From Anaerococcus sp. (GTDB taxonomy: Bacteria; Bacillota; Clostridia; Tissierellales; Peptoniphilaceae): a stretch of DNA of 64,000 nucleotides. The notes beneath the pieces are model-generated. The model ran no database searches. It saw only the letters and a list, made by a program, of their open reading frames with translations, and was not told where the DNA came from. Positions 1 to 64,000 of the stretch are shown piece by piece; position 1 is the stretch's first letter, and the number at the start of each line of letters is the position of its first letter. The DNA is taken from contig JAUNLG010000002.1 of assembly GCA_030532385.1 (NCBI GenBank), forward strand, positions 28,992 to 92,991, given 5' to 3'. Position numbers and translations under genes: made by a program.

Positions 1-188
1 TAACAGTAAGGTTTAGGGTTAATAATATTTATCAAGGAAAGTCTATATCAGTTTACCTTGATGATGATAGGATCCTTCATAGGAAGAAAAAAGCCCTAGC
101 TCCAGGAGAAATGCAAACTATTATCTTAAAGAAATCAGATATTAGTGGCAAGGACATAGAAAAAATTGAGATTAGATTGGAGGATTAA
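1..188 (+). CDS. 3' end of an NAD(P)/FAD-dependent oxidoreductase (partial, begins before the window)
   Basis: Open frame from nt 3 (TVRFRVNNIYQGKSISVYLDDDRILHRKKKALAPGEMQTIILKKSDISGKDIEKIEIRLED) to TAA at 186-188. The APGEM tail is typical of the oxidoreductase that precedes DUF1667 genes. It abuts the next start codon. Confidence 0.65.
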   Translation, partial: TVRFRVNNIYQGKSISVYLDDDRILHRKKKALAPGEMQTIILKKSDISGKDIEKIEIRLED

Positions 189-548
189 GTGGAAATTCGT
201 GAATTAACCTGTATCAACTGCCCTATAGGATGCCAGTTGACAGTAAAAATGCAAGATGACCAAGTATTAAGTGTAAGTGGTAATAATTGCAAGCTTGGCG
301 ATATTTATGCAAGAAAAGAAGTGGTAGACCCAAGGAGAATTATAACTTCTACAGTAGCCCTTGAGGGAGGTCATATGCCAACAGTTCCTGTAAAGACAAA
401 AACGGATGTACCTAAGGGGATGATCTTTGATATAATGAAAGAAATAAATAGTCTTAGGGCTAAGGCTCCAGTTCATATAGGAGATGTCTTAAAGGAAAAT
501 ATATGTAATACAGGAGTTGATTTAGTCGCGACAGCAGAAAGGAAGTAG
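189..548 (+). CDS. DUF1667 family small Cys-containing (metal-binding) protein
   Basis: CINCPIGC and GNNC motifs; GTG start after GGAGG; lies between two FAD oxidoreductases. Confidence 0.85.
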   Translation: MEIRELTCINCPIGCQLTVKMQDDQVLSVSGNNCKLGDIYARKEVVDPRRIITSTVALEGGHMPTVPVKTKTDVPKGMIFDIMKEINSLRAKAPVHIGDVLKENICNTGVDLVATAERK

Positions 549-550
549 CT

Positions 551-2023
551 ATGTATGATGTCTTGATCATAGGAGCTGGGGTTACTGGAGGATCAGTTGC
601 AAGAAGACTTAGTCAATATAAGCTTAAAGTCCTATTGTTAGATAAGGAAAATGATGTATCTATGGGGGCAAGCAAGGCCAATTCTGCTATAATCCACGGA
701 GGTTATGCAGAAAGTCATGATGAACTTAGGGGGAGGCTTTGCTATCCTGGTAGGGCCCAATTTAGAAGGCTAAATGAAGAATTAAATTTTGGATTTTTGG
801 AAAATGGATCTCTTGTCCTAGCCTTTGATGATGATGACCTTAAAGAGCTTCACAAATTATATAAAAGAGGCAAGGAAAATGGCCTTGATGATATGAAAAT
901 CCTAAACAAGGATGAGCTTAAGCAAATAGAGCCAAATGTATCTGATAGTGTAAAATATGGACTTTATTGTAAGGGGGCAGGAGTTTGTAGCCCTTATGAA
1001 TATGTCATAGCCCTTTGTGAAAATGCAGTAGATAATGGGGTAGACCTTAAGCTTTATAAGGAAGTTGTAGGTATCAAAAAAGAGGATGTTTTTGAAGTTA
1101 CCTGTAAGGATGGGTCAGTGTATAAGGCAAGATATGTAGTAAATGCCTCAGGTCTTCAAGGAGCTCAAATATCTTCTCTAATAGGTAAAACAGACTTTAC
1201 AATTCATCCTAGAAGTGGAGAATATCTTCTAATGCAAAAGGGGACAGGAAGTAAGGTAAACCATGTATTATTTCAAACTCCAAGTGAGAAATCAAAGGGG
1301 ATCCTAGTAACAAGGACCTACCACAATAACCTCCTTTTAGGTCCAGATGCCATAGATGAAGAAGAGATAGACAAGGGAACCCACCTTGATAGGTTGGCTG
1401 AAATTTATAGGTTAGGGCAAAAATCTGTAAAGGATGGGACCATAGAAATAAATAAGTTTATTAGATCATTTACAGGACTTAGACCAGCAAGTTCTACAGG
1501 AGACTTTATAATAAAAGAAAGTAAGGTTAAGGGTTTTATTAATGCAGTAGGAATTCAATCTCCAGGCATAACAGCAAGTCCTGAAGTGGCAAGACTTGTA
1601 GTAGAGCTTTTAGAAAAATCAGGACTTAACCTAGAAAAAGATGAGAATTTCAATCCTTATAGGAAAGCAATTATAGAATATAAGGAATTAGAAGATTTTA
1701 ATAAGGTTAAGGATAAGATAGACCTTCCTTTGGGAAAAGACCAAAGACTTGTTTGCAGGTGCGAGCAGGTTAGTGAAAAGACCCTAAGAGATGCCATGGA
1801 TAGGTCAACACCTGTAAATTCCTTTGATGCCCTAAAAAGAAGAACCAGGTGTGGCATGGGCTTTTGCCAGGGAAGTTTTTGTAAGGGCAGGGTCCTTGAA
1901 GTAGCCAAAGACCATATGGGAGTAGATCTTCCAGTAGAAACTGATATAGAACATTCTGGAGTGACTAGGGTGAATAAAAAAGATATAGTAGCTTATATAA
2001 AAGAAAAATCTAAGGAAAGTTAG
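551..2023 (+). CDS. FAD-dependent oxidoreductase, GlpA/LhgO-like, with C-terminal BFD-like [2Fe-2S] domain
   Basis: GAGVTG dinucleotide fold, SKANSAIIHGG, C-terminal CRCE...RCGMGFCQGSFC. Confidence 0.85.
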   Translation: MYDVLIIGAGVTGGSVARRLSQYKLKVLLLDKENDVSMGASKANSAIIHGGYAESHDELRGRLCYPGRAQFRRLNEELNFGFLENGSLVLAFDDDDLKELHKLYKRGKENGLDDMKILNKDELKQIEPNVSDSVKYGLYCKGAGVCSPYEYVIALCENAVDNGVDLKLYKEVVGIKKEDVFEVTCKDGSVYKARYVVNASGLQGAQISSLIGKTDFTIHPRSGEYLLMQKGTGSKVNHVLFQTPSEKSKGILVTRTYHNNLLLGPDAIDEEEIDKGTHLDRLAEIYRLGQKSVKDGTIEINKFIRSFTGLRPASSTGDFIIKESKVKGFINAVGIQSPGITASPEVARLVVELLEKSGLNLEKDENFNPYRKAIIEYKELEDFNKVKDKIDLPLGKDQRLVCRCEQVSEKTLRDAMDRSTPVNSFDALKRRTRCGMGFCQGSFCKGRVLEVAKDHMGVDLPVETDIEHSGVTRVNKKDIVAYIKEKSKES

Positions 2024-2048
2024 GCGCTTTAAAAGCGTCTTTTCTTTT
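2022..2048 (+). terminator. Rho-independent terminator
   Basis: AGGCGCTT/AAGCGTCT stem followed by a T-rich tract. Confidence 0.65.
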
Positions 2049-2107
2049 GCCAGCAAATTATTAATGGAGGGATTAATATGATATAATATTTTCAAACGAG
2101 GTGTTTT

Positions 2108-2944
2108 ATGGAAAGAAAATGTTATGCAAAAATCAACCTGACTTTAGACTCACTTTATAAAAGAGATGATGGCTACCATGAGATAGATACAATTATGGCT
2201 AGGATCTCTCTTTTTGATAGACTTATAGTAAATACAAACGAAGATAATAAGTTTACCTATGAATCTAACACAGATGAGCTTGGTAGGGTTGAAGATAACT
2301 TAATTTATAAGGCTTATAACTTACTTAAGGGAAGAGTTAAAAATAGGGGAATTGATGTTAAGCTAATAAAAAATATTCCCCTAGCTGCAGGTCTTGCAGG
2401 TGGATCTACAGATGCTGCAGAAATGATTAAAGCCCTAAATATTCTTTGGGACCTTAGGATGGATAAAAAAGAGATGATGGACCTAGGGGCAAGGCTTGGG
2501 GCAGATATTCCCTTTTTCTTTTTGGAAAAAACTGCAAGGGCTAGGGGGATTGGAGAAATTTTGACTCCATTTACAAATAAGCTTAATCTTAAGGTCTTAT
2601 TAGTAAATGATGGCACTGAGATCTCTTCAGCCTATGTTTATAAAAACTTAAAGGATTATGGATTTATTGATAATGAAAGAATCGTAAGAGATTTAATAGA
2701 AGCTAATTATGGGGTGATTGATAAATTTTCTAATGTGATGGAAGAAGTAATATTTGAAAAATTTCCCCACCTTCTAAAAATAAGGGACAGTCTTATAAAC
2801 TTAGGGGCAAGAAAAGCTATGGTCTCAGGGTCTGGTGCTAGTATTTTTGCAATATTTGCTGATGAAAAATCCCTAGAAGAAGCTTATGAGAAGTGCCTAG
2901 GCAAATACAAAACAGTTATGAAGGTGGATTTGATCGATGACTAA
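2108..2944 (+). CDS. ispE: 4-diphosphocytidyl-2-C-methyl-D-erythritol kinase
   Basis: AKINLTL...DGYHEI, KNIPLAAGLAGGSTDAA GHMP motif, GADIPFF, SGSG. Confidence 0.95.
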   Translation: MERKCYAKINLTLDSLYKRDDGYHEIDTIMARISLFDRLIVNTNEDNKFTYESNTDELGRVEDNLIYKAYNLLKGRVKNRGIDVKLIKNIPLAAGLAGGSTDAAEMIKALNILWDLRMDKKEMMDLGARLGADIPFFFLEKTARARGIGEILTPFTNKLNLKVLLVNDGTEISSAYVYKNLKDYGFIDNERIVRDLIEANYGVIDKFSNVMEEVIFEKFPHLLKIRDSLINLGARKAMVSGSGASIFAIFADEKSLEEAYEKCLGKYKTVMKVDLIDD

Positions 2945-3695
2945 TATAGGAGTATTTGATTCAGGCCTTGGGGGTCTTACTGTTCTTAGAGAACTTTATA
3001 AGCATACCAAGGCTAATTATTATTATTTTGGAGATACTTTAAGGGTACCCTATGGAAATAGACCCAAAGAAGAGATTGAGAAATTTACCTACCAGATAGT
3101 AGATTTTCTAGAAGACTTTGATATAGACTTTTATGTTATAGCTTGCAATACAATTTCTGTAAGTGTTTTAGATAAGCTAGAAGGAAAATATAAGAAGAAA
3201 TTTTTTCCTATAACAAAAGCAGGTCTTAGGGCTAGTGAAGATTTTAAAGGAGACTTTTTAGTGCTTGGAACCAAGGCAACTGTAGAAAGTCATTTTTATA
3301 AGAAAAATATAGAGAAAAAAACTCATTCAAGAGTCTATGAAGTTCCTGCAATAAAGTTAGTAGACCTTATAGAAAATGGTCAAAGTCAAGGAGATAAGAT
3401 AGACCAGGCCCTTAAAGAATATCTATCCTTGGCCAATGAAAAAAAGATAGAAAATATAATCCTTGCATGTACCCACTATCCAATAATAAAAGAATCTATA
3501 AAGAAAAACCTTACTTATAAGGCCAATATAATAAATCCTGCAAGTTATATATCTGATAAGCTTACAAGTGATTTAGATGAATCGAGGATAAAAATATATT
3601 TATCAAAGGAAAGTAGGGCTTCTAAAAAACTTTTGGCTAAGTTAATAGACCATCCTTATACGATAGATTATGTTAGGATTGGAGATGGTGATTAG
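2937..3695 (+). CDS. murI: Glutamate racemase
   Basis: IGVFDSGLGGLTV, PYG, ACNT and ACTHYP catalytic Cys motifs. Confidence 0.95.
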   Translation: MTNIGVFDSGLGGLTVLRELYKHTKANYYYFGDTLRVPYGNRPKEEIEKFTYQIVDFLEDFDIDFYVIACNTISVSVLDKLEGKYKKKFFPITKAGLRASEDFKGDFLVLGTKATVESHFYKKNIEKKTHSRVYEVPAIKLVDLIENGQSQGDKIDQALKEYLSLANEKKIENIILACTHYPIIKESIKKNLTYKANIINPASYISDKLTSDLDESRIKIYLSKESRASKKLLAKLIDHPYTIDYVRIGDGD

Positions 3696-3698
3696 GAT

Positions 3699-4538
3699 AT
3701 GGATAAGATTTTGGTAAAAATTTTTGCAAGTTTATTAATAATTGGCTTATTTGCTGGATTAATCCTTGTTATTAATGTAGGTAAGAATGATCTTTTAGGA
3801 AAAGATGAAAGCAAAACCCTTAGTGAAGATATACTAAGTGAATATTCAGCAGTTGACCTAGTAGAAGTCTTATATTCAGATGACTCTGCCTTCACTCAAG
3901 GACTAGAACTAGATGATGGAAAACTTTATATAGGCACTGGCCTTTATGGCCAATCCTATCTTGGAATCCTTGATCCTAAGACAGGTATAATTGATAAGAA
4001 AGTTTCTCTAGATGATAAAATTTTTGGTGAGGGGATAAGCCTTGTAGGTGATGAAATTTGGCAACTTACATGGAAAAATGGCAAAGTTTTTGTCTGGAAT
4101 AAGGATAGCTTTGACCTAGTAAAAAAATTCACCAATGAATATGAGGGATGGGGCCTAGCTTATGATTATGATAAGGATAGGCTTTTGGCAAGTGATGGGT
4201 CAAACAAGATCTTTATAAGGGATAAGAAGGATTTTTCTCTAATAAATTCCTTTTCTTTAAGCCTTTATGGTGAAGATGTTAATAATATAAATGAATTAGA
4301 GTATGCTAATGGTTACCTTTATGCTAATATATGGCATAGTAAGAAGGTAATAAAAATTGACCTTGATAAAGAAAAAATTGTAAAGGTATATGACTTTACT
4401 CCTATTTTAGATAAATACTTAAATGATGATGAAAAAGAGAGGGTAGATGAATTTAATGGCATAGCCCATATTAAGGATGATGAATTTTACCTTACAGGCA
4501 AGCTTTATCCAAAAATATTTAGGGTAAGACTTAAGTAA
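3699..4538 (+). CDS. Glutaminyl-peptide cyclotransferase (plant/bacterial type), N-terminal membrane anchor
   Basis: AFTQGL, FGEGI, EGWGL, SDGS, NELEY, ANIW, NGIA and TGK motifs; hydrophobic N-terminus. Confidence 0.9.
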   Translation: MDKILVKIFASLLIIGLFAGLILVINVGKNDLLGKDESKTLSEDILSEYSAVDLVEVLYSDDSAFTQGLELDDGKLYIGTGLYGQSYLGILDPKTGIIDKKVSLDDKIFGEGISLVGDEIWQLTWKNGKVFVWNKDSFDLVKKFTNEYEGWGLAYDYDKDRLLASDGSNKIFIRDKKDFSLINSFSLSLYGEDVNNINELEYANGYLYANIWHSKKVIKIDLDKEKIVKVYDFTPILDKYLNDDEKERVDEFNGIAHIKDDEFYLTGKLYPKIFRVRLK

Positions 4539-4679
4539 AAATATCCTATCGTTTGCCTAAGGTTTTTTGAAAATATTAGGAAAATCCTCTAAAATTTTTA
4601 CTATTAAAGTTAGAAATTTAGGAAAATGGGAAAAATGTTCAAAAATTGCCGAAATACCCCTGTTTTTTTCTTTAAAAGA

Positions 4680-4688
4680 TGTTATAAT
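4680..4688 (+). promoter_or_regulatory. Extended -10 SigA promoter (TGnTATAAT) for the M15 peptidase gene
   Basis: TGTTATAAT at 4680-4688, about 120 nt upstream of the ATG. Confidence 0.55.
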
Positions 4689-4808
4689 GTATATAAGAAT
4701 TTTAGCAATCTAAAGCGATTGTAGAGGATTGAAATATATCCTTATTTTGCAAAAGATTGCTTATCCTGTAGTTTTTACTTAAAATATTGAAATAAATAGG
4801 GGTAGGTT

Positions 4809-5804
4809 ATGTCAAACAGAGGTATCAGAGAGTTAAAAAGAAAGAAGAGAAGAGCGGCTAAAAAAAGAAGAAAGAAAATTTTCATAGCAGGTTTGGGTAT
4901 TTTGACAGTATTTTCAATAAATTACTTTACAAACCAAGAAGATGACTTTACCATTGGTAGGCCTAGCGAGTATAGGCAGGCTCTTGGAGCAAGTGAACTA
5001 AGTGATAAAGAAAAGCTAAAACCCCAAGGCCAGTTTAAAGAAGTTGCAAGTAGGATAGGCTTTGAAGATGTTGAAATTCCAGAGGGAAGAGCTTTAGAAG
5101 ATGATGGGTTTAAAGATTATTTACAAGGATATATTATATGTCTAAAGACCCAGTATGCCTACCAATATCCAAATGACTATTCTAAGACAGAGAAGTATAT
5201 TAAAGAAGGGGACTACCTTCCATACTACGGCAGCGAAAATGGATTTTCTAAAATTAAAATCGATGATTCCTTTTATTATGTAAATAGATATGGCCTAGCC
5301 AAGTTAGATGAAAATGCAGATGTAAAAGTTATAAATGGCATAGCCTTTGTCAATGAATCTTATCCATTGCCAGAAAATTTCAACCCTGGCCTTGATAAGA
5401 CAGCTTATCGTGCCTTTGAAACAATGAGGCAAGATATGCAAAGAGAGGGGCTTGATTTAAAGATTGGATCAGACTATAGGGATTATGACCTAGAAACTAA
5501 GCTTTATGAATCTGGCCATGTGGATAGCGATTTTCCATCTGAAAGCGAGCACCAGTTAGGACTTGCCTTTGATTTTTTCACTAAAGATGATAAGTATAGC
5601 GATAAGTTCCAAGCCAGCAAGGAGTATAAGTGGCTAAGTGAAAATTCCTATAAGTATGGTTTTATCGAAAGATATGCCAAGGGGAAAGAAGAGCTTACAG
5701 GCCATGCCTATACACCTTGGCATTTTAGGTTTGTTGGAGTAGGCCATGCTAAGGAAATTTATGATAATGACCTAACTTTGGAAGAGTACCTAAAAATAAG
5801 ATAG
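4809..5804 (+). CDS. M15B (VanY/LdcB-like) D-Ala-D-Ala carboxypeptidase family membrane protein with SH3-like domain; catalytic Glu absent
   Basis: Polybasic N-tail plus TM helix; SEHQLGLAFD (SxHxxGxAxD); YGFIERY; YTPWHFRFVG in place of YEPWH; LTLEEYL C-terminus. Confidence 0.85.
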   Translation: MSNRGIRELKRKKRRAAKKRRKKIFIAGLGILTVFSINYFTNQEDDFTIGRPSEYRQALGASELSDKEKLKPQGQFKEVASRIGFEDVEIPEGRALEDDGFKDYLQGYIICLKTQYAYQYPNDYSKTEKYIKEGDYLPYYGSENGFSKIKIDDSFYYVNRYGLAKLDENADVKVINGIAFVNESYPLPENFNPGLDKTAYRAFETMRQDMQREGLDLKIGSDYRDYDLETKLYESGHVDSDFPSESEHQLGLAFDFFTKDDKYSDKFQASKEYKWLSENSYKYGFIERYAKGKEELTGHAYTPWHFRFVGVGHAKEIYDNDLTLEEYLKIR

Positions 5805-5836
5805 ATTTGTTACTTGATTTTAAAAAAGGAGATATT

Positions 5837-6208
5837 ATGGAAATAATTAGTACAAACAAGGCACCAGCAGCAGTAGGAGCATATTCTCAAGCAGTTAAAA
5901 GCGGAGAAATGATCTTTACATCAGGACAACTACCAATAAATCCCGAAAATGGTGAATTAGTAGGAGAAATTAAGGCTGCAACCAAACAATCTTTAGAAAA
6001 TGTAGAGGCTATCCTTAAAGAAGCTGGAGCTAGCAAAGAAAATGTAGTAAAATGTACAGTATTCTTAAGTGATGTTAATGATTTTGCTGCTTTTAATAGT
6101 GTTTATGAAGAATTCTTTGGTGATCACAAACCAGCAAGGTCAGCCTTCCAAGTAGGAGCTATTCCAAAGGGAGCTTTAATAGAAGTAGAAGCTATAGCAG
6201 TTTTATAA
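5837..6208 (+). CDS. ridA: RidA/YjgF/UK114 enamine deaminase
   Basis: APAAVGAYSQA, SGQLP, PARSA, IEVEAIA; ATG at 5837 follows an AGGAG RBS. Confidence 0.92.
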   Translation: MEIISTNKAPAAVGAYSQAVKSGEMIFTSGQLPINPENGELVGEIKAATKQSLENVEAILKEAGASKENVVKCTVFLSDVNDFAAFNSVYEEFFGDHKPARSAFQVGAIPKGALIEVEAIAVL

Positions 6209-6221
6209 AAAAGATTTTGTT

Positions 6222-6246
6222 AAGGGAGTATGGTACTCCCTTTTTT
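6222..6246 (+). terminator. Rho-independent terminator
   Basis: AAGGGAGTA/TACTCCCTT stem plus T tract. Confidence 0.8.
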
Positions 6247-6253
6247 AAAATTA

Positions 6254-6278
6254 TGATTATTTGTAAAGTTTGGGTATA
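6254..6278 (+). promoter_or_regulatory. Putative SigB-like promoter TGATT-N13-GGGTATA
   Basis: Matches WGWTT-N13-17-GGGTAWA upstream of the peroxiredoxin gene. Confidence 0.55.
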
Positions 6279-6318
6279 AATACATATGAAGATATAAGAG
6301 AATCATTAGGAGGAAATA

Positions 6319-6771
6319 ATGACAATACAAGTATCAGATATAGCACCAGATTTTACATTAAAAGATCAATTCAAAAATGATATCAAACTATCAGACCTTA
6401 GGGGCAAAAAAGTTATACTTTCTTGGCACCCTCTAGCATATACTTCAGTATGTACTGATCAAATGAGATCTTTACAAAGAAATTACCAAAGGATCCAAGA
6501 AAAAGCAGATACAGTCATAATAGGCCTATCGGTAGATCCTTTCCCAGCTAAGCAAAAATGGGCTGACATCTTAGACCTAAAAGACCTAAAAATCGTGTCA
6601 GATTTCTTCCCATATGCTAAGGTTACCAAGGACTATGGTTTATTCAACGAAAATAATGGAGCAAGCCAAAGAGCTAATGTTATTATAGATGAAGAGGGAA
6701 AGGTTAAGTGGGTTAAGGTATATGAACAATCAACCCTACCTGATATTGAAGAAGTTATAGAGAACCTATAA
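6319..6771 (+). CDS. Peroxiredoxin (AhpC/TSA, 1-Cys AhpE/BCP-like)
   Basis: APDFTL, PLAYTSVC (PxxxTxxC), RANVIID. Confidence 0.88.
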   Translation: MTIQVSDIAPDFTLKDQFKNDIKLSDLRGKKVILSWHPLAYTSVCTDQMRSLQRNYQRIQEKADTVIIGLSVDPFPAKQKWADILDLKDLKIVSDFFPYAKVTKDYGLFNENNGASQRANVIIDEEGKVKWVKVYEQSTLPDIEEVIENL

Positions 6772-6781
6772 TTTAGCTAGC

Positions 6782-6815
6782 ATACCGGCACCAGTCCCTT
6801 GGTGTCGGTGTTTTT
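6782..6815 (+). terminator. Rho-independent terminator
   Basis: ATACCGGCACCA/TGGTGTCGGTGT stem plus TTTT. Confidence 0.7.
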
Positions 6816-6828
6816 ATAAGGAGAATTT

Positions 6829-8199
6829 ATGAGTGAACTTTCAGCAATAATAGAAAGCCAGAGGGAATTTTTCCTATCAGGCAAATCTAAAACCAAAAAA
6901 TTTAGGAAAAACAACTTACTTAAATTAAAAGAACTTATAGGATTATTAGAAGAGAATATAATGATGGCCCTTCATGAGGACCTAGGGAAGTCTAGGTTTG
7001 AATCTTATATCAGTGAAATATCCTTTGTAAAAGAAGAAATAGATTTTGCCCTAGAGAACCTAGATGAATGGATGAAGCCAATAAGAAGTAAAACTCCTAT
7101 CTCTGCCATGCCTGCCAAATCCTACACTCTTTATGAACCCTTGGGAGTAACCTTGATCATGGCTCCTTGGAATTACCCTTTCATGCTTAGTCTAGACCCC
7201 TTGGTAGGGGCTATAGCTGCTGGAAATACAGCTATTATAAAATGCTCATCAAAGAGTAAAAGTACTGGTAAGCTAATAAGAGATATGATAAATTCCACCT
7301 TTAGTCATGACTTTATCTATGTTGTCGATAATGAAGAGGTAAGCCATGAAGAGCTTTTATCCTTTGCCTATGACCATATTTTTTATACAGGAGGAAGTAG
7401 GGTAGGTAGGAAAGTTATGAAGGCTGCAAGTGAAAACTTATCTAAAGTAACCCTAGAGCTTGGGGGCAAAAGCCCTGCAATCATAGATAGGACAGCTGAT
7501 TTAACTAATGCTGCTAAGTCTATTGCTTGGTCAAAAACCCTAAATGCTGGCCAAACTTGTGTTGCCCCTGATTACCTTCTGGTAGATATAAATATCAAGG
7601 AAGACTTTATAAGAAAGCTTAAAAAGGCCCTCTTGGACTTTTATGGCTTAGATCCTCTAAAGTCTAAGGATTATCCAAGAATCATAAATGAAAGTCACCT
7701 TGATAGGCTCCTTGGTTTACTTGAAGGTCAGGATATTTTGATGGGAGGAGACTATGATAGAAGGTCCTTAAAGCTAGGCCCAACCATAGTTGATGGGGTA
7801 GACTTTGATAATAAGTTGATGGATGAGGAGATCTTTGGACCAATTATTCCAATAATAACCTATGATAATATTAATCCAATTTTATATAAGATAAAGAGAC
7901 TGCCAAAACCCCTAGCCTTTTACCTATTTTCTGAAGATAAGAGACTTATAGAAAAACTTATGTATAATATGGAATTTGGCAATGGTTGTGTCAACGAAAC
8001 CTTGATTCAAATAGCAAGTCCATATCTAGAATTTGGTGGGGTTGGCGAATCTGGTATGGGTGGCTACCATGGTTACCATGGCTTTGTTAATTTTTCAAAT
8101 AAAAAATCAATTATGGAAGCCTCATCTTTCCCAAGACCTGACATAAAGTATCCTCCATACGAAGATGGAAAGTTAAATATAGTAAAGACAATTTTATAG
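6829..8199 (+). CDS. Aldehyde dehydrogenase (ALDH3/YwdH-like)
   Basis: APWNYP, LELGGKSP, NAGQTCVAPDY, EEIFGP, FGGVGESGMG. Confidence 0.93.
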   Translation: MSELSAIIESQREFFLSGKSKTKKFRKNNLLKLKELIGLLEENIMMALHEDLGKSRFESYISEISFVKEEIDFALENLDEWMKPIRSKTPISAMPAKSYTLYEPLGVTLIMAPWNYPFMLSLDPLVGAIAAGNTAIIKCSSKSKSTGKLIRDMINSTFSHDFIYVVDNEEVSHEELLSFAYDHIFYTGGSRVGRKVMKAASENLSKVTLELGGKSPAIIDRTADLTNAAKSIAWSKTLNAGQTCVAPDYLLVDINIKEDFIRKLKKALLDFYGLDPLKSKDYPRIINESHLDRLLGLLEGQDILMGGDYDRRSLKLGPTIVDGVDFDNKLMDEEIFGPIIPIITYDNINPILYKIKRLPKPLAFYLFSEDKRLIEKLMYNMEFGNGCVNETLIQIASPYLEFGGVGESGMGGYHGYHGFVNFSNKKSIMEASSFPRPDIKYPPYEDGKLNIVKTIL

Positions 8200-8210
8200 A
8201 AAATATTATA

Positions 8211-8248
8211 AAAAAGATCTTGCCATACCTTGGGCAAGATCTTTTTTT
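8211..8248. terminator. Bidirectional terminator
   Basis: AAAAAGATCTTGCC/GGCAAGATCTTTTT hairpin between convergent genes. Confidence 0.85.
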
Positions 8249-8249
8249 A

Positions 8250-9467
8250 CTAGATTTCAGTATTTTTTATATCTTCTGCTATAACCCTAGCAAGGTCATC
8301 TAGGTTAGCTAGGTCTTCTTTTTTAACAGAGGAATTTATCTTTACATCTTCTCCTATATATTCGCATTTAGCTGGTTTTAGGATTTCTTTGGCAATCTCA
8401 AGGCTCCTACCACCCCAAGACCAGTTATTGAGGAAGGAAACTTTTTTATTCTTATAGCCTGTTCCAACTAATTCATTTAAAAAGGCTTCCATCTTATAGT
8501 ATAGGCCTGAATTGTAGTTAATTGGAGCAAAAACTGTATGGCTGAACCTGTGGCAATCAGCTATAGGATATGATGGATCCCAATCTGATACATCATATAA
8601 GACGATATCTTCTACTCCTAAATCTGCAAGCTTTCCTGCAAGAATATCTGAAGCTTGCTCAGTATCCCCATACATAGAAGCATAGACTATGGCCACACCC
8701 TTTTCTTCTGACTTAAAGGATGACCAGATTTGGTATTTGTTTACTATAAAGTCTATAGTTTCAGGATCTTTGTAAACTGGACCATGGAGGGCAAGAATAG
8801 CTTTTATTTCTAGGCCATCGATCTTTTTAAAGACATTTTGAACCATATTACCAAACTTACCAACTATATTTATATAATATCTTCTAGCTTGGTCTAGCCA
8901 ATCACCCTTGTGGATTACATGTTTTGCATCTATATTTCCCTCAATTGCATTAAAGGATCCAAAGGCATCTGCTGAGAAGAAGATCTTATCTTTTTTCTCA
9001 TAAGCCATCATAACCTCAGGCCAGTGAACCATAGGTGCAGTGATAAATTTGATAGTCCTTTGACCTAAGTCTAATTCATCCTGGTCTTTTACTTCAAAAT
9101 ACCTATCTTTAAATTCGTCATTATAAAATTGCTCGTAGAATTTGAAAGTTTTTGCATTTCCTACAAATTTGGCGTTTGGCCATTTTTTTAGGGCAGCTTC
9201 TATAGACCTACAATGGTCAGGTTCCATGTGTAAAACTACCAGGTAATCAAGGTCCTCTCCACCTAGGGCAGCTTCCACATTTTCTAGATAATTTCTAGTA
9301 AAGGCTGCATCAACGGAGTCAAATAAAATGTTTTTTTCATCTTTAATTACATATGAGTTATATGAAACTCCTCTTTCTATTTCAAATAGGTTTTCAAATC
9401 TAGTAATCCTTCTGTCATTGACACCTACCCAGTAAACATTATCTAATACTTCTCTTATATTATGCAT
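8250..9467 (-). CDS. fprA: Class A flavodiiron protein (FprA; O2/NO reductase)
   Basis: GVSYNSY, HMEPDH, HWPE, SADAFG and HG di-iron ligands; flavodoxin domain YASMYGDT and SWGG. Confidence 0.92.
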   Translation of the reverse strand: MHNIREVLDNVYWVGVNDRRITRFENLFEIERGVSYNSYVIKDEKNILFDSVDAAFTRNYLENVEAALGGEDLDYLVVLHMEPDHCRSIEAALKKWPNAKFVGNAKTFKFYEQFYNDEFKDRYFEVKDQDELDLGQRTIKFITAPMVHWPEVMMAYEKKDKIFFSADAFGSFNAIEGNIDAKHVIHKGDWLDQARRYYINIVGKFGNMVQNVFKKIDGLEIKAILALHGPVYKDPETIDFIVNKYQIWSSFKSEEKGVAIVYASMYGDTEQASDILAGKLADLGVEDIVLYDVSDWDPSYPIADCHRFSHTVFAPINYNSGLYYKMEAFLNELVGTGYKNKKVSFLNNWSWGGRSLEIAKEILKPAKCEYIGEDVKINSSVKKEDLANLDDLARVIAEDIKNTEI

Positions 9468-9608
9468 TTATACTCCTCTTTTCTCCTAATAAACAGGTTG
9501 TTTCTCATATTATACCAGTATTTTGACAAAGATACATACCTAAGTAACGATTATTATTATCATCAAAAACCAAAAATATAAAATTTATTTTATTATTAAT
9601 AAAAAAAG

Positions 9609-9634
9609 TGTTATTTTTTGTTTAAGTGGGTATA
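9609..9634 (+). promoter_or_regulatory. Putative SigB-like promoter TGTTA-N14-GGGTATA
   Basis: Motif upstream of the acyl-CoA dehydrogenase fusion gene. Confidence 0.45.
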
Positions 9635-9710
9635 TAAGAAAATGTAAGATGAAAACGTAATAAAAAAGAATTTCAAATAAATAAAATTTTAAGAAAAAAG
9701 GAGTATATTT

Positions 9711-11390
9711 ATGGCTTACGATTTACCAAAAGATTTAGAAGAATTTAGAAAGGTCGTTAGAGATTTTGCTGAGGAGAAGATTAAACCTATAGCTTATCAC
9801 TTAGACCAAGCAAAAGAATTCCCTAAAGAAATTGTAAAAGAACTTGGGGAAATGGGAATTATGGGAATTCCTTTTTCTGAACAATATGGTGGAGCAGGAC
9901 TTACAAATGAGCATTATGCTATAGCTGTAGAAGAGTTATCAAGAGTAGATGCAGGTGTAGGTGTTATCGTTTCAGCCCACACATCTTTAGGTACTTGGGG
10001 ACTTAATGAGTGGGGTAGTGAAGAACAAAAGGAAAAATACCTAAGGCCACTTCTTACAGGAAAGTCAGTTGGTGGTTTTGGACTAACAGAAGATAACGCT
10101 GGATCTGACTCAGCTGGAACAGAAACAACAGCTGTCCTAGAAGGAGACCATTATATCCTAAATGGTAAAAAGATCTTTATAACAAATGCCCCAGAAGCTC
10201 AAACTTATCTTGTAACAGCAGTTACAACACCAGGTAAGGGAAACCACGGTATTTCAATGTTTATTGTAGATAAGGACTTTGAAGGATTTACCTTCTCAGA
10301 ACCATATGATAAGCTAGGAATTAGATCATCTATTACAGCAGAGCTTCACTTTAAGGATGTTAAGGTTCCAAAAGAAAACCTATTAGGTGAAGAAGGCAAG
10401 GGCTTTAAGTATGCTATGATGATTCTTGATGGTGGTAGGATTGGTATAGCTTCCCAAGCCTTAGGTATAGCCCAAGGAGCTTATGAATCTGCCAAAGAAT
10501 ATGGTCTAGCTCGTGAACAATTTGGCCAAGCTATAGCAAGGATGCAACATAATACCTTTGTATTAGCAGATATGGCTACAGAGCTTAAGGCAGCAAGACT
10601 ACTAATTTATGATGCAGCAAGAAAGAAAGATAAGCATGTACCATATGGTATGGATGCTGCTATGGCAAAACTTTATGCATCAGACCTTGCAGAAGAAATT
10701 ACAAGTAAAGCCCTACAAATGTATGGTGGTTCAGGATTTATCAAGGGTGTAGATGTTGAAAGATTCTACAGAGACTCAAAGATCACCCAAATTTATGAAG
10801 GAACAAATGAAATAATGAGAGTTGTAATAGGCTCATATATCCTTCCAAGAGTTAAAAAAGAAAAGAGAGAAAGAACAAAGACAAAACAATCTCAAGTAGG
10901 AGATAGAAAAAAGAAAATCTTTAAGGGTGATCCAAAAGAAGCTGCCAAAAACCTAGTAGAAGCTTTAAAGGCTGATGGATTTAACTTTGATAACAAAGAT
11001 GTTGATGCAAATGGACCAATCTTAGAAGCTGAGAGAGTTGTAGTAGCTGGTATGGGAATTGGTGAAGACCAAAATATGGAATTAATCAAAGACCTTGCCA
11101 AAGAAAGTGGAGCAGTAGTTTCAGCAACAAGACCTGCAGCTCAAGTTAGAGGATATGTTCCATCTGACAGATATATTGGATTATCAGGTACAGACTTTAA
11201 GGGAAAACTTTATATTGGTGTAGGTGTATCAGGAGCTATGCAACACCTAAAGGGTATCAAGGATGCAGGAACAATTGTTGTAATTAACAATGATGAATCA
11301 GCAGATTTCTTTGAAAACACTGACTATGGTATAGTAGGAGACTTCCACAAGGTAGTTCCAGCACTAATTGAAGAAATTAAAAATGCATAA
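9711..11390 (+). CDS. Acyl-CoA (butyryl-CoA-like) dehydrogenase fused to the ETF-alpha FAD-binding domain
   Basis: GLTEDNAGSD, GKKIFITN, KLGIRSS, REQFG and IYEGTNE in roughly the first 380 aa; C-terminal ATRPA, IGLSG, LYIGVGVSGAMQH, VINND, DYGIVGD. Confidence 0.9.
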   Translation: MAYDLPKDLEEFRKVVRDFAEEKIKPIAYHLDQAKEFPKEIVKELGEMGIMGIPFSEQYGGAGLTNEHYAIAVEELSRVDAGVGVIVSAHTSLGTWGLNEWGSEEQKEKYLRPLLTGKSVGGFGLTEDNAGSDSAGTETTAVLEGDHYILNGKKIFITNAPEAQTYLVTAVTTPGKGNHGISMFIVDKDFEGFTFSEPYDKLGIRSSITAELHFKDVKVPKENLLGEEGKGFKYAMMILDGGRIGIASQALGIAQGAYESAKEYGLAREQFGQAIARMQHNTFVLADMATELKAARLLIYDAARKKDKHVPYGMDAAMAKLYASDLAEEITSKALQMYGGSGFIKGVDVERFYRDSKITQIYEGTNEIMRVVIGSYILPRVKKEKRERTKTKQSQVGDRKKKIFKGDPKEAAKNLVEALKADGFNFDNKDVDANGPILEAERVVVAGMGIGEDQNMELIKDLAKESGAVVSATRPAAQVRGYVPSDRYIGLSGTDFKGKLYIGVGVSGAMQHLKGIKDAGTIVVINNDESADFFENTDYGIVGDFHKVVPALIEEIKNA

Positions 11391-11431
11391 AAAAAAATAT
11401 AGATAAATAAAAATTTAAAAACCCTACTTTT

Positions 11432-11466
11432 AACCGAGGAAGATTAAAAAATCTCCTCGGTTTTTT
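11432..11466 (+). terminator. Rho-independent terminator
   Basis: AACCGAGGA...TCCTCGGTT stem plus T tract. Confidence 0.8.
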
Positions 11467-11721
11467 ATATTAATATAAGAAAACTTACTTAGAAGGACTT
11501 AATATTATTATCTTCCTTAAATTTCAATATTTATTCTTCTTTTCTACTTCAATTTATAAATTAACTTTGACAAAAAGACCTAATAATTTTTAATCTTTAG
11601 TAATAAATAATGTTAAGCTAAATGTAAAATACCTTTTCCCTTCAGCAAATAATAAATGGTTAAAGATTGATATTGCAATAAATTAGACAATATTTTACAT
11701 AAAAAAATGTTTTCATATGGT

Positions 11722-11749
11722 TTGACATCCTTAAAAAATTGGATACAAT
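11722..11749 (+). promoter_or_regulatory. SigA promoter of nifJ
   Basis: TTGACA-N16-TACAAT. Confidence 0.65.
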
Positions 11750-11847
11750 TAAAGTAATCAAAACTATGGTGCGTTGAAGTTATTAATACTTTATTTGCAA
11801 ACCATTGCTTAAGATTGAACACTAGTAAGTATTTTTAAGGAGGAATT

Positions 11848-14800
11848 ATGGAAAAAATTTTTAAGACTATGGATGGTAACGAAGCAGCAAGTCATATTGC
11901 CTATGGTTTAACCGACATAGCTGCTATATATCCAATCACCCCATCTTCACCAATGGCTGAACATACAGATGAATGGTCAGTTGCTGGTAGGAAGAATATT
12001 TTTGGCCAAGAAGTTGAATTAATAGAGATGCAAGCTGAATCAGGTGCTATAGCTGCAGTTCATGGAGCTGTTGAAACAGGTGCCTTGGCTACAACCTTCA
12101 CTTCATCGCAAGGATTATTATTGATGATTCCAACCATGTATAGGATTGCTGGTCAAGCCATGCCTGCGGTAATGCATGTGGCAGGTAGGACTGTTGGTAC
12201 AAACAACCTTTCTATCTACGGAGACCAATCAGATGTTTATGCATGTAGGCAAACAGGCTTTGCTCAATTAGGATCAAGTAATGTCCAAGAATGTATGGAC
12301 CTAGGTGCTATTGCTCACTTATCTGCAATCAAGGGTTCACTTCCATTTATGCACTTTTTTGATGGATTTAGGACAAGCCATGAGATTCAAAAGATTGAGG
12401 TCCTAGACTATGATATCTTGGATGAATTGGTTGACCATGAGGCTATTACTAGATTTAGAAATAGGGCTCTTAATCCAAATAATTCATTCTCAAGGTCAGA
12501 AGTTGCAAAACCTGAAGTATTTTTCCAACAAAGAGAAGCTATCAATCCTTTATATAATAATCTTTCTGATATTGTTGAAGATTATATGGATAAGCTTGGA
12601 GATAAGACTGGAAGATATTATAAACCATTTATGTATTATGGTCCTGAAGATGCTGAGCATGTTGTAATTGCTATGGGTTCAGTGGCAGGAGCTATAGAAG
12701 AGGTTGTAGATTACCTAAGTGCTAAGGGAGAGAAGGTAGGATTTTTAAAAGTTGTTTTATATAGGCCATTTGACCAAGAAAAATTATTAAAGACCCTACC
12801 AGAAACTGCTAAATACATAACAGTCCTTGATAGAACAAAAGAAGCAGGCGCAGGTGGAGAACCTCTATACTTAGATGTAAGTGCAGCTTTAAAAGAAAGA
12901 GAAGGAATTGAAAAGATCGTTGGTGGTAGATATGGTATATCAAGCAAGGATACAACTACAGGCCAAATGCTTGCTGTTTTTGAAAATTCCCTATCAAAAA
13001 CCTTCAAAAATGGATTTACAGTCGGTATAAAAGATGACTTAACCCATTTATCTTTGGACTTTGATGATTCTTTAGACCTTGTAAGTGATGATGTAGTATC
13101 TTGTAAGTTCTGGGGCTTTGGATCTGATGGTACAGTTGGAGCTAATAAAAACTCAATTAAGATTATAGGTGATAATACAAATAAAAATGTACAAGCCTAC
13201 TTTGAATATGATGCTAAAAAATCTGGTGGAGTAACAAGAAGCCACTTAAGATTTGGAGATTCACCAATTAGAGGCTCCTACCTTGTTAAAAATGGAGACT
13301 TTATAGCTTGTCATAACCAATCTTATATAGAAAAATATGATATAGTCCAAGAAGTTAAACCAGGTGGAACCTTCCTTCTTAACTGCATGTGGAGTGAAGA
13401 AGAATTAGACGAGAAGCTTCCTTCTGCTGTTAAAAAATATATCTATGCTAATAATATTAACTTTTATATTATCAATGCTATAGATATTGCAAAACAAATA
13501 GGTCTTGGAAATAGGACAAATACTATCCTTCAATCAGCCTTCTTCTACCTAGCAAATATCATTGACTTTGACCTTGCTAAAGAAAAGATGAAAGAAGCAA
13601 ATGAGAAATCCTATGGCAGGAAGGGTCAAAACATTGTCGATATGAACAATAAGGCAGTAGACCTAGGGTATCAAAATCTAGTTAAGGTAAGTATACCTGA
13701 CTCATGGGAGAATCCTGAAGATGATCCAGTTAGAGTTATAGGCAATACTGACTATATGAGACAGATTGGTGATGCTGTTCTTAAACTTAAGGGTGATGAC
13801 CTACCGGTAAGTGCCTTTGCTGATTACCTTGATGGAACAATGCCTTCTGGAACTTCTAAGTTTGAAAAAAGAGGAGTTGCAACCCAAGTTCCTGTTTGGA
13901 TTAAAGAAAATTGTATCCAATGTAACCAATGTGCCTTTGTCTGTCCTCATGCAGCTATAAGATCTTTCTTATTAACTGAAGAAGAAGCTGAAAATGCTCC
14001 TGAAGGTTATAAGTATAAGGATGCTATTGGCAAGGGAATGGATGAGTATAAGTTTGCAATTACAGTTGACACATTAGACTGCTATGGATGTGGAGTTTGT
14101 GTAAACCAATGTCCAGCTAAGGAAAAGGCCCTAGTATTTGAAAGATTTGACTACCAAGAAGCAGATCCAACAGATTGGGAATATTCAATAAACCTATCCC
14201 ATAAGGATAATCCACTCGATAAGTTTAGCCTAAAGGGAAGCCAATTTGAGCAACCACTTATAGAATTTTCTGGTGCTTGCGCAGGTTGTGGTGAAACTGC
14301 ATATATGAAGATTATGACCCAATTATTTGGCGATAAGATGATTATTGCAAATGCAACAGGATGTTCACAAGCTTGGGGCTTTACAACACCAGGTATCCCA
14401 TATACAAGAAACTGGCAAAATAAAGGACCAGCCTTATCAAACTCATTATTTGAAAACAATGCTGAGTTCTCACTTGGTATGACCCTATCAGTAAAACAAC
14501 AAAGAAAGAGATTAAGGAAGAAGGTTGAAGAACTTGTAAGCCTAGTAGATCAAGGTTCAGACCTACACGCGCTTTCTAACGAATGGTTAAATAACTACGA
14601 CTCTAAAGAATTAAATGGAGAAATATCAGATAGGCTAGTAGCTGAACTAGAAGCTAATAAACTTGATGGAAGAGCAGAAGTTTTAAGAAGAGAATTAGTT
14701 GATGAGAAAAACAACCTATCATATAAATCTATGTGGATGTATGGTGGAGATGGTTGGGCTTATGACATAGGTTATGGTGGCCTAGACCATGTCCTAAATA

Positions 14801-15372
14801 CAGGAGAAGATGTAAATATCCTTGTAGTAGATACAGAAGTTTATTCTAATACAGGCGGTCAAGCATCAAAGGCTACACAAATAGGAGCTGTGGCTAAGTT
14901 TGCTGCTGGTGGTAAACAACAAAGGAAAAAAGACCTAGCCCTACTTGCAATGAACTATGAAAATGTCTATGTTGCAAAAGTAAGTCTTGGTGCAAATCCT
15001 AACCACTTAGTAAAAGCTTTAAAGGAAGCTGAAGCCCATGATGGTCCATCAATCCTAGTAGCCTATGCTCCATGTATAACCCATGGAATGAAAGGTGGTA
15101 TGGCTAATTCATTAATTACAGCTAAGGATGCAGTTGATGTAGGTTATTGGCACTTATTTAGGTATAATCCAGCCTTAAAGGCAGAAGGAAAGAATCCATT
15201 TATCCTAGATTCTAAAGAGCCTAATTATAATCTAATTGATTACATGCAAGGACAAACAAGATTTGCTTCCTTATTAAAGACAAATCCAGAAATTGCAGAT
15301 AAATTGGCAAAGGGTGCTGTAGAAGCTGCGAAAGATAAATATGCCCAATATAAAAAATTAGCAGAAGATTAA
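11848..15372 (+). CDS. nifJ: Pyruvate:ferredoxin (flavodoxin) oxidoreductase
   Basis: YPITPSS, FFDGFRTSHE, GSDGTVGANK, two CxxCxxCxxxCP ferredoxin motifs, GACAGCGE, GGDGWAYDIG. Confidence 0.96.
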   Translation: MEKIFKTMDGNEAASHIAYGLTDIAAIYPITPSSPMAEHTDEWSVAGRKNIFGQEVELIEMQAESGAIAAVHGAVETGALATTFTSSQGLLLMIPTMYRIAGQAMPAVMHVAGRTVGTNNLSIYGDQSDVYACRQTGFAQLGSSNVQECMDLGAIAHLSAIKGSLPFMHFFDGFRTSHEIQKIEVLDYDILDELVDHEAITRFRNRALNPNNSFSRSEVAKPEVFFQQREAINPLYNNLSDIVEDYMDKLGDKTGRYYKPFMYYGPEDAEHVVIAMGSVAGAIEEVVDYLSAKGEKVGFLKVVLYRPFDQEKLLKTLPETAKYITVLDRTKEAGAGGEPLYLDVSAALKEREGIEKIVGGRYGISSKDTTTGQMLAVFENSLSKTFKNGFTVGIKDDLTHLSLDFDDSLDLVSDDVVSCKFWGFGSDGTVGANKNSIKIIGDNTNKNVQAYFEYDAKKSGGVTRSHLRFGDSPIRGSYLVKNGDFIACHNQSYIEKYDIVQEVKPGGTFLLNCMWSEEELDEKLPSAVKKYIYANNINFYIINAIDIAKQIGLGNRTNTILQSAFFYLANIIDFDLAKEKMKEANEKSYGRKGQNIVDMNNKAVDLGYQNLVKVSIPDSWENPEDDPVRVIGNTDYMRQIGDAVLKLKGDDLPVSAFADYLDGTMPSGTSKFEKRGVATQVPVWIKENCIQCNQCAFVCPHAAIRSFLLTEEEAENAPEGYKYKDAIGKGMDEYKFAITVDTLDCYGCGVCVNQCPAKEKALVFERFDYQEADPTDWEYSINLSHKDNPLDKFSLKGSQFEQPLIEFSGACAGCGETAYMKIMTQLFGDKMIIANATGCSQAWGFTTPGIPYTRNWQNKGPALSNSLFENNAEFSLGMTLSVKQQRKRLRKKVEELVSLVDQGSDLHALSNEWLNNYDSKELNGEISDRLVAELEANKLDGRAEVLRRELVDEKNNLSYKSMWMYGGDGWAYDIGYGGLDHVLNTGEDVNILVVDTEVYSNTGGQASKATQIGAVAKFAAGGKQQRKKDLALLAMNYENVYVAKVSLGANPNHLVKALKEAEAHDGPSILVAYAPCITHGMKGGMANSLITAKDAVDVGYWHLFRYNPALKAEGKNPFILDSKEPNYNLIDYMQGQTRFASLLKTNPEIADKLAKGAVEAAKDKYAQYKKLAED

Positions 15373-15382
15373 AAAATGCCTT

Positions 15383-15428
15383 AAAGGTGATTGGAGATAG
15401 GATACCTATCTTCCGGTCACCTTTTTTT
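15383..15428 (+). terminator. Rho-independent terminator
   Basis: Long AAAGGTGATTGGAGATAGG/CCTATCTTCCGGTCACCTTT hairpin plus T tract. Confidence 0.8.
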
Positions 15429-15548
15429 ATCCTAGAAACTTTGTATATTTTTAAACTAATGAAAAAAACTTTTTTATAAAAAAAATTACCGATTTGTCTT
15501 AAAAAATTCTAGAAAAATCCTGGGTTTAGATGTTGGGATTTCAACTAT

Positions 15549-15616
15549 ATAAGTTTTAACTTATGGATTTTATAAAAAAATATTAATTTTACTAATACAA
15601 ACGTTTTCTATATAAT
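15549..15616 (+). promoter_or_regulatory. aspA promoter with upstream dyad (candidate LysR recognition site)
   Basis: ATAAGTT-TT-AACTTAT inverted repeat at 15549-15564; TTTACT(15588-15593)-N17-TATAAT(15611-15616). Confidence 0.55.
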
Positions 15617-15666
15617 GACATTGTAAGAGCTTACAAGTATTTATAAGAATAAAATGGAGGATTTTA

Positions 15667-17064
15667 ATGACAGAATTTCGTAAAGAAAAAGACTCAGTTG
15701 GACAAATCGATGTATTAAAGGATGCCTACTATGGTGCAAACGCACAAAGAGCTAAGGAAAACTTCCAAATAACAGGCCAAAAGGTAGACCCTAAATTTTT
15801 AGAAGCAATGGTTGAAGTTAAGAAGGCTGCAGCTATTGAAAATGAAAAAATAGGCTTACTTACAAAAGATCAAAAAGATGCGATCCTTTATGCATGCGAT
15901 AAAATCCTAGAGGGAGAATACATAGATAACTTTATAGTTGATCCAATCCAAGGTGGAGCTGGTACAAGCTTTAATATGAATACCAATGAAGTAATAGCAA
16001 ATATTGCCAATGAAAAACTTGGTGGAGGCTTAGGCCAATATGATAAGGTTCACCCAAATGACCATGTTAATAATGGACAATCTACCAATGACATGATTCC
16101 TACAAGTGGAAAAATTGCCCTTATAAGATATTTTAAAGAATTAAAGGTAGAAATAGAAGAATTAATAAAATCCTTAGACAAAAAGGGCGATGAATTCAAA
16201 GATGTTTTCAAAATGGGTCGTACTCAATTACAAGATGCAATCCCAATGAGCCTAGGCCAAGAGTTTAATGCTTATTCATCTGTTATAAGAAGAGATTATA
16301 AGAGGATGGATAAGGCTATAGAAGCTTTATCTAGTGTTAACTTTGGTGGAACTGCTATTGGTACTGGCTTAAATGCTGATACTACATATGTTAATGAAAT
16401 AGTTGATGTACTTAGGGAAATAACAGGACTTGACTTAAAGCAAAGTGAAGATCTTATAGATGGTACCCAAAACTTAGATGGTTTTGTTTTTGCTTCTTCA
16501 ATCCTAAAAACCCTTGCTGTATCCTTATCAAAAATATCAAATGACTTAAGATTAATGTCTTCAGGTCCACAAACTGGTATAGGTGATATCAACCTTCCTG
16601 TTAGACAAGCTGGATCATCAATTATGCCAGGAAAGGTAAACCCAGTTATACCAGAGGTAGTAAACCAAGTTGCCTTTGCAGTAGTTGGAAATGACACAAC
16701 AGTTACTATGGCAGTAGAAGCAGGTCAACTTGAACTAAATGCCTTTGAACCAGTAATCTTTTATAAATTATTTGAATCTTTAAGAGCATTAAAGGGAGGA
16801 ATAAATACCCTAAGAATCAACTGTATTGATGGAATAACAGCAAACAAAGATAGTCTATTAGAGGAAGTTGAAAAATCAGTAGGTCTAGTAACAGCCCTAG
16901 CTCCACATATAGGATATGATAAGTCAAGTATGATCGCTCATAAGGCTCAAGAAACAGGCAAGTCTGTAAGAGAATTAGTCTTAGAAGAAGGACTTATGGA
17001 TGAAAAAGAATTAGAAAAAGTTCTTGACTTTAAAAAAATGATCACACCTGGCATTATAGATTAG
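15667..17064 (+). CDS. aspA: Aspartate ammonia-lyase
   Basis: QGGAGTSFNMN, QSTND, KMGRTQLQDA, GSSIMPGKVNPVIPE, GQLELN. Confidence 0.93.
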   Translation: MTEFRKEKDSVGQIDVLKDAYYGANAQRAKENFQITGQKVDPKFLEAMVEVKKAAAIENEKIGLLTKDQKDAILYACDKILEGEYIDNFIVDPIQGGAGTSFNMNTNEVIANIANEKLGGGLGQYDKVHPNDHVNNGQSTNDMIPTSGKIALIRYFKELKVEIEELIKSLDKKGDEFKDVFKMGRTQLQDAIPMSLGQEFNAYSSVIRRDYKRMDKAIEALSSVNFGGTAIGTGLNADTTYVNEIVDVLREITGLDLKQSEDLIDGTQNLDGFVFASSILKTLAVSLSKISNDLRLMSSGPQTGIGDINLPVRQAGSSIMPGKVNPVIPEVVNQVAFAVVGNDTTVTMAVEAGQLELNAFEPVIFYKLFESLRALKGGINTLRINCIDGITANKDSLLEEVEKSVGLVTALAPHIGYDKSSMIAHKAQETGKSVRELVLEEGLMDEKELEKVLDFKKMITPGIID

Positions 17065-17082
17065 GAAATATGGAGGATACTT

Positions 17083-18384
17083 GTGACCAATAATAAAAAA
17101 GCAAAGATGAACCCTACTAAAAAAATCCTATTTGCCATGCTTATTGGATTATTAGTAGGAATTGCACTACACTACTTAGTGCCAGCTGGAGATTTTAAGC
17201 AAAATATACTTGTTGATGGTGTCTTTTTCCTCTTTGGCCAAGGTTTTATTAGACTCTTACAAATGCTTGTAGTACCTTTGGTATTTTTCTCAATAGGTAC
17301 TGGAGTTATGCAAATGAGAGATATCTCTCAATTTGGAAGGGTTGCAGTAAGAACACTGTTATTATATTTTTTCACAACAGCTATAGCTATAGCCATAGCC
17401 TTATTTATATCAAAGCTATTTAAGCCTGGTATAGGTATGGACCTTGCCCAAGCTAGCAATTCAGCAAATTCTGGGGCAGATGTTGCACCACCTACATTAA
17501 TTGAGACTTTAGTAAATATTATTCCGAAAAACCCGATAGAATCATTAGCAAATGGAGATATGCTCCAAGTTATCTTCTGGGCTTTTATGACAGGAATAGT
17601 AGTTGGTAGGTTTGCAACAGAATTAAAATTATTAGAAGATTTCATGGAAGTTGGAAATACCTTTATGATGAAGGTTACATCAATGGTTATGAAGGCAGCA
17701 CCTGTAGGTGTATTTGCTCTTATAGCAAGAACTTTCACAGACATAGGTCTTGGTATAGTAGGTCCTTTACTAACCTTCCTAGGATCAGTATTAGGGTCAA
17801 TGGTTATACTTATCCTTCTAGCCTACCTTCCACTTATAGCTATAAGTTCTAAATCTTCACCAAGCCATTTCCTAAAAAAGATTTTCCCAGTGTATACTTT
17901 TGCATTTTCATCAGCTTCATCAAATGCAACTATACCACTAACCCTATCAGCTTGTGATAGCTTGGGAGTACCAAGAGAAATTTCATCATTTACAATTCCT
18001 CTAGGGGCTACTATAAATATGAATGGTACAGCAATCTATCAAGGATGTGCAGTTATATTTATAGCAAATGCCTTTGGAATAGACCTTACCTTTGGGGACC
18101 TTGTAACAGTAATACTTACAGCAGTTTTATCATCAGTTGGTACTGCAGGAGTTCCAGGAAGTGGAATGATAATGTTATCAATGGTTCTATCATCAGTTGG
18201 ACTTCCAGTAGAAGGAGTTAGTCTAATAATGAGTGTGGAAAGAATAGTAGATATGTTTAGAACAGCTCTTAATGTTACAGGTGATGTCGTAGCTACATTT
18301 ATTTCTGCAAACATGGAGAAGTTAATCGATAAGGCTAGGTACCTATCAGATGAAAAGCCAATGATGGAGGAGGTTGATTTTTAG
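17083..18384 (+). CDS. Dicarboxylate/amino acid:cation symporter (DAACS, GltP-like)
   Basis: AFSSASSNATIP, PLGATINMNGT, SVGTAGVPG, DMFRTALNVTGD. Confidence 0.92.
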   Translation: MTNNKKAKMNPTKKILFAMLIGLLVGIALHYLVPAGDFKQNILVDGVFFLFGQGFIRLLQMLVVPLVFFSIGTGVMQMRDISQFGRVAVRTLLLYFFTTAIAIAIALFISKLFKPGIGMDLAQASNSANSGADVAPPTLIETLVNIIPKNPIESLANGDMLQVIFWAFMTGIVVGRFATELKLLEDFMEVGNTFMMKVTSMVMKAAPVGVFALIARTFTDIGLGIVGPLLTFLGSVLGSMVILILLAYLPLIAISSKSSPSHFLKKIFPVYTFAFSSASSNATIPLTLSACDSLGVPREISSFTIPLGATINMNGTAIYQGCAVIFIANAFGIDLTFGDLVTVILTAVLSSVGTAGVPGSGMIMLSMVLSSVGLPVEGVSLIMSVERIVDMFRTALNVTGDVVATFISANMEKLIDKARYLSDEKPMMEEVDF

Positions 18385-18536
18385 TAAAATATCCTTATAG
18401 GCTAAGAATCAAGAAAAAATAGAAATCTTTTTTGACAAAATGGACAAAGACTGAAACAATTGATTAAAGGCTAGGAGTGATTAGCTAAGAGGATAAACTT
18501 TTAGGATCAGCCTAAATATAAATATAAGGAAAAGGT

Positions 18537-19451
18537 ATGTCTGAAAAAGATTTGGAATATATAAAAAAGATATTAGAAAATGGATCGATAACAGAGGCTT
18601 CAAAAAAAATCTACATATCCCAATCAGCCTTAAGTCAACATATAATAAGGCTTGAAAAAAAATTAGGAGTGGAGATTTTTGATAGGGAAACAAAGCCTAT
18701 AAGGCTTACCCAGGCTGGAAAAATTTATAAAAAATCTTTGGAAGATATAGAAAACTTAAAAGAGGAAACGCTTTTAAAAATAGAAGACCTGAACAATTTG
18801 AAGATAGGGGAGATTTCTATAGGTTCAACTGATTATCAGACCTATTATTTCCTAACCAAGGTTTTAAGAGAATTTAATAATAAGTATCCTGGTATAAAAG
18901 TAAACCTAATAGAAGGTAAGACAGACCAGCTAAATAGGTTTGCCATAAAGGGTATATGTGACTTTTCTCTAACCTATATGACAGATAAGTATGATGATTT
19001 AGAAAGTATCAACCTATATAGGGAGGACTTGTTTGTAGGAATAAATAAGAAAAATCCCCTAATTCAAAAATTGAAGTATAAAAACGAAAACCCACTTTTA
19101 ATTAATGCTAATATGCTTAAGGGACAAAATATAGTAAGGATGAAGAAAGGACAAAATCTAATCCTCCAATACCAGGAATTAGATAAATTTACTGAAAATT
19201 CACTAAAAACAGTCCTAGAAACAGACTCTGTATTTATTGCCCTTAAAGCTGTAAAGGAAAATTTGGGCCTGGCAATCTTGCCAGAATTTATGGTAAAAGA
19301 AGGCCATGATGATATTATTTTTCTAAAATTAAGGGAGGAACTATCATCAAGGACAACTGTAATAAATTATTCAAAACACCATAAACTAAAAAGAATAGAG
19401 AAAATTTTTATCCAAATGCTAGACACTTATGCCAAGAATGAATTTTATTAA
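18537..19451 (+). CDS. LysR-family transcriptional regulator
   Basis: GSITEASKKIYISQSALSQHIIRLEKKLGVEIFDR HTH; LTQAG. Confidence 0.93.
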   Translation: MSEKDLEYIKKILENGSITEASKKIYISQSALSQHIIRLEKKLGVEIFDRETKPIRLTQAGKIYKKSLEDIENLKEETLLKIEDLNNLKIGEISIGSTDYQTYYFLTKVLREFNNKYPGIKVNLIEGKTDQLNRFAIKGICDFSLTYMTDKYDDLESINLYREDLFVGINKKNPLIQKLKYKNENPLLINANMLKGQNIVRMKKGQNLILQYQELDKFTENSLKTVLETDSVFIALKAVKENLGLAILPEFMVKEGHDDIIFLKLREELSSRTTVINYSKHHKLKRIEKIFIQMLDTYAKNEFY

Positions 19452-19462
19452 TGAGGTTATAA

Positions 19463-20821
19463 ATGAAATTTAGACAAGAAGAAGATTCCATAGGAATAGT
19501 AAATGTAGATGCTAACCACTATTGGGGGGCACAGACTCAAAGAAGTCTAGAGAACTTCCCTCAAGGTGTAGAATTGATGCCAAAATCTCAAGTAATGGCC
19601 CTAGTAGCTATAAAAAGATGTGCAGCTATTGTAAATAATAGGGAAAACAAACTTGATGATAAAAGAAAAGACCTTATAGTAGATGCTTGTGATAGGATCC
19701 TTAAGGGAGAATTTGACCAAGAATTTCCTCTAACAGTTTGGCAAACAGGATCTGGAACCCAAACTAATATGAATGTAAACGAGGTTATATCTCATATAGC
19801 CAACAAGGATGAAAAAGTAATCCACCCAAATGACCATGTAAATATGTCACAAAGTTCCAATGACGTATTTCCAACAGCCATGCACCTATCAACCCTAAAG
19901 AACTTGCATGAGAATTTATTAGTTGAAATAAAAGAAACTATACTTTGCCTAAAAGACTTGGAAGAAGAAAATTCTGATATAATAAAGACAGGTAGGACCC
20001 ACCTTCAGGATGCAACTCCTGTAAAATTATCTCAAGAAATCTCAGCTTGGAGAACTTCTATAGAAAGAAACCTTGCTTTAATAGAGCAAACATCAAAAGA
20101 CCTAACCTACCTTGCAATTGGTGGAACAGCTGTAGGTACAGGAATTAATGCCAAAAAAGAATTTGGAGACCAAATGGCTGAAGAATTATCAAGGTTTTTA
20201 GACCTAGATTTAAAATCAGATGAAAATAAATTCTTCCAACTATCTTCCAAATCAAGCCTAGTAAATGTCCATGGGACAATAAAGGCCTTGGCAACAGATC
20301 TTTATAAGATAGCCAATGATATAAGATTTTTATCATGTGGACCAAGGTGTGGTATAGGAGAACTTATAATACCAGCAAATGAACCAGGCTCATCAATAAT
20401 GCCAGGAAAGGTAAACCCAACCCAAATTGAATCTATAACAATGGTTGCAATAAAAGTTATGGCCAATGACTTTGCTATAGCAATGGCAAATACCCAAGGC
20501 CAACTTCAATTAAATGCTTATATGCCTTTGATAATCCATTCAATGGATAATTCTATAATACTTCTATCAAAATCTCTTAGATGTTTTAGAGAAAAACTAT
20601 TAAAAGACCTTAAAGCTAATAAAGAAGTCATAGACTCAAACTTAGAGAACTCACTTATGTTAGTAACCAGCCTATCTCCACACATTGGTTATGATAAGGC
20701 AAGTGAAATTGCAAAATATGCTTATAATAATAAATTAACCCTTAAACAAGCTAGCTTAAAACTTGGATATTTAAGCGAAGAAGAGTTTGATAAATATGTA
20801 GATGCTAAAAAAATGGTATAA
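19463..20821 (+). CDS. fumC: Class II fumarate hydratase
   Basis: WGAQTQRS, WQTGSGTQTNMN, SQSSND, GRTHLQDA, GSSIMPGKVNPTQ. Confidence 0.95.
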   Translation: MKFRQEEDSIGIVNVDANHYWGAQTQRSLENFPQGVELMPKSQVMALVAIKRCAAIVNNRENKLDDKRKDLIVDACDRILKGEFDQEFPLTVWQTGSGTQTNMNVNEVISHIANKDEKVIHPNDHVNMSQSSNDVFPTAMHLSTLKNLHENLLVEIKETILCLKDLEEENSDIIKTGRTHLQDATPVKLSQEISAWRTSIERNLALIEQTSKDLTYLAIGGTAVGTGINAKKEFGDQMAEELSRFLDLDLKSDENKFFQLSSKSSLVNVHGTIKALATDLYKIANDIRFLSCGPRCGIGELIIPANEPGSSIMPGKVNPTQIESITMVAIKVMANDFAIAMANTQGQLQLNAYMPLIIHSMDNSIILLSKSLRCFREKLLKDLKANKEVIDSNLENSLMLVTSLSPHIGYDKASEIAKYAYNNKLTLKQASLKLGYLSEEEFDKYVDAKKMV

Positions 20822-20831
20822 GGAGAAAAAT

Positions 20832-22007
20832 ATGGATAATTTAAAAGAAAGAGCCCTTCAACTACATAAGGACATTCAAGGAAAAATTTCAACAGAATTA
20901 AAAACTCAACTAGAAAACAAGGATGACTTGGCCTTGGTATATTCACCAGGAGTAGCAGAACCTTGTAAGAAAATTCATGAAAATGAGGAAGATGCCTACC
21001 TTTATACATCAAAAGCAAACACCATTGCTGTAATCTCTGATGGTACAGCAGTCCTAGGTCTTGGTGACATAGGTCCAAAGGCTGCCCTACCAGTAATGGA
21101 AGGTAAGGCTTGCTTGTTTAAAAAATTTGGTGGATTAAATGCGGTTGCCCTAGTTGTAGATACAAAGGATACAGAAGAGATTATAAATTTTGTAAAGGCT
21201 GTATCTCCAACCTTTGGAGGAATAAACCTAGAAGATATATCATCACCAAGGTGTATAGAAATAGAAACTAGGCTTAAGGAAGAATTAGACATTCCAGTTT
21301 TCCACGATGACCAACACGGAACAGCGATTGTAACAATAGCTGCCCTAATAAATTCTTTAAAATTAGTAGGCAAAAAGCCAGAAGAATGTAATGTGGTAAT
21401 AAGTGGTGTTGGAGCTGCCGGATCATCAATAGTAAGAATGTTAAATGACTTTGGAATAAATGATATTTATGCCTTTAACTCAAAGGGAATCCTAAGAGAA
21501 GGGGTAGAATATTCTAAAGACTTATACAAAAAACTTGCCCAAGAAACTAACAAGGAAAATAAAGACTTAAGTTTAGAAGAAGCCATGAAAGATGCAGATA
21601 TTTTTGTAGGAGTTTCAGTACCAAACAAAATCAATAAAGAAATGGTTAAATCAATGAGAAGAGATCCTATAATACTTGCTATGGCAAATCCTGACCCAGA
21701 GATAGACTATGATGATGCAAAAGAAGCAGGTGCAAGAGTTGTTGGAACTGGAAGAAGCGATTATCCTAACCAAGTAAACAATGTTCTTGCCTTCCCAGGC
21801 CTATTTAAGGGAGCCTTAAAGGTACGTTCTAAAAAAATCACAGAAAGTATGAAAATAGCCGCAGCAGAAGCTATAGCTTCCCTAGTAGATGAAAGTGAAT
21901 TAAAAGATGACTATGTAATTCCTTCACCATTTGACATGAGGGTGGCAGATGTAGTTGCTGATGCAGTAGCTAAGTGTGCAAGAGAAGAAGGAATAGCACA
22001 AAAATAA
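20832..22007 (+). CDS. NAD(P)-dependent malic enzyme
   Basis: YSPGVAEPC, DGTAVLGLGDIG, MEGK, INLEDI, FHDDQHGTA, ANPDPEI, GRSDYPNQVNN; ATG at 20832 follows AAGGAG. Confidence 0.93.
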   Translation: MDNLKERALQLHKDIQGKISTELKTQLENKDDLALVYSPGVAEPCKKIHENEEDAYLYTSKANTIAVISDGTAVLGLGDIGPKAALPVMEGKACLFKKFGGLNAVALVVDTKDTEEIINFVKAVSPTFGGINLEDISSPRCIEIETRLKEELDIPVFHDDQHGTAIVTIAALINSLKLVGKKPEECNVVISGVGAAGSSIVRMLNDFGINDIYAFNSKGILREGVEYSKDLYKKLAQETNKENKDLSLEEAMKDADIFVGVSVPNKINKEMVKSMRRDPIILAMANPDPEIDYDDAKEAGARVVGTGRSDYPNQVNNVLAFPGLFKGALKVRSKKITESMKIAAAEAIASLVDESELKDDYVIPSPFDMRVADVVADAVAKCAREEGIAQK

Positions 22008-22054
22008 ATACTTCCAATTAATAAATGATTAATTCTTGATTGCTACTATATTAT

Positions 22055-22092
22055 AAAAAACAAGTAAAACCTAGGTTTTACTTGTTTTTTTT
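22055..22092. terminator. Bidirectional terminator (perfect palindrome)
   Basis: AAAAAACAAGTAAAACCTAGGTTTTACTTGTTTTTT between convergent genes. Confidence 0.85.
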
Positions 22093-22101
22093 GTGAAAAA
22101 A

Positions 22102-22614
22102 TTATAAGTTCATTTCTATATATTCAATTAAGGCATGGATTAGGTCATCTGAGGACTTATAAATTCTTGGTTTTTCAAAAATATTTCCATCCCTATCAGC
22201 ATAGGATAAGCCTGTAACAAGCTTATTAATATAAAGAAAGTCATTTTGGAATATATCCTTTTTCATCTCCAAAAGCTTATCATCCCTATCATTACCGGTA
22301 AGTCTTATATCAGTATAAAGTTGAAATATTGGGATATTTCTTTCAAAAGCTATACCCATTTCAGCAGCAAGTCCTAGGTCTTTGGTATCCATAAGACCGA
22401 TAAGAAGGTCTGACTTTTTTAGTCTCTCATAATCAGCTAAGAGAATTTGATAGGTTGAGGCAAAGCCTGCAGCCTTATCATTAATCTCTAGGTTATCAGC
22501 CGGATTGTAAAGGTCAATTTTATCTTTAAATCTTTCTTCTAATGCATTTTGGACCTTTTTAGCTTGTAGCCTCTGCCCTTCAATAAATAAGTCACATCCT
22601 AAATATATTTTCAT
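22102..22614 (-). CDS. Nucleoside 2-deoxyribosyltransferase / N-glycosidase family protein
   Basis: MKIYLG..LF, LYNP, SDLLIGLMD, DLGLAAEMGIAF; ATG at 22614 follows GAGGTG. Confidence 0.75.
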   Translation of the reverse strand: MKIYLGCDLFIEGQRLQAKKVQNALEERFKDKIDLYNPADNLEINDKAAGFASTYQILLADYERLKKSDLLIGLMDTKDLGLAAEMGIAFERNIPIFQLYTDIRLTGNDRDDKLLEMKKDIFQNDFLYINKLVTGLSYADRDGNIFEKPRIYKSSDDLIHALIEYIEMNL

Positions 22615-22694
22615 AATTATCACCTCACTCCTATTATATCAAATAAAACCTTACTAAAAGCATATTTATCCTATATAATATAAGAGAGGTGTAT

Positions 22695-24479
22695 ATGTAT
22701 AATAATATAAAAATTCTATCAGCAAATTCTAAGCTTAAACTTGCTGATCCTACTTATAACAAAGAAAAAATCAAAGAAATATTTAAAAAAGCTGATGAAG
22801 AAAAAATAGACTTGATTAGTTTGGGAGAATTATCCCTAACAGGGGCTAGTCTTTATGATTTGTATAGGGAAGATGTCCTTATAGGTGAAGTCTATAAGGC
22901 CATAGAAGACTTGCTTGATTTTTCTAAAAATCTAAGTCCTATCCTAGCCTTAACCAGCATTTTAAAAAAAGGAGCCAACCTATATAATGCCTGCTTGATA
23001 ATTTATAGGGGTGAGATTTTGGACATATTTGTAAAAGAAAATCTCAAAAAATATGAAAAAATGGTATTTTCTAATACAATTCCAGAATATTTTAGGATTA
23101 ATTCTAGGGATATTAAGGTTAACAATAATATTCCTCTTGAAATAAAGGATATAAAACTTGGAATATCCATAGGAGAAGATGAGAAATCTCCAATACCAAG
23201 GTCTCTAATTTTTAAGCAGGGGGGAGCCAATGTAATTTTAAATCCTCATGCCTATGAAAGATATATTCTTTCAGAAGAAAACCATAAAGAAGCCATTAGA
23301 TATTTATCAAAGGATATAATTTATATATCTACTCCACCAGGGGTTGATGAGTCATCCACAGACTTTGTCTACCAGACAAATAATATAATAGCAGATAATG
23401 GAAAAATAATCGATAAATCCAAAGACCCCTTAACAGGCATCTTTAGGATTAGGTCAAGCAAAGAAGATTGGTCAAAGACTTATAAAGACATAGAAAAATT
23501 TCCTTACCTACCTAAAGATAATTCACATATTGAGGAATATATAAAAGATGCCTTCGAAATAGCAGCAGAAGGTCTTATGACAAGGCTTAGAAAAATTCAT
23601 ATCAAGGATGTCTACCTAGGTCTTTCAGGTGGACTTGACTCAACTATGGCTCTTTTATTCATATACTATGGTTTTGAAAAATATGGCATAAGTAAAGATC
23701 ACATCCATCTTATAACCATGCCAGCCTTTGGAACAAGCAAAAGAACAAAGTCAAATGCCCACCTGCTGGCAGCTGCCTTGGGACTTTCTTTAAAGGAAAT
23801 TGATATATCAGAAGCGGTAAGGATCCACCTAAGGGACCTAGGTCATGATGGGAAAAGCCAGGATATAACCTATGAAAATGCCCAAGCTAGGGAAAGGACC
23901 CAGGTTCTATTTGACCTAGCCAATAAGGGGTCAGGTCTTGTTATTGGGACAGGAGACCTTTCTGAGGCCATGCAGGGCTTTGCAACCTATAATGGAGATC
24001 ATATGTCAAATTATGCCATAAATTCTTCCTTAACTAAGACCCATCTTAGGTATATTATAGGGAAAGTTTTAGAAAAAACTTCCAATAAAGACTTAAAAAT
24101 AGTCCTAGAAGATATCCTAGCTACCCCTATATCTCCAGAACTTAAGAATGAATCTAGTGATGGTATAAGTCAAAGGACTGAGGATATAATAGGTCCTTAT
24201 GAGCTAATAGACTTTTTTATCTACCAGCAACTTAAGAATAAATATAGTCCAAAAGAGATTTTTTATAGGGCAAAGATTGCCTTTGAAGATTCCTATGATG
24301 AAAAGACCATAGAAAAATGGCTTAGGTCTTATTATAAAAGATTTGTAGCAAGTCAATTTAAGAGGTCTGCTTCAGTAGATGGTGTATCTATAACTGGCCT
24401 ATCCTATTCACCTAGGACAGGCTATAAGATCCCTTCTGATCTAAGTAGTGAAATTTACCTAGGAGATATAAGTGAATAA
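22695..24479 (+). CDS. nadE: NAD+ synthetase, two-domain (Gln-dependent type) with degenerate glutaminase domain
   Basis: LGLSGGLDST, ENAQARER, GTGDLSE, ATYNGD, ISPEL, QRTEDIIGPYEL, SQFKRS; the nitrilase domain reads IGED instead of ICED. Confidence 0.9.
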   Translation: MYNNIKILSANSKLKLADPTYNKEKIKEIFKKADEEKIDLISLGELSLTGASLYDLYREDVLIGEVYKAIEDLLDFSKNLSPILALTSILKKGANLYNACLIIYRGEILDIFVKENLKKYEKMVFSNTIPEYFRINSRDIKVNNNIPLEIKDIKLGISIGEDEKSPIPRSLIFKQGGANVILNPHAYERYILSEENHKEAIRYLSKDIIYISTPPGVDESSTDFVYQTNNIIADNGKIIDKSKDPLTGIFRIRSSKEDWSKTYKDIEKFPYLPKDNSHIEEYIKDAFEIAAEGLMTRLRKIHIKDVYLGLSGGLDSTMALLFIYYGFEKYGISKDHIHLITMPAFGTSKRTKSNAHLLAAALGLSLKEIDISEAVRIHLRDLGHDGKSQDITYENAQARERTQVLFDLANKGSGLVIGTGDLSEAMQGFATYNGDHMSNYAINSSLTKTHLRYIIGKVLEKTSNKDLKIVLEDILATPISPELKNESSDGISQRTEDIIGPYELIDFFIYQQLKNKYSPKEIFYRAKIAFEDSYDEKTIEKWLRSYYKRFVASQFKRSASVDGVSITGLSYSPRTGYKIPSDLSSEIYLGDISE

Positions 24480-25269
24480 GAAAAGATTAGCCCTGGGCTT
24501 ATCAGCCATGACCCTGGCAGTTTATTTGGATAGGCAGGCCTTTAAAGCAAGGGAGAGCAGGGTAGTATTAAGGTCAAAAAAAGCACTTGAAGATATTAGG
24601 ATTAGCCAAATAAGTGACTTTCATTCAAATGTCATCGGCAATTTAGATGATCTTTTAGGAAAAATTAGAAGCTTTGATCCCCACTTTATAATACTTACAG
24701 GAGATATAATTGATTATGGAGAGGATAAAAAGATAGCCAGGTCCATGTACTTTCTTAAAAACCTAACAAGCCTTAGCAAACCTATCTTCTTTATTAGCGG
24801 CAACCATGAGGAAAGAGGGCCTAAGCTAGATGAATTTCTATCACAAATTAGGGCCTTAGGTATAAGGTATTTGGCAAATGAAAGTCTAAGATTTAAGCTT
24901 GGAAAGACAAAGATAAATCTTTTTGGGTCAAAATATTATGAAAGGACCTATAAGGACTATGCCTATGATCCAAAGGCTATAAATATTATCCTAAGCCACT
25001 CTTTTAAAAATATTAGAGATGACAAGATTTGTGATTTTGACTTTATTTTCTCAGGTCACACCCACGGAGGCCAGGTAAGACTTCCCTTCTTTGGTGGAAT
25101 TCTTGCTCCATCAGAAGGATTTTTGCCAAAATATGATAAGGGAATATTTTCTTATAAAAATGGTATAGTATATATTGATAGTGGACTTGGAAATACCTTT
25201 CTTCCTCTAAGGTTTTTAGACCAGATAGGTTATTCCAATATCACTATAAGTAATGGGTCTGTAGTTTAG
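24472..25269 (+). CDS. Metallophosphoesterase (YkuE-like)
   Basis: SDFH, TGDIID, SGNHE, LSH, SGHTHGGQ, SGLG. Confidence 0.9.
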   Translation: MNKKRLALGLSAMTLAVYLDRQAFKARESRVVLRSKKALEDIRISQISDFHSNVIGNLDDLLGKIRSFDPHFIILTGDIIDYGEDKKIARSMYFLKNLTSLSKPIFFISGNHEERGPKLDEFLSQIRALGIRYLANESLRFKLGKTKINLFGSKYYERTYKDYAYDPKAINIILSHSFKNIRDDKICDFDFIFSGHTHGGQVRLPFFGGILAPSEGFLPKYDKGIFSYKNGIVYIDSGLGNTFLPLRFLDQIGYSNITISNGSVV

Positions 25270-25328
25270 TGGCAAAATAAGGGTGTCCGAAGCCAAAGAT
25301 GGGGGTTCGATTCCCTCCAGGCCTGCCA
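25255..25328 (+). tRNA. tRNA with anticodon CCG on a Trp-like body (probable tRNA-Trp(CCG); software would call it Arg)
   Basis: Cloverleaf GGGTCTG-TA-GTTT AGTGGCA AAAT-A-AGGGT GTCCGAA GCCAA-AGAT-GGGGG TTCGATT CCCTC-CAGGCCT-G-CCA; 74 nt; encoded CCA end; anticodon at 25287-25289. Confidence 0.85.
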
Positions 25329-25342
25329 TTTATACTTATTAT

Positions 25343-25369
25343 AAAAGAGGGGCAGGGCTCCTTTTTTTT
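25343..25369 (+). terminator. Probable terminator after the tRNA
   Basis: Short GAGGGGC/GCTCCTT hairpin plus an 8-T tract. Confidence 0.55.
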
Positions 25370-25502
25370 ATGAGAATTTTAATTGATCTATATTAGGATA
25401 CTAGCACACAAAACAAATAATGCGACGATATATATTGCAAATTTTAAAGCTAAGAATATAATAATAATTATACAATTTTATTAAAAATTAAAAGGAGGTA
25501 AG

Positions 25503-26360
25503 ATGAAATTTGGACTAAGAGATAAGATCTGGATAACAGGATCTACTGGTAGACTAGGTTCTACCATCTATAGGTATCTTGATCCAATCGATGCAGAAAT
25601 TGTTGCTACTGACAAAAACGAGGTAGACATTACCAAGCAAAAAGAAGTTGCAACTTTTATAGAAAGGCTAAGACCAACTATAATTATAAATGCATCCGGT
25701 CTTTCAAAAAGAAATGAATGCGAAAAAAACCCTGACCAAGCATATTTATTAAATGCCATAGGGGCAAGAAATATAGCTATAGCAGGCAATAGGTTTAAGG
25801 CTAAGCTAATCCAGCTATCTACATCTGATGTCTTTGAGGGCAATACTCTTAGCCCCTATAAAGAGATAGATGAGGCTTTACCAAATACAGTTTACGGGAA
25901 AAGCAAGTATCTTGGAGAAGAATTTGTTAGAAATTTTTCAAATTATTATTTTATTATTAGGGTATCTAGGCTTTATTCAAGAGAAAATGCCTTTGTTGAA
26001 AGTCTTATAGACCAAGCTAAGACAGGCAAGGTTGTAATCCCAAAAGATAGGTTCTCATCGCCAACGCCAGCCTTTGAACTAAGTAAGTTCTTAATTGATT
26101 TAATGCAAACAAATAACTTTGGAACCTACCATGCTTCTTGCAATGGTGTTTGCTCACATAGGGAATTTGCTCAAGAACTTGTAGATTACCTAAAACTTGA
26201 CGCAAAAGTTATAGAAGAAGTAGATCCAAATAGGGTTGATTTTAGGCCTGCTTATAGGGGGATAGACAATTATTTTCTAAGGATTACAGGAGGCTATGAA
26301 TTTTTGGATTGGAAAAGTGCCCTTCATGAATACATAGATAAGGAGGGATTGAATGGATAA
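25503..26360 (+). CDS. RfbD/RmlD-like NAD(P)-dependent reductase (extended SDR)
   Basis: ITGSTGRLG, LSTSDVFEG, YGKSK, SSPT, GTYHAS. Confidence 0.8.
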   Translation: MKFGLRDKIWITGSTGRLGSTIYRYLDPIDAEIVATDKNEVDITKQKEVATFIERLRPTIIINASGLSKRNECEKNPDQAYLLNAIGARNIAIAGNRFKAKLIQLSTSDVFEGNTLSPYKEIDEALPNTVYGKSKYLGEEFVRNFSNYYFIIRVSRLYSRENAFVESLIDQAKTGKVVIPKDRFSSPTPAFELSKFLIDLMQTNNFGTYHASCNGVCSHREFAQELVDYLKLDAKVIEEVDPNRVDFRPAYRGIDNYFLRITGGYEFLDWKSALHEYIDKEGLNG

Positions 26361-27645
26361 GAAAGAAAAAAAACAAAGTAAGCAAAGATTTGGACTTTCC
26401 CAAAAAATATTTCTCTCCCTAATCCTTGGTATTGTAGCTGGAATTTTGATCCATTATTTTATGCCAGCAGGAGAATTTCGTGATGAAATCCTAGTAGAAG
26501 GAATTTTTTATACCATAGGTCAACTATTTATTAGACTTATGCAAATGCTTGTAGTTCCCTTGGTATTTTTCTCAATAGCTGAAGGATGTAGAAACCTTGG
26601 CGATACAGAAACCTTAGGTAAGGTTGGGTCTAGGATAGTAATATTCTATTTATTTACAACTGCCCTTGCTATAATAGTTGCCCTAGCCTTGGCAAGTATT
26701 ATAAACCCTGGCCAAGGGATGAATATCAATGTAGGAGAAAATTCTTTTGAAGTTGAAGGTAGTGGGGATATATCCCTATCAGAAACTATACTAAACTTCA
26801 TTCCAACTAACCCCATAGGGGCTCTAGCAAGTGGAGAGATGATTCAAATTATAGTGTTTTCTGTCCTAGTTGGTCTTTTGATAGCCTATATGGAAGATAG
26901 GATGACTACTTTGGGAAATATAGTAACAGAGATGAATGACCTCATGATGGGTATGACCATGTGGGTTATGAGGCTTGCTCCTATAGGAGTTTTTTTCCTA
27001 ATAGCAAGGACCTTTGCAACCCTAGGATATGATGTTATCCTATCAATGATTTCCTACATGCTAACAGTTCTAGGAGGACTCCTTGTTCAACTTCTCCTAG
27101 TTTATATGGTCCTTCTAGCAAGTTTTACAAGGGTAAATCCAATAAATTTTCTAAAGAAGTTCTTCCCTGTAATGACCTTTGCTTTTTCAACAGCATCATC
27201 ATCAGCTACAGTTCCTGTCAATATAAAAACCCTAGAAGAAATGGGAGTAGATAAAAAAATATCATCTTTTACCATTCCTCTTGGTGCTACAATAAATATG
27301 GATGGAACTGCAATAATGCAAGGCGTGGCAGTTGTTTTTATAGCAAATGTATATGGGATTGACCTTACAATGACAGACTTTATGACAGTAATCTTAACTG
27401 CAACTATCGCCTCAGTAGGTACAGCGGGAATACCTTCAGTAGGGCTAATAACCCTATCTATGGTCCTTCAATCAGTTGGACTTCCTGTAGAAGGTATAGC
27501 CATGATTATGGGAATAGATAGGATCCTTGATATGGCAAGGTCAGCTGTAAATATCAGTGGAGATGCCACAGGGACAATCATAGTTGCAAATTCATTAAAG
27601 GCCTTTGATGTAGAAAAATATATAAGAAGAGTAGAAAAAGCTTAA
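26353..27645 (+). CDS. Dicarboxylate/amino acid:cation symporter (DAACS)
   Basis: AFSTASSSATVP, PLGATINMDGT, DRILDMARSAVNISGD. Confidence 0.92.
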   Translation: MDKKEKKQSKQRFGLSQKIFLSLILGIVAGILIHYFMPAGEFRDEILVEGIFYTIGQLFIRLMQMLVVPLVFFSIAEGCRNLGDTETLGKVGSRIVIFYLFTTALAIIVALALASIINPGQGMNINVGENSFEVEGSGDISLSETILNFIPTNPIGALASGEMIQIIVFSVLVGLLIAYMEDRMTTLGNIVTEMNDLMMGMTMWVMRLAPIGVFFLIARTFATLGYDVILSMISYMLTVLGGLLVQLLLVYMVLLASFTRVNPINFLKKFFPVMTFAFSTASSSATVPVNIKTLEEMGVDKKISSFTIPLGATINMDGTAIMQGVAVVFIANVYGIDLTMTDFMTVILTATIASVGTAGIPSVGLITLSMVLQSVGLPVEGIAMIMGIDRILDMARSAVNISGDATGTIIVANSLKAFDVEKYIRRVEKA

Positions 27646-27694
27646 AAAAAGGGCTTTTGCATAACTTATCAATGATAAGATGCAAAAGCCTTTT
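27645..27694. terminator. Bidirectional terminator
   Basis: GGGCTTTTGCAT..CTTATC/GATAAG.ATGCAAAAGCCT long hairpin between convergent genes. Confidence 0.75.
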
Positions 27695-28106
27695 ATAATG
27701 TCTTTTGACAGTCAGGACAAATCCCTGAGAATTCAAAATTATGGCCACTTATAATAAAGCCAGTCTCCTCTTCAAGCCTTTGCTCAAGACTTGTTACAGG
27801 GCAATTTTTAATCAAAAATCTCCTATGGCAAATATTACAGCTAATAAAGTGCTTGTGGTCATTAGAATTAATCTGATAGTAACTTTTCCCATCAAGGTCT
27901 GTTGACTTAAGAAGGATCTTATTTTCCTCAAGAGTACTCAAGTTCCTATAGACAGTAGATAGGTCTAAGTTTATATCATCTTTTATATCCTTATAGACAT
28001 CTTCTGCTGATATTGGTTTAGAATCAGCTAAAAGAGCCTGTAAAATTAATTTTCTTTGTTTGGTAACCCTAAGATTTTTATCTTTAAGAGCTTTTATTAT
28101 ATCCAA
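27693..28106 (-). CDS. zur: Fur-family regulator, probably Zur
   Basis: RVTKQR, LSTVYRNL, HKHFISCNIC, GICPDC; divergent from a Zn ABC transporter. Confidence 0.85.
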   Translation of the reverse strand: MDIIKALKDKNLRVTKQRKLILQALLADSKPISAEDVYKDIKDDINLDLSTVYRNLSTLEENKILLKSTDLDGKSYYQINSNDHKHFISCNICHRRFLIKNCPVTSLEQRLEEETGFIISGHNFEFSGICPDCQKTL

Positions 28107-28136
28107 AATCTCACCTCTAAAAATACTATACTTTAT

Positions 28137-28185
28137 TTGACAGATAAAAAAATCATCATATAATTATAAATGCAAATGACTTGCA
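28137..28185 (+). promoter_or_regulatory. SigA promoter plus candidate Zur box
   Basis: TTGACA(28137)-N16-TATAAT(28159); palindrome TGCAA-ATGAC-TTGCA at 28171-28185 over the predicted start site. Confidence 0.7.
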
Positions 28186-28203
28186 ACAACAGGAGGATAT
28201 TAT

Positions 28204-29184
28204 ATGAAATTAAAGAATTTATTTATTTTACTTAGCCTTAGCCTAGCTATCACAGGGTGTGCTAATGGTAATGGCTTAGAAGAGAAAGCTGATAGCAAGA
28301 CCGGTGACCTGCTAGTAGAAGAAGTAAGTGAAGAAAAACCCCTAGTTTATGCTTCATTTTTCCCAATCTATAACCTCACTAAGCAAATAGGGAAAGATAA
28401 GGTTGAAGTGAAATCTTTTGCTAATCTTACAAGTGAAAGTCATGGCTTTGAGCCATCAGCCAAGCAAATGGCTGACTTATCAGAAGCTTCTCTTATCTTT
28501 ATAAATGGAGCTGGTATGGAAGAATGGGTTGATGCGGTTGATTCTTCTATTGATATAGAAATTGTAGATACTAGTAAGGACCTTGACCTAATAGATGCTA
28601 GTGGCCAAGCCCATGAAGATCATGAAGCCCATGAAGGTCACGAGGGCCACAACCATGGAGCCTTTGACCCTCACACATGGCTAGATCCTATTAATGGGAA
28701 AGACCAAGCTAAGGTAATTGCAGAAAAACTGGCCGACCTAGATCCAAGTAATAAGGACTATTACTTGGCTAATTATGAAAAAATAGCAGGGGACCTAGAG
28801 GAAATTAACCAAGAATTTGAGGAAAAATTTAAAACTCTTACAAACAAGAAATTTATAGTTCCCCATGAGGCCTTTGCCTACCTTGAAAAAAGGTATGGGC
28901 TTGAGCAAGTCCCACTAACATCTCTGACATCAACAGGAGAAGCAGATGCTTTAGCCTTAAAACAGGTAGCAGACCTTGCTTTAAAAGAAGATATTAATGT
29001 AATTTTTTATGAAAAAGGTGGGTCTGATAAGTTGGCTAAGACCTTGGCTGATGAAATTTCTGGTCAAACTAGTGAATTATCCACTATAGAATTTTTAAGT
29101 GAAGAAGAATTAGAAAAAGAACTTAGCTACCAAGAATTGGTAAGGGAGAACCTTAAAGCTATTTATGATTCATTGGCAGAGTAA
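28204..29184 (+). CDS. znuA: Zn ABC transporter substrate-binding lipoprotein (ZnuA/AdcA)
   Basis: Lipobox ITGC, HGFEPS, His-rich loop HEDHEAHEGHEGHNH, DPHTW, HEAFAY. Confidence 0.9.
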   Translation: MKLKNLFILLSLSLAITGCANGNGLEEKADSKTGDLLVEEVSEEKPLVYASFFPIYNLTKQIGKDKVEVKSFANLTSESHGFEPSAKQMADLSEASLIFINGAGMEEWVDAVDSSIDIEIVDTSKDLDLIDASGQAHEDHEAHEGHEGHNHGAFDPHTWLDPINGKDQAKVIAEKLADLDPSNKDYYLANYEKIAGDLEEINQEFEEKFKTLTNKKFIVPHEAFAYLEKRYGLEQVPLTSLTSTGEADALALKQVADLALKEDINVIFYEKGGSDKLAKTLADEISGQTSELSTIEFLSEEELEKELSYQELVRENLKAIYDSLAE

Positions 29185-29190
29185 ATTGAC

Positions 29191-29862
29191 ATGAACCTAT
29201 TAGAGATAAATAATTTAAAATTTGGCTATGATGAAAATTTAATATTAGATGACTTAAGCTTTAATCTTAAAAAAGGTGATTTCTTGGCTATTTCAGGTGA
29301 AAATGGGACAGGTAAGTCAACCTTGCTTAAGATAATACTAAAGTATCTAAAGAAAGATGGGGGGAGTATAAAAATCCTTGGGGAAGACCTTGAGGATTTT
29401 TCTTCCTATGAAAAAATAGGCTATGTACCCCAGGCAAGTGATGGGTCAAGAATTAGCTTTCCTGTAACAAGCAAAGAATATGCAATTTTAGGCTTATATA
29501 AGAAGTTTAACTTTTTAAATAGACCTAGCAAAAAAGCCTGGGAAAAACTAGATTTCACCTTCAAAGACTTGGGTATTGAAAATTTCAAGGATAAGCCTTT
29601 CAACCAACTTTCTGGAGGACTCCAGCAAAGGGTAATGATTGCCAGGGCCCTTCTTGCTAATCCTAAACTTCTAATCCTTGATGAGCCAACTGTAGGCATC
29701 GATGATAGGCATAAGAGGGATTTTTTGAAGGTGCTTGTCCACCTAAATAAGTACCATGGCATTAGTATATTGATAATTACCCATGAGATGGATCTTATAA
29801 AACCTTATGTTACAAGAAGACTTTTCCTAAAAGAAGGGAGGATTAGTGATGTTAGCCTATGA
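29191..29862 (+). CDS. znuC: Zn ABC transporter ATP-binding protein
   Basis: GENGTGKST, GYVPQ, LSGGLQQR, LILDEPT. Confidence 0.88.
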   Translation: MNLLEINNLKFGYDENLILDDLSFNLKKGDFLAISGENGTGKSTLLKIILKYLKKDGGSIKILGEDLEDFSSYEKIGYVPQASDGSRISFPVTSKEYAILGLYKKFNFLNRPSKKAWEKLDFTFKDLGIENFKDKPFNQLSGGLQQRVMIARALLANPKLLILDEPTVGIDDRHKRDFLKVLVHLNKYHGISILIITHEMDLIKPYVTRRLFLKEGRISDVSL

Positions 29863-30661
29863 TTTTATGCAAAGAGCCCTTCTAGCAGGCCTTATGCTTG
29901 CCATAATAATTCCTATGATCGGCATAGTTATGATAAATAGAAAAACTTCAATGATAGGAGATGCCCTAAGCCACTCATCCCTAGCAGGCATTGCCTTAGG
30001 CCTCATCCTTGGATTAAATCCCCTTTGGATGTCCTTAATAATAAGTGTCATAGCAGCTTTTGCTATAGATATAATAAGGAAGAACTTTGACCAGTATGGG
30101 GATATGGCTACTGCAATTGTAATGTCTACAGGAATTGGTCTAGCGGCTGTCCTATCAGATTTTACTCCAGGAGGGGCAAGTTTTGAATCCTTTCTTTTTG
30201 GATCAATAACTACTATAAGTAGGGTTGATTTAATTAGTATTTTTATAATTTTTATATTTGTACTTATAATATCCTACTACTTCTACTATGCCCTCCTTTA
30301 CAATTCGATAAATCCTCTTATGTCTAGGCTTTCTGGAGTTAAAACTGACCTGGTAGATGGACTTTTTACCTTGATTACAGCAGTAACTATTGCCATTTCT
30401 GCAAAAACTGTTGGTGCCTTGATGATCAGTTCTCTTATGGTTATCCCTGTGGCTAGTGCACTTTTGCTTGGTAAATCCTATAAGTCCTCCTATATCATAT
30501 CCTTAATTCTATCAGTAATTTTTATGGTTTCTGGAATTAGTCTATCCTACTATTTTGGCTTAAAACCTGGTGGAGCCATAGTTTTGATTGCAATTTCATT
30601 TATGATTTTGATAAGTTTAGTTACCTTTATATATAAAAAAATCAAAAAGCATAATTCTTAA
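29849..30661 (+). CDS. znuB: Zn ABC transporter permease
   Basis: FMQRA, GDALSHSSLAG, FLFGSI, VGALM; multiple TM helices. Confidence 0.88.
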   Translation: MLAYDFMQRALLAGLMLAIIIPMIGIVMINRKTSMIGDALSHSSLAGIALGLILGLNPLWMSLIISVIAAFAIDIIRKNFDQYGDMATAIVMSTGIGLAAVLSDFTPGGASFESFLFGSITTISRVDLISIFIIFIFVLIISYYFYYALLYNSINPLMSRLSGVKTDLVDGLFTLITAVTIAISAKTVGALMISSLMVIPVASALLLGKSYKSSYIISLILSVIFMVSGISLSYYFGLKPGGAIVLIAISFMILISLVTFIYKKIKKHNS

Positions 30662-30758
30662 GTCCTAGACAAATGTTCCTTGCCCATTAGTATGGGCTTT
30701 TTCTTTGGGAAAATTTAAATTATCTAAGTGTAGTATAGTGGTATAAAGGAAGGAAATT

Positions 30759-31478
30759 ATGAAAGTTATTATATCACCAGCAAAAAGATTTAAACATTTT
30801 GACAATATTGATACAAGTCCCTTGATTTACCCAGAAAAAACCAAAAGACTTGTTGAAGAGATTTCTAAATTAAGCCTAAATGATATAGGCAATCTAAATA
30901 AAACCAATGATGCCCTAACCGAAAAAGCTTACTATGATTTTAAGGAGTTTGATTTTAAAGACTTACCTAATCCAGCGCTTTTTTCCTACGATGGCCTAGT
31001 TTTTAAGCAATTTACCATGGATGATTTCAAGGATTTTTCCTATCTAAATGACCATGTCTATATAATCTCAGCTCTTTATGGTCCCCTAAAACCATTTACA
31101 GGCATTAGGGATTACAGGCTTTATTTTGATAATGATAGGTATGACCTATATGATTTTTGGAAGGATGATATTTATAAAGAAGTCTTTAGGGATAAAGAGA
31201 TAGTTATCAATCTTTCTAGCAAGGAATATTCAAAGACCATAAGTCCTTTCCTAAAAAAAGATGATAGGTTTATTACAATAGATTTTAAAGAAGAAAGGGA
31301 TGGAAAACTTAAGTCCATAGTAGCCTATACCAAGCAAATGAGAGGGAAGTTTCTAAAGAAAATAATCAAAGATAAGATTTCAAAGCTAGATGAGATTAAG
31401 AAAATACAAATAGATTCTTATAAGTTTGATCCCTTACTTTCAAGTGAAGATAATTTTATATTTAGGAGGAAGGATTGA
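30759..31478 (+). CDS. yaaA: YaaA/UPF0246 peroxide-stress DNA-binding protein
   Basis: IISPAK, YDGLVF, SALYG, YRL, INLSSKEY, KQMRG. Confidence 0.88.
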   Translation: MKVIISPAKRFKHFDNIDTSPLIYPEKTKRLVEEISKLSLNDIGNLNKTNDALTEKAYYDFKEFDFKDLPNPALFSYDGLVFKQFTMDDFKDFSYLNDHVYIISALYGPLKPFTGIRDYRLYFDNDRYDLYDFWKDDIYKEVFRDKEIVINLSSKEYSKTISPFLKKDDRFITIDFKEERDGKLKSIVAYTKQMRGKFLKKIIKDKISKLDEIKKIQIDSYKFDPLLSSEDNFIFRRKD

Positions 31479-32590
31479 GACTCTTACATTTATCAGACCT
31501 ACACCTTGGCAAAAACCTTGGACCCTACTCACTTATTGAAGAGCAGAACCATGCCCTTGGTCAAATTCTTGAAATTATAAGGGATAAAAAGATAGACCTT
31601 GTGATGATTGCAGGAGATATTTTTGATACCAGCATTCCACCAGCTAAGGCCCTAGACCTTTATTCTGATTTTATTGAAAAAATAGTCTTTGACTACAAAA
31701 AGCCTGTTCTTGCAATTTCTGGTAACCATGATTCCCCAAAAAGACTTGATATAAATAGGAGGTTTTTTAGGTCTAATAATTATTTCCTTCAAGGAGATAT
31801 AGATATGAAACCTCTTAGTTTTGAAGATGAATTTGGGCCTATTAACTTTTACCTAATCCCTTTTATTTCCTTGAATAAGGCTAGAAATGACTTAGACTCT
31901 AGTATAGAGGATTTTTCTGACATATATCATTATCTTTTAAAAGATCTTAAATATGAAGGAAGAAATATCTTAATTACCCATGCCTATGCAAGGGATATGG
32001 GAGAAAAGAATAAAGAAGCTTACAATGATGATCAAAAGCCCCTATCTATTGGTGGGAGTGATTTTATGGATGCATCTTTATTTGATAAGTTTGATTATGT
32101 AGCCCTAGGCCACCTTCACAGGGCCCACTTTGTTAGAAGTGAGAAGATTAGGTATAGTGGGACCTTTATGAAATATTCTTTCGATGAAATCAAGGGGTCT
32201 AAGTCTGTAACTATAGTTGATCTTAAAGATAAGATAAGTATAGAGAAAATCCCCATAAAAGCCCTAAGGGATATAGAGCTTAGGGAGGGATTTTTTGAAG
32301 ATTTACTAAAAAGCGATCCATCAGATTCCTATATCAAATTTATTCTAAAAGATGACTATATTATAGAAAATGCCATGGCCAAATTAAAAGAGAAGTTTGA
32401 TAGGGCTGTAAGTATTAGCTATGCTAATAGGGGTGTTTTTGACCAAGCGGAGGATTTGGATATTAATTTAGAAAATAAAGATTTGATAGAACTTTTTGAT
32501 GAATTTTACACCTATAAAATGGGAGATTCTTTATCTGATGAAGACTTAGTTTTTATAAGAAGGGTAGGCTTATGCGACCAAGAAGATTAG
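31475..32590 (+). CDS. sbcD: SbcD/Mre11 nuclease
   Basis: HLSDLHLG, AGDIFD, GNHDS, YVALGHLH, RYSGT..KYSFDE. Confidence 0.93.
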   Translation: MRLLHLSDLHLGKNLGPYSLIEEQNHALGQILEIIRDKKIDLVMIAGDIFDTSIPPAKALDLYSDFIEKIVFDYKKPVLAISGNHDSPKRLDINRRFFRSNNYFLQGDIDMKPLSFEDEFGPINFYLIPFISLNKARNDLDSSIEDFSDIYHYLLKDLKYEGRNILITHAYARDMGEKNKEAYNDDQKPLSIGGSDFMDASLFDKFDYVALGHLHRAHFVRSEKIRYSGTFMKYSFDEIKGSKSVTIVDLKDKISIEKIPIKALRDIELREGFFEDLLKSDPSDSYIKFILKDDYIIENAMAKLKEKFDRAVSISYANRGVFDQAEDLDINLENKDLIELFDEFYTYKMGDSLSDEDLVFIRRVGLCDQED

Positions 32591-35500
32591 AAATGAGAGG
32601 CTTTATTACCTATAGGGATAAGGTTACTATTGATTTTGAAAGCTTATATAAAAAGAAGATATTTTTGATAGCAGGAGATACAGGATCTGGTAAGTCTTCT
32701 ATTTTTGATGCCATAAATTTTGCCCTTTATGGCCAGGCAAGTAAGGGGATTGATAACCTTAGAAGTGATTTTTTGACTGAAAAAGACCCCTATACCTATG
32801 TTAACCTAGATTTTGAACTGGGAGATAAGGTCTATAGGATAGAGAGAATTCCAAGGCAAATAGCAAAAAAAACTAAGGAAGGTCAAAACATCTCAAATTC
32901 TGTAAGTCTATATGATATTACCGATGGCAAAGTCCTTTTGGGAGAAAAAAAGACAGAAACTGACAAACAAATAGTTGAGATTATTGGTCTAGATGAAAAA
33001 CAATTTTCTAAGGTCATGCTCTTAGCCCAAGGACAATTTCAAGAATTCCTCAAGGCTAAGTCTAGTGAGAAGGCAAGCTTATTATCAGATATTTTTAGGA
33101 CCTATGAATATAGGAATTTTCAAGAAAATTTAAAGGAAAGATCCAAAGATTCTCTTAATACTATGGATTTTATAGACCTAGAACTTGAAAATACCATATC
33201 TTTTAATGAAGAAATAAAAGGATTGATAGATAAGGACTTGGTAGTGACCCATGACTTCAAAGCCATGGAGGATATTTTACAAAAAGAAAATCAAACAATA
33301 AGTAAATCCTATGGTGGAATAAGAAAAGAGATAGAAGAAATAGAAAAAGCTCTTCTTAAATTAAATGACCAAAGGCACCAAGCAGGTCTAGTTAATGAAA
33401 GTATAGGAAAATTAGAAAAAATCAAGAAAGACTTAGAGCTTAGCGAAAGAAAGGAGCCTAGCTATAAGGCCTTAGAAGAAAAGATCGATTTAAGCACAAA
33501 GGCTATTAACATAGAGGTTTTTGAAAGAAGATTATCTTCAAATGCTAAAGACCTAAGAGGTCAGAAAGAATCCCTAGCCCAGTTAAATGACCAATACGAA
33601 AGGGAAAAGGAAACCTATAAGGAAGTTAGGGCAAGGTATGATAAAAGAAATGACCTTGAGGCCTACCTTGAGGATTTAAAAGATAAGATAAATTCAAGCA
33701 AAAAAACCTTAGAAGACCTAGAAGAATTTAAAAAAATAGAGAAATCTTATAAGGATCTTTTAGAAAAAAGAAAATCCCATGACCTCTTACTTGAAAAACT
33801 AGAGGGTATAAGTGGAGAAATAAAAGATAAAAAAGACAATTTAACTAATTTAGAAGAAGCTATCTATGAGCTTATAGAAAACTTAGGGGCCTATAGGGAG
33901 AGGTCCGCAAGTCTTAGAGAAGAGATAAAAAAACTTAGGGACCTATATGAGAGTGAAAAATATATAGAAGACCTAGAAAAAGATATTACAGGGCTTAAGG
34001 ATAAGAAAGAACTTGCTAGTAGTAAGGAAAAATCTGCCCTTAAAAACCAAGACCTAAACACTATAAACTTATATATAGAAAGGATAAATGAAAGTGGTAG
34101 GTGTCCTGTTTGTGGGTCAATCCATGAGGAAAAAATCCAAAAACATCCGGTAAAATCTTTCGATCTAGAAAAGATCAGAAAGGACCTTGCAGGAATTAAT
34201 TCTCAAATTAGTCTTAAAAACGATCAGTTGACAAGGCTAAAAGATAAGCATGAAGACCTTATGGGCTTAGGTAAGATTAAAGATCTTGGTATAAAGAAAA
34301 AAGATCTTTTGACTAAGTTAGAAAAAGACCTAGGCCAAGTAGATACAAGGCTTAGAGAAAAAAAGGTCTATAGGAATAAATTAAGGGAAGAATTAGATAA
34401 ATTAGAAGCTAACTTTAGGGAAGAAAACCAGACTTTAAGTAAGAGAAAAGAAGATATAGACTCCTTAAGGGACCTAGAAATAAGATATCTAAGCCAAAAA
34501 GATAAGCTTGGTGGAATAAATAAAAAAGACCTGGAAATAAGTATAGAAAGGCTAAGCAAAGACTATTTTGATGGGAAAAATAGACTTGATAAGTACCTAA
34601 ATGACCACACCCAAAGCCTTCTGAGGATAGAAAAGCTTAAGGCTGGTATAGAAAGCCATAAAGACCTTATAGAAGATTTATCTAGAAAAGCACATACTTA
34701 CCAAAAGGACTTAGATGATAAAATAAGTGAAAATTTCGTTGACAAAACCACCTACGAAAAATCTAGGGATGAGGCAAAAGAAGTCTTGGCGAAAAAGGAA
34801 GAGCTTATTACTTACTTTGACAATCTTAAATCTTTAAGAAAAGAAAGAGATTTCTACAAGGCTTATGAAAATAAAAAACCAATAGACCTAGAAAGCTTTG
34901 GGCAAAAGATAAGCCTTAGGCAAGAAGCTAAGGATGAACTTTTAGCTAAGGCAAATGCCTCATACTTAAAACTTTCTGCCCTAGAAAAAGTCCAAGATAG
35001 GATTTATGAAATTAGGAATAAATTTGAAGAAAATGCTAAAGAAAGCCAGATTTTAGCTAGACTCGCTAAGGTTGCTGATGGGTCTTTTGGAAAGATAGCA
35101 GGTAGGGAGAAGATTGATTTTGAAAGCTTTGTCTTAAGCTTTTATTTTGATAAGGTTCTTTCTTTTGCAAACCTAAGATTTTTGAGGATGACTGATAACC
35201 AATTTTCAATGGTAAGGCAAAAGAAAGCCCTGGATTTAAGGTCAAAGTCAGGCCTAGATATAGAAATTCTTGATGCAAATACAGGTAAGCTCCGTCCTGT
35301 AGACACTTTGTCAGGAGGAGAGTCCTTCCTAGCAAGTTTAAGTCTTGCCCTAGGCTTATCTGATGAAATTAGTTTAGAAAATGGCGGGATAAGGATAGCT
35401 ACACTCTTTATCGATGAAGGCTTTGGAAGCTTATCAAAAGACTATCTTAATAATGCCATAAGGGCTATAGAAAAGTTATCTTCAGAAAATAAATTTATAG

Positions 35501-35601
35501 GACTTATATCCCATGTTGACGATTTAAAGGAAGCTATCGATTCAAAGATTGTAGTTACTTATGACCCTAGTAAGGGAAGTAGCTTGGAGGTAATACAATG
35601 A
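32572..35601 (+). CDS. sbcC: SbcC/Rad50 SMC-like ATPase
   Basis: GDTGSGKS, LAQGQF, coiled coil with CPVCG zinc hook, LSGGESF, FIDEGFG, ISHV. Confidence 0.93.
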   Translation: MRPRRLEMRGFITYRDKVTIDFESLYKKKIFLIAGDTGSGKSSIFDAINFALYGQASKGIDNLRSDFLTEKDPYTYVNLDFELGDKVYRIERIPRQIAKKTKEGQNISNSVSLYDITDGKVLLGEKKTETDKQIVEIIGLDEKQFSKVMLLAQGQFQEFLKAKSSEKASLLSDIFRTYEYRNFQENLKERSKDSLNTMDFIDLELENTISFNEEIKGLIDKDLVVTHDFKAMEDILQKENQTISKSYGGIRKEIEEIEKALLKLNDQRHQAGLVNESIGKLEKIKKDLELSERKEPSYKALEEKIDLSTKAINIEVFERRLSSNAKDLRGQKESLAQLNDQYEREKETYKEVRARYDKRNDLEAYLEDLKDKINSSKKTLEDLEEFKKIEKSYKDLLEKRKSHDLLLEKLEGISGEIKDKKDNLTNLEEAIYELIENLGAYRERSASLREEIKKLRDLYESEKYIEDLEKDITGLKDKKELASSKEKSALKNQDLNTINLYIERINESGRCPVCGSIHEEKIQKHPVKSFDLEKIRKDLAGINSQISLKNDQLTRLKDKHEDLMGLGKIKDLGIKKKDLLTKLEKDLGQVDTRLREKKVYRNKLREELDKLEANFREENQTLSKRKEDIDSLRDLEIRYLSQKDKLGGINKKDLEISIERLSKDYFDGKNRLDKYLNDHTQSLLRIEKLKAGIESHKDLIEDLSRKAHTYQKDLDDKISENFVDKTTYEKSRDEAKEVLAKKEELITYFDNLKSLRKERDFYKAYENKKPIDLESFGQKISLRQEAKDELLAKANASYLKLSALEKVQDRIYEIRNKFEENAKESQILARLAKVADGSFGKIAGREKIDFESFVLSFYFDKVLSFANLRFLRMTDNQFSMVRQKKALDLRSKSGLDIEILDANTGKLRPVDTLSGGESFLASLSLALGLSDEISLENGGIRIATLFIDEGFGSLSKDYLNNAIRAIEKLSSENKFIGLISHVDDLKEAIDSKIVVTYDPSKGSSLEVIQ

Positions 35602-38600
35602 TTAGAAATATTATATCAAGGTTTCCAAGGGAAAACTCTAAGCATATATATAAGCTAATAGAAAAAGATCTAAGGGAGGGAAGAAAGGCCATCTTGCTTG
35701 TACCTGAGCAATACACCCTACAGACAGATATTAACCTTATGGATAATATATCCTCAAAGACCGTAATAGATGCCAAGGTGTTAAGCTATTCTTCCCTAAG
35801 GTCCTTTATCCTAGGAAAGATTGGCCTAGACCAGGGAGACTTTTTAAGCAAAAATGGAAAGATTATGGTTCTTACCAGGGTTCTCCAGGACTTAGATAAA
35901 GATTTAAACTTATTTTCCAACAAATCTTCAAATATTGACTTTATTCAAAATATTGGAAGTCTAATATCATCCATCAAGGATAATGTCTTTGACCAAGATT
36001 TTTTTGATAGGATAAGGGAGAATGCTGATGATCTAACTAGGATAAAATTTGAAGAATTAAAGCTTATTTATGATAAGTATCAAGATATGATAAGGGATAA
36101 ATTTGTAGATGGGGAAGATGGGATAAGCTTTATGGTAGGAAAAATTGACCAATGTGACTTTTTAGAAGGGGTTAATTTCTACTTTGATAAGTTTGAGTCC
36201 TTATCAGACCTTAAGCTATCCCTAGTAGATGCTTTAGTAAAAAGGGGCAATGAAGTTACCTTCTCCCTAAGCCTAGATAGGGCTTATCTTAATGCTAATA
36301 GGTTTTCTGATAAAGAATATTTTGATTCAGCTATTAACCTATATAGTAAGCTTAACATGATTGAAAATACTGAGAATGTATTCTTAAAAGAAGATCCTAA
36401 ATTAGGTCCTGACCTAAGACATTTGGCTAATAATTTCGAGAGATTTACCTATGACAAATACCAGGGTCAAGTTAAAAATATCAAATTTATAGAAAATCCC
36501 ACCACTAAAAACGAAGTCTATACTCTTGCGATTGTAATAAATAAACTTATAAAAAAGCAAGGTTTTCGTTATAAGGACATAGGAATTTATGTAAGCGATG
36601 AAGAAGAATATACCAACCAGGTATCAAAGGTCTTTAATTCTTTTAACCTGCCTATATACATGGATAGGCAAAGAAAGCTTGCTGATAACCATATAAGCAA
36701 AAGTTTCCTAGCCCTTTTAAGGTTAATAACCTATAAATTTAGACAAGAGGACCTAAGTTATTTTTTAAGGTCATCAATTTTTACCTATGGGAATGATTTT
36801 GATGAGAAAGTCCTAGTTTTTCAAAATTTTATAGCTAATAGGAAGATTAGGGGGGATATGGTTTTAGATGATAAGTATTTCACACTAGACTATGAATTTT
36901 ATGAAAATTTATATAAGGATGATAGGCAAAAATCTTATAAGTTACAAGAAAAGCTTAGGGAATACGAACTTATTAATGACCTAAGAGATAAGCTTTTAGA
37001 CCTTATAAGCCCTCTTTTAGCTTTAGAAGAGATTAAGGTTAGCCACTTGCTAATGAAAATTTATCAAGTTTTATCAAATGATTCTATAAAAAATGGCATC
37101 AGGTCTTACCAAAGGATCCTAGAAGCCATGGGAAGGCTTGATGATTATAAAGAAAATGACCAGGTTTGGGATAAATTTATAGGAATACTAGAAGAGATTA
37201 ATAAGTTAATGGGAGATAGGACTTTAAGCCTTAAAGAAATCTATATCCTAATAGAAACGGCAGCCAAGGACATTAACATTGGAATAATTCCTCCAACCAA
37301 AGACCATATTATAGTTACAAGTTTTAAGAGGGCAAGGATTGAAGATAAGAAGATAAACTTTGTCCTAGGGCTAAATGATGCCTTTTTCCCAAGTAAGGCA
37401 AACCATGACCTAATAATTTCTAAGGAAAATATTGAAAGTCTAAAAGACTTTGATATTGATTTTAAGGCCCTGGATGAAGATTTTGAGGAAAGAGAGAAGT
37501 TAAACCTTTATAAAATTATTACAAGCTCACAAAGACTTTACCTATCCTATTCTCTTTCTGATAAGGATGGAGAGGTTATCAATAAGTCAATTGTTTTAGA
37601 TGGGATTATGAGTATTTTTTCTGATAAGGATGGAAAAATACCAAGAGAAAATATGATATATGGATCTAGCCTTGAGTTTTCTGACCTTAAGTTTTCTTAT
37701 GAGAAGGTTAAGGAATATTCCTTAGGTATCCTAAGGTCTTTGATAAAAGATACCAGGGTAGGTGATATGGATAAACAAAGAGCCAAGGCCTTTATGACCT
37801 ATCTAGAGTCTAGGGGAGAGGATACAATGATCAAAAAAGGCTTATATTATACCAACAATAAGGAAAACCTAAGGGAGCCTTTAAATCTTTTTGGCAAAGA
37901 TTACTTTAATGTTAGTGAATTAGAAACCTATGCTAGGTGCCCCTACAAGCACTTCGTATCCTTTGGTCTAAGGCCAAAGTTTGAAGACTCCTACCAGGTA
38001 GATAATTTAGAAGTTGGAAATATTATTCATAAGATTTTTGAAGAAATATCTAAGTCTATCAAGGATATAGATGATTTGAAAAGCGAAGATGTAGAAGCTA
38101 TTCTTATAGAAAAATTTAACCAGGCTATTAGCGAAAACTTAGATAAAACTAGAAAAGCAGATCCTAAAAATAAATTTATCCTAAATAATATCCTAAATTC
38201 TAGCAAGAGAAATACTGGCAAACTAGTAGGCCAAATAAGGGATGGAGATTTTAAAATTTATGGATTGGAAGAAGACTTTGGCTATGAAGATTCCCTATTA
38301 CCAAAAGTATATGTAGATAAGGATAATTACCTAAGGGGAAGAATTGATAGGATTGATAAGGCTGGTTCTTATGTAAGGATAATTGACTATAAGAGTGGGG
38401 ATAAGAAGTTTAAGATAGTAAATCTTTTAAATGGTCTAGACCTACAACTTTTAGTTTATATGATGGCCCTAAGGGATAATAAGAAAGAGGTCATGGTACC
38501 TATAGGATCTTTTTATATGCCTTTGGCAGATGAAATAAAGTCAATAAAGGATTCCTACTCTGCTGAAAGTATAAAGGAGAGTTTAAAGGATAGGTTTAGG

Positions 38601-38972
38601 CTTAATGGGCTAATAGTTGATATCGATAAGGGAGTTTTTGACCTACTTGATAGCAAGCATAGGGATGATATAGAAAATTCACCCCTAATAGATATGAAAA
38701 ATTCCGACTTATTATCTGAAAAAGACCTGGGTCTTTTAGAACAATTTGCAAAAGATTTGGTAAGCAAATATATAGGAGAAATCAAAGGAGGAGAGATCAA
38801 CCTTAGACCTCTTGCCTATGATGAAAATAGAAATGAGTGCCAATATTGTGACTTTAAGGGAATTTGTAAGTTTGACTTAACTATAGACCAATTAAGATAT
38901 AGGATTTTTGATAAAACTTTAAGCCTAGATGAGCTAAAAATTGGAAGGAAGGATGATGATGGACTTAACTAG
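35598..38972 (+). CDS. addB: AddB helicase/nuclease subunit
   Basis: LLVPEQYT, VSELETYARCPY, LRGRIDRID, IIDYKSG, LQL..Y, CQYCDFKGIC Fe-S staple. Confidence 0.9.
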   Translation: MIRNIISRFPRENSKHIYKLIEKDLREGRKAILLVPEQYTLQTDINLMDNISSKTVIDAKVLSYSSLRSFILGKIGLDQGDFLSKNGKIMVLTRVLQDLDKDLNLFSNKSSNIDFIQNIGSLISSIKDNVFDQDFFDRIRENADDLTRIKFEELKLIYDKYQDMIRDKFVDGEDGISFMVGKIDQCDFLEGVNFYFDKFESLSDLKLSLVDALVKRGNEVTFSLSLDRAYLNANRFSDKEYFDSAINLYSKLNMIENTENVFLKEDPKLGPDLRHLANNFERFTYDKYQGQVKNIKFIENPTTKNEVYTLAIVINKLIKKQGFRYKDIGIYVSDEEEYTNQVSKVFNSFNLPIYMDRQRKLADNHISKSFLALLRLITYKFRQEDLSYFLRSSIFTYGNDFDEKVLVFQNFIANRKIRGDMVLDDKYFTLDYEFYENLYKDDRQKSYKLQEKLREYELINDLRDKLLDLISPLLALEEIKVSHLLMKIYQVLSNDSIKNGIRSYQRILEAMGRLDDYKENDQVWDKFIGILEEINKLMGDRTLSLKEIYILIETAAKDINIGIIPPTKDHIIVTSFKRARIEDKKINFVLGLNDAFFPSKANHDLIISKENIESLKDFDIDFKALDEDFEEREKLNLYKIITSSQRLYLSYSLSDKDGEVINKSIVLDGIMSIFSDKDGKIPRENMIYGSSLEFSDLKFSYEKVKEYSLGILRSLIKDTRVGDMDKQRAKAFMTYLESRGEDTMIKKGLYYTNNKENLREPLNLFGKDYFNVSELETYARCPYKHFVSFGLRPKFEDSYQVDNLEVGNIIHKIFEEISKSIKDIDDLKSEDVEAILIEKFNQAISENLDKTRKADPKNKFILNNILNSSKRNTGKLVGQIRDGDFKIYGLEEDFGYEDSLLPKVYVDKDNYLRGRIDRIDKAGSYVRIIDYKSGDKKFKIVNLLNGLDLQLLVYMMALRDNKKEVMVPIGSFYMPLADEIKSIKDSYSAESIKESLKDRFRLNGLIVDIDKGVFDLLDSKHRDDIENSPLIDMKNSDLLSEKDLGLLEQFAKDLVSKYIGEIKGGEINLRPLAYDENRNECQYCDFKGICKFDLTIDQLRYRIFDKTLSLDELKIGRKDDDGLN

Positions 38973-41900
38973 AGAGCAAAAAAAAGCTATAGAACTAAGG
39001 GATAAAAACATTATAGTTTCTGCAGCCGCTGGCTCAGGCAAGACTTTTGTCCTAGTTTCAAGAATCATTGATTTGATTTTAAAAGATAAGGTTGACTTAA
39101 GCCGTTTTATAATAGTAACTTTTACTAATAAAGCCTCCCTTGAGATGAAAGATAGGATTAGAAAGAGCCTTGAAAAAGAGCTTAGGAAAAATCCTGAAGA
39201 TTATAAGTTCATAAAAAAACAGATAAAGAACTTGCCAACAGCCCACATCCAAACCCTCCACTCTTTTGCTGCTGATATGCTTAGGGAAAATTTCTATTAT
39301 TTTGATGATCTTTCTCCAAATTTTAAGGTAATAAATGATTCCACTGCAACAATTCTAAAAAGTCTTTCAGTAGATAGGGTTTTTGATAAAGCTTATGAAA
39401 AAATGGATGAGCCATTTCAAAGGTTTTTAGAAAATTTTGCTACAAGCAGGAGTGATAGCTTGGCTAAGGATATAATCCTAAGTACCTATGAGAAGATTAG
39501 CTCCCAAGTTGATCCTTTAGGATGGCTAGACCTAGTAAGCCAAAAGCCCTTTGACCTAGAAGATTTTAGAAAAGAAGTTTTAAAAAAGATCGAAGACCTT
39601 ATGGATAAGGCCAGGGAAAATTATAATTATAGCCAAAAAAGATCTATGAGAGATAAGCATATAGACCTAATGGCCTTAGACTTAGGGCAGATTAAAGACT
39701 TATATGACCTAGGTCTTAGTGATTGGGATAAGTTTATAAGAAAAATTTCTAAGCTTAAGTTTGCTAGGATATCAAAATCTAAGAAGGATGATGAAGAATC
39801 CTATAAGCATATTAAGGAAGTTAGGGATAATAATAAGGAAATTCTTAAAGAAATAAGTAAGTTTGTAGTAAATACCGATTCTTTGACAGTTAAGATTTTT
39901 GAAGAAAAAGAACAAATCCTCCTAAAAGAGATAAATTTCTTGGTAAAGGAATTTGTTAGGACCTATGATAGGTTAAAAAAAGAAAAATCTTATTTAGATT
40001 TCTCAGACATGGAGCATAGGTTTATAGATTTATTAAAGATAGGTGAAGCAAAAGATAAGCTAAGGGATAAGTTTAAATATATTTTCTTTGATGAATACCA
40101 AGATTCCAACGAGATTCAAAATTATATAATAGAATCCCTAAAGGGCGAGGATAACTTATTTTTTGTAGGTGATGTTAAACAATCAATCTACGGCTTTAGA
40201 AGGGCATCTCCTGGCCTATTTTTGAACAAACTTAAGGTTTATGATGCTAGTGATAAGGGTGATAGGATTGACCTTAACAAAAACTTTAGGTCTGATAAGG
40301 ACATTCTTGACTTTGACAATTATATTTTTGATAGGCTAATGAGAGAAGAGACCTCAGATATAGACTATAAGGATGGGGGCCACAGGCTTAATTTTGAAAG
40401 GTGTGAGAAAAAACCTTATAAGAGGGCTAACATAAAAGTTTTAGATAAGGACCTTAGAGAGGAAGATTATTTAGTTAAACTTATAGGCCAAATTAGGACT
40501 TTAGGCTATGACTATAAGGATATAGCTATACTTTTAAGAAGTGGGGCTAAGTCTTACCTTTATGAAGAAGCCTTCAAAAAAGCAGAAATACCATTTTTTA
40601 ATGACATATCCAAGGTATCTTTTAGGGCAGTGGAAGTTGGATTTTTCATCAATATATTAAAGTACCTGGCCAATCCTAAAGATGACCTTGCCTTATTATC
40701 AGTTATTAGGTCAGAAGTTTTTGGATTTGATGAAGATGACCTTAGCCAAATAAGACTTAAAAATCCTAGCCTATCTTTTGCTAAGGCCTTTGACCTATAC
40801 GAGGGGGATAAAGACCTGGAGCTAAGGATAAATGACTTTAAATCAAACTTTAGGGACTTTTCATATATCCTATCCCTTACTAGTTTGTATGAGTTTGCAA
40901 ATTATATTTTTGAGCATTCAGGTCTTTATGATTTCCTTCTAGCCAGGGATAGGGCTAGTGAGAGGATAGAAAATGTAAGAGCCTTTATAGACATAATGGA
41001 TGAGTATGACAAAAACAACGATAACTCCCTTTTTGGATTCTTAACCTATATAGAAACTTTATCCTTAAACCAGGCTGATAATATTAATACTACAAGAGAC
41101 TTATCAGAAAGTGAAAATTTGGTAAGAATTATGACCATCCATAAGTCTAAGGGCCTAGAATTTCCTGTCCTAATCCTAGCAGATGCCAGCAAAAGGTTTA
41201 ACAATAAGCACTTACGAGAACCTATAGTTTTTGATGACAAACTAGGTCTTGGAATTAACCTTTCGGATTATGAAAATAAATTAAGATTTCCTTCCCTAAG
41301 GAAAAATCTTATTAATGAAAAGATTAGCATTGAAAATAAAAAGGAAGAGATGAGGATCCTTTATGTTGCCTTGACAAGGGCAGAAGAGATGGTCTATATA
41401 ACAGGTACTAGGAACCTAAATACTATAGACAAGCTATATGATAGGAAAGATTTTCTAAATATGTCTAACTTTTTGGATTGGATTTTGGCAAGTATTTCTA
41501 ATGAAAGTATTGCAAGTGAGATTTTTCCAAAGGCTAGCTTAAATAATTTAGATGACCTAGGAAGTCTTGAAGTAATTAGAGAGATAGAAAAAATTGATAA
41601 GTATCAAGCAAAAGATATAAAAAAAATACTAGAAGACCTTAGTTTTGATCCTAAAATTTATCAAGAGTATGAGGAAATTTATGAAAAAGACTATCCTTTC
41701 ATAGAAGCCACAGGCCAATTATTAAAAAGATCTGTAACAGAGCTTGCCAAAAATTTTGATAAGTCACAGGATGGTTTTGCTCCCTATGAGCCTTTTGTTT
41801 TTAAGGATGATGACTTTAGAAAGCCTGATTTTATAAAGGAAGATAGGACCTATAGTCCGGTAGAATTAGGGTCTATTATCCACAGGGCCTTTGAAATCCT

Positions 41901-42315
41901 AGATTTAAAAACCTATGATAAGGATTCTTTGGAAGATGAGCTTTTAAGCTTAAGTCAAAGGGGCTTATTTGACAAAGATAAACTAGGATTATTGGATTTT
42001 GAAAAAATCCTAGCCTTCTTTAATGATCCTTATATAAAAGAATTGAGTAAAAAAGCTAAGTCTATAAGAAAAGAAGAATCCTTCCTAATGGCCTATAAAG
42101 ATATCTATGTCAATGGCCAGATAGACCTGATGGTTGAGTTAGAAGATTCTATTATTCTAATTGACTTTAAGACTGATAAGGTTAAAAGAGATGGTTCTTA
42201 TGATAAGCAGATACAAATTTATAAAAAGGCCCTAGAGGAAGCCAGGGCTAAGCCTGTAACTAGGGCTATGATCTATTGGTATAACTTTAAGGACTTTGAA
42301 GAAATAAAGGCCTAG
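38959..42315 (+). CDS. addA: AddA helicase/nuclease subunit
   Basis: SAAAGSGKT, TFTNKA, DEYQD, VGDVKQSIYGFR, MTIHKSKGLEFP, YVALTRA, GQIDL..IDFKTD; exact ATG uncertain (38953/38956/38959). Confidence 0.93.
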   Translation: MDLTREQKKAIELRDKNIIVSAAAGSGKTFVLVSRIIDLILKDKVDLSRFIIVTFTNKASLEMKDRIRKSLEKELRKNPEDYKFIKKQIKNLPTAHIQTLHSFAADMLRENFYYFDDLSPNFKVINDSTATILKSLSVDRVFDKAYEKMDEPFQRFLENFATSRSDSLAKDIILSTYEKISSQVDPLGWLDLVSQKPFDLEDFRKEVLKKIEDLMDKARENYNYSQKRSMRDKHIDLMALDLGQIKDLYDLGLSDWDKFIRKISKLKFARISKSKKDDEESYKHIKEVRDNNKEILKEISKFVVNTDSLTVKIFEEKEQILLKEINFLVKEFVRTYDRLKKEKSYLDFSDMEHRFIDLLKIGEAKDKLRDKFKYIFFDEYQDSNEIQNYIIESLKGEDNLFFVGDVKQSIYGFRRASPGLFLNKLKVYDASDKGDRIDLNKNFRSDKDILDFDNYIFDRLMREETSDIDYKDGGHRLNFERCEKKPYKRANIKVLDKDLREEDYLVKLIGQIRTLGYDYKDIAILLRSGAKSYLYEEAFKKAEIPFFNDISKVSFRAVEVGFFINILKYLANPKDDLALLSVIRSEVFGFDEDDLSQIRLKNPSLSFAKAFDLYEGDKDLELRINDFKSNFRDFSYILSLTSLYEFANYIFEHSGLYDFLLARDRASERIENVRAFIDIMDEYDKNNDNSLFGFLTYIETLSLNQADNINTTRDLSESENLVRIMTIHKSKGLEFPVLILADASKRFNNKHLREPIVFDDKLGLGINLSDYENKLRFPSLRKNLINEKISIENKKEEMRILYVALTRAEEMVYITGTRNLNTIDKLYDRKDFLNMSNFLDWILASISNESIASEIFPKASLNNLDDLGSLEVIREIEKIDKYQAKDIKKILEDLSFDPKIYQEYEEIYEKDYPFIEATGQLLKRSVTELAKNFDKSQDGFAPYEPFVFKDDDFRKPDFIKEDRTYSPVELGSIIHRAFEILDLKTYDKDSLEDELLSLSQRGLFDKDKLGLLDFEKILAFFNDPYIKELSKKAKSIRKEESFLMAYKDIYVNGQIDLMVELEDSIILIDFKTDKVKRDGSYDKQIQIYKKALEEARAKPVTRAMIYWYNFKDFEEIKA

Positions 42316-43040
42316 TAAAAGCCTCCATTTATATCGACAATGTCTCCTGTAATATAAGAGGCCCTGTCTGATATTAAAAATTCAACAAGATCAGCAATTT
42401 CACTAGGGTCGGCAAACCTTCTAAAGGGTAGGTCGGCCCTTAATTTATCTAGGTCATCTTTAGAAAAATCTCCCCTCATCATATCCGTATCGACAATACC
42501 AGGGGCTATGGCATTGACTCTGATATTTGATGGGGCAAGCTCTTTTGATAAAGCCTTGGTAAAAGAATTAATCCCACCCTTAGTTAGGGAATATATTGAC
42601 TCAAGACTTGCTCCAAGAGATCCCCATATAGAAGATAGGTTGATTATTACACCATAATTTTGCCTAACCATAGATGGGATAGCTCTTTTGCTAGTTAAGA
42701 AAACGGATGTGAGATTTGTATCTATCAATTTTCTAAAGTCTTCTAGGCTAGTATCTTGAATAAGGGAAAATTGAGACATTCCAGCGTTATTTACAAGGAT
42801 ATCTACATGGGAGAAGTTTTTTTCACCAATCCTAAACATATTTTCGACTTCATCTTCCTTGGTAACATCAGCCTTTATGGCTATGACATAAGGATTTACC
42901 TTCCTTAACTCTTTGACAAGGGCGTGGGCCTTATCTTTGCTTTGCTTATAATTTATAATAATTTTGTAATCTTTGGCCAATCTTTTGGCAATAGCCCTTC
43001 CAATGCCACGAGATGACCCTGTTATTAATACTGTTTTCAT
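42312..43040 (-). CDS. SDR oxidoreductase (FabG/YmfI-like)
   Basis: TGSSRGIG, NNAG, SSIWG, YSLTK, IAPG..DTDM. Confidence 0.88.
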   Translation of the reverse strand: MKTVLITGSSRGIGRAIAKRLAKDYKIIINYKQSKDKAHALVKELRKVNPYVIAIKADVTKEDEVENMFRIGEKNFSHVDILVNNAGMSQFSLIQDTSLEDFRKLIDTNLTSVFLTSKRAIPSMVRQNYGVIINLSSIWGSLGASLESIYSLTKGGINSFTKALSKELAPSNIRVNAIAPGIVDTDMMRGDFSKDDLDKLRADLPFRRFADPSEIADLVEFLISDRASYITGDIVDINGGFY

Positions 43041-43126
43041 AGGTATATTTTATCATAGATTTAAAAAACTTTCTTTTTTTGGGTATTAAGCTAGTAAGGA
43101 TAATGATAAAAAAGTTAGGAGGAAAT

Positions 43127-43963
43127 ATGAAATACTTTACTTTAAATGATGGGATTAAGGTCCCTGCCCTAGGTCTTGGTACCTATAAGATAGAAGATGA
43201 AGGAGAGGTTGAAAGGGTAATAAACGCTGCCCTTGGTGCAGGATATGAATATATAGATACTGCAAAATATTATAATAATGAAGAATTTATTGGAAAAGCC
43301 TTAGAAAAGTCAGGTAAAAATCATAAAGAATATATGATTGCTACAAAAATTTGGCCATCAGACTTTAGCTCTGATAAGACTAAAAGGGCTATTGAAGATT
43401 CTTTGAAAAAATTAAGACTAGATTATATAGATATCCTCCACCTACACTGGTATGGCCAAGACTTTGACCAGGCTTGGAAAGTCTTTATGGACTATAAGGA
43501 CCAAGGGATCATAAAATCTATAGCAGTATGTAACTTTATGCCTAGCCAGCTTAATGAATTATTAAACGTGGGGGAGAAGCCTTCCATGGACCAACTAGAA
43601 AGTCATCTTTACCTTCAAGATACTGAAACTAAGATTTTTCTAGATGAAAATAATATTAACCATCAAGCTTGGTCACCTTTGGCTAGGGCTAGGGATGGGA
43701 TTTTTGAAGAAAAAGTTTTAAAAGAATTAGCAAGCAAATACAAGAAAACTCCTGCTCAAATTGCCCTAAGATGGCATGTGGAAAGAGGCACCATGGTTAT
43801 ACCAAAAAGTGTCCATGAAGAAAGAATTAAGGAGAATATCGATATCTTTGACTTCTCCTTAGACCAAGAGGACATGCATGCCTTATCAAGTTTAGATAAG
43901 AAAAAAAGATATTCAAATGATCCTTTAGATAAACAATGGTTAGAAAAAGCAAGAAATATGTAA
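43127..43963 (+). CDS. Aldo/keto reductase (AKR5-like)
   Basis: GLGTY, IDTAKYY, TKIW, LHW, AWSPL, IPKS; ATG at 43127 follows AGGAGG. Confidence 0.92.
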   Translation: MKYFTLNDGIKVPALGLGTYKIEDEGEVERVINAALGAGYEYIDTAKYYNNEEFIGKALEKSGKNHKEYMIATKIWPSDFSSDKTKRAIEDSLKKLRLDYIDILHLHWYGQDFDQAWKVFMDYKDQGIIKSIAVCNFMPSQLNELLNVGEKPSMDQLESHLYLQDTETKIFLDENNINHQAWSPLARARDGIFEEKVLKELASKYKKTPAQIALRWHVERGTMVIPKSVHEERIKENIDIFDFSLDQEDMHALSSLDKKKRYSNDPLDKQWLEKARNM

Positions 43964-43967
43964 GGGT

Positions 43968-43993
43968 AAAGGGTGGATTAACTTCCACCTTTT
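43968..43993. terminator. Bidirectional terminator
   Basis: AAAGGGTGGA/TCCACCTTTT hairpin. Confidence 0.7.
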
Positions 43994-44288
43994 ATTTTAC
44001 TAACTTATAGTCGTAGTAAATTACCCCATCACCAATATAGACAAAGTCATAGCCTACAGATTTTAAGGCTAGTTTTGCTATTTGTGACCTATTGTTACTC
44101 CTACAATAAAGGAGGGCTGGCTTGGTCTTATCTATCTTATCTAAGTTATCTAAGATTTGTTCAAAGGGGATATTAATTGCCCCCTCAATGTGTCCGCTAT
44201 CATATTCAGCCTTGGTTCTTACGTCGATAAGTTGGAAGGCATCCTTGTTTTTTTCTACTTCCTTACCTGGTATTGTCTTTTCTATCAT
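43992..44288 (-). CDS. Rhodanese-like domain protein
   Basis: LIDVRT..EYDSGHIEGAINIP, YCRSNNRS. Confidence 0.9.
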   Translation of the reverse strand: MIEKTIPGKEVEKNKDAFQLIDVRTKAEYDSGHIEGAINIPFEQILDNLDKIDKTKPALLYCRSNNRSQIAKLALKSVGYDFVYIGDGVIYYDYKLVK

Positions 44289-44399
44289 ATTACATCCTTT
44301 CTTCAAATCTAATTATACCTAGTATTTTACTTATAAAAAGCCAATAAATAAATAAAATAATGGGTAAGAAGATAAAGAAGTAATTTTTAAGGAGTGTAT

Positions 44400-45065
44400 A
44401 TGGAATATATAAAGTTAATAGGAATCCTTATAATTGTAATAGGTTTTATACTAAAACTTAATATAATCTTTACAGTTGTATTATCAGGATTTGTTACAGC
44501 TTTAGTATCAGGCATGAGTATTTCTGATTTTTTGACTACTCTAGGAGAATCTTTCGTATCCCAAAGAATAGTTACCCTATTTATCATAACCTTGCCGGTT
44601 ATAGGGCTATCAGAGGAGCATGGACTAAAGAATGTAGCAGAGGGCATAGTTAAGAAAAGAGAAAACTTATCTACTGGAGCCCTTATGTCAGTATATCTTG
44701 CCTTTAGAGAACTTGCAGGATTTTTATCTATGAGAATATATGGTCTTGTCCAATTTGTAAGGCCTATAATTTTTCCAATGGCAGAAGCTGCTGCTAGGAA
44801 AAAGCATGGAGATATATCTGAGGGTGATGTTGAAAAAATCAAGGCTAGGGCATCAGCTATGGAAAACTTTGGAAACTTCTTTGCCCAAAACACCTTTGTC
44901 GGTGCTAGTGGGGTCCTACTAATGGCTGGAACCCTAAATGAATTAGGACTTGAAGTAACAAATATTGAAATAGCTCAATACTCTATACCTATTGCCCTAA
45001 TAACCCTAGTTATTGGTATAGTTAAAAATATTATTGACGATAAAAAGATAAAAGGAGATAAATAA
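44400..45065 (+). CDS. DUF969 membrane protein (putative 5-oxoproline transporter subunit)
   Basis: LPVIGLSEEHGL, VRPIIFPMAEAA, ENFGNFFAQN; upstream of DUF979 and pcp. Confidence 0.85.
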   Translation: MEYIKLIGILIIVIGFILKLNIIFTVVLSGFVTALVSGMSISDFLTTLGESFVSQRIVTLFIITLPVIGLSEEHGLKNVAEGIVKKRENLSTGALMSVYLAFRELAGFLSMRIYGLVQFVRPIIFPMAEAAARKKHGDISEGDVEKIKARASAMENFGNFFAQNTFVGASGVLLMAGTLNELGLEVTNIEIAQYSIPIALITLVIGIVKNIIDDKKIKGDK

Positions 45066-46009
45066 TGCTTAATATGTTTTCATCTCCAGCGGCATTCTTT
45101 CCTGTATTTCTAGAATTTGTCTTCGTACTTATAGGCCTACAATTTTTCTATACGGCCTTTAAGAGCCTTAAGGCAAGCGATGGAGAAAAGAAGATACCGA
45201 CCTTTATATTTTGGATAGTTTTAGGCTTACTTTTTGCCCTAGGCAAGGTGATTCCACCGATAGTAAGTGGCCTTTTGGTTGTAGTAATTGCTATAATTTC
45301 CCTTTTTAATGGAATTAAGATTAGAGGAAGCAAGGAAGTTTCAGAAAAAGTTCAAGTAAGGTCAGCAAAAAGACTTGGCTTTAAGGTATTTATACCTGTT
45401 TTGATCATGGCTTTACTTGCAATAATTCTTGCAAAACTAATCCCTGAATCATCATCATCTATCCTAGGTCTAACAGCCCTAATTGCAATAGTGCTTGCCA
45501 TGGTTTTAACCAAGTCAAGCTTTAAGGACATGCTAGATTCATCAGATAGGATGGTTCAACAAGTTGGAGCTATGGCAATCCTGCCACAATTATTAGCAGC
45601 CCTTGGTGCAATATTTGCAGCAGCAGGAGTGGGGGATGTCATTGCAGATATTATTGGTGGTATTATCCCAGCAGTTAACCCATGGACTGGATCCATAGCC
45701 TATGTCTTGGGTATGGTTTTATTTACAATGATAATGGGTAATGCCTTTGCAGCTTTTACAGTAATTACTGCAGGAATTGGCCTACCATTTGTAATCGCCC
45801 AAGGAGCAAATCCAGCTATAGCTGCAGCCCTTGCTATGACTGCAGGATACTGTGGGACCCTACTAACCCCAATGGCAGGTAACTTTAACCTCTTGCCAGT
45901 AGCCTTACTTGAAATGAAGGATAAGAATGCGGTTATAAAAGAGCAAGCCCTATTTTCAATCTTACTAATAATAGTTCACATATTGTTAATGAGGTTTTGG
46001 GCCTTTTAA
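45065..46009 (+). CDS. DUF979 membrane protein (putative 5-oxoproline transporter subunit)
   Basis: ILPQLLAALGAIFAAAGVG, FTMIMGNAFAAF, AGYCGTLLTPMAGNFN. Confidence 0.85.
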   Translation: MLNMFSSPAAFFPVFLEFVFVLIGLQFFYTAFKSLKASDGEKKIPTFIFWIVLGLLFALGKVIPPIVSGLLVVVIAIISLFNGIKIRGSKEVSEKVQVRSAKRLGFKVFIPVLIMALLAIILAKLIPESSSSILGLTALIAIVLAMVLTKSSFKDMLDSSDRMVQQVGAMAILPQLLAALGAIFAAAGVGDVIADIIGGIIPAVNPWTGSIAYVLGMVLFTMIMGNAFAAFTVITAGIGLPFVIAQGANPAIAAALAMTAGYCGTLLTPMAGNFNLLPVALLEMKDKNAVIKEQALFSILLIIVHILLMRFWAF

Positions 46010-46030
46010 GGAGAAATTAAGGAGGATATA

Positions 46031-46675
46031 ATGAAAATTTTAATTACAGGTTTTGATCCATTTGGAGGAGAGAAGACTAACCCAGCTATTGAGGCTGTAA
46101 AAAGAATTGACGAAGATATCAAGGGAGCTGAAATTTATAAGCTTGAGATCCCTACAGTTTTTGGTAAATCTGCAGACCTTGTAGAAAGTAAAATCAAAGA
46201 AATAAAGCCAGATGTAATCCTATCAATAGGCCAAGCAGGTGGTAGGTATGATATAACTGTAGAAAGAGTGGCTATAAATGAAGATGATGCAAGGATAGCT
46301 GATAATGAAGGCAACCAACCTATCGATACAAAAATCAGAGAAGATGGGGAAAATGCCTACTTTGCAACTCTTCCAATAAAAGCCATGGTAGAAGAGATCA
46401 AAAAAGAAGGTATACCAGCATCTATTTCAAACTCAGCAGGTACCTTTGTATGTAACCATATTATGTACCAAGACCTATACTTGGCTGAAAAATATGGAAA
46501 TATCAAAGCAGGATTTATCCATGTGCCATTTTTGCCAGAACAAGTTAAAGATAAGCCAAATACAGCTTCTATGAGTCTAGAGTCAATTGTAAAAGGACTT
46601 AATGCAGCTGTTAGGGCAATAGTTTCCTACCATGACCAAGAAGATCTTAAGATAACAGGTGGAGCAACCCACTAG
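46031..46675 (+). CDS. pcp: Pyroglutamyl-peptidase I
   Basis: [35 protein letters not shown]. Confidence 0.95.
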
Positions 46676-46677
46676 AG

Positions 46678-47676
46678 ATGACATATCTGATCATAATTCT
46701 TATAATCCTCCCTCAAGTCTATTATCTAATCAAGGATAAAAATTTTAGACAAACCATAAGGTCTAAAAAATTTTATAAAAAGATGGATGTAGGTAAAAAG
46801 GGGGATTATAAGGAATTTTACTTAACCAGCCCTGATGGATTTGATATATTCGTTAGGGAATTTAGCCATCAAAATCCCAAGGGCTTAGTCCATATAGTTA
46901 CAGGAATGGCAGAGCATGGAGGAAATTACCTAGACTTTGCAAAATTTTTAAATGACCATGGCTATGGAGTAATAATCCATGACCATAGGGGACATGGAAA
47001 AAGCCTGTCCTACAATTTTCCAAATGGCCATATGGAATTATCTAACCAGCTAATAGAAGATACTCTTTTAGTAAATACCTATGTACGAAAGACCTATACT
47101 TGTCCAAATTATATTTTTGGTCATTCTATGGGGTCTATGGTCGTAAGGCTTTGTATGGGAAAGGATGATAAGCTATTTGATAAAATCTTTCTTACAGGAA
47201 CAGTAGCTTATAATCCCCTATCTAGCTTGGCCTATTTTTTCTTTAATATCCTAAGCTTTTATTTAGGAGGCAAAAACCATACAAAACTTATAAATCTTGC
47301 CCTAGGGACAAAAAAAGATTCCTTGGACTTTATATCCTATAGTAAGAAAAATAGGAAGGATAAGTATGAGGATAGGCTAAGGATTTTTGACTTCACCTTA
47401 AGATATACGGCAGTTCTTATTGATCTAAATAGAAAGCTTGGCAAAAAATCCAATTATAGGCCAACAGATAAAAACCTTAGGATATATTCCCTAGTAGGGG
47501 AAGATGATATTATTACCAAGGGAGATAAGGGCCTAGCCAAGAGCTTAAGCTTTTTAAAAAACCTAGGCTATAAAAATATAACTAGCAAGGTGTACCAAAA
47601 CATGCGCCATGAAATTTTGAATGAGGATAATAATAGCCTAGTCTATGAAGATTTTTTATCCTACTTGGATGATTAA
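46678..47676 (+). CDS. Alpha/beta hydrolase (lysophospholipase/monoacylglycerol lipase-like)
   Basis: GMAEH, DHRGHGKS, GHSMG nucleophile elbow, RHEILNE. Confidence 0.88.
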   Translation: MTYLIIILIILPQVYYLIKDKNFRQTIRSKKFYKKMDVGKKGDYKEFYLTSPDGFDIFVREFSHQNPKGLVHIVTGMAEHGGNYLDFAKFLNDHGYGVIIHDHRGHGKSLSYNFPNGHMELSNQLIEDTLLVNTYVRKTYTCPNYIFGHSMGSMVVRLCMGKDDKLFDKIFLTGTVAYNPLSSLAYFFFNILSFYLGGKNHTKLINLALGTKKDSLDFISYSKKNRKDKYEDRLRIFDFTLRYTAVLIDLNRKLGKKSNYRPTDKNLRIYSLVGEDDIITKGDKGLAKSLSFLKNLGYKNITSKVYQNMRHEILNEDNNSLVYEDFLSYLDD

Positions 47677-47696
47677 TGGAATAGATGTGGGGTATG
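47670..47696 (+). promoter_or_regulatory. Putative SigB-like promoter TGATT-N15-GGGTATG
   Basis: Motif upstream of the small ORF at 47731. Confidence 0.45.
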
Positions 47697-47730
47697 ATAT
47701 TATTAGTAGAATTAACAAAGAGGTGATATT

Positions 47731-47883
47731 ATGACAGAAGATATGAAAAAAGATATTAACAAAGAAGAAGGAATTAGAGATGGAGAGCATTGCGGAGTAG
47801 AAGAATTTGAAGGTAAAAAATTTGATACTTGCAAGGGTGAAGAGATCACTGTAAAAGGATATAGGAACCCAGATAAAGAATAA
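47731..47883 (+). CDS. Small acidic 50-aa hypothetical protein (absent from the ORF track)
   Basis: GAGGTG RBS, ATG at 47731, MTEDMKKDINKEEGIRDGEHCGVEEFEGKKFDTCKGEEITVKGYRNPDKE, TAA at 47881-47883, followed by its own terminator. Confidence 0.75.
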   Translation: MTEDMKKDINKEEGIRDGEHCGVEEFEGKKFDTCKGEEITVKGYRNPDKE

Positions 47884-47887
47884 GAAC

Positions 47888-47925
47888 AAAAAACTTGAGC
47901 ACTTACTGAAGTGTTCAAGTTTTTT
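47888..47925 (+). terminator. Rho-independent terminator
   Basis: AAAAAACTTGAGCACTT/AAGTGTTCAAGTTTTTT hairpin. Confidence 0.8.
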
Positions 47926-48024
47926 CTTTGCAAAAAAAATCCTAATAGTCTTTGATTCTTATAGAAAATTCATTTTTTATTTGGTATACTCTTTCTAGAA
48001 GATTAATAGAAAGTAGGATGAAAA

Positions 48025-49137
48025 TTGGAGAAGAAATTTGCAAATAAAAGTGTAGTCCTAGAGGCGGTTAGCAAAGAATATGATGATGAACTTGTTTTAA
48101 AGACTGTAGATTTAGAGTTAGAAAAGGGAAAATTTTATACCCTTTTAGGACCTAGTGGGTGTGGGAAGACTACTATTTTAAATATTATAGCAGGTTTTGT
48201 CGATCAAACTTCTGGCAATGTATATATAAATGGAGAAAAAGTCAACGATTTACCAGCCAATAAAAGAAAAGTAAATACAGTTTTTCAAAACTATTCGCTT
48301 TTTCCTCATATGAATGTATATGATAATATTGCTTTTGGTCTAAATATAAAAAAAGTGGATAAGGAAATTATAAAAAAAGAAGTTTCTAAGGCCCTAAAGA
48401 TGGTTAACCTTGAAGGCTTTGAAAAAAGAAAGATCTCCCAAATGTCAGGTGGGCAAAGGCAGAGGGTGGCTATAGCAAGGGCTATAGTAAATAAACCTGA
48501 TGTCTTATTGTTAGATGAACCCCTATCAGCCCTTGATATGAAATTAAGAAAATCTATGCAGGTCCTACTTTCTAACCTCCAGTGGGAACTTGGCATAACC
48601 TTTATATTTGTAACCCATGACCAAGAAGAGGCCCTTGCCTTAAGCGATGAGATTTTTGTAATGGATAAGGGAAGGATTGTCCAATCAGGATCTCCTATAG
48701 ATATTTATGATGAGCCTATCAATAGGTATGTGGCAGAGTTTATTGGTGAATCGAATATCCTAGATGCGGTTATGGTCGATGATTACAAGGTTAAATTTTC
48801 AAATAAAGTTTTTGCCTGCGAGGATGCTGGTATACCAAGAGGAGAAAAGGTTGAGGTTGTTATTAGGCCTGAGGATGTTAAGGTAAGTAAGGATGGAGAT
48901 TTTGATATAAAGATGACTGTAGACAATGTTTTGTTTAGGGGAGTTTTTAATGAGCTAATCTGCTTTGACAGTGATAAGTTCAGGTGGAAGATTCATACAA
49001 CTAAGAGGTTTGAAGAAGGTGATGAGATTGGTATTTCTATAGATCCTTCTGATATCCATGTCATGAGATTTAATGAATCTGAGGATGACTTTGATAAGAG
49101 AATTGAAAAGTATTCTATAGGAGAAGATGATGAGTAG
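48025..49137 (+). CDS. potA: Spermidine/putrescine ABC transporter ATP-binding protein
   Basis: [40 protein letters not shown]. Confidence 0.92.
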
Positions 49138-49918
49138 AAAATACAGGGGTCTATCAAGTATATATTATGTGTGGATAATCCTCTTTATCATAGCTCCAAT
49201 TGCCCTACTTTTTTATCAATCATTTTTTGATATTTATGGCAATTTTACCTTTGATAATTATATATCCTATTTTTCCTCAAGTAATTATATAAAAATGACC
49301 CTAAATTCATTTTTGACAGCCTTTCTTATAACCTTAACTACCCTCCTACTGTCATATCCCTTTGCATATTTTCTTACTTCTACTAAGTATAAGGAAGTAT
49401 TTTTGCTTTTGGTAACCCTACCAACTTGGATAAATCTTTTGCTTAAGGCCTACTCCTTTATTGGTTTGTTCAATAAGCATGGATTTTTGGCAAGTTTTTT
49501 TGCTCCAACTACTGGGCTTTTATTTACTGATCCAGCCTTTGTCTTGGTAGCTTCATATGTGGAATTGCCCTTTATGATCTTACCTATCTTTAGGGCCCTT
49601 GATTCAATTCCAAAGGAATATGTAATTGCAAGTAAGGACCTTGGTGCTAGTGGGGCTTATACTTTTAGAAAAATCATCCTACCTCTTTCAAAAGATGGGA
49701 TAATAGCAGGAGTTCAAGCAGTTTTTATTCCTTCCCTTTCCTTATTTTTGATTACAAGGATTATTGGAGGAAATAAGATTATAACCTTGGGAACGGCTGT
49801 GGAAGAGCACTATCTGGTTACTCAAAACTGGGGGATGGGAGCAACTATTGGTCTTGTTCTTATTGTTTTAATGTTTATTGTTATGAAACTTTTAAATGCC
49901 GGATGGGGGGATAAGTAA
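49130..49918 (+). CDS. potB: Spermidine/putrescine ABC permease
   Basis: [27 protein letters not shown]; operon context. Confidence 0.9.
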
Positions 49919-50724
49919 TGAAAAAATTTAAAATATCAAATTTATACCTAGGATTTATCTTCTTACTCTTGTATTTGCCTATAGGATATCTTATCTTTTA
50001 TTCCTTTAATAGTGGGGATAATATGAATGCCTTCCTTGGTTTTTCCTTAGACCACTATAGGGAGGTTTTTGAAGATACAAGATTATGGATAATTGTTCTA
50101 AATACCCTAATCCTTTCCTTACTATCTTCACTTTTGGCAACCCTTGTAGGGACCTTTGGAGCTATTGGTATATACTACCTTAAGGATAAGAGGATGAGGT
50201 CAAGGATCCTTAATTTTAACTCTGTATTAATGGTAATGCCTGATGTTATGATGGGGGCAAGCTTTCTTGTCTTATTTACCTTTCTTATAAGGATCCCAAT
50301 GGGATTTTGGACAGTGCTCTTATCTCATGTTGCTTTCTCAATCCCTATTGTTGTACTAATGGTCCTACCTAGGCTATTAGCTCTCAATGAATCTATGATT
50401 CTTGCAGGAGAGGACTTGGGTGCAAGTGATATGACAATATTAAATAAGATTATTTTGCCTAATATTACTGGTGGAGTTTTAAGTGGGTTCTTTATGGCCC
50501 TAACTTATTCCCTAGATGACTTTGCCGTTACCTTTTTTGTAACAGGTTCAGGTTTTTCAACACTTTCTGTTGAAATTTATTCGAGGGTAAGGGCAGGAAT
50601 TTCTCTAGAAATCAACGCCTTATCTACCCTAATGTTTTTGCTATCTCTCACATTAGTCATAGTTTATTTTCTTATAAGTAGAAGGGAGACTAAGAATATA
50701 AAAAGGAGGCAAATAAATGAATAA
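49918..50724 (+). CDS. potC: Spermidine/putrescine ABC permease
   Basis: LYLPI..LIFYSFN, SLDDFAVTFF, EINALST. Confidence 0.9.
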   Translation: MKKFKISNLYLGFIFLLLYLPIGYLIFYSFNSGDNMNAFLGFSLDHYREVFEDTRLWIIVLNTLILSLLSSLLATLVGTFGAIGIYYLKDKRMRSRILNFNSVLMVMPDVMMGASFLVLFTFLIRIPMGFWTVLLSHVAFSIPIVVLMVLPRLLALNESMILAGEDLGASDMTILNKIILPNITGGVLSGFFMALTYSLDDFAVTFFVTGSGFSTLSVEIYSRVRAGISLEINALSTLMFLLSLTLVIVYFLISRRETKNIKRRQINE

Positions 50725-51796
50725 GGTATATAAGTTTTTCTTAGCCATTATTTTAGGTATCCTCCTATTATTTTTTGGTAAAAGTTTTATAGAAAAAAGC
50801 CAGGTTAATAGGGATAACAAGGCCCTTTACTTTTATAATTGGGGAGATTATATTGATCCTGAATTAATAAGCGAATTTGAGAAGGAGACAGGATTTCCAG
50901 TTGTAATGGAAACTTATGACTCAAATGAAGCTATGATTACAAAAATCAAGCAAAACTCAACAGACTTTGATATAGTTATTCCAAGTGAGTATGCAGTAGA
51001 GATGATGAGAGACCAGGGTCTTCTTGAAAAGCTAGACCATTCTAAAATCAAGGGTTTAGAAAATATAGACCCTCGCTTTCTTAATCCTGCCTATGATCCT
51101 GGCAATGAGTATTCAATCCCTTACTTTTGGGGAACTTTCGGTATAATCTATAATACAAAGACCTTTAATGAAGAGGATTTTTCTTCATGGAGAAATCTAT
51201 GGGATGAAAAATTTAGGGGAAAAATATTGACCTTTGACGGGGCCCGTGAGACCATGGGAATTGGTCTTTTGGCCAATAATTTATCATTAAACACTAAGGA
51301 TCCTGATAAGTTATATAAAGTTAGGGATGATTTAATTGGTTTTATGGCCAATGTCAAGGCCATCCTAGCAGATGAGATAAGGATGTATGTATCCTTAGAA
51401 GAAGCAGATATTGGAATAACATTTTCTGGTGATGCATCAATTGCTATAGAGTCAAATGAGGATATAGCCTATACAATACCAAAGGAAGGCTCAAATATTT
51501 GGTTTGATACCATGGTTATTCCAAAGACTTCAAAGAATAAAGAAGCAGCCTATGCCTTTATAAATTTTATGTTAAGAGAAGATATAGCTGCTAGGAATGC
51601 AGAATATGTTATGTATGCAAGCCCCAATGCCAAGGCCGTTGAGCTTCTTGATGAAGAAATTAGGGAGGATAAGACCCTTTATCCAGACGATGAGATTATA
51701 GATAAGCTTGAGGTATTTACCTCACTAGATAGGGAAACTACCATTCTTTATAACGACCTCTTCTTAGACCTTAAAATATCACCTCAAGCTGAATAG
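50717..51796 (+). CDS. potD: Spermidine/putrescine-binding protein
   Basis: YNWGDYIDP, DSNEAM, PSEY, PYFWGT, PKEGSNIWFD. Confidence 0.92.
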   Translation: MNKVYKFFLAIILGILLLFFGKSFIEKSQVNRDNKALYFYNWGDYIDPELISEFEKETGFPVVMETYDSNEAMITKIKQNSTDFDIVIPSEYAVEMMRDQGLLEKLDHSKIKGLENIDPRFLNPAYDPGNEYSIPYFWGTFGIIYNTKTFNEEDFSSWRNLWDEKFRGKILTFDGARETMGIGLLANNLSLNTKDPDKLYKVRDDLIGFMANVKAILADEIRMYVSLEEADIGITFSGDASIAIESNEDIAYTIPKEGSNIWFDTMVIPKTSKNKEAAYAFINFMLREDIAARNAEYVMYASPNAKAVELLDEEIREDKTLYPDDEIIDKLEVFTSLDRETTILYNDLFLDLKISPQAE

Positions 51797-51804
51797 GAGA
51801 GATT

Positions 51805-53085
51805 ATGTTAAAAATCATAGGCCTTCTGGTCCTATCTTTAAGCCTGTCTTCATGTAATAGCCAAGTTGACCTGGCAAAAGAAGAACAAGTAGCTAAGGCT
51901 TTAGAATTTAGTGAAGAAAATGATCAAGTAAACAATAGTATTGATTCTTACCTTAAAAAATCTGATGAGAATATTAAAAATCCTAGCAAGGATTATAAAA
52001 AAGATAAGGCTAAGATTTCAGAGAAGAAAGAATATATTGACGAACAAAAGCAAGCAAGGCTTTTATTTGGAGGGGATATTTTACCCCACATGCCAATAAA
52101 TAATTACGCCTATGCTTATGGGGCAGGCACTTATGATTATTCTAAATCTTTTGAAGATATAAAAGATTTTGCCAAAGACTTTGATTTTTTTATGGTAAAT
52201 AATGAATTTACAGTAAATCCTTCCTTAGAAGTTTCAGGGTACCCAACCTTTAATTCAAATGAGCAAATCTATAAGTCCCTTAAAGAAGCCCACGTAGACG
52301 TAATGAGTACAGCCAACAACCATAGCCTTGATTCAGGCCTTGATGGAGTTGTAACAACCATTGAGGCTATGAATAAGTTTGGCATAAAAAATACAGGAAC
52401 ATCAAAAGGAGATGATAAATCAAGGTTGATTTATCAAGTAAATGGCATAGATATAGGGATTTTATCTTATGCAGAAATCCTAAATGGTTTTGAGTATCTT
52501 TTAGATGATAAGGAGAAAAGCCTGATGGTCAATAGGCTAAATCCTGATGAGATAAAAAAAGATATTGAAAAAATCAGCCAAGATGGAGCTGACTTTATTG
52601 TAATTTACCCTCATTGGGGTGTTGAATACTCTTCATATCCAGAAGACTATCAAATCGATTTAGCCCATAAGATGCTAGACTGGGGAGCAGACCTTGTAAT
52701 CGGCAACCACCCTCATGTTATTCAAGGGATGGAAGAATATGAGACAGATGATAAAAGAAAGGGTATAATATATTATTCTCTAGGCAACCTCCTATCCAAT
52801 CAAAAACAAGATTATTTTAATGGGGATTATAGGGTCGAGCAGGGGCTTTTGGTAGAAGTAAATATCAAAAAGAGAAAAGATGAAAAAGCTGAGCTTATTT
52901 CATCTACCTACCATAGTACATGCGTAGATAGGTCCTATGATTCATATGGGTATCTTGATAAGACCTATGTAGCTACTCCCTACTTAGAGGATGAAGAAAA
53001 AATGGAGGACCTGGATGGAGATAAGAGCTTTCTTATAAGGAATGCTTATAAGATGAACAAGGCTACAATAGAGGCTGGTATTTAG
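51805..53085 (+). CDS. CapA (PGA_cap) family metallophosphatase-fold lipoprotein
   Basis: Lipobox LSSC; GGDI, GYPTFN, ANNHSLD, HWGVEY, GNHPHV, YSLGN. Confidence 0.88.
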   Translation: MLKIIGLLVLSLSLSSCNSQVDLAKEEQVAKALEFSEENDQVNNSIDSYLKKSDENIKNPSKDYKKDKAKISEKKEYIDEQKQARLLFGGDILPHMPINNYAYAYGAGTYDYSKSFEDIKDFAKDFDFFMVNNEFTVNPSLEVSGYPTFNSNEQIYKSLKEAHVDVMSTANNHSLDSGLDGVVTTIEAMNKFGIKNTGTSKGDDKSRLIYQVNGIDIGILSYAEILNGFEYLLDDKEKSLMVNRLNPDEIKKDIEKISQDGADFIVIYPHWGVEYSSYPEDYQIDLAHKMLDWGADLVIGNHPHVIQGMEEYETDDKRKGIIYYSLGNLLSNQKQDYFNGDYRVEQGLLVEVNIKKRKDEKAELISSTYHSTCVDRSYDSYGYLDKTYVATPYLEDEEKMEDLDGDKSFLIRNAYKMNKATIEAGI

Positions 53086-53168
53086 GAAAAAAGTTTTTTT
53101 GCTTTACCGCTTTTATGATATAATTTATATGTAACTTTGTTGGCAAAATTTGTTAGAAGAGGGTAAAG

Positions 53169-53618
53169 ATGAAAAATTACGAAAATAGGATTCCTTTTGC
53201 AATTTCAATAGCATCTAAGATGATAAATGATTCCTACAATAATGTTGTTATGAGACATGGAATTACAAGAAGCCAGTCCATAACCTTATATTATATAGGA
53301 CGTTTTGAACCGATAAGCCAAAAAGAACTTGCAAGGAAGATGAATATAAAAGAATCTACAATGACAGGGATTCTCGATAGGCTAGAAAAGGAAGGATACA
53401 TTGAAAGATCCATTGATAGTGGAGATCTTAGAAAAAAAACCCTCAGCCTATCAGGACTTGGACAAGCCAAGATTGAAGAAGTTTGTGAGGTTACAAGAGA
53501 CTTTCACTCAGCGGCTGATAGCTTTGTAAGTGAAGAAGAAGAAGAGAATATTATAAAGGTAATAGAAAACATAGTCTCAGCAATCAGAGCTTGGGAAAGT
53601 AGTTTGGAAAGGTCATAG
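53169..53618 (+). CDS. MarR-family regulator
   Basis: SQKELA, ILDRLEKEGYIER, DLRKK. Confidence 0.9.
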   Translation: MKNYENRIPFAISIASKMINDSYNNVVMRHGITRSQSITLYYIGRFEPISQKELARKMNIKESTMTGILDRLEKEGYIERSIDSGDLRKKTLSLSGLGQAKIEEVCEVTRDFHSAADSFVSEEEEENIIKVIENIVSAIRAWESSLERS

Positions 53619-53655
53619 AAGCTTAGGCTCTATGGCCTTTTTTAAAGGAGTAAAA

Positions 53656-54504
53656 ATGGATGATATTTTAAATAGCCTTCCAATAGATATAGGTGATATT
53701 AGGTTTATGGGAGGAGAAAATAAGGAGAATTTTAAGGTCTATGGTAAGGATGGCATATATTTTCTTACTATAAAGGATTATGAAAAGGAAGGATACTTTG
53801 ATAACCTAGCCTTAAGCCTAGACCTACTTAAGCTAAACCATATAAAGGCTCCTAGGTTAATAGATAAGGGCGATATCAAGGGCAAGTCTTTTATCCTTAC
53901 TACTTATCTAAATGAGGGAAGGTCAAGAAGTCAAAAAGACCTAGCTGGTCTTATTGGAAAAATTCATAAGATTAAAAGTCCTAAGAGTAAATTTGGCTTT
54001 GATTATCCAAGCTTTATAGGTTCATTAGACTTTCCTAATTCCTATAAGGATAGCTGGCAAGAATTTTTTATTGAAAGACTAGATAGGCTAGTAAAATCCT
54101 TAAGAGAGAAGGAAGTCTTCAAAAATAAGGATCTTTTAACTTATAAAAGGCTTAGAAAGATTATTATTAGACTTCTAGATGATCATAAATCAGATCCAGT
54201 CCTAGTCCACGGAAATTTATCTGAAGGAAATTTAATGTTTTTAGAAGATGGTAATCCCGCAGTCTATAACCTTTTAAGTTTTTATGGGGATAGGGAATTT
54301 GATTTAGCTAGTTCAACTATTTATGAAGGGTTTAACCAGGAATTTTATCAAAGCTTTGGAAAAAGTCTGGATATGGATGAAAGATTTAGCCTAAGACTTG
54401 AATTTTATAGGCTATATACCTATCTTTTATACCTAAACCAAGATGGGAATATGTATAGGAATATAGTTGATTCTTCAGTAAGTAAAATTCTCAGAAATTA
54501 TTAA
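53656..54504 (+). CDS. Fructosamine/ketosamine-3-kinase family protein, catalytic Asp residues replaced
   Basis: FGFDYP, SWQEFF, PVLVHGNLSEGN, YGDREFDLA, RLEFYRLY; ATG at 53656 follows AAGGAG. Confidence 0.8.
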   Translation: MDDILNSLPIDIGDIRFMGGENKENFKVYGKDGIYFLTIKDYEKEGYFDNLALSLDLLKLNHIKAPRLIDKGDIKGKSFILTTYLNEGRSRSQKDLAGLIGKIHKIKSPKSKFGFDYPSFIGSLDFPNSYKDSWQEFFIERLDRLVKSLREKEVFKNKDLLTYKRLRKIIIRLLDDHKSDPVLVHGNLSEGNLMFLEDGNPAVYNLLSFYGDREFDLASSTIYEGFNQEFYQSFGKSLDMDERFSLRLEFYRLYTYLLYLNQDGNMYRNIVDSSVSKILRNY

Positions 54505-54655
54505 CTGGTCTAAGAAAAGTTTTTCAAACTTGAATTATATCTAACTAGAGGTATATTTAAAATGAAAGTTAACTATACTTTCAAAAATCGAAAATTAATG
54601 GGTATATATACCCTGACAATAAAGATCTTAGCAATATATATTTAAGGAGATTATT

Positions 54656-55510
54656 ATGACACAAAGAACAGTTGAAGAACAAGTACAAGGTTATAGGACC
54701 CAAGATGGGGCAGGAGTTAGCCTAGTTAGGGTTTTATCTAACAGGTCTACAGATATTTATGATCCATTTTTAATGCTAGACTCATTTGATACAACAGATT
54801 ATGATTCTGTAAGAGCGGGTTTTCCATTCCACCCACATAGAGGAATTGAAACTATTTCATACCTTAAAAGAGGTAAGATGACCCACAGGGATTCTTTAGG
54901 TAATGAAGATACTATAGGAGATGGTGAGGTTCAATGGATGACAGCAGGGTCAGGTATCCTTCATGAAGAGACTATCCCTTATTCAGATAGGATGCTGGGT
55001 ACTCAACTTTGGTTAAACCTACCTAGGAAAGATAAGATGGTTCAACCTAAATACCATCCAATCAAAAATGAAGATATAAAAGAAATTGAAATAGAAGGTG
55101 GAAAACTTAGACTATTAGCAGGATCTTACCTGGATAATGAGGGCTATAAGGCAGACTACCTACCAATGGATTATTATGATATAGAACTTGCTAAGGATAA
55201 GGAATTTACCATAGAAACTGATCCTGAAAGGTCTATTACTGTATTTACCCTTCTTGGATCTATTGAGATTGATGGACTTAAGGTTCCTGAAAAAACAGCA
55301 GCAAAACTTTCAAAGGGAGACACCCTTACAATGAAGGCTCTTGAAGATGATACTTCTATCCTCTTTATGTCTTCTAAGAAACTTGAAGAGCCAATTGCAT
55401 GGGGTGGTCCGATAGTAATGAATTCTAGAGAAGAATTATACCAAGCCTTTAGTGAGCTTGAAACAGGTAACTTTATCAAAGATGAAATAGACTTTGAAGC
55501 TGAAGAATAA
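54656..55510 (+). CDS. Pirin family protein
   Basis: DGAGV, DPFLMLD, GFPFHPHRGIET, QWMTAGSGILHEE, QLWLNLP, GGPIVMN. Confidence 0.94.
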   Translation: MTQRTVEEQVQGYRTQDGAGVSLVRVLSNRSTDIYDPFLMLDSFDTTDYDSVRAGFPFHPHRGIETISYLKRGKMTHRDSLGNEDTIGDGEVQWMTAGSGILHEETIPYSDRMLGTQLWLNLPRKDKMVQPKYHPIKNEDIKEIEIEGGKLRLLAGSYLDNEGYKADYLPMDYYDIELAKDKEFTIETDPERSITVFTLLGSIEIDGLKVPEKTAAKLSKGDTLTMKALEDDTSILFMSSKKLEEPIAWGGPIVMNSREELYQAFSELETGNFIKDEIDFEAEE

Positions 55511-55518
55511 GGAAAATT

Positions 55519-56439
55519 ATGAAAAATACAGATACTTTCACCCTAGATGATTGCTCTAAGAGGGAAGAATTTTCTATAGACCATAAGTCTATACCGATAA
55601 AACTTTCCAAAGACTTAGATGAAGCTATCAAATACCTTCTTTGGTATGTTCCAAATATTTCATCTGAACAATCAAGAAAGGATGATCTTTTAAAAAACCC
55701 TGAATATGATGATTATATCTTTGAGGAAATAAAAAGACAGATGAACCTTGAAGATAAGGACATCTTGATAAGTGAAAAGATAGATAAGGAGCTTTCAGAT
55801 CATTTTAGGGGAGAGGTATGTGTAAATGAGCAAAAATTAATAATGACTTTAGCCGATGGGAATGAAACAAAAACTATGGCACTTCTAAGACACATTAGAA
55901 ATGCCATAGCCCACGGCAATTTTAATGTTATACATAATCTTGTCATAGGATTTGATGTCAAAAAATACCAAGACTTTCTTGAATACAGGGGGATTTTTAA
56001 GATAAATCCTTCTAACCTCCTTAAGGCCTTAAGAAAAATCAATATGGACTTTACAAGTGAAGAGTTTATAGCCAAAGCTTTAAGAAGGGCTGGCTATAAG
56101 GTAGAAGCCTTTCAGGAAGAATACCAAAGGTCCCATAGGTTTGATCTTTTTGCCAAAAAGAAGGATAGGCGTTTTGCTATAGAGATTATAAACTTAGATT
56201 TTAGAGAAAGTTTGGATGAAAATTTTGTTAAAGATATGATAAGAAGGATCAAAGGGATAGATTCGTCCATAAAACCAATATTAATTATAAATTCCTCCTA
56301 CTTAAGTGAAAAAAGTAAGGAAGACCTAATTGCCAATGACCTAATTATTCTTGATATAAAAAATATCAAAAAGATGAACCAAGGCAGGGATATGATAGGA
56401 GAGATTGTTAGAAAATCTGAGATCTATAAAAATTTGTAG
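55519..56439 (+). CDS. Hypothetical protein: HEPN-like domain (RxxxxH) plus C-terminal restriction-endonuclease/Mrr-like fold
   Basis: LLRHIRNAIAHGNF; C-terminal EEFIAKALRRAGYKV...FDLFAKK...FAIEI...IILD pattern. Confidence 0.6.
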   Translation: MKNTDTFTLDDCSKREEFSIDHKSIPIKLSKDLDEAIKYLLWYVPNISSEQSRKDDLLKNPEYDDYIFEEIKRQMNLEDKDILISEKIDKELSDHFRGEVCVNEQKLIMTLADGNETKTMALLRHIRNAIAHGNFNVIHNLVIGFDVKKYQDFLEYRGIFKINPSNLLKALRKINMDFTSEEFIAKALRRAGYKVEAFQEEYQRSHRFDLFAKKKDRRFAIEIINLDFRESLDENFVKDMIRRIKGIDSSIKPILIINSSYLSEKSKEDLIANDLIILDIKNIKKMNQGRDMIGEIVRKSEIYKNL

Positions 56440-56445
56440 AAAAAC

Positions 56446-56472
56446 TGTTAATCTTTACAAAAATTGGGTATA
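56446..56472 (+). promoter_or_regulatory. Putative SigB-like promoter TGTTA-N15-GGGTATA
   Basis: Motif upstream of the membrane protein at 56540. Confidence 0.5.
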
Positions 56473-56539
56473 TATATTTTATAGGCACAAGAAGTATAAA
56501 ATATTTTTATTTTTTACAAGTGAATATTTAGGAGGAATT

Positions 56540-57613
56540 ATGACAGAAAACAATCGTAGAAGAAGAGAAGATGTCAAAGTTTATGAAAGGGCCACTTCAC
56601 CTAGGGATGCTGGCAAAAATATATCATGGGGATCCATCTTTGCAGGTGCGGTTTCAGCAGCAGCAGTGTTCATGGTATTAAACCTAATAACAGCAGCTTT
56701 AGGATTTGGACTTTTTTCACCAACAGAGACTGATCCACTAAGTGGAGTTGGAATTGGAACTGGAATATGGACAGTAATCACCCTAGTGGTTTCTTTTCTA
56801 ACTGGTGGTTTTATAGCAGGTTATGCTGCAAGATCAACAGGTTACCTACATGGAGCAATTACATGGGCTCTAACAGTACTATTACTATTTAGTTTAGTAT
56901 TCAGCATGGTTAGTAGCGCACTTGGACTTGCAGGAAATGTTCTAGGAAGCCTAGCAGGTGGAGTAGGAAATGTAGCAGGTTCTGCAGGTAATGTAGCAGC
57001 AGAAGCAGTAAATGCAGGCGTTGCAAAGGCATCAGATTCAATAGCAGATGTTGATACAGAAGAATTACAAACAAATATTGAAACATATCTTTATGATACA
57101 GAAGTAGAAGAGTTACAACCTGACTATATTCAAAATCAAATTCAAGAAGGAAGAGATGAGATAAGTCAAGCACTAAAAGACTTAGCTTTAAACCCAACAA
57201 ATGCTGATGCAATAGTTAAAGACTTAGCTGATAGTCTTTCAAATAGGGCTAGCACTATAGCTGAAAGTGTTGATGAAGAAGCAATTAATAATGCAGTAGC
57301 TAACAATTCAAACCTTAACCAAGAAGAAGCTGCTGAAGTTACAGATAATATCTATACAGGTCTAAAAGAAGCAAGTAGTCAAGCAGAGGAAAGCCTAAAT
57401 AAGGCAAGTGAAGAAATTTCTAAACTTGCAAGTGATGTAAGCAATCAAGTTGACCAAACAGTAGAAGGTGCAAAAGAAGGTGCAGAAGATGTATCTAATA
57501 AGGCATCTGCTGGATCAGTACTAACCTTTGTTGGCCTAGTAATAGCTCTAGCAGTATCAGTTTGGGCTGGTAAACTTGGAGAAAACAAGTCAAAAGAATT
57601 TGTACAAAGATAA
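56540..57613 (+). CDS. Membrane protein (ISWGSIFAG-type, probably stress-associated) with acidic helical region
   Basis: ATG at 56540 follows AGGAGG; three N-terminal TM helices, an Ala/Glu-rich helical region and a C-terminal TM helix. Confidence 0.8.
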   Translation: MTENNRRRREDVKVYERATSPRDAGKNISWGSIFAGAVSAAAVFMVLNLITAALGFGLFSPTETDPLSGVGIGTGIWTVITLVVSFLTGGFIAGYAARSTGYLHGAITWALTVLLLFSLVFSMVSSALGLAGNVLGSLAGGVGNVAGSAGNVAAEAVNAGVAKASDSIADVDTEELQTNIETYLYDTEVEELQPDYIQNQIQEGRDEISQALKDLALNPTNADAIVKDLADSLSNRASTIAESVDEEAINNAVANNSNLNQEEAAEVTDNIYTGLKEASSQAEESLNKASEEISKLASDVSNQVDQTVEGAKEGAEDVSNKASAGSVLTFVGLVIALAVSVWAGKLGENKSKEFVQR

Positions 57614-57629
57614 TAAGAAGATTAATTAG

Positions 57630-57657
57630 AGTCTCTAGCAAGTCTAGAGGCTTTTTT
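57630..57657 (+). terminator. Rho-independent terminator
   Basis: AGTCTCTAG/CTAGAGGCT stem plus T tract. Confidence 0.65.
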
Positions 57658-57683
57658 CTATTTAAAAAAGCCAAGTGGTTTAA

Positions 57684-59030
57684 TCACTTGGCTATATCAA
57701 CTAGGGCCTGGTAGGGATTATCAGAATTAATCCTTTGGTCATACTGAAGGTAGACAGGAGGATTTATATCTACTTTGGCAGATATTGAACCTACCAAACC
57801 TGAATGATCCAGGTAAAAGAGGTCAGATGGGAGAAAGCTAACAAGCTCCCTTGGGTCTTTTTCAGTTGCTAGGGCGTTTTTGCTTACATAAGCTCCACTT
57901 TCTTTTAAAATGTAGGCGAATCTAATAGCTTCATTTGCACTTTCTTCATTAGTAAGGATATAAATCTTCCTATCTCTTAGGAGAGGATCCTTTTTTATAG
58001 TTAGTTCAACCTGGTCATAAAAGATATAGGAATCCTTATCAAAATGCTCATTATCCACATCTAGTCTACTTGCAGAATTTCTAGCGAAGGCAGTCTTATA
58101 GGCAGATATGTCTATATTTTTCATATCATCTAAACTTTGCTCAAAAATATGGCCCCTATAAAGTAAGCTTCTTTGGTCAATATAATCTTTATCTATAAAA
58201 AAACTTAAGAGTTTGTTAGCATAAATATAGTCTATAGACTTATTATCTGATAAGTCAAAGGCTATGGTGTCAATTTCCTTTTTAGTAAGTTCATCTGTAA
58301 TAGTTTTAATATCATCATTTATGTGTTTTGAAGAAAAATCTGGCAAACTTATTACTAAAAGTCCAGGATTAGATGAATCTACAACCATAGGGGAGGGCTT
58401 ATTTTCCTTACCTATCATTCTTTTATACCTATCCCTGACTTGATCATTTCCCAAAAGCTTTGACCTATTGGATTCTTCTATATTTTTAAAGTGGTCAAAT
58501 AAGTTATCATAGGTATCCTTATTAAGGATAAAAGATTGAGGATCCTTAAGCTTGCCCATCAGTTCATTGATTATTTCAAAAAATTCTTGGTCAGTTTTTG
58601 AGTTTAAGATTCTCTTTCTAAAGTCATCCTTAGACTTGGCAAATTCCAAGAAATTTTCTTTATTCTCATTACTGACCCCATAATTTCTAATGACTAGGTC
58701 ATATAATTTATCAAAATCATCAAGCTTTTCCTGGCTACTTAGACTCCTTCCCTTAGTAGATGAGACAATAGCCTGGCTTGATAGGCCCTCTAGTACCTCT
58801 TCCCTAAAGTCTGGATATCCCATTACCCTATAAGAAGTTAGGCCCTTGTATAAAAAATTAAGGGGGATGAGTAGGATTAATAAAAGACCTAGGCCAAGGA
58901 TGATCCTTCTTCTTATAAATTTTGCCCTTCGTTTCTTTTTTAATCTAAGCCTTCTTTGCCTACTGGTAGATTTAGTTTTTCTTCTTGGCTTTTTGCCTTT
59001 TGTTCTTCTTCTTTTTTTATCATCTTTCAT
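57684..59030 (-). CDS. Membrane-anchored S41 peptidase-like protein, apparently degenerate
   Basis: Polybasic N-tail plus TM helix; KLDDFDKLY; IAFDLSDNKS (cf. IIDLRxNxGG); KIYILTNEESANEA (cf. VLTsxxTASAxE). Confidence 0.6.
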   Translation of the reverse strand: MKDDKKRRRTKGKKPRRKTKSTSRQRRLRLKKKRRAKFIRRRIILGLGLLLILLIPLNFLYKGLTSYRVMGYPDFREEVLEGLSSQAIVSSTKGRSLSSQEKLDDFDKLYDLVIRNYGVSNENKENFLEFAKSKDDFRKRILNSKTDQEFFEIINELMGKLKDPQSFILNKDTYDNLFDHFKNIEESNRSKLLGNDQVRDRYKRMIGKENKPSPMVVDSSNPGLLVISLPDFSSKHINDDIKTITDELTKKEIDTIAFDLSDNKSIDYIYANKLLSFFIDKDYIDQRSLLYRGHIFEQSLDDMKNIDISAYKTAFARNSASRLDVDNEHFDKDSYIFYDQVELTIKKDPLLRDRKIYILTNEESANEAIRFAYILKESGAYVSKNALATEKDPRELVSFLPSDLFYLDHSGLVGSISAKVDINPPVYLQYDQRINSDNPYQALVDIAK

Positions 59031-59031
59031 T

Positions 59032-60366
59032 CTAGTTCGCCTTTTTATGAAAACAAATAGTAAAGCTAGTTCCTACATTCTTTTTAGAAGTAACTTCAAT
59101 TTTGCCATTTAGGGCCTCAACAAAGTTTTTTGTAATAGCAAGTCCTAGGCCTAGGCCATTGGTCTTGGTGTTTCTTGAATCATCAATTCTAAAAAAACGT
59201 TCAAAAATCATTTCTATTTTATCTTCATCTATGCCTATCCCATCATCTTCTACCTTAATATTTATAGTTTTTGCCTTCTCTTTTAGGCAAACCTTTATAA
59301 GTCCATCGTGGTCTATAGCCTTTATAGCATTGGTTAATAGGTTTTGGATGATCTGGTTAAGTTTTGTCCTATCACTAATAATATAGACATCTGGGTCTAT
59401 ACTTTTTTCAAGTTTTATATTCTTATTTAAAAAGTTAGCCCCAAAGCCCTTAAGAAGGTCATCCATAAGCTTACTTAGGTTTACTTCTTCTAAGTTTAGC
59501 TTATATACATTCACGCTTTCATTAAAAGAATCCTTCAGCCCATCTACTAGGCCTTGTAACCTATTGATTTCTCCATTTAAACTTGCTATTATTGTAGAAT
59601 CAAAGTCAATAACCCCATCATCGAGAGCTTCTAGGTAAAGCTTGAGGTTGGTTATTGGTGTTCTAAGCTCATGGGATATATCTTGGGCATATTTCTTCCT
59701 AATTTCTTCTTGCCTTTTTAAGGACTTAGATAGAAAGGATATATTATCTTGTAGGTTTGATATCTCTCTTATATCAGAATCCTTGCGGTTGGGATTATCA
59801 TATATTCCTTTTTTGATCCTGATGGTTGTATTATTTATTTCGCCTATGGGCTTTGCTATATTTGTTGATAGGATAACTGAAATAATAAGGCCAATTATTA
59901 AGGAGGATAGAATAGCATAAATAACTGCGCTTCTAAAGTCATTTTGGAGTCTATTTATGGCAGAATAATCAGCTGTATAATCAACTACAATAACTCCAGC
60001 TTCTTCCTTAGCTTGGGCGTTGTAGACCTTATAGGACTTAGTTTTTATCTCCTTATCTTCTATATTTTCTATAGATTCAATTGACCTTATTTCATTTCCC
60101 AAGCTATCTACATAGGAAATATTTACATTTTGTTGGATACTCAAGTCCTCAAGGTACTCCCACATTTGATTTGTAGTTATATTTTTATCATTATTTAATC
60201 TAATGAACCACTCGCTAATAAGGTCTGGCTTTTTATCATCAACTATTTTAATAAGGTCTGAGTACCTTATGGTTACAAATAGGGAGATGAGGATTGAATA
60301 AATTAGGATACAGGCCAGGATGCCAGCTATGAAATTTTTGGTTAACTTATTCCTTAAAGACGTCAT
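59032..60366 (-). CDS. Sensor histidine kinase (HAMP-HisKA-HATPase, BaeS-like)
   Basis: Two TM helices, SHELRTP, NLLTNAIK, DDGIGI, FERFFR, GLGLGLAI. Confidence 0.93.
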   Translation of the reverse strand: MTSLRNKLTKNFIAGILACILIYSILISLFVTIRYSDLIKIVDDKKPDLISEWFIRLNNDKNITTNQMWEYLEDLSIQQNVNISYVDSLGNEIRSIESIENIEDKEIKTKSYKVYNAQAKEEAGVIVVDYTADYSAINRLQNDFRSAVIYAILSSLIIGLIISVILSTNIAKPIGEINNTTIRIKKGIYDNPNRKDSDIREISNLQDNISFLSKSLKRQEEIRKKYAQDISHELRTPITNLKLYLEALDDGVIDFDSTIIASLNGEINRLQGLVDGLKDSFNESVNVYKLNLEEVNLSKLMDDLLKGFGANFLNKNIKLEKSIDPDVYIISDRTKLNQIIQNLLTNAIKAIDHDGLIKVCLKEKAKTINIKVEDDGIGIDEDKIEMIFERFFRIDDSRNTKTNGLGLGLAITKNFVEALNGKIEVTSKKNVGTSFTICFHKKAN

Positions 60367-61060
60367 CTACTCCACCAGACTTATATCCCATGCCATAAAT
60401 TGTTTTTATATATTGGGGTTTTTTTGGGTTATCTTCGATTTTTTGCCTAATATTTTTGATATGGGTATCAATAGCCCTATCGTAAGCATCATAGTCTAAT
60501 CCAAAAGTCAACTCTATTATCTCATCTCTGGTGAAAATTTTATTTGGTGATGAAAATAGGGTCTTTAGGATAGAAAATTCATTTTTGGTCAAGGATACTT
60601 CCTCACCATCCTTTAAAAATCGGTTATATTTTAGGTCCATAAGGAGCCTATTATCCTTAGTTTTGATTATGTCAGCCCTTGGAATATTATATTTTTCAAT
60701 TCTCCTAAGGACAGCTTTCACACGCTCTACTAATTCTTTTGGCGAAAAAGGCTTGATGACATAGTCATCGGCTCCTAGCCTAAGGCCATTTATCCTATCT
60801 TCTTCTTCAACCTTAGCTGAAATAATAATGACAGGGGTCTTTGACCTATTCCTAATATCTTTAATTACTTCTTCACCTGAAAGCTTAGGTAGCATTAGGT
60901 CAAGGATTACTAAATCTATCTTTGTGCTAGTAAAAATCTCAAGGGCTTTCTTGCCATCATAGGCTTGGTAGACCTTATAGCCATCTTTTTCTAGGTAAGT
61001 TCTAACTATATTTGAAATAGCTTTTTCATCTTCTACAATTAAAATATTTATATCATTCAT
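60347..61060 (-). CDS. OmpR-family response regulator
   Basis: VEDE, LDLMLP, GADDYVIKPF, RAIDTHIKNIRQKI, TIYGMGY. Confidence 0.95.
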   Translation of the reverse strand: MNDINILIVEDEKAISNIVRTYLEKDGYKVYQAYDGKKALEIFTSTKIDLVILDLMLPKLSGEEVIKDIRNRSKTPVIIISAKVEEEDRINGLRLGADDYVIKPFSPKELVERVKAVLRRIEKYNIPRADIIKTKDNRLLMDLKYNRFLKDGEEVSLTKNEFSILKTLFSSPNKIFTRDEIIELTFGLDYDAYDRAIDTHIKNIRQKIEDNPKKPQYIKTIYGMGYKSGGVDDVFKE

Positions 61061-61138
61061 TTTTTACCTCCCCGTTATTATATCATACAATTTAAAGAAT
61101 TAATCTATTAGTATTATTGTACTTGCTTTTCAAAAAAA

Positions 61139-61165
61139 TGTTTAAGATGACATAAATCGGTTATA
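61139..61165 (+). promoter_or_regulatory. Putative SigB-like promoter TGTTT(AA)-N15-GGTTATA
   Basis: GTTTAA -35 element and a near-consensus -10 upstream of the GlsB/YeaQ/YmgE gene. Confidence 0.5.
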
Positions 61166-61238
61166 TATAAGAGTAAGCAGAGATAAATCTTAAGATGTTT
61201 AAAATTTATTTTAACTTAATTAACCGAAAGGAGATATA

Positions 61239-61502
61239 ATGGGTAATTATGGAATTATAGCTTCAATTATTATTGGAGCCCTAGCAGGATGGATTGCTAG
61301 TATGATTATGAAAAGAGATGCTCAAATGGGAGCTTTAGCCAATATTATTGTCGGAGTAATCGGTGGTGGTCTTGGTAACTGGATCTTTAGGACCTTGTTT
61401 AATGCAGCAAACCCTGGATTATTTATGCAAATAGTTTATGCGGTTATAGGTGCATGTATCTTACTATTTATAGTAGGACTTGTTACAGGTAGGAAAAAAT
61501 AG
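61239..61502 (+). CDS. GlsB/YeaQ/YmgE family stress-response membrane protein
   Basis: IIIGALAGWIASMIM, NIIVGVIGG, AVIGACILL. Confidence 0.9.
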   Translation: MGNYGIIASIIIGALAGWIASMIMKRDAQMGALANIIVGVIGGGLGNWIFRTLFNAANPGLFMQIVYAVIGACILLFIVGLVTGRKK

Positions 61503-61507
61503 ATAAG

Positions 61508-61571
61508 AAAAAGCTAGCCTAAGGCTCGCTTTTTTAATATGAAAGACCTGGTGGCAAGCCACCAGGTCTTT
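61508..61571. terminator. Two hairpins terminating the convergent glsB-like and PBP genes
   Basis: AAAAAGCTAGCC/GGCTCGCTTTTT and AAAGACCTGGTGGC/GCCACCAGGTCTTT. Confidence 0.7.
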
Positions 61572-64000
61572 AGTTGTTTCTATTATTTAGAGATTCTCCT
61601 TGATTTCTTTCTTCTCTTTTTTCATCCTCATTTTTATCTTCTTTGTCATCATCTTTATCCTTATCCTCATCATCCTTACCATCCTCATCTTCATCTTCTT
61701 CTTCAGGTGGTTCATAGACTAGGGTAGAGTAGGTTTTTGGCATCCTATATTTCCAATCATTTGGGTAGATGCCGTTGAATTTATTTGGATCATACTCATT
61801 TTTTAGAACCATTAGAGACCTGGTTTCTGTTAGGAATTTTGGAGTGAACTCTGAGCTTGCTAATAGGTCGTTTCTACTATCTATATAAGCCCATTGGTGG
61901 ATATCATCTTCCTTAGTAGGATAGTTATTTTCGCCAAAGATTTCATCTTTTACAGTTCCTCTAGGATCTGCATATGAGGCATCTGTAGGAAGCATACCGC
62001 TTATGGTATCTACTTTCATATGCCTAATTCCATCAGGTTCCACAAAATTGGCTACTTCATAATCAGCTAGGATTTCTTTATTGATTGCTCCCCACATGTA
62101 AGCTGCTCTTTCAACACTGTTGGAGTTTAAAGATAGGTTTTGATTATCAGCTCCCATCCATATACCTACTGTATAGTAAGGGGTGTAACCTACACACCAA
62201 AAGTCAATGTTGTTGTCTGTGGTTCCAGTTTTTGTAGCAAAATCAGTTCCGTCTAGGTAAATATTATCATAATAAGCTCCAGCTGATTGGAGGGCTGAGG
62301 TTATTTGATAGGCAGTCTCAGGGCTTGTTACTACTTGGCTTTTTTTATCTTCTTGGTCAAATAAGACCTTGCCTTGGGAATCTGTAATTTTTGAAAATGT
62401 TAAAGGCTCGATATACTTGCCATCGTTAGCTAGGGCAGAGTAGGCAGCAGTCATATCTAAGGCTGTAAGGCCATGGCTCATGGCACCAACTCCTAGGGCT
62501 GCTAGGTTTTCATCATTTGTTTGGGCGTTTTCGCTAGCCCTTACAAAATTATCTTTGTCTGGATCTTCTTTAATAATGCCAAATTTTTCTAGATATTCCA
62601 TAGATGTATCAAGACCAACCCTATCAAGGGTAGAGATTGCTATGGTATTTATACTCATCTTTATGGCATCTCTTATAGGGACCATGCCCTTATAGTATCC
62701 ATAGACATTTACAGGCCAAGCCCTGTTATTTTCATCTAGTTTGAATGGAACATCATCTACACCTGTGGCAAGGTTAAAACCATTATCTAAGGCTGGGGTA
62801 TAGGTTGCCAAAGGCTTGATAGATGAGCCAGGTTGTCTAGGAACAGCTGATGCCCTATCTAGGATATTTATTCCTTCTTGGTCACGGCCTCCCATTATAG
62901 CCTTTATTTCTCCACTCCTATGGTCAATTACAACTGATGATGATTGCGGTTGGATTACTCCTTCTAGGTCTATGTCGTAAAAGTCTTTACTTATCCTAAA
63001 AGAACCATCATCAAGCCATTGTATCATATCAGGATTTTCATTTAAGTAATTTGCGGATAGAACAATATTGCCATTTTCATCTTGCCATATATTATCATTA
63101 GATCCAAAGTCAATTAAACCAGACCTATGGGTTCTAAGGTTGGAGTTTTGATCATCTAAAGTATAGAAATCTCTAATTATAAGCCTTGTTTGATCTAGGT
63201 AGGTCTTATAAGAATTTATATAAAAATTAGAGTTTTCATCATACCAGGCCTCATCACTTCTTAGGTAGACATCATTATTTTCATCCAAGATATTATTTCT
63301 TGCATAATAAAGGAGACTACCATCAGAATTTTTGATTATATTTCCCCAATTGTCATAGGCTAGGTTTAATAAAGGGGCATAGCCTAAATTCTGACTATTA
63401 CCAATTAGGTATTCAGAAAAATTATCATAAATTGACTCAAGTTTTGTTTGAAGGTTTTTATCAATACTTGTTGTAATCCTCAAACCACCATAGTAGAGCC
63501 TATCCCAGGCTTGGTTTTCTGATAAATTTTGACTTTCCATCAGTTTTTCTACTACTTGTTTTTCAAGCAAACTATTGAAATATGATGCAAGTTCTGTTTG
63601 ATTTCTTTCCAATGGTTTAACTGAGCTTGCTACATCAAAGGCAAGGGCCTGATCATATTCTTCCTTGCTAATATAGCCTAGTTCAAGCATCTTATCTAGG
63701 ACATAGACTTCTCTTTGAAAAGGTGCTTCATTATAAACTGCTGAGTATTTTACCCCATCGATGGTAAATTCTCCTAGGACTCTTTGGTCAGTTACTTCGC
63801 TTGACTTAATTGATTTGTATAAGGAGTTTTCTGAAGGAGATTGGACTACTCCAGCTAGGGCAGCTGCTTGGGCTAGGTTAAGCTCAGATACATCTTTACT
63901 AAAGTAAGTTTTAGCTGCAGCTTGGACTCCATAAGTATTTTGGCCCATAAAGACCCTATTAAGGTAGGCTCCAAGAATTTCCTCCTTACTTAGGTTTTCT
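61570..64000 (-). CDS. Class A penicillin-binding protein (PBP1A-like), 5' end outside the window
   Basis: The frame stays open to the window edge (ENLSKEEILGAYLNRVFMGQ, GVQAAAKTYF transglycosylase motifs); transpeptidase motifs GSSIK, SIN and KTGT; acidic C-tail. Confidence 0.92.
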   Translation of the reverse strand, partial: ENLSKEEILGAYLNRVFMGQNTYGVQAAAKTYFSKDVSELNLAQAAALAGVVQSPSENSLYKSIKSSEVTDQRVLGEFTIDGVKYSAVYNEAPFQREVYVLDKMLELGYISKEEYDQALAFDVASSVKPLERNQTELASYFNSLLEKQVVEKLMESQNLSENQAWDRLYYGGLRITTSIDKNLQTKLESIYDNFSEYLIGNSQNLGYAPLLNLAYDNWGNIIKNSDGSLLYYARNNILDENNDVYLRSDEAWYDENSNFYINSYKTYLDQTRLIIRDFYTLDDQNSNLRTHRSGLIDFGSNDNIWQDENGNIVLSANYLNENPDMIQWLDDGSFRISKDFYDIDLEGVIQPQSSSVVIDHRSGEIKAIMGGRDQEGINILDRASAVPRQPGSSIKPLATYTPALDNGFNLATGVDDVPFKLDENNRAWPVNVYGYYKGMVPIRDAIKMSINTIAISTLDRVGLDTSMEYLEKFGIIKEDPDKDNFVRASENAQTNDENLAALGVGAMSHGLTALDMTAAYSALANDGKYIEPLTFSKITDSQGKVLFDQEDKKSQVVTSPETAYQITSALQSAGAYYDNIYLDGTDFATKTGTTDNNIDFWCVGYTPYYTVGIWMGADNQNLSLNSNSVERAAYMWGAINKEILADYEVANFVEPDGIRHMKVDTISGMLPTDASYADPRGTVKDEIFGENNYPTKEDDIHQWAYIDSRNDLLASSEFTPKFLTETRSLMVLKNEYDPNKFNGIYPNDWKYRMPKTYSTLVYEPPEEEDEDEDGKDDEDKDKDDDKEDKNEDEKREERNQGESLNNRNN

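Follow-up and report, generated by a model that had tools for sequence, protein, structure and literature searches.

In this Anaerococcus genome the codon CGG is very probably read as tryptophan by a tRNA with anticodon CCG that lacks the arginine determinant A20; both the expression of this tRNA and its charging with tryptophan are predictions from sequence. Its gene lies in a window of 64,000 nucleotides (contig JAUNLG010000002.1, positions 28,992 to 92,991). Since the arginine signature of the tRNA has been lost and most CGG codons of the genome fall at positions where relatives have Trp, CGG is very likely read as Trp. The reassignment is already published as a prediction, as the earlier note stated: the Codetta screen predicted CGG to encode Trp in Anaerococcus and described a tRNA(CCG) with tryptophan features in all species (Shulgina and Eddy 2021, eLife 10:e71402, PMC8629427). 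There, 36 Anaerococcus assemblies were called Trp in 3 cases, Arg in 2 and undetermined in 31; the text of that paper gives no supporting conserved positions for the genus and leaves the relation to Finegoldia open. Two later works (PMC13092985 and bioRxiv 10.64898/2026.05.03.722492) repeat the prediction, and no experiment is reported in their accessible parts. Our literature search, which left subscription journals largely outside, returned nothing beyond these three. What is new here is the support from individual sites, the extension to a sister genus, a probable origin from an arginine tRNA and a hypothesis on the synthetase. Few sense codons are known to be reassigned in bacteria, and although Anaerococcus can be cultured, it was the weakest case of the 2021 screen.

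ARAGORN called a single tRNA in the window, at positions 25255 to 25328 of the forward strand; it is 74 nucleotides long with an encoded CCA end, matches the Rfam family RF00005 with 48 bits (E 2.2e-09, gathering threshold 29) and is a predicted tryptophan acceptor. The cloverleaf described in the earlier note is confirmed in every feature: G1:U72, G2:C71, G3:C70, G73, the D-loop AGTGGCA, a 4-nucleotide variable loop and the anticodon loop GTCCGAA, with the anticodon C34 C35 G36 at 25287 to 25289 and U72 and G73 at 25324 to 25325. Acceptor pairs 4 and 5 are U4.G69 and C5:G68. The anticodon arm (25280 to 25296) has only three stem pairs, one of them U31.G39; A27.A43 and G28.A42 are unpaired and position 32 is a G, facing A38. 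Free-energy folding of the window tRNA gave no cloverleaf (z −0.34). ArgRS recognises its tRNAs mainly by A20, and C35, G36 and G73 lie within the arginine set (PMC9976931). The window tRNA retains C35, G36 (the set has U/G36) and G73 (A/G73), but A20 is indeed missing: position 20, in the 7-nucleotide D-loop, is C (25273), whereas 16 other CCG sequences of the family have A20-U20a.

These features are conserved in the genus. A search with the tRNA pattern gave 19 matching named records, 18 from Anaerococcus and one from Peptoniphilaceae; the DNA of the window tRNA has matches in 51 of the 54 other genus genomes, and the pattern occurs in all 40 genus genomes of at least 85% completeness. Throughout the 57 genus rows, which overlap between searches, A20 is absent, G1:U72, G73, G32.A38 and the anticodon are invariant, and positions 27 and 43 are never paired. 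Pair 2:71 varies by paired change (C:G in 25 rows, G:C in 22 and U:A in 10), G2:C71 being confined to one Anaerococcus subgroup (22/57). The anticodon stem has three pairs in the subgroup of the window tRNA and four in the rest of the genus.

The tRNA gene follows two genes on the same strand. The NAD(+) synthase gene (22689 to 24479; NF002730, 517 bits, cut-off 473) is the first of a conserved unit of nadE, phosphoesterase and tRNA, and the second is a metallophosphoesterase-like reading frame (24472 to 25269; weak YaeI/LpxG matches below cut-off) whose stop codon occupies tRNA nucleotides 13-15. The phosphoesterase gene lies directly 5' of tRNA(CCG) in 19/19 named loci, where nadE and the flanking genes are also common to all (the latter at 51-83%). 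Downstream, a hairpin followed by a T run (25343 to 25369, forward strand) is likely an intrinsic terminator (fold z −2.9, with 3 of 200 shuffled sequences folding at least as well); a consensus scan did not list it, and a promoter scan gave 3 sites against 3.1 expected. Of 59 genus rows, 56 have the end of the phosphoesterase frame within the tRNA (an overlap of 25255-25269 in the window), with its stop at tRNA nucleotide 13 in 47 rows, 8 in 7 and 24 in 2, and in genus g59 it likewise ends within the tRNA. Processing of the tRNA 5' end would remove the stop codon from a co-transcribed phosphoesterase mRNA.

We then looked at the use of CGG. The assembly (1.39 Mb, 82% complete) holds 1,229 ORFs of at least 100 aa, or about 413,000 codons, in which CGG occurs 39 times in frame (0.94 per 10,000), compared with 679 and 1,149 times off frame. 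In the window there is no in-frame CGG among 19,172 codons (51 ORFs of at least 100 aa; 56 off frame), as a scan by eye had indicated. Twenty of the 39 codons were dropped before testing: 15 in low-complexity ORFs, 4 that, as judged by eye and from presumed gene names, probably precede the real start codon, and 1 in an ORF of doubtful standing. The 15 are held by two near-identical ORFs (G000:C13:25770-26171 and C18:109626-109952) that are probably not genes on that strand.

Homologues were gathered for all 19 remaining in-gene sites. Eleven CGG codons lie in Trp columns, six in other non-Arg columns, one in a variable polar column and one, in a mobile element, in an Arg column. The column is TGG in 29/29 homologues of the branching enzyme, and Trp in 29/30 of the rhomboid protein, 19/19 of the DUF5808 protein, 13/14 of the ABC permease, 5/5 of the thioesterase, 4/5 of DHFR, and 4/4 each of the PP-loop protein and a membrane protein. 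For the GntR protein, all five orthologues have Trp and three paralogues have L, F and L; for a GT2 protein, 45 of 119 residues in the column are W and none is R; for the PRD/EIIA regulator, the closest homologue has CGG too and two distant ones have TGG. The six non-Arg sites face T/F, L, Y, V, Q/Y and S, three of these being judged on one homologue, and the flippase codon falls in a polar column of variable content (S 45, K 19, R 6, W 0 of 119). The Arg column belongs to RepA of an integrative element (G000:C20:724-1497, locus L067), with CGA in 2/2 homologues. The RepA of pAPRE01 (L238:6001-6774) has a CGG at another Arg position, and both RepA codons would read Trp. The idea that mobile DNA is rich in Arg-type CGG was dropped: no enrichment was seen (pAPRE01 part, 2 CGG in 14,360 codons), and an alignment of 7,716 codons with an Aerococcus element contained one CGG/CGA pair.

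In an automated comparison covering 164 genes, CGG stood in Trp-majority columns at 9/15 sites, whereas the other five Arg codons did so at 1 of 1,411 sites; CGG at Arg columns was found at 1/15 sites, compared with 839/1,411 for the other Arg codons. The enrichment of CGG at Trp has a Fisher p of 8e-19, for sites that are not independent of kinship. TGG faced Trp at 164/194 sites, more often than CGG did (p 0.03). Trp columns were not shared by other one-base neighbours of TGG (GGG 0/315, TCG 0/39, TGY 0/196, TTG 2/307), and in genera whose tRNA has A20, aligned CGG faced Trp at 0/33 sites. CGA faced Trp at 0/16 and Arg at 10/16 sites, a test in which low-level misreading would not show. Two other genomes also place CGG at Trp columns (L104, where 28 other rows have W, and L227). 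Within Pfam domains the outcome was mixed: replacing Arg by Trp raised the score at 6 of 10 CGG codons, left 1 flat and lowered 3, for a positive net change. The reading of CGG as Trp proposed from the window is thus supported by the 11 of 19 Trp columns and by the controls. Against it stand the 8/19 sites off Trp columns, the lower frequency with which CGG, compared with TGG, faces Trp, the three Pfam scores that fall, the g59 site that faces Arg, the two Arg calls of the Codetta screen, the three-pair anticodon stem and unsuccessful free-energy fold, the reading of A36 by bacterial TrpRS, and the absence of G4:C69 and G5:C68 from the tRNA.

In the mechanism we propose, the tRNA gene would be co-transcribed behind nadE and the phosphoesterase gene, loss of A20 would take the tRNA away from ArgRS, and G73, U72, C34 and C35 would allow its charging by TrpRS. 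CGU, CGC and CGA would remain Arg by means of tRNA-Arg(ACG), which is present in the genome together with a TadA-like ORF. No tRNA(UCG) was found among the 26 tRNAs called, an absence that is not proven because the genome is 82% complete.

Three other readings of the codon have to be weighed. CGG might be ambiguous or inefficient, read mostly as Trp with some Arg by a tRNA that keeps C35, G36 and G73 of the arginine set and has a weak anticodon stem. This would suit the 2/19 sites that fit Arg better, the two published Arg calls (PMC8629427) and the failure of CGG to rebound (39 of about 413,000 codons); but the main ArgRS determinant is absent in 57/57 rows, and there are CGG codons whose column is Trp in every homologue examined. 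Of the two Arg-like sites, one belongs to an integrative element and the other to a polysaccharide gene, contexts in which neutral changes or the code of a donor are to be expected. We consider such ambiguity quite improbable. It would also be conceivable that tRNA-Trp(CCA) misreads CGG as a near-cognate codon and that the CCG tRNA is a relic, as its three-pair anticodon stem, G32 and weak free-energy fold could suggest, part of it being perhaps conserved through the reading frame that overlaps its 5' end. A relic is hard to reconcile with a tRNA present in 40/40 well-assembled genus genomes, with paired changes at 2:71 next to an invariant anticodon, U72 and G73, and with an encoded CCA and a downstream hairpin, and we hold this explanation to be very unlikely. 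The chance that CGG has kept its Arg meaning, with TGG-to-CGG missense changes or assembly errors behind the Trp-column cases, appears very slight: the two codons differ by one transition and the CGG calls do rest on the assembly (no sequencing runs were listed for positions 22700-27600 of the window), but the remaining one-base neighbours of TGG do not gather at Trp columns, the pattern recurs in other genomes, in one at the same site, and CGG never faces Trp in the A20 genera (0/33). The reading of CGG as Trp by the CCG tRNA is the one that we retain.

The code likely predates the genus. In an RpoC tree of 61 genomes, g59 (G172) is the sister of Anaerococcus with support 1.0, and its tRNA, at the same locus, has no A20 but A1:U72 and G73. 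The 559 kb covered of about 1.8 Mb contain 13 CGG codons, of which 3 N-terminal ones were dropped; the 10 usable ones face Trp (5), Tyr/Phe (2), Leu (1), Val/Ile (1) and, in distant paralogues, Arg (1). Reading as Trp improves the model score at one of the five Trp sites, in the GH38 motif, by 9.1 bits and lowers it by 1.9 bits at the site facing Arg. Trp-type CGG codons together with the tRNA in the sister genus therefore point to a code that is likely older than the split. Under table-11 annotation, conserved Trp motifs of both Anaerococcus and its sister genus are given an Arg, and the 11 named sites are ready targets for proteomics.

As to its origin, the window tRNA probably descends from the tRNA-Arg(CCG) of the family through an identity switch that took place before the split from g59, as judged from sequence comparison. 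The tRNA-Trp body assigned to it in the earlier note is not supported as a statement of descent. When the anticodon and positions 1, 72, 73, 20 and 20a are left out, the window tRNA shares 58% identity with the genome's own tRNA-Trp and at most 65% with seven tRNA-Trp of the family, compared with 70-73% with three A20-bearing tRNA-Arg(CCG). Mean identities of the genus tRNA are 74% to g59, 71% to g38 and 68% to g2, the last two with A20, and 59% both to ten other Arg-CCG and to tRNA-Trp. C5:G68 is present in 30/30 distinct genus sequences and 14/16 Arg-CCG, whereas the 7/7 distinct family tRNA-Trp(CCA) have G4:C69, G5:C68 and a 5-nucleotide variable loop; the 4-nucleotide loop, once taken as Trp-like, is therefore not so in this family. 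In g2, an A20-bearing CCG gene with G1:U72, G73 and a 4-nucleotide loop follows a 33% phosphoesterase homologue and adjoins a His-Leu pair, the same pair that precedes tRNA-Arg(CCG) in g38, g39 and g46.

The same code could have arisen with a duplicate of tRNA-Trp(CCA) changed by A36G, possibly of one origin with that of Finegoldia. The window tRNA does resemble tRNA-Trp in its D-stem (U11, U12, A24) and its one-base 20 position, and the Finegoldia CCG gene adjoins tRNA-Trp in 6/6 cases. The trees proposed earlier as a check gave no stable answer: with 41 rows and 66 columns a grouping of Anaerococcus with tRNA-Trp was rejected (p 0.027), with 54 rows and 66 columns it was not (p 0.094), and in the wider tree the grouping of every Trp-like CCG gene with tRNA-Trp was not rejected either, its score exceeding that of the unconstrained tree by 2.7 log units. 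The tRNA trees thus do not settle the origin. Against duplication stand the nearest tRNAs outside Anaerococcus, which are CCG genes, three of them with A20, the distribution of C5:G68 and the g2 gene with its phosphoesterase neighbour, and we regard it as unlikely. A profile score of +20.6 bits (Arg-CCG minus Trp) was discarded as evidence of origin; it means only "not Trp-like" because Ile and Asn tRNAs score equally high. An arginine origin is thus the one we prefer for the Anaerococcus tRNA.

Finegoldia (g47) is different. Its tRNA(CCG) adjoins tRNA-Trp in all six loci where both were seen: in two (L077:7733-8099 and L078) the gene closes a tRNA cluster, 130-220 bases 3' of tRNA-Trp, and in four more (L414-L417) the two share a 1.2-kb stretch. 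This Trp-type tRNA(CCG), already noted in PMC8629427, resembles the Anaerococcus tRNA in that it has no A20, has U72 and G73 and goes with a TrpRS of the II type; unlike it, it stands in tandem with tRNA-Trp and has G2:C71, G4:C69, C32 and a five-pair stem. The two share 57% mean identity, and Finegoldia is not the sister of Anaerococcus in the RpoC tree. A placement of the Finegoldia tRNA inside tRNA-Trp, with 100/100 support in the first tree, was abandoned, since with more rows it fell outside on a long branch. CGG occurs 10 times in 45 kb of Finegoldia, always in spurious ORFs over RNA genes.

Two Helcococcus (g48) genomes have an Anaerococcus-like tRNA(CCG) (L073:8016-8089 and L074:8058-8131), the gene presumably lying between an ftsW-like gene and ftsZ. 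These genes nest among those of Anaerococcus in both trees but have G1:C72 and, in one, A20; horizontal transfer and a return to arginine are possible. In the Helcococcus genome G151, 12 of 14 CGG codons lie in one block, which looks to us like a conjugative transposon, and the other two lean towards Arg (−3.5 and −1.1 bits with Trp). In g2, 19 CGG codons were found; where homologues exist, they have K, V, R, D or G at the site and never Trp.

Tryptophan identity is defined by G73, the anticodon and pair 1:72, to which G4:C69 and G5:C68 are added in B. subtilis tRNA-Trp (PMC9976931). E. coli TrpRS reads A36 through Ser227 and Thr225 with three hydrogen bonds, and G73 through Glu155 (PMC12135181). 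Since TrpRS reads A36, the G36 of the window tRNA is an obstacle to its charging with Trp. We examined the TrpRS of 30 genomes: it scored 244-268 bits in 10 (six Anaerococcus, g59, two Finegoldia and g65) and 312-376 bits in the other 20. In 22 aligned enzymes, with the E. coli numbering mapped by motif, M[YF]TDP is found in 8 and [AS]VTDS in 14, and the Glu155 equivalent in all. A single TrpRS was found in this genome (G000:C2:18056-19138); it belongs to the TrpRS-II type and has Pro at both the Ser227 and Gln152 equivalents; the Anaerococcus enzyme is nearest to solved TrpRS II (388 bits, compared with at most 157 for the canonical type). The TrpRS of Finegoldia and g65 nest among those of Anaerococcus, while the species tree separates these taxa. 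The type is found in both lineages whose tRNA has U72 and no A20, and in none of the A20 genera examined. The Y-x-N motif of ArgRS, which we assume to form the A20 pocket, looks intact; our literature search found no paper naming the residues of that pocket.

From these sequences, a TrpRS of type II, with Pro in place of the A36-reading Ser227, could perhaps let G36 be tolerated, a proposal for which we have less than even confidence. It is offered as a hypothesis because there are two events only, because one Helcococcus genome combines a U20 tRNA with a canonical TrpRS, and because TrpRS II-like enzymes occur in bacteria with the standard code. Nothing is stated on the anticodon specificity of TrpRS II in the accessible text of PMC9437257. 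More speculatively, and rather doubtful as a whole, TrpRS-II may have spread sideways in Peptoniphilaceae and CGG may have become Trp twice by different routes: once in the common ancestor of Anaerococcus and g59, where a tRNA-Arg(CCG) would have been converted by losing A20, and once in Finegoldia, where tRNA-Trp would have been duplicated in tandem, while the Helcococcus copy, with an ordinary TrpRS, would have reverted towards arginine. If the synthetase link is true, it would explain why some low-GC lineages, unlike their neighbours, gave CGG to Trp, and it would supply a naturally occurring Trp-tRNA/TrpRS pair with tolerance for a CCG anticodon.

Set beside the Anaerococcus of PMC8629427, our case has the same genus, codon, amino acid and tRNA(CCG) with G73, no A20 and purine1:U72, as well as no tRNA(UCG) among the tRNAs called, CGG below 6 per 10,000 and low GC; it differs in its 11 supporting sites, of which that text has none, and neither the text nor the supplementary table was found to contain the sister genus, the origin of the tRNA or the TrpRS type. 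The AGG Arg-to-Met change of uncultivated Bacilli (PMC8629427) likewise involves a new tRNA apparently derived from an arginine tRNA, with changed synthetase recognition; there, however, AGG is the dominant Met codon, whereas CGG in Anaerococcus stands at about 1 per 10,000. The short anticodon stem is shared with the 4-bp-stem tRNAs of extended superwobble (PMC13092985), noted there in 7 Anaerococcus genomes; the window tRNA has three pairs, and there is no sign of the CGA misreading that would be predicted. Elsewhere in the genome, an ARAGORN call of tRNA-Pyl(CTA) without a CCA end (G000:C7:54268-54345) is probably false, and a tRNA-Leu with anticodon AAG (G000:C12:16605-16695) carries A34 and lies outside the arginine box; among Leu codons, CTT is the most frequent in the Anaerococcus genome.
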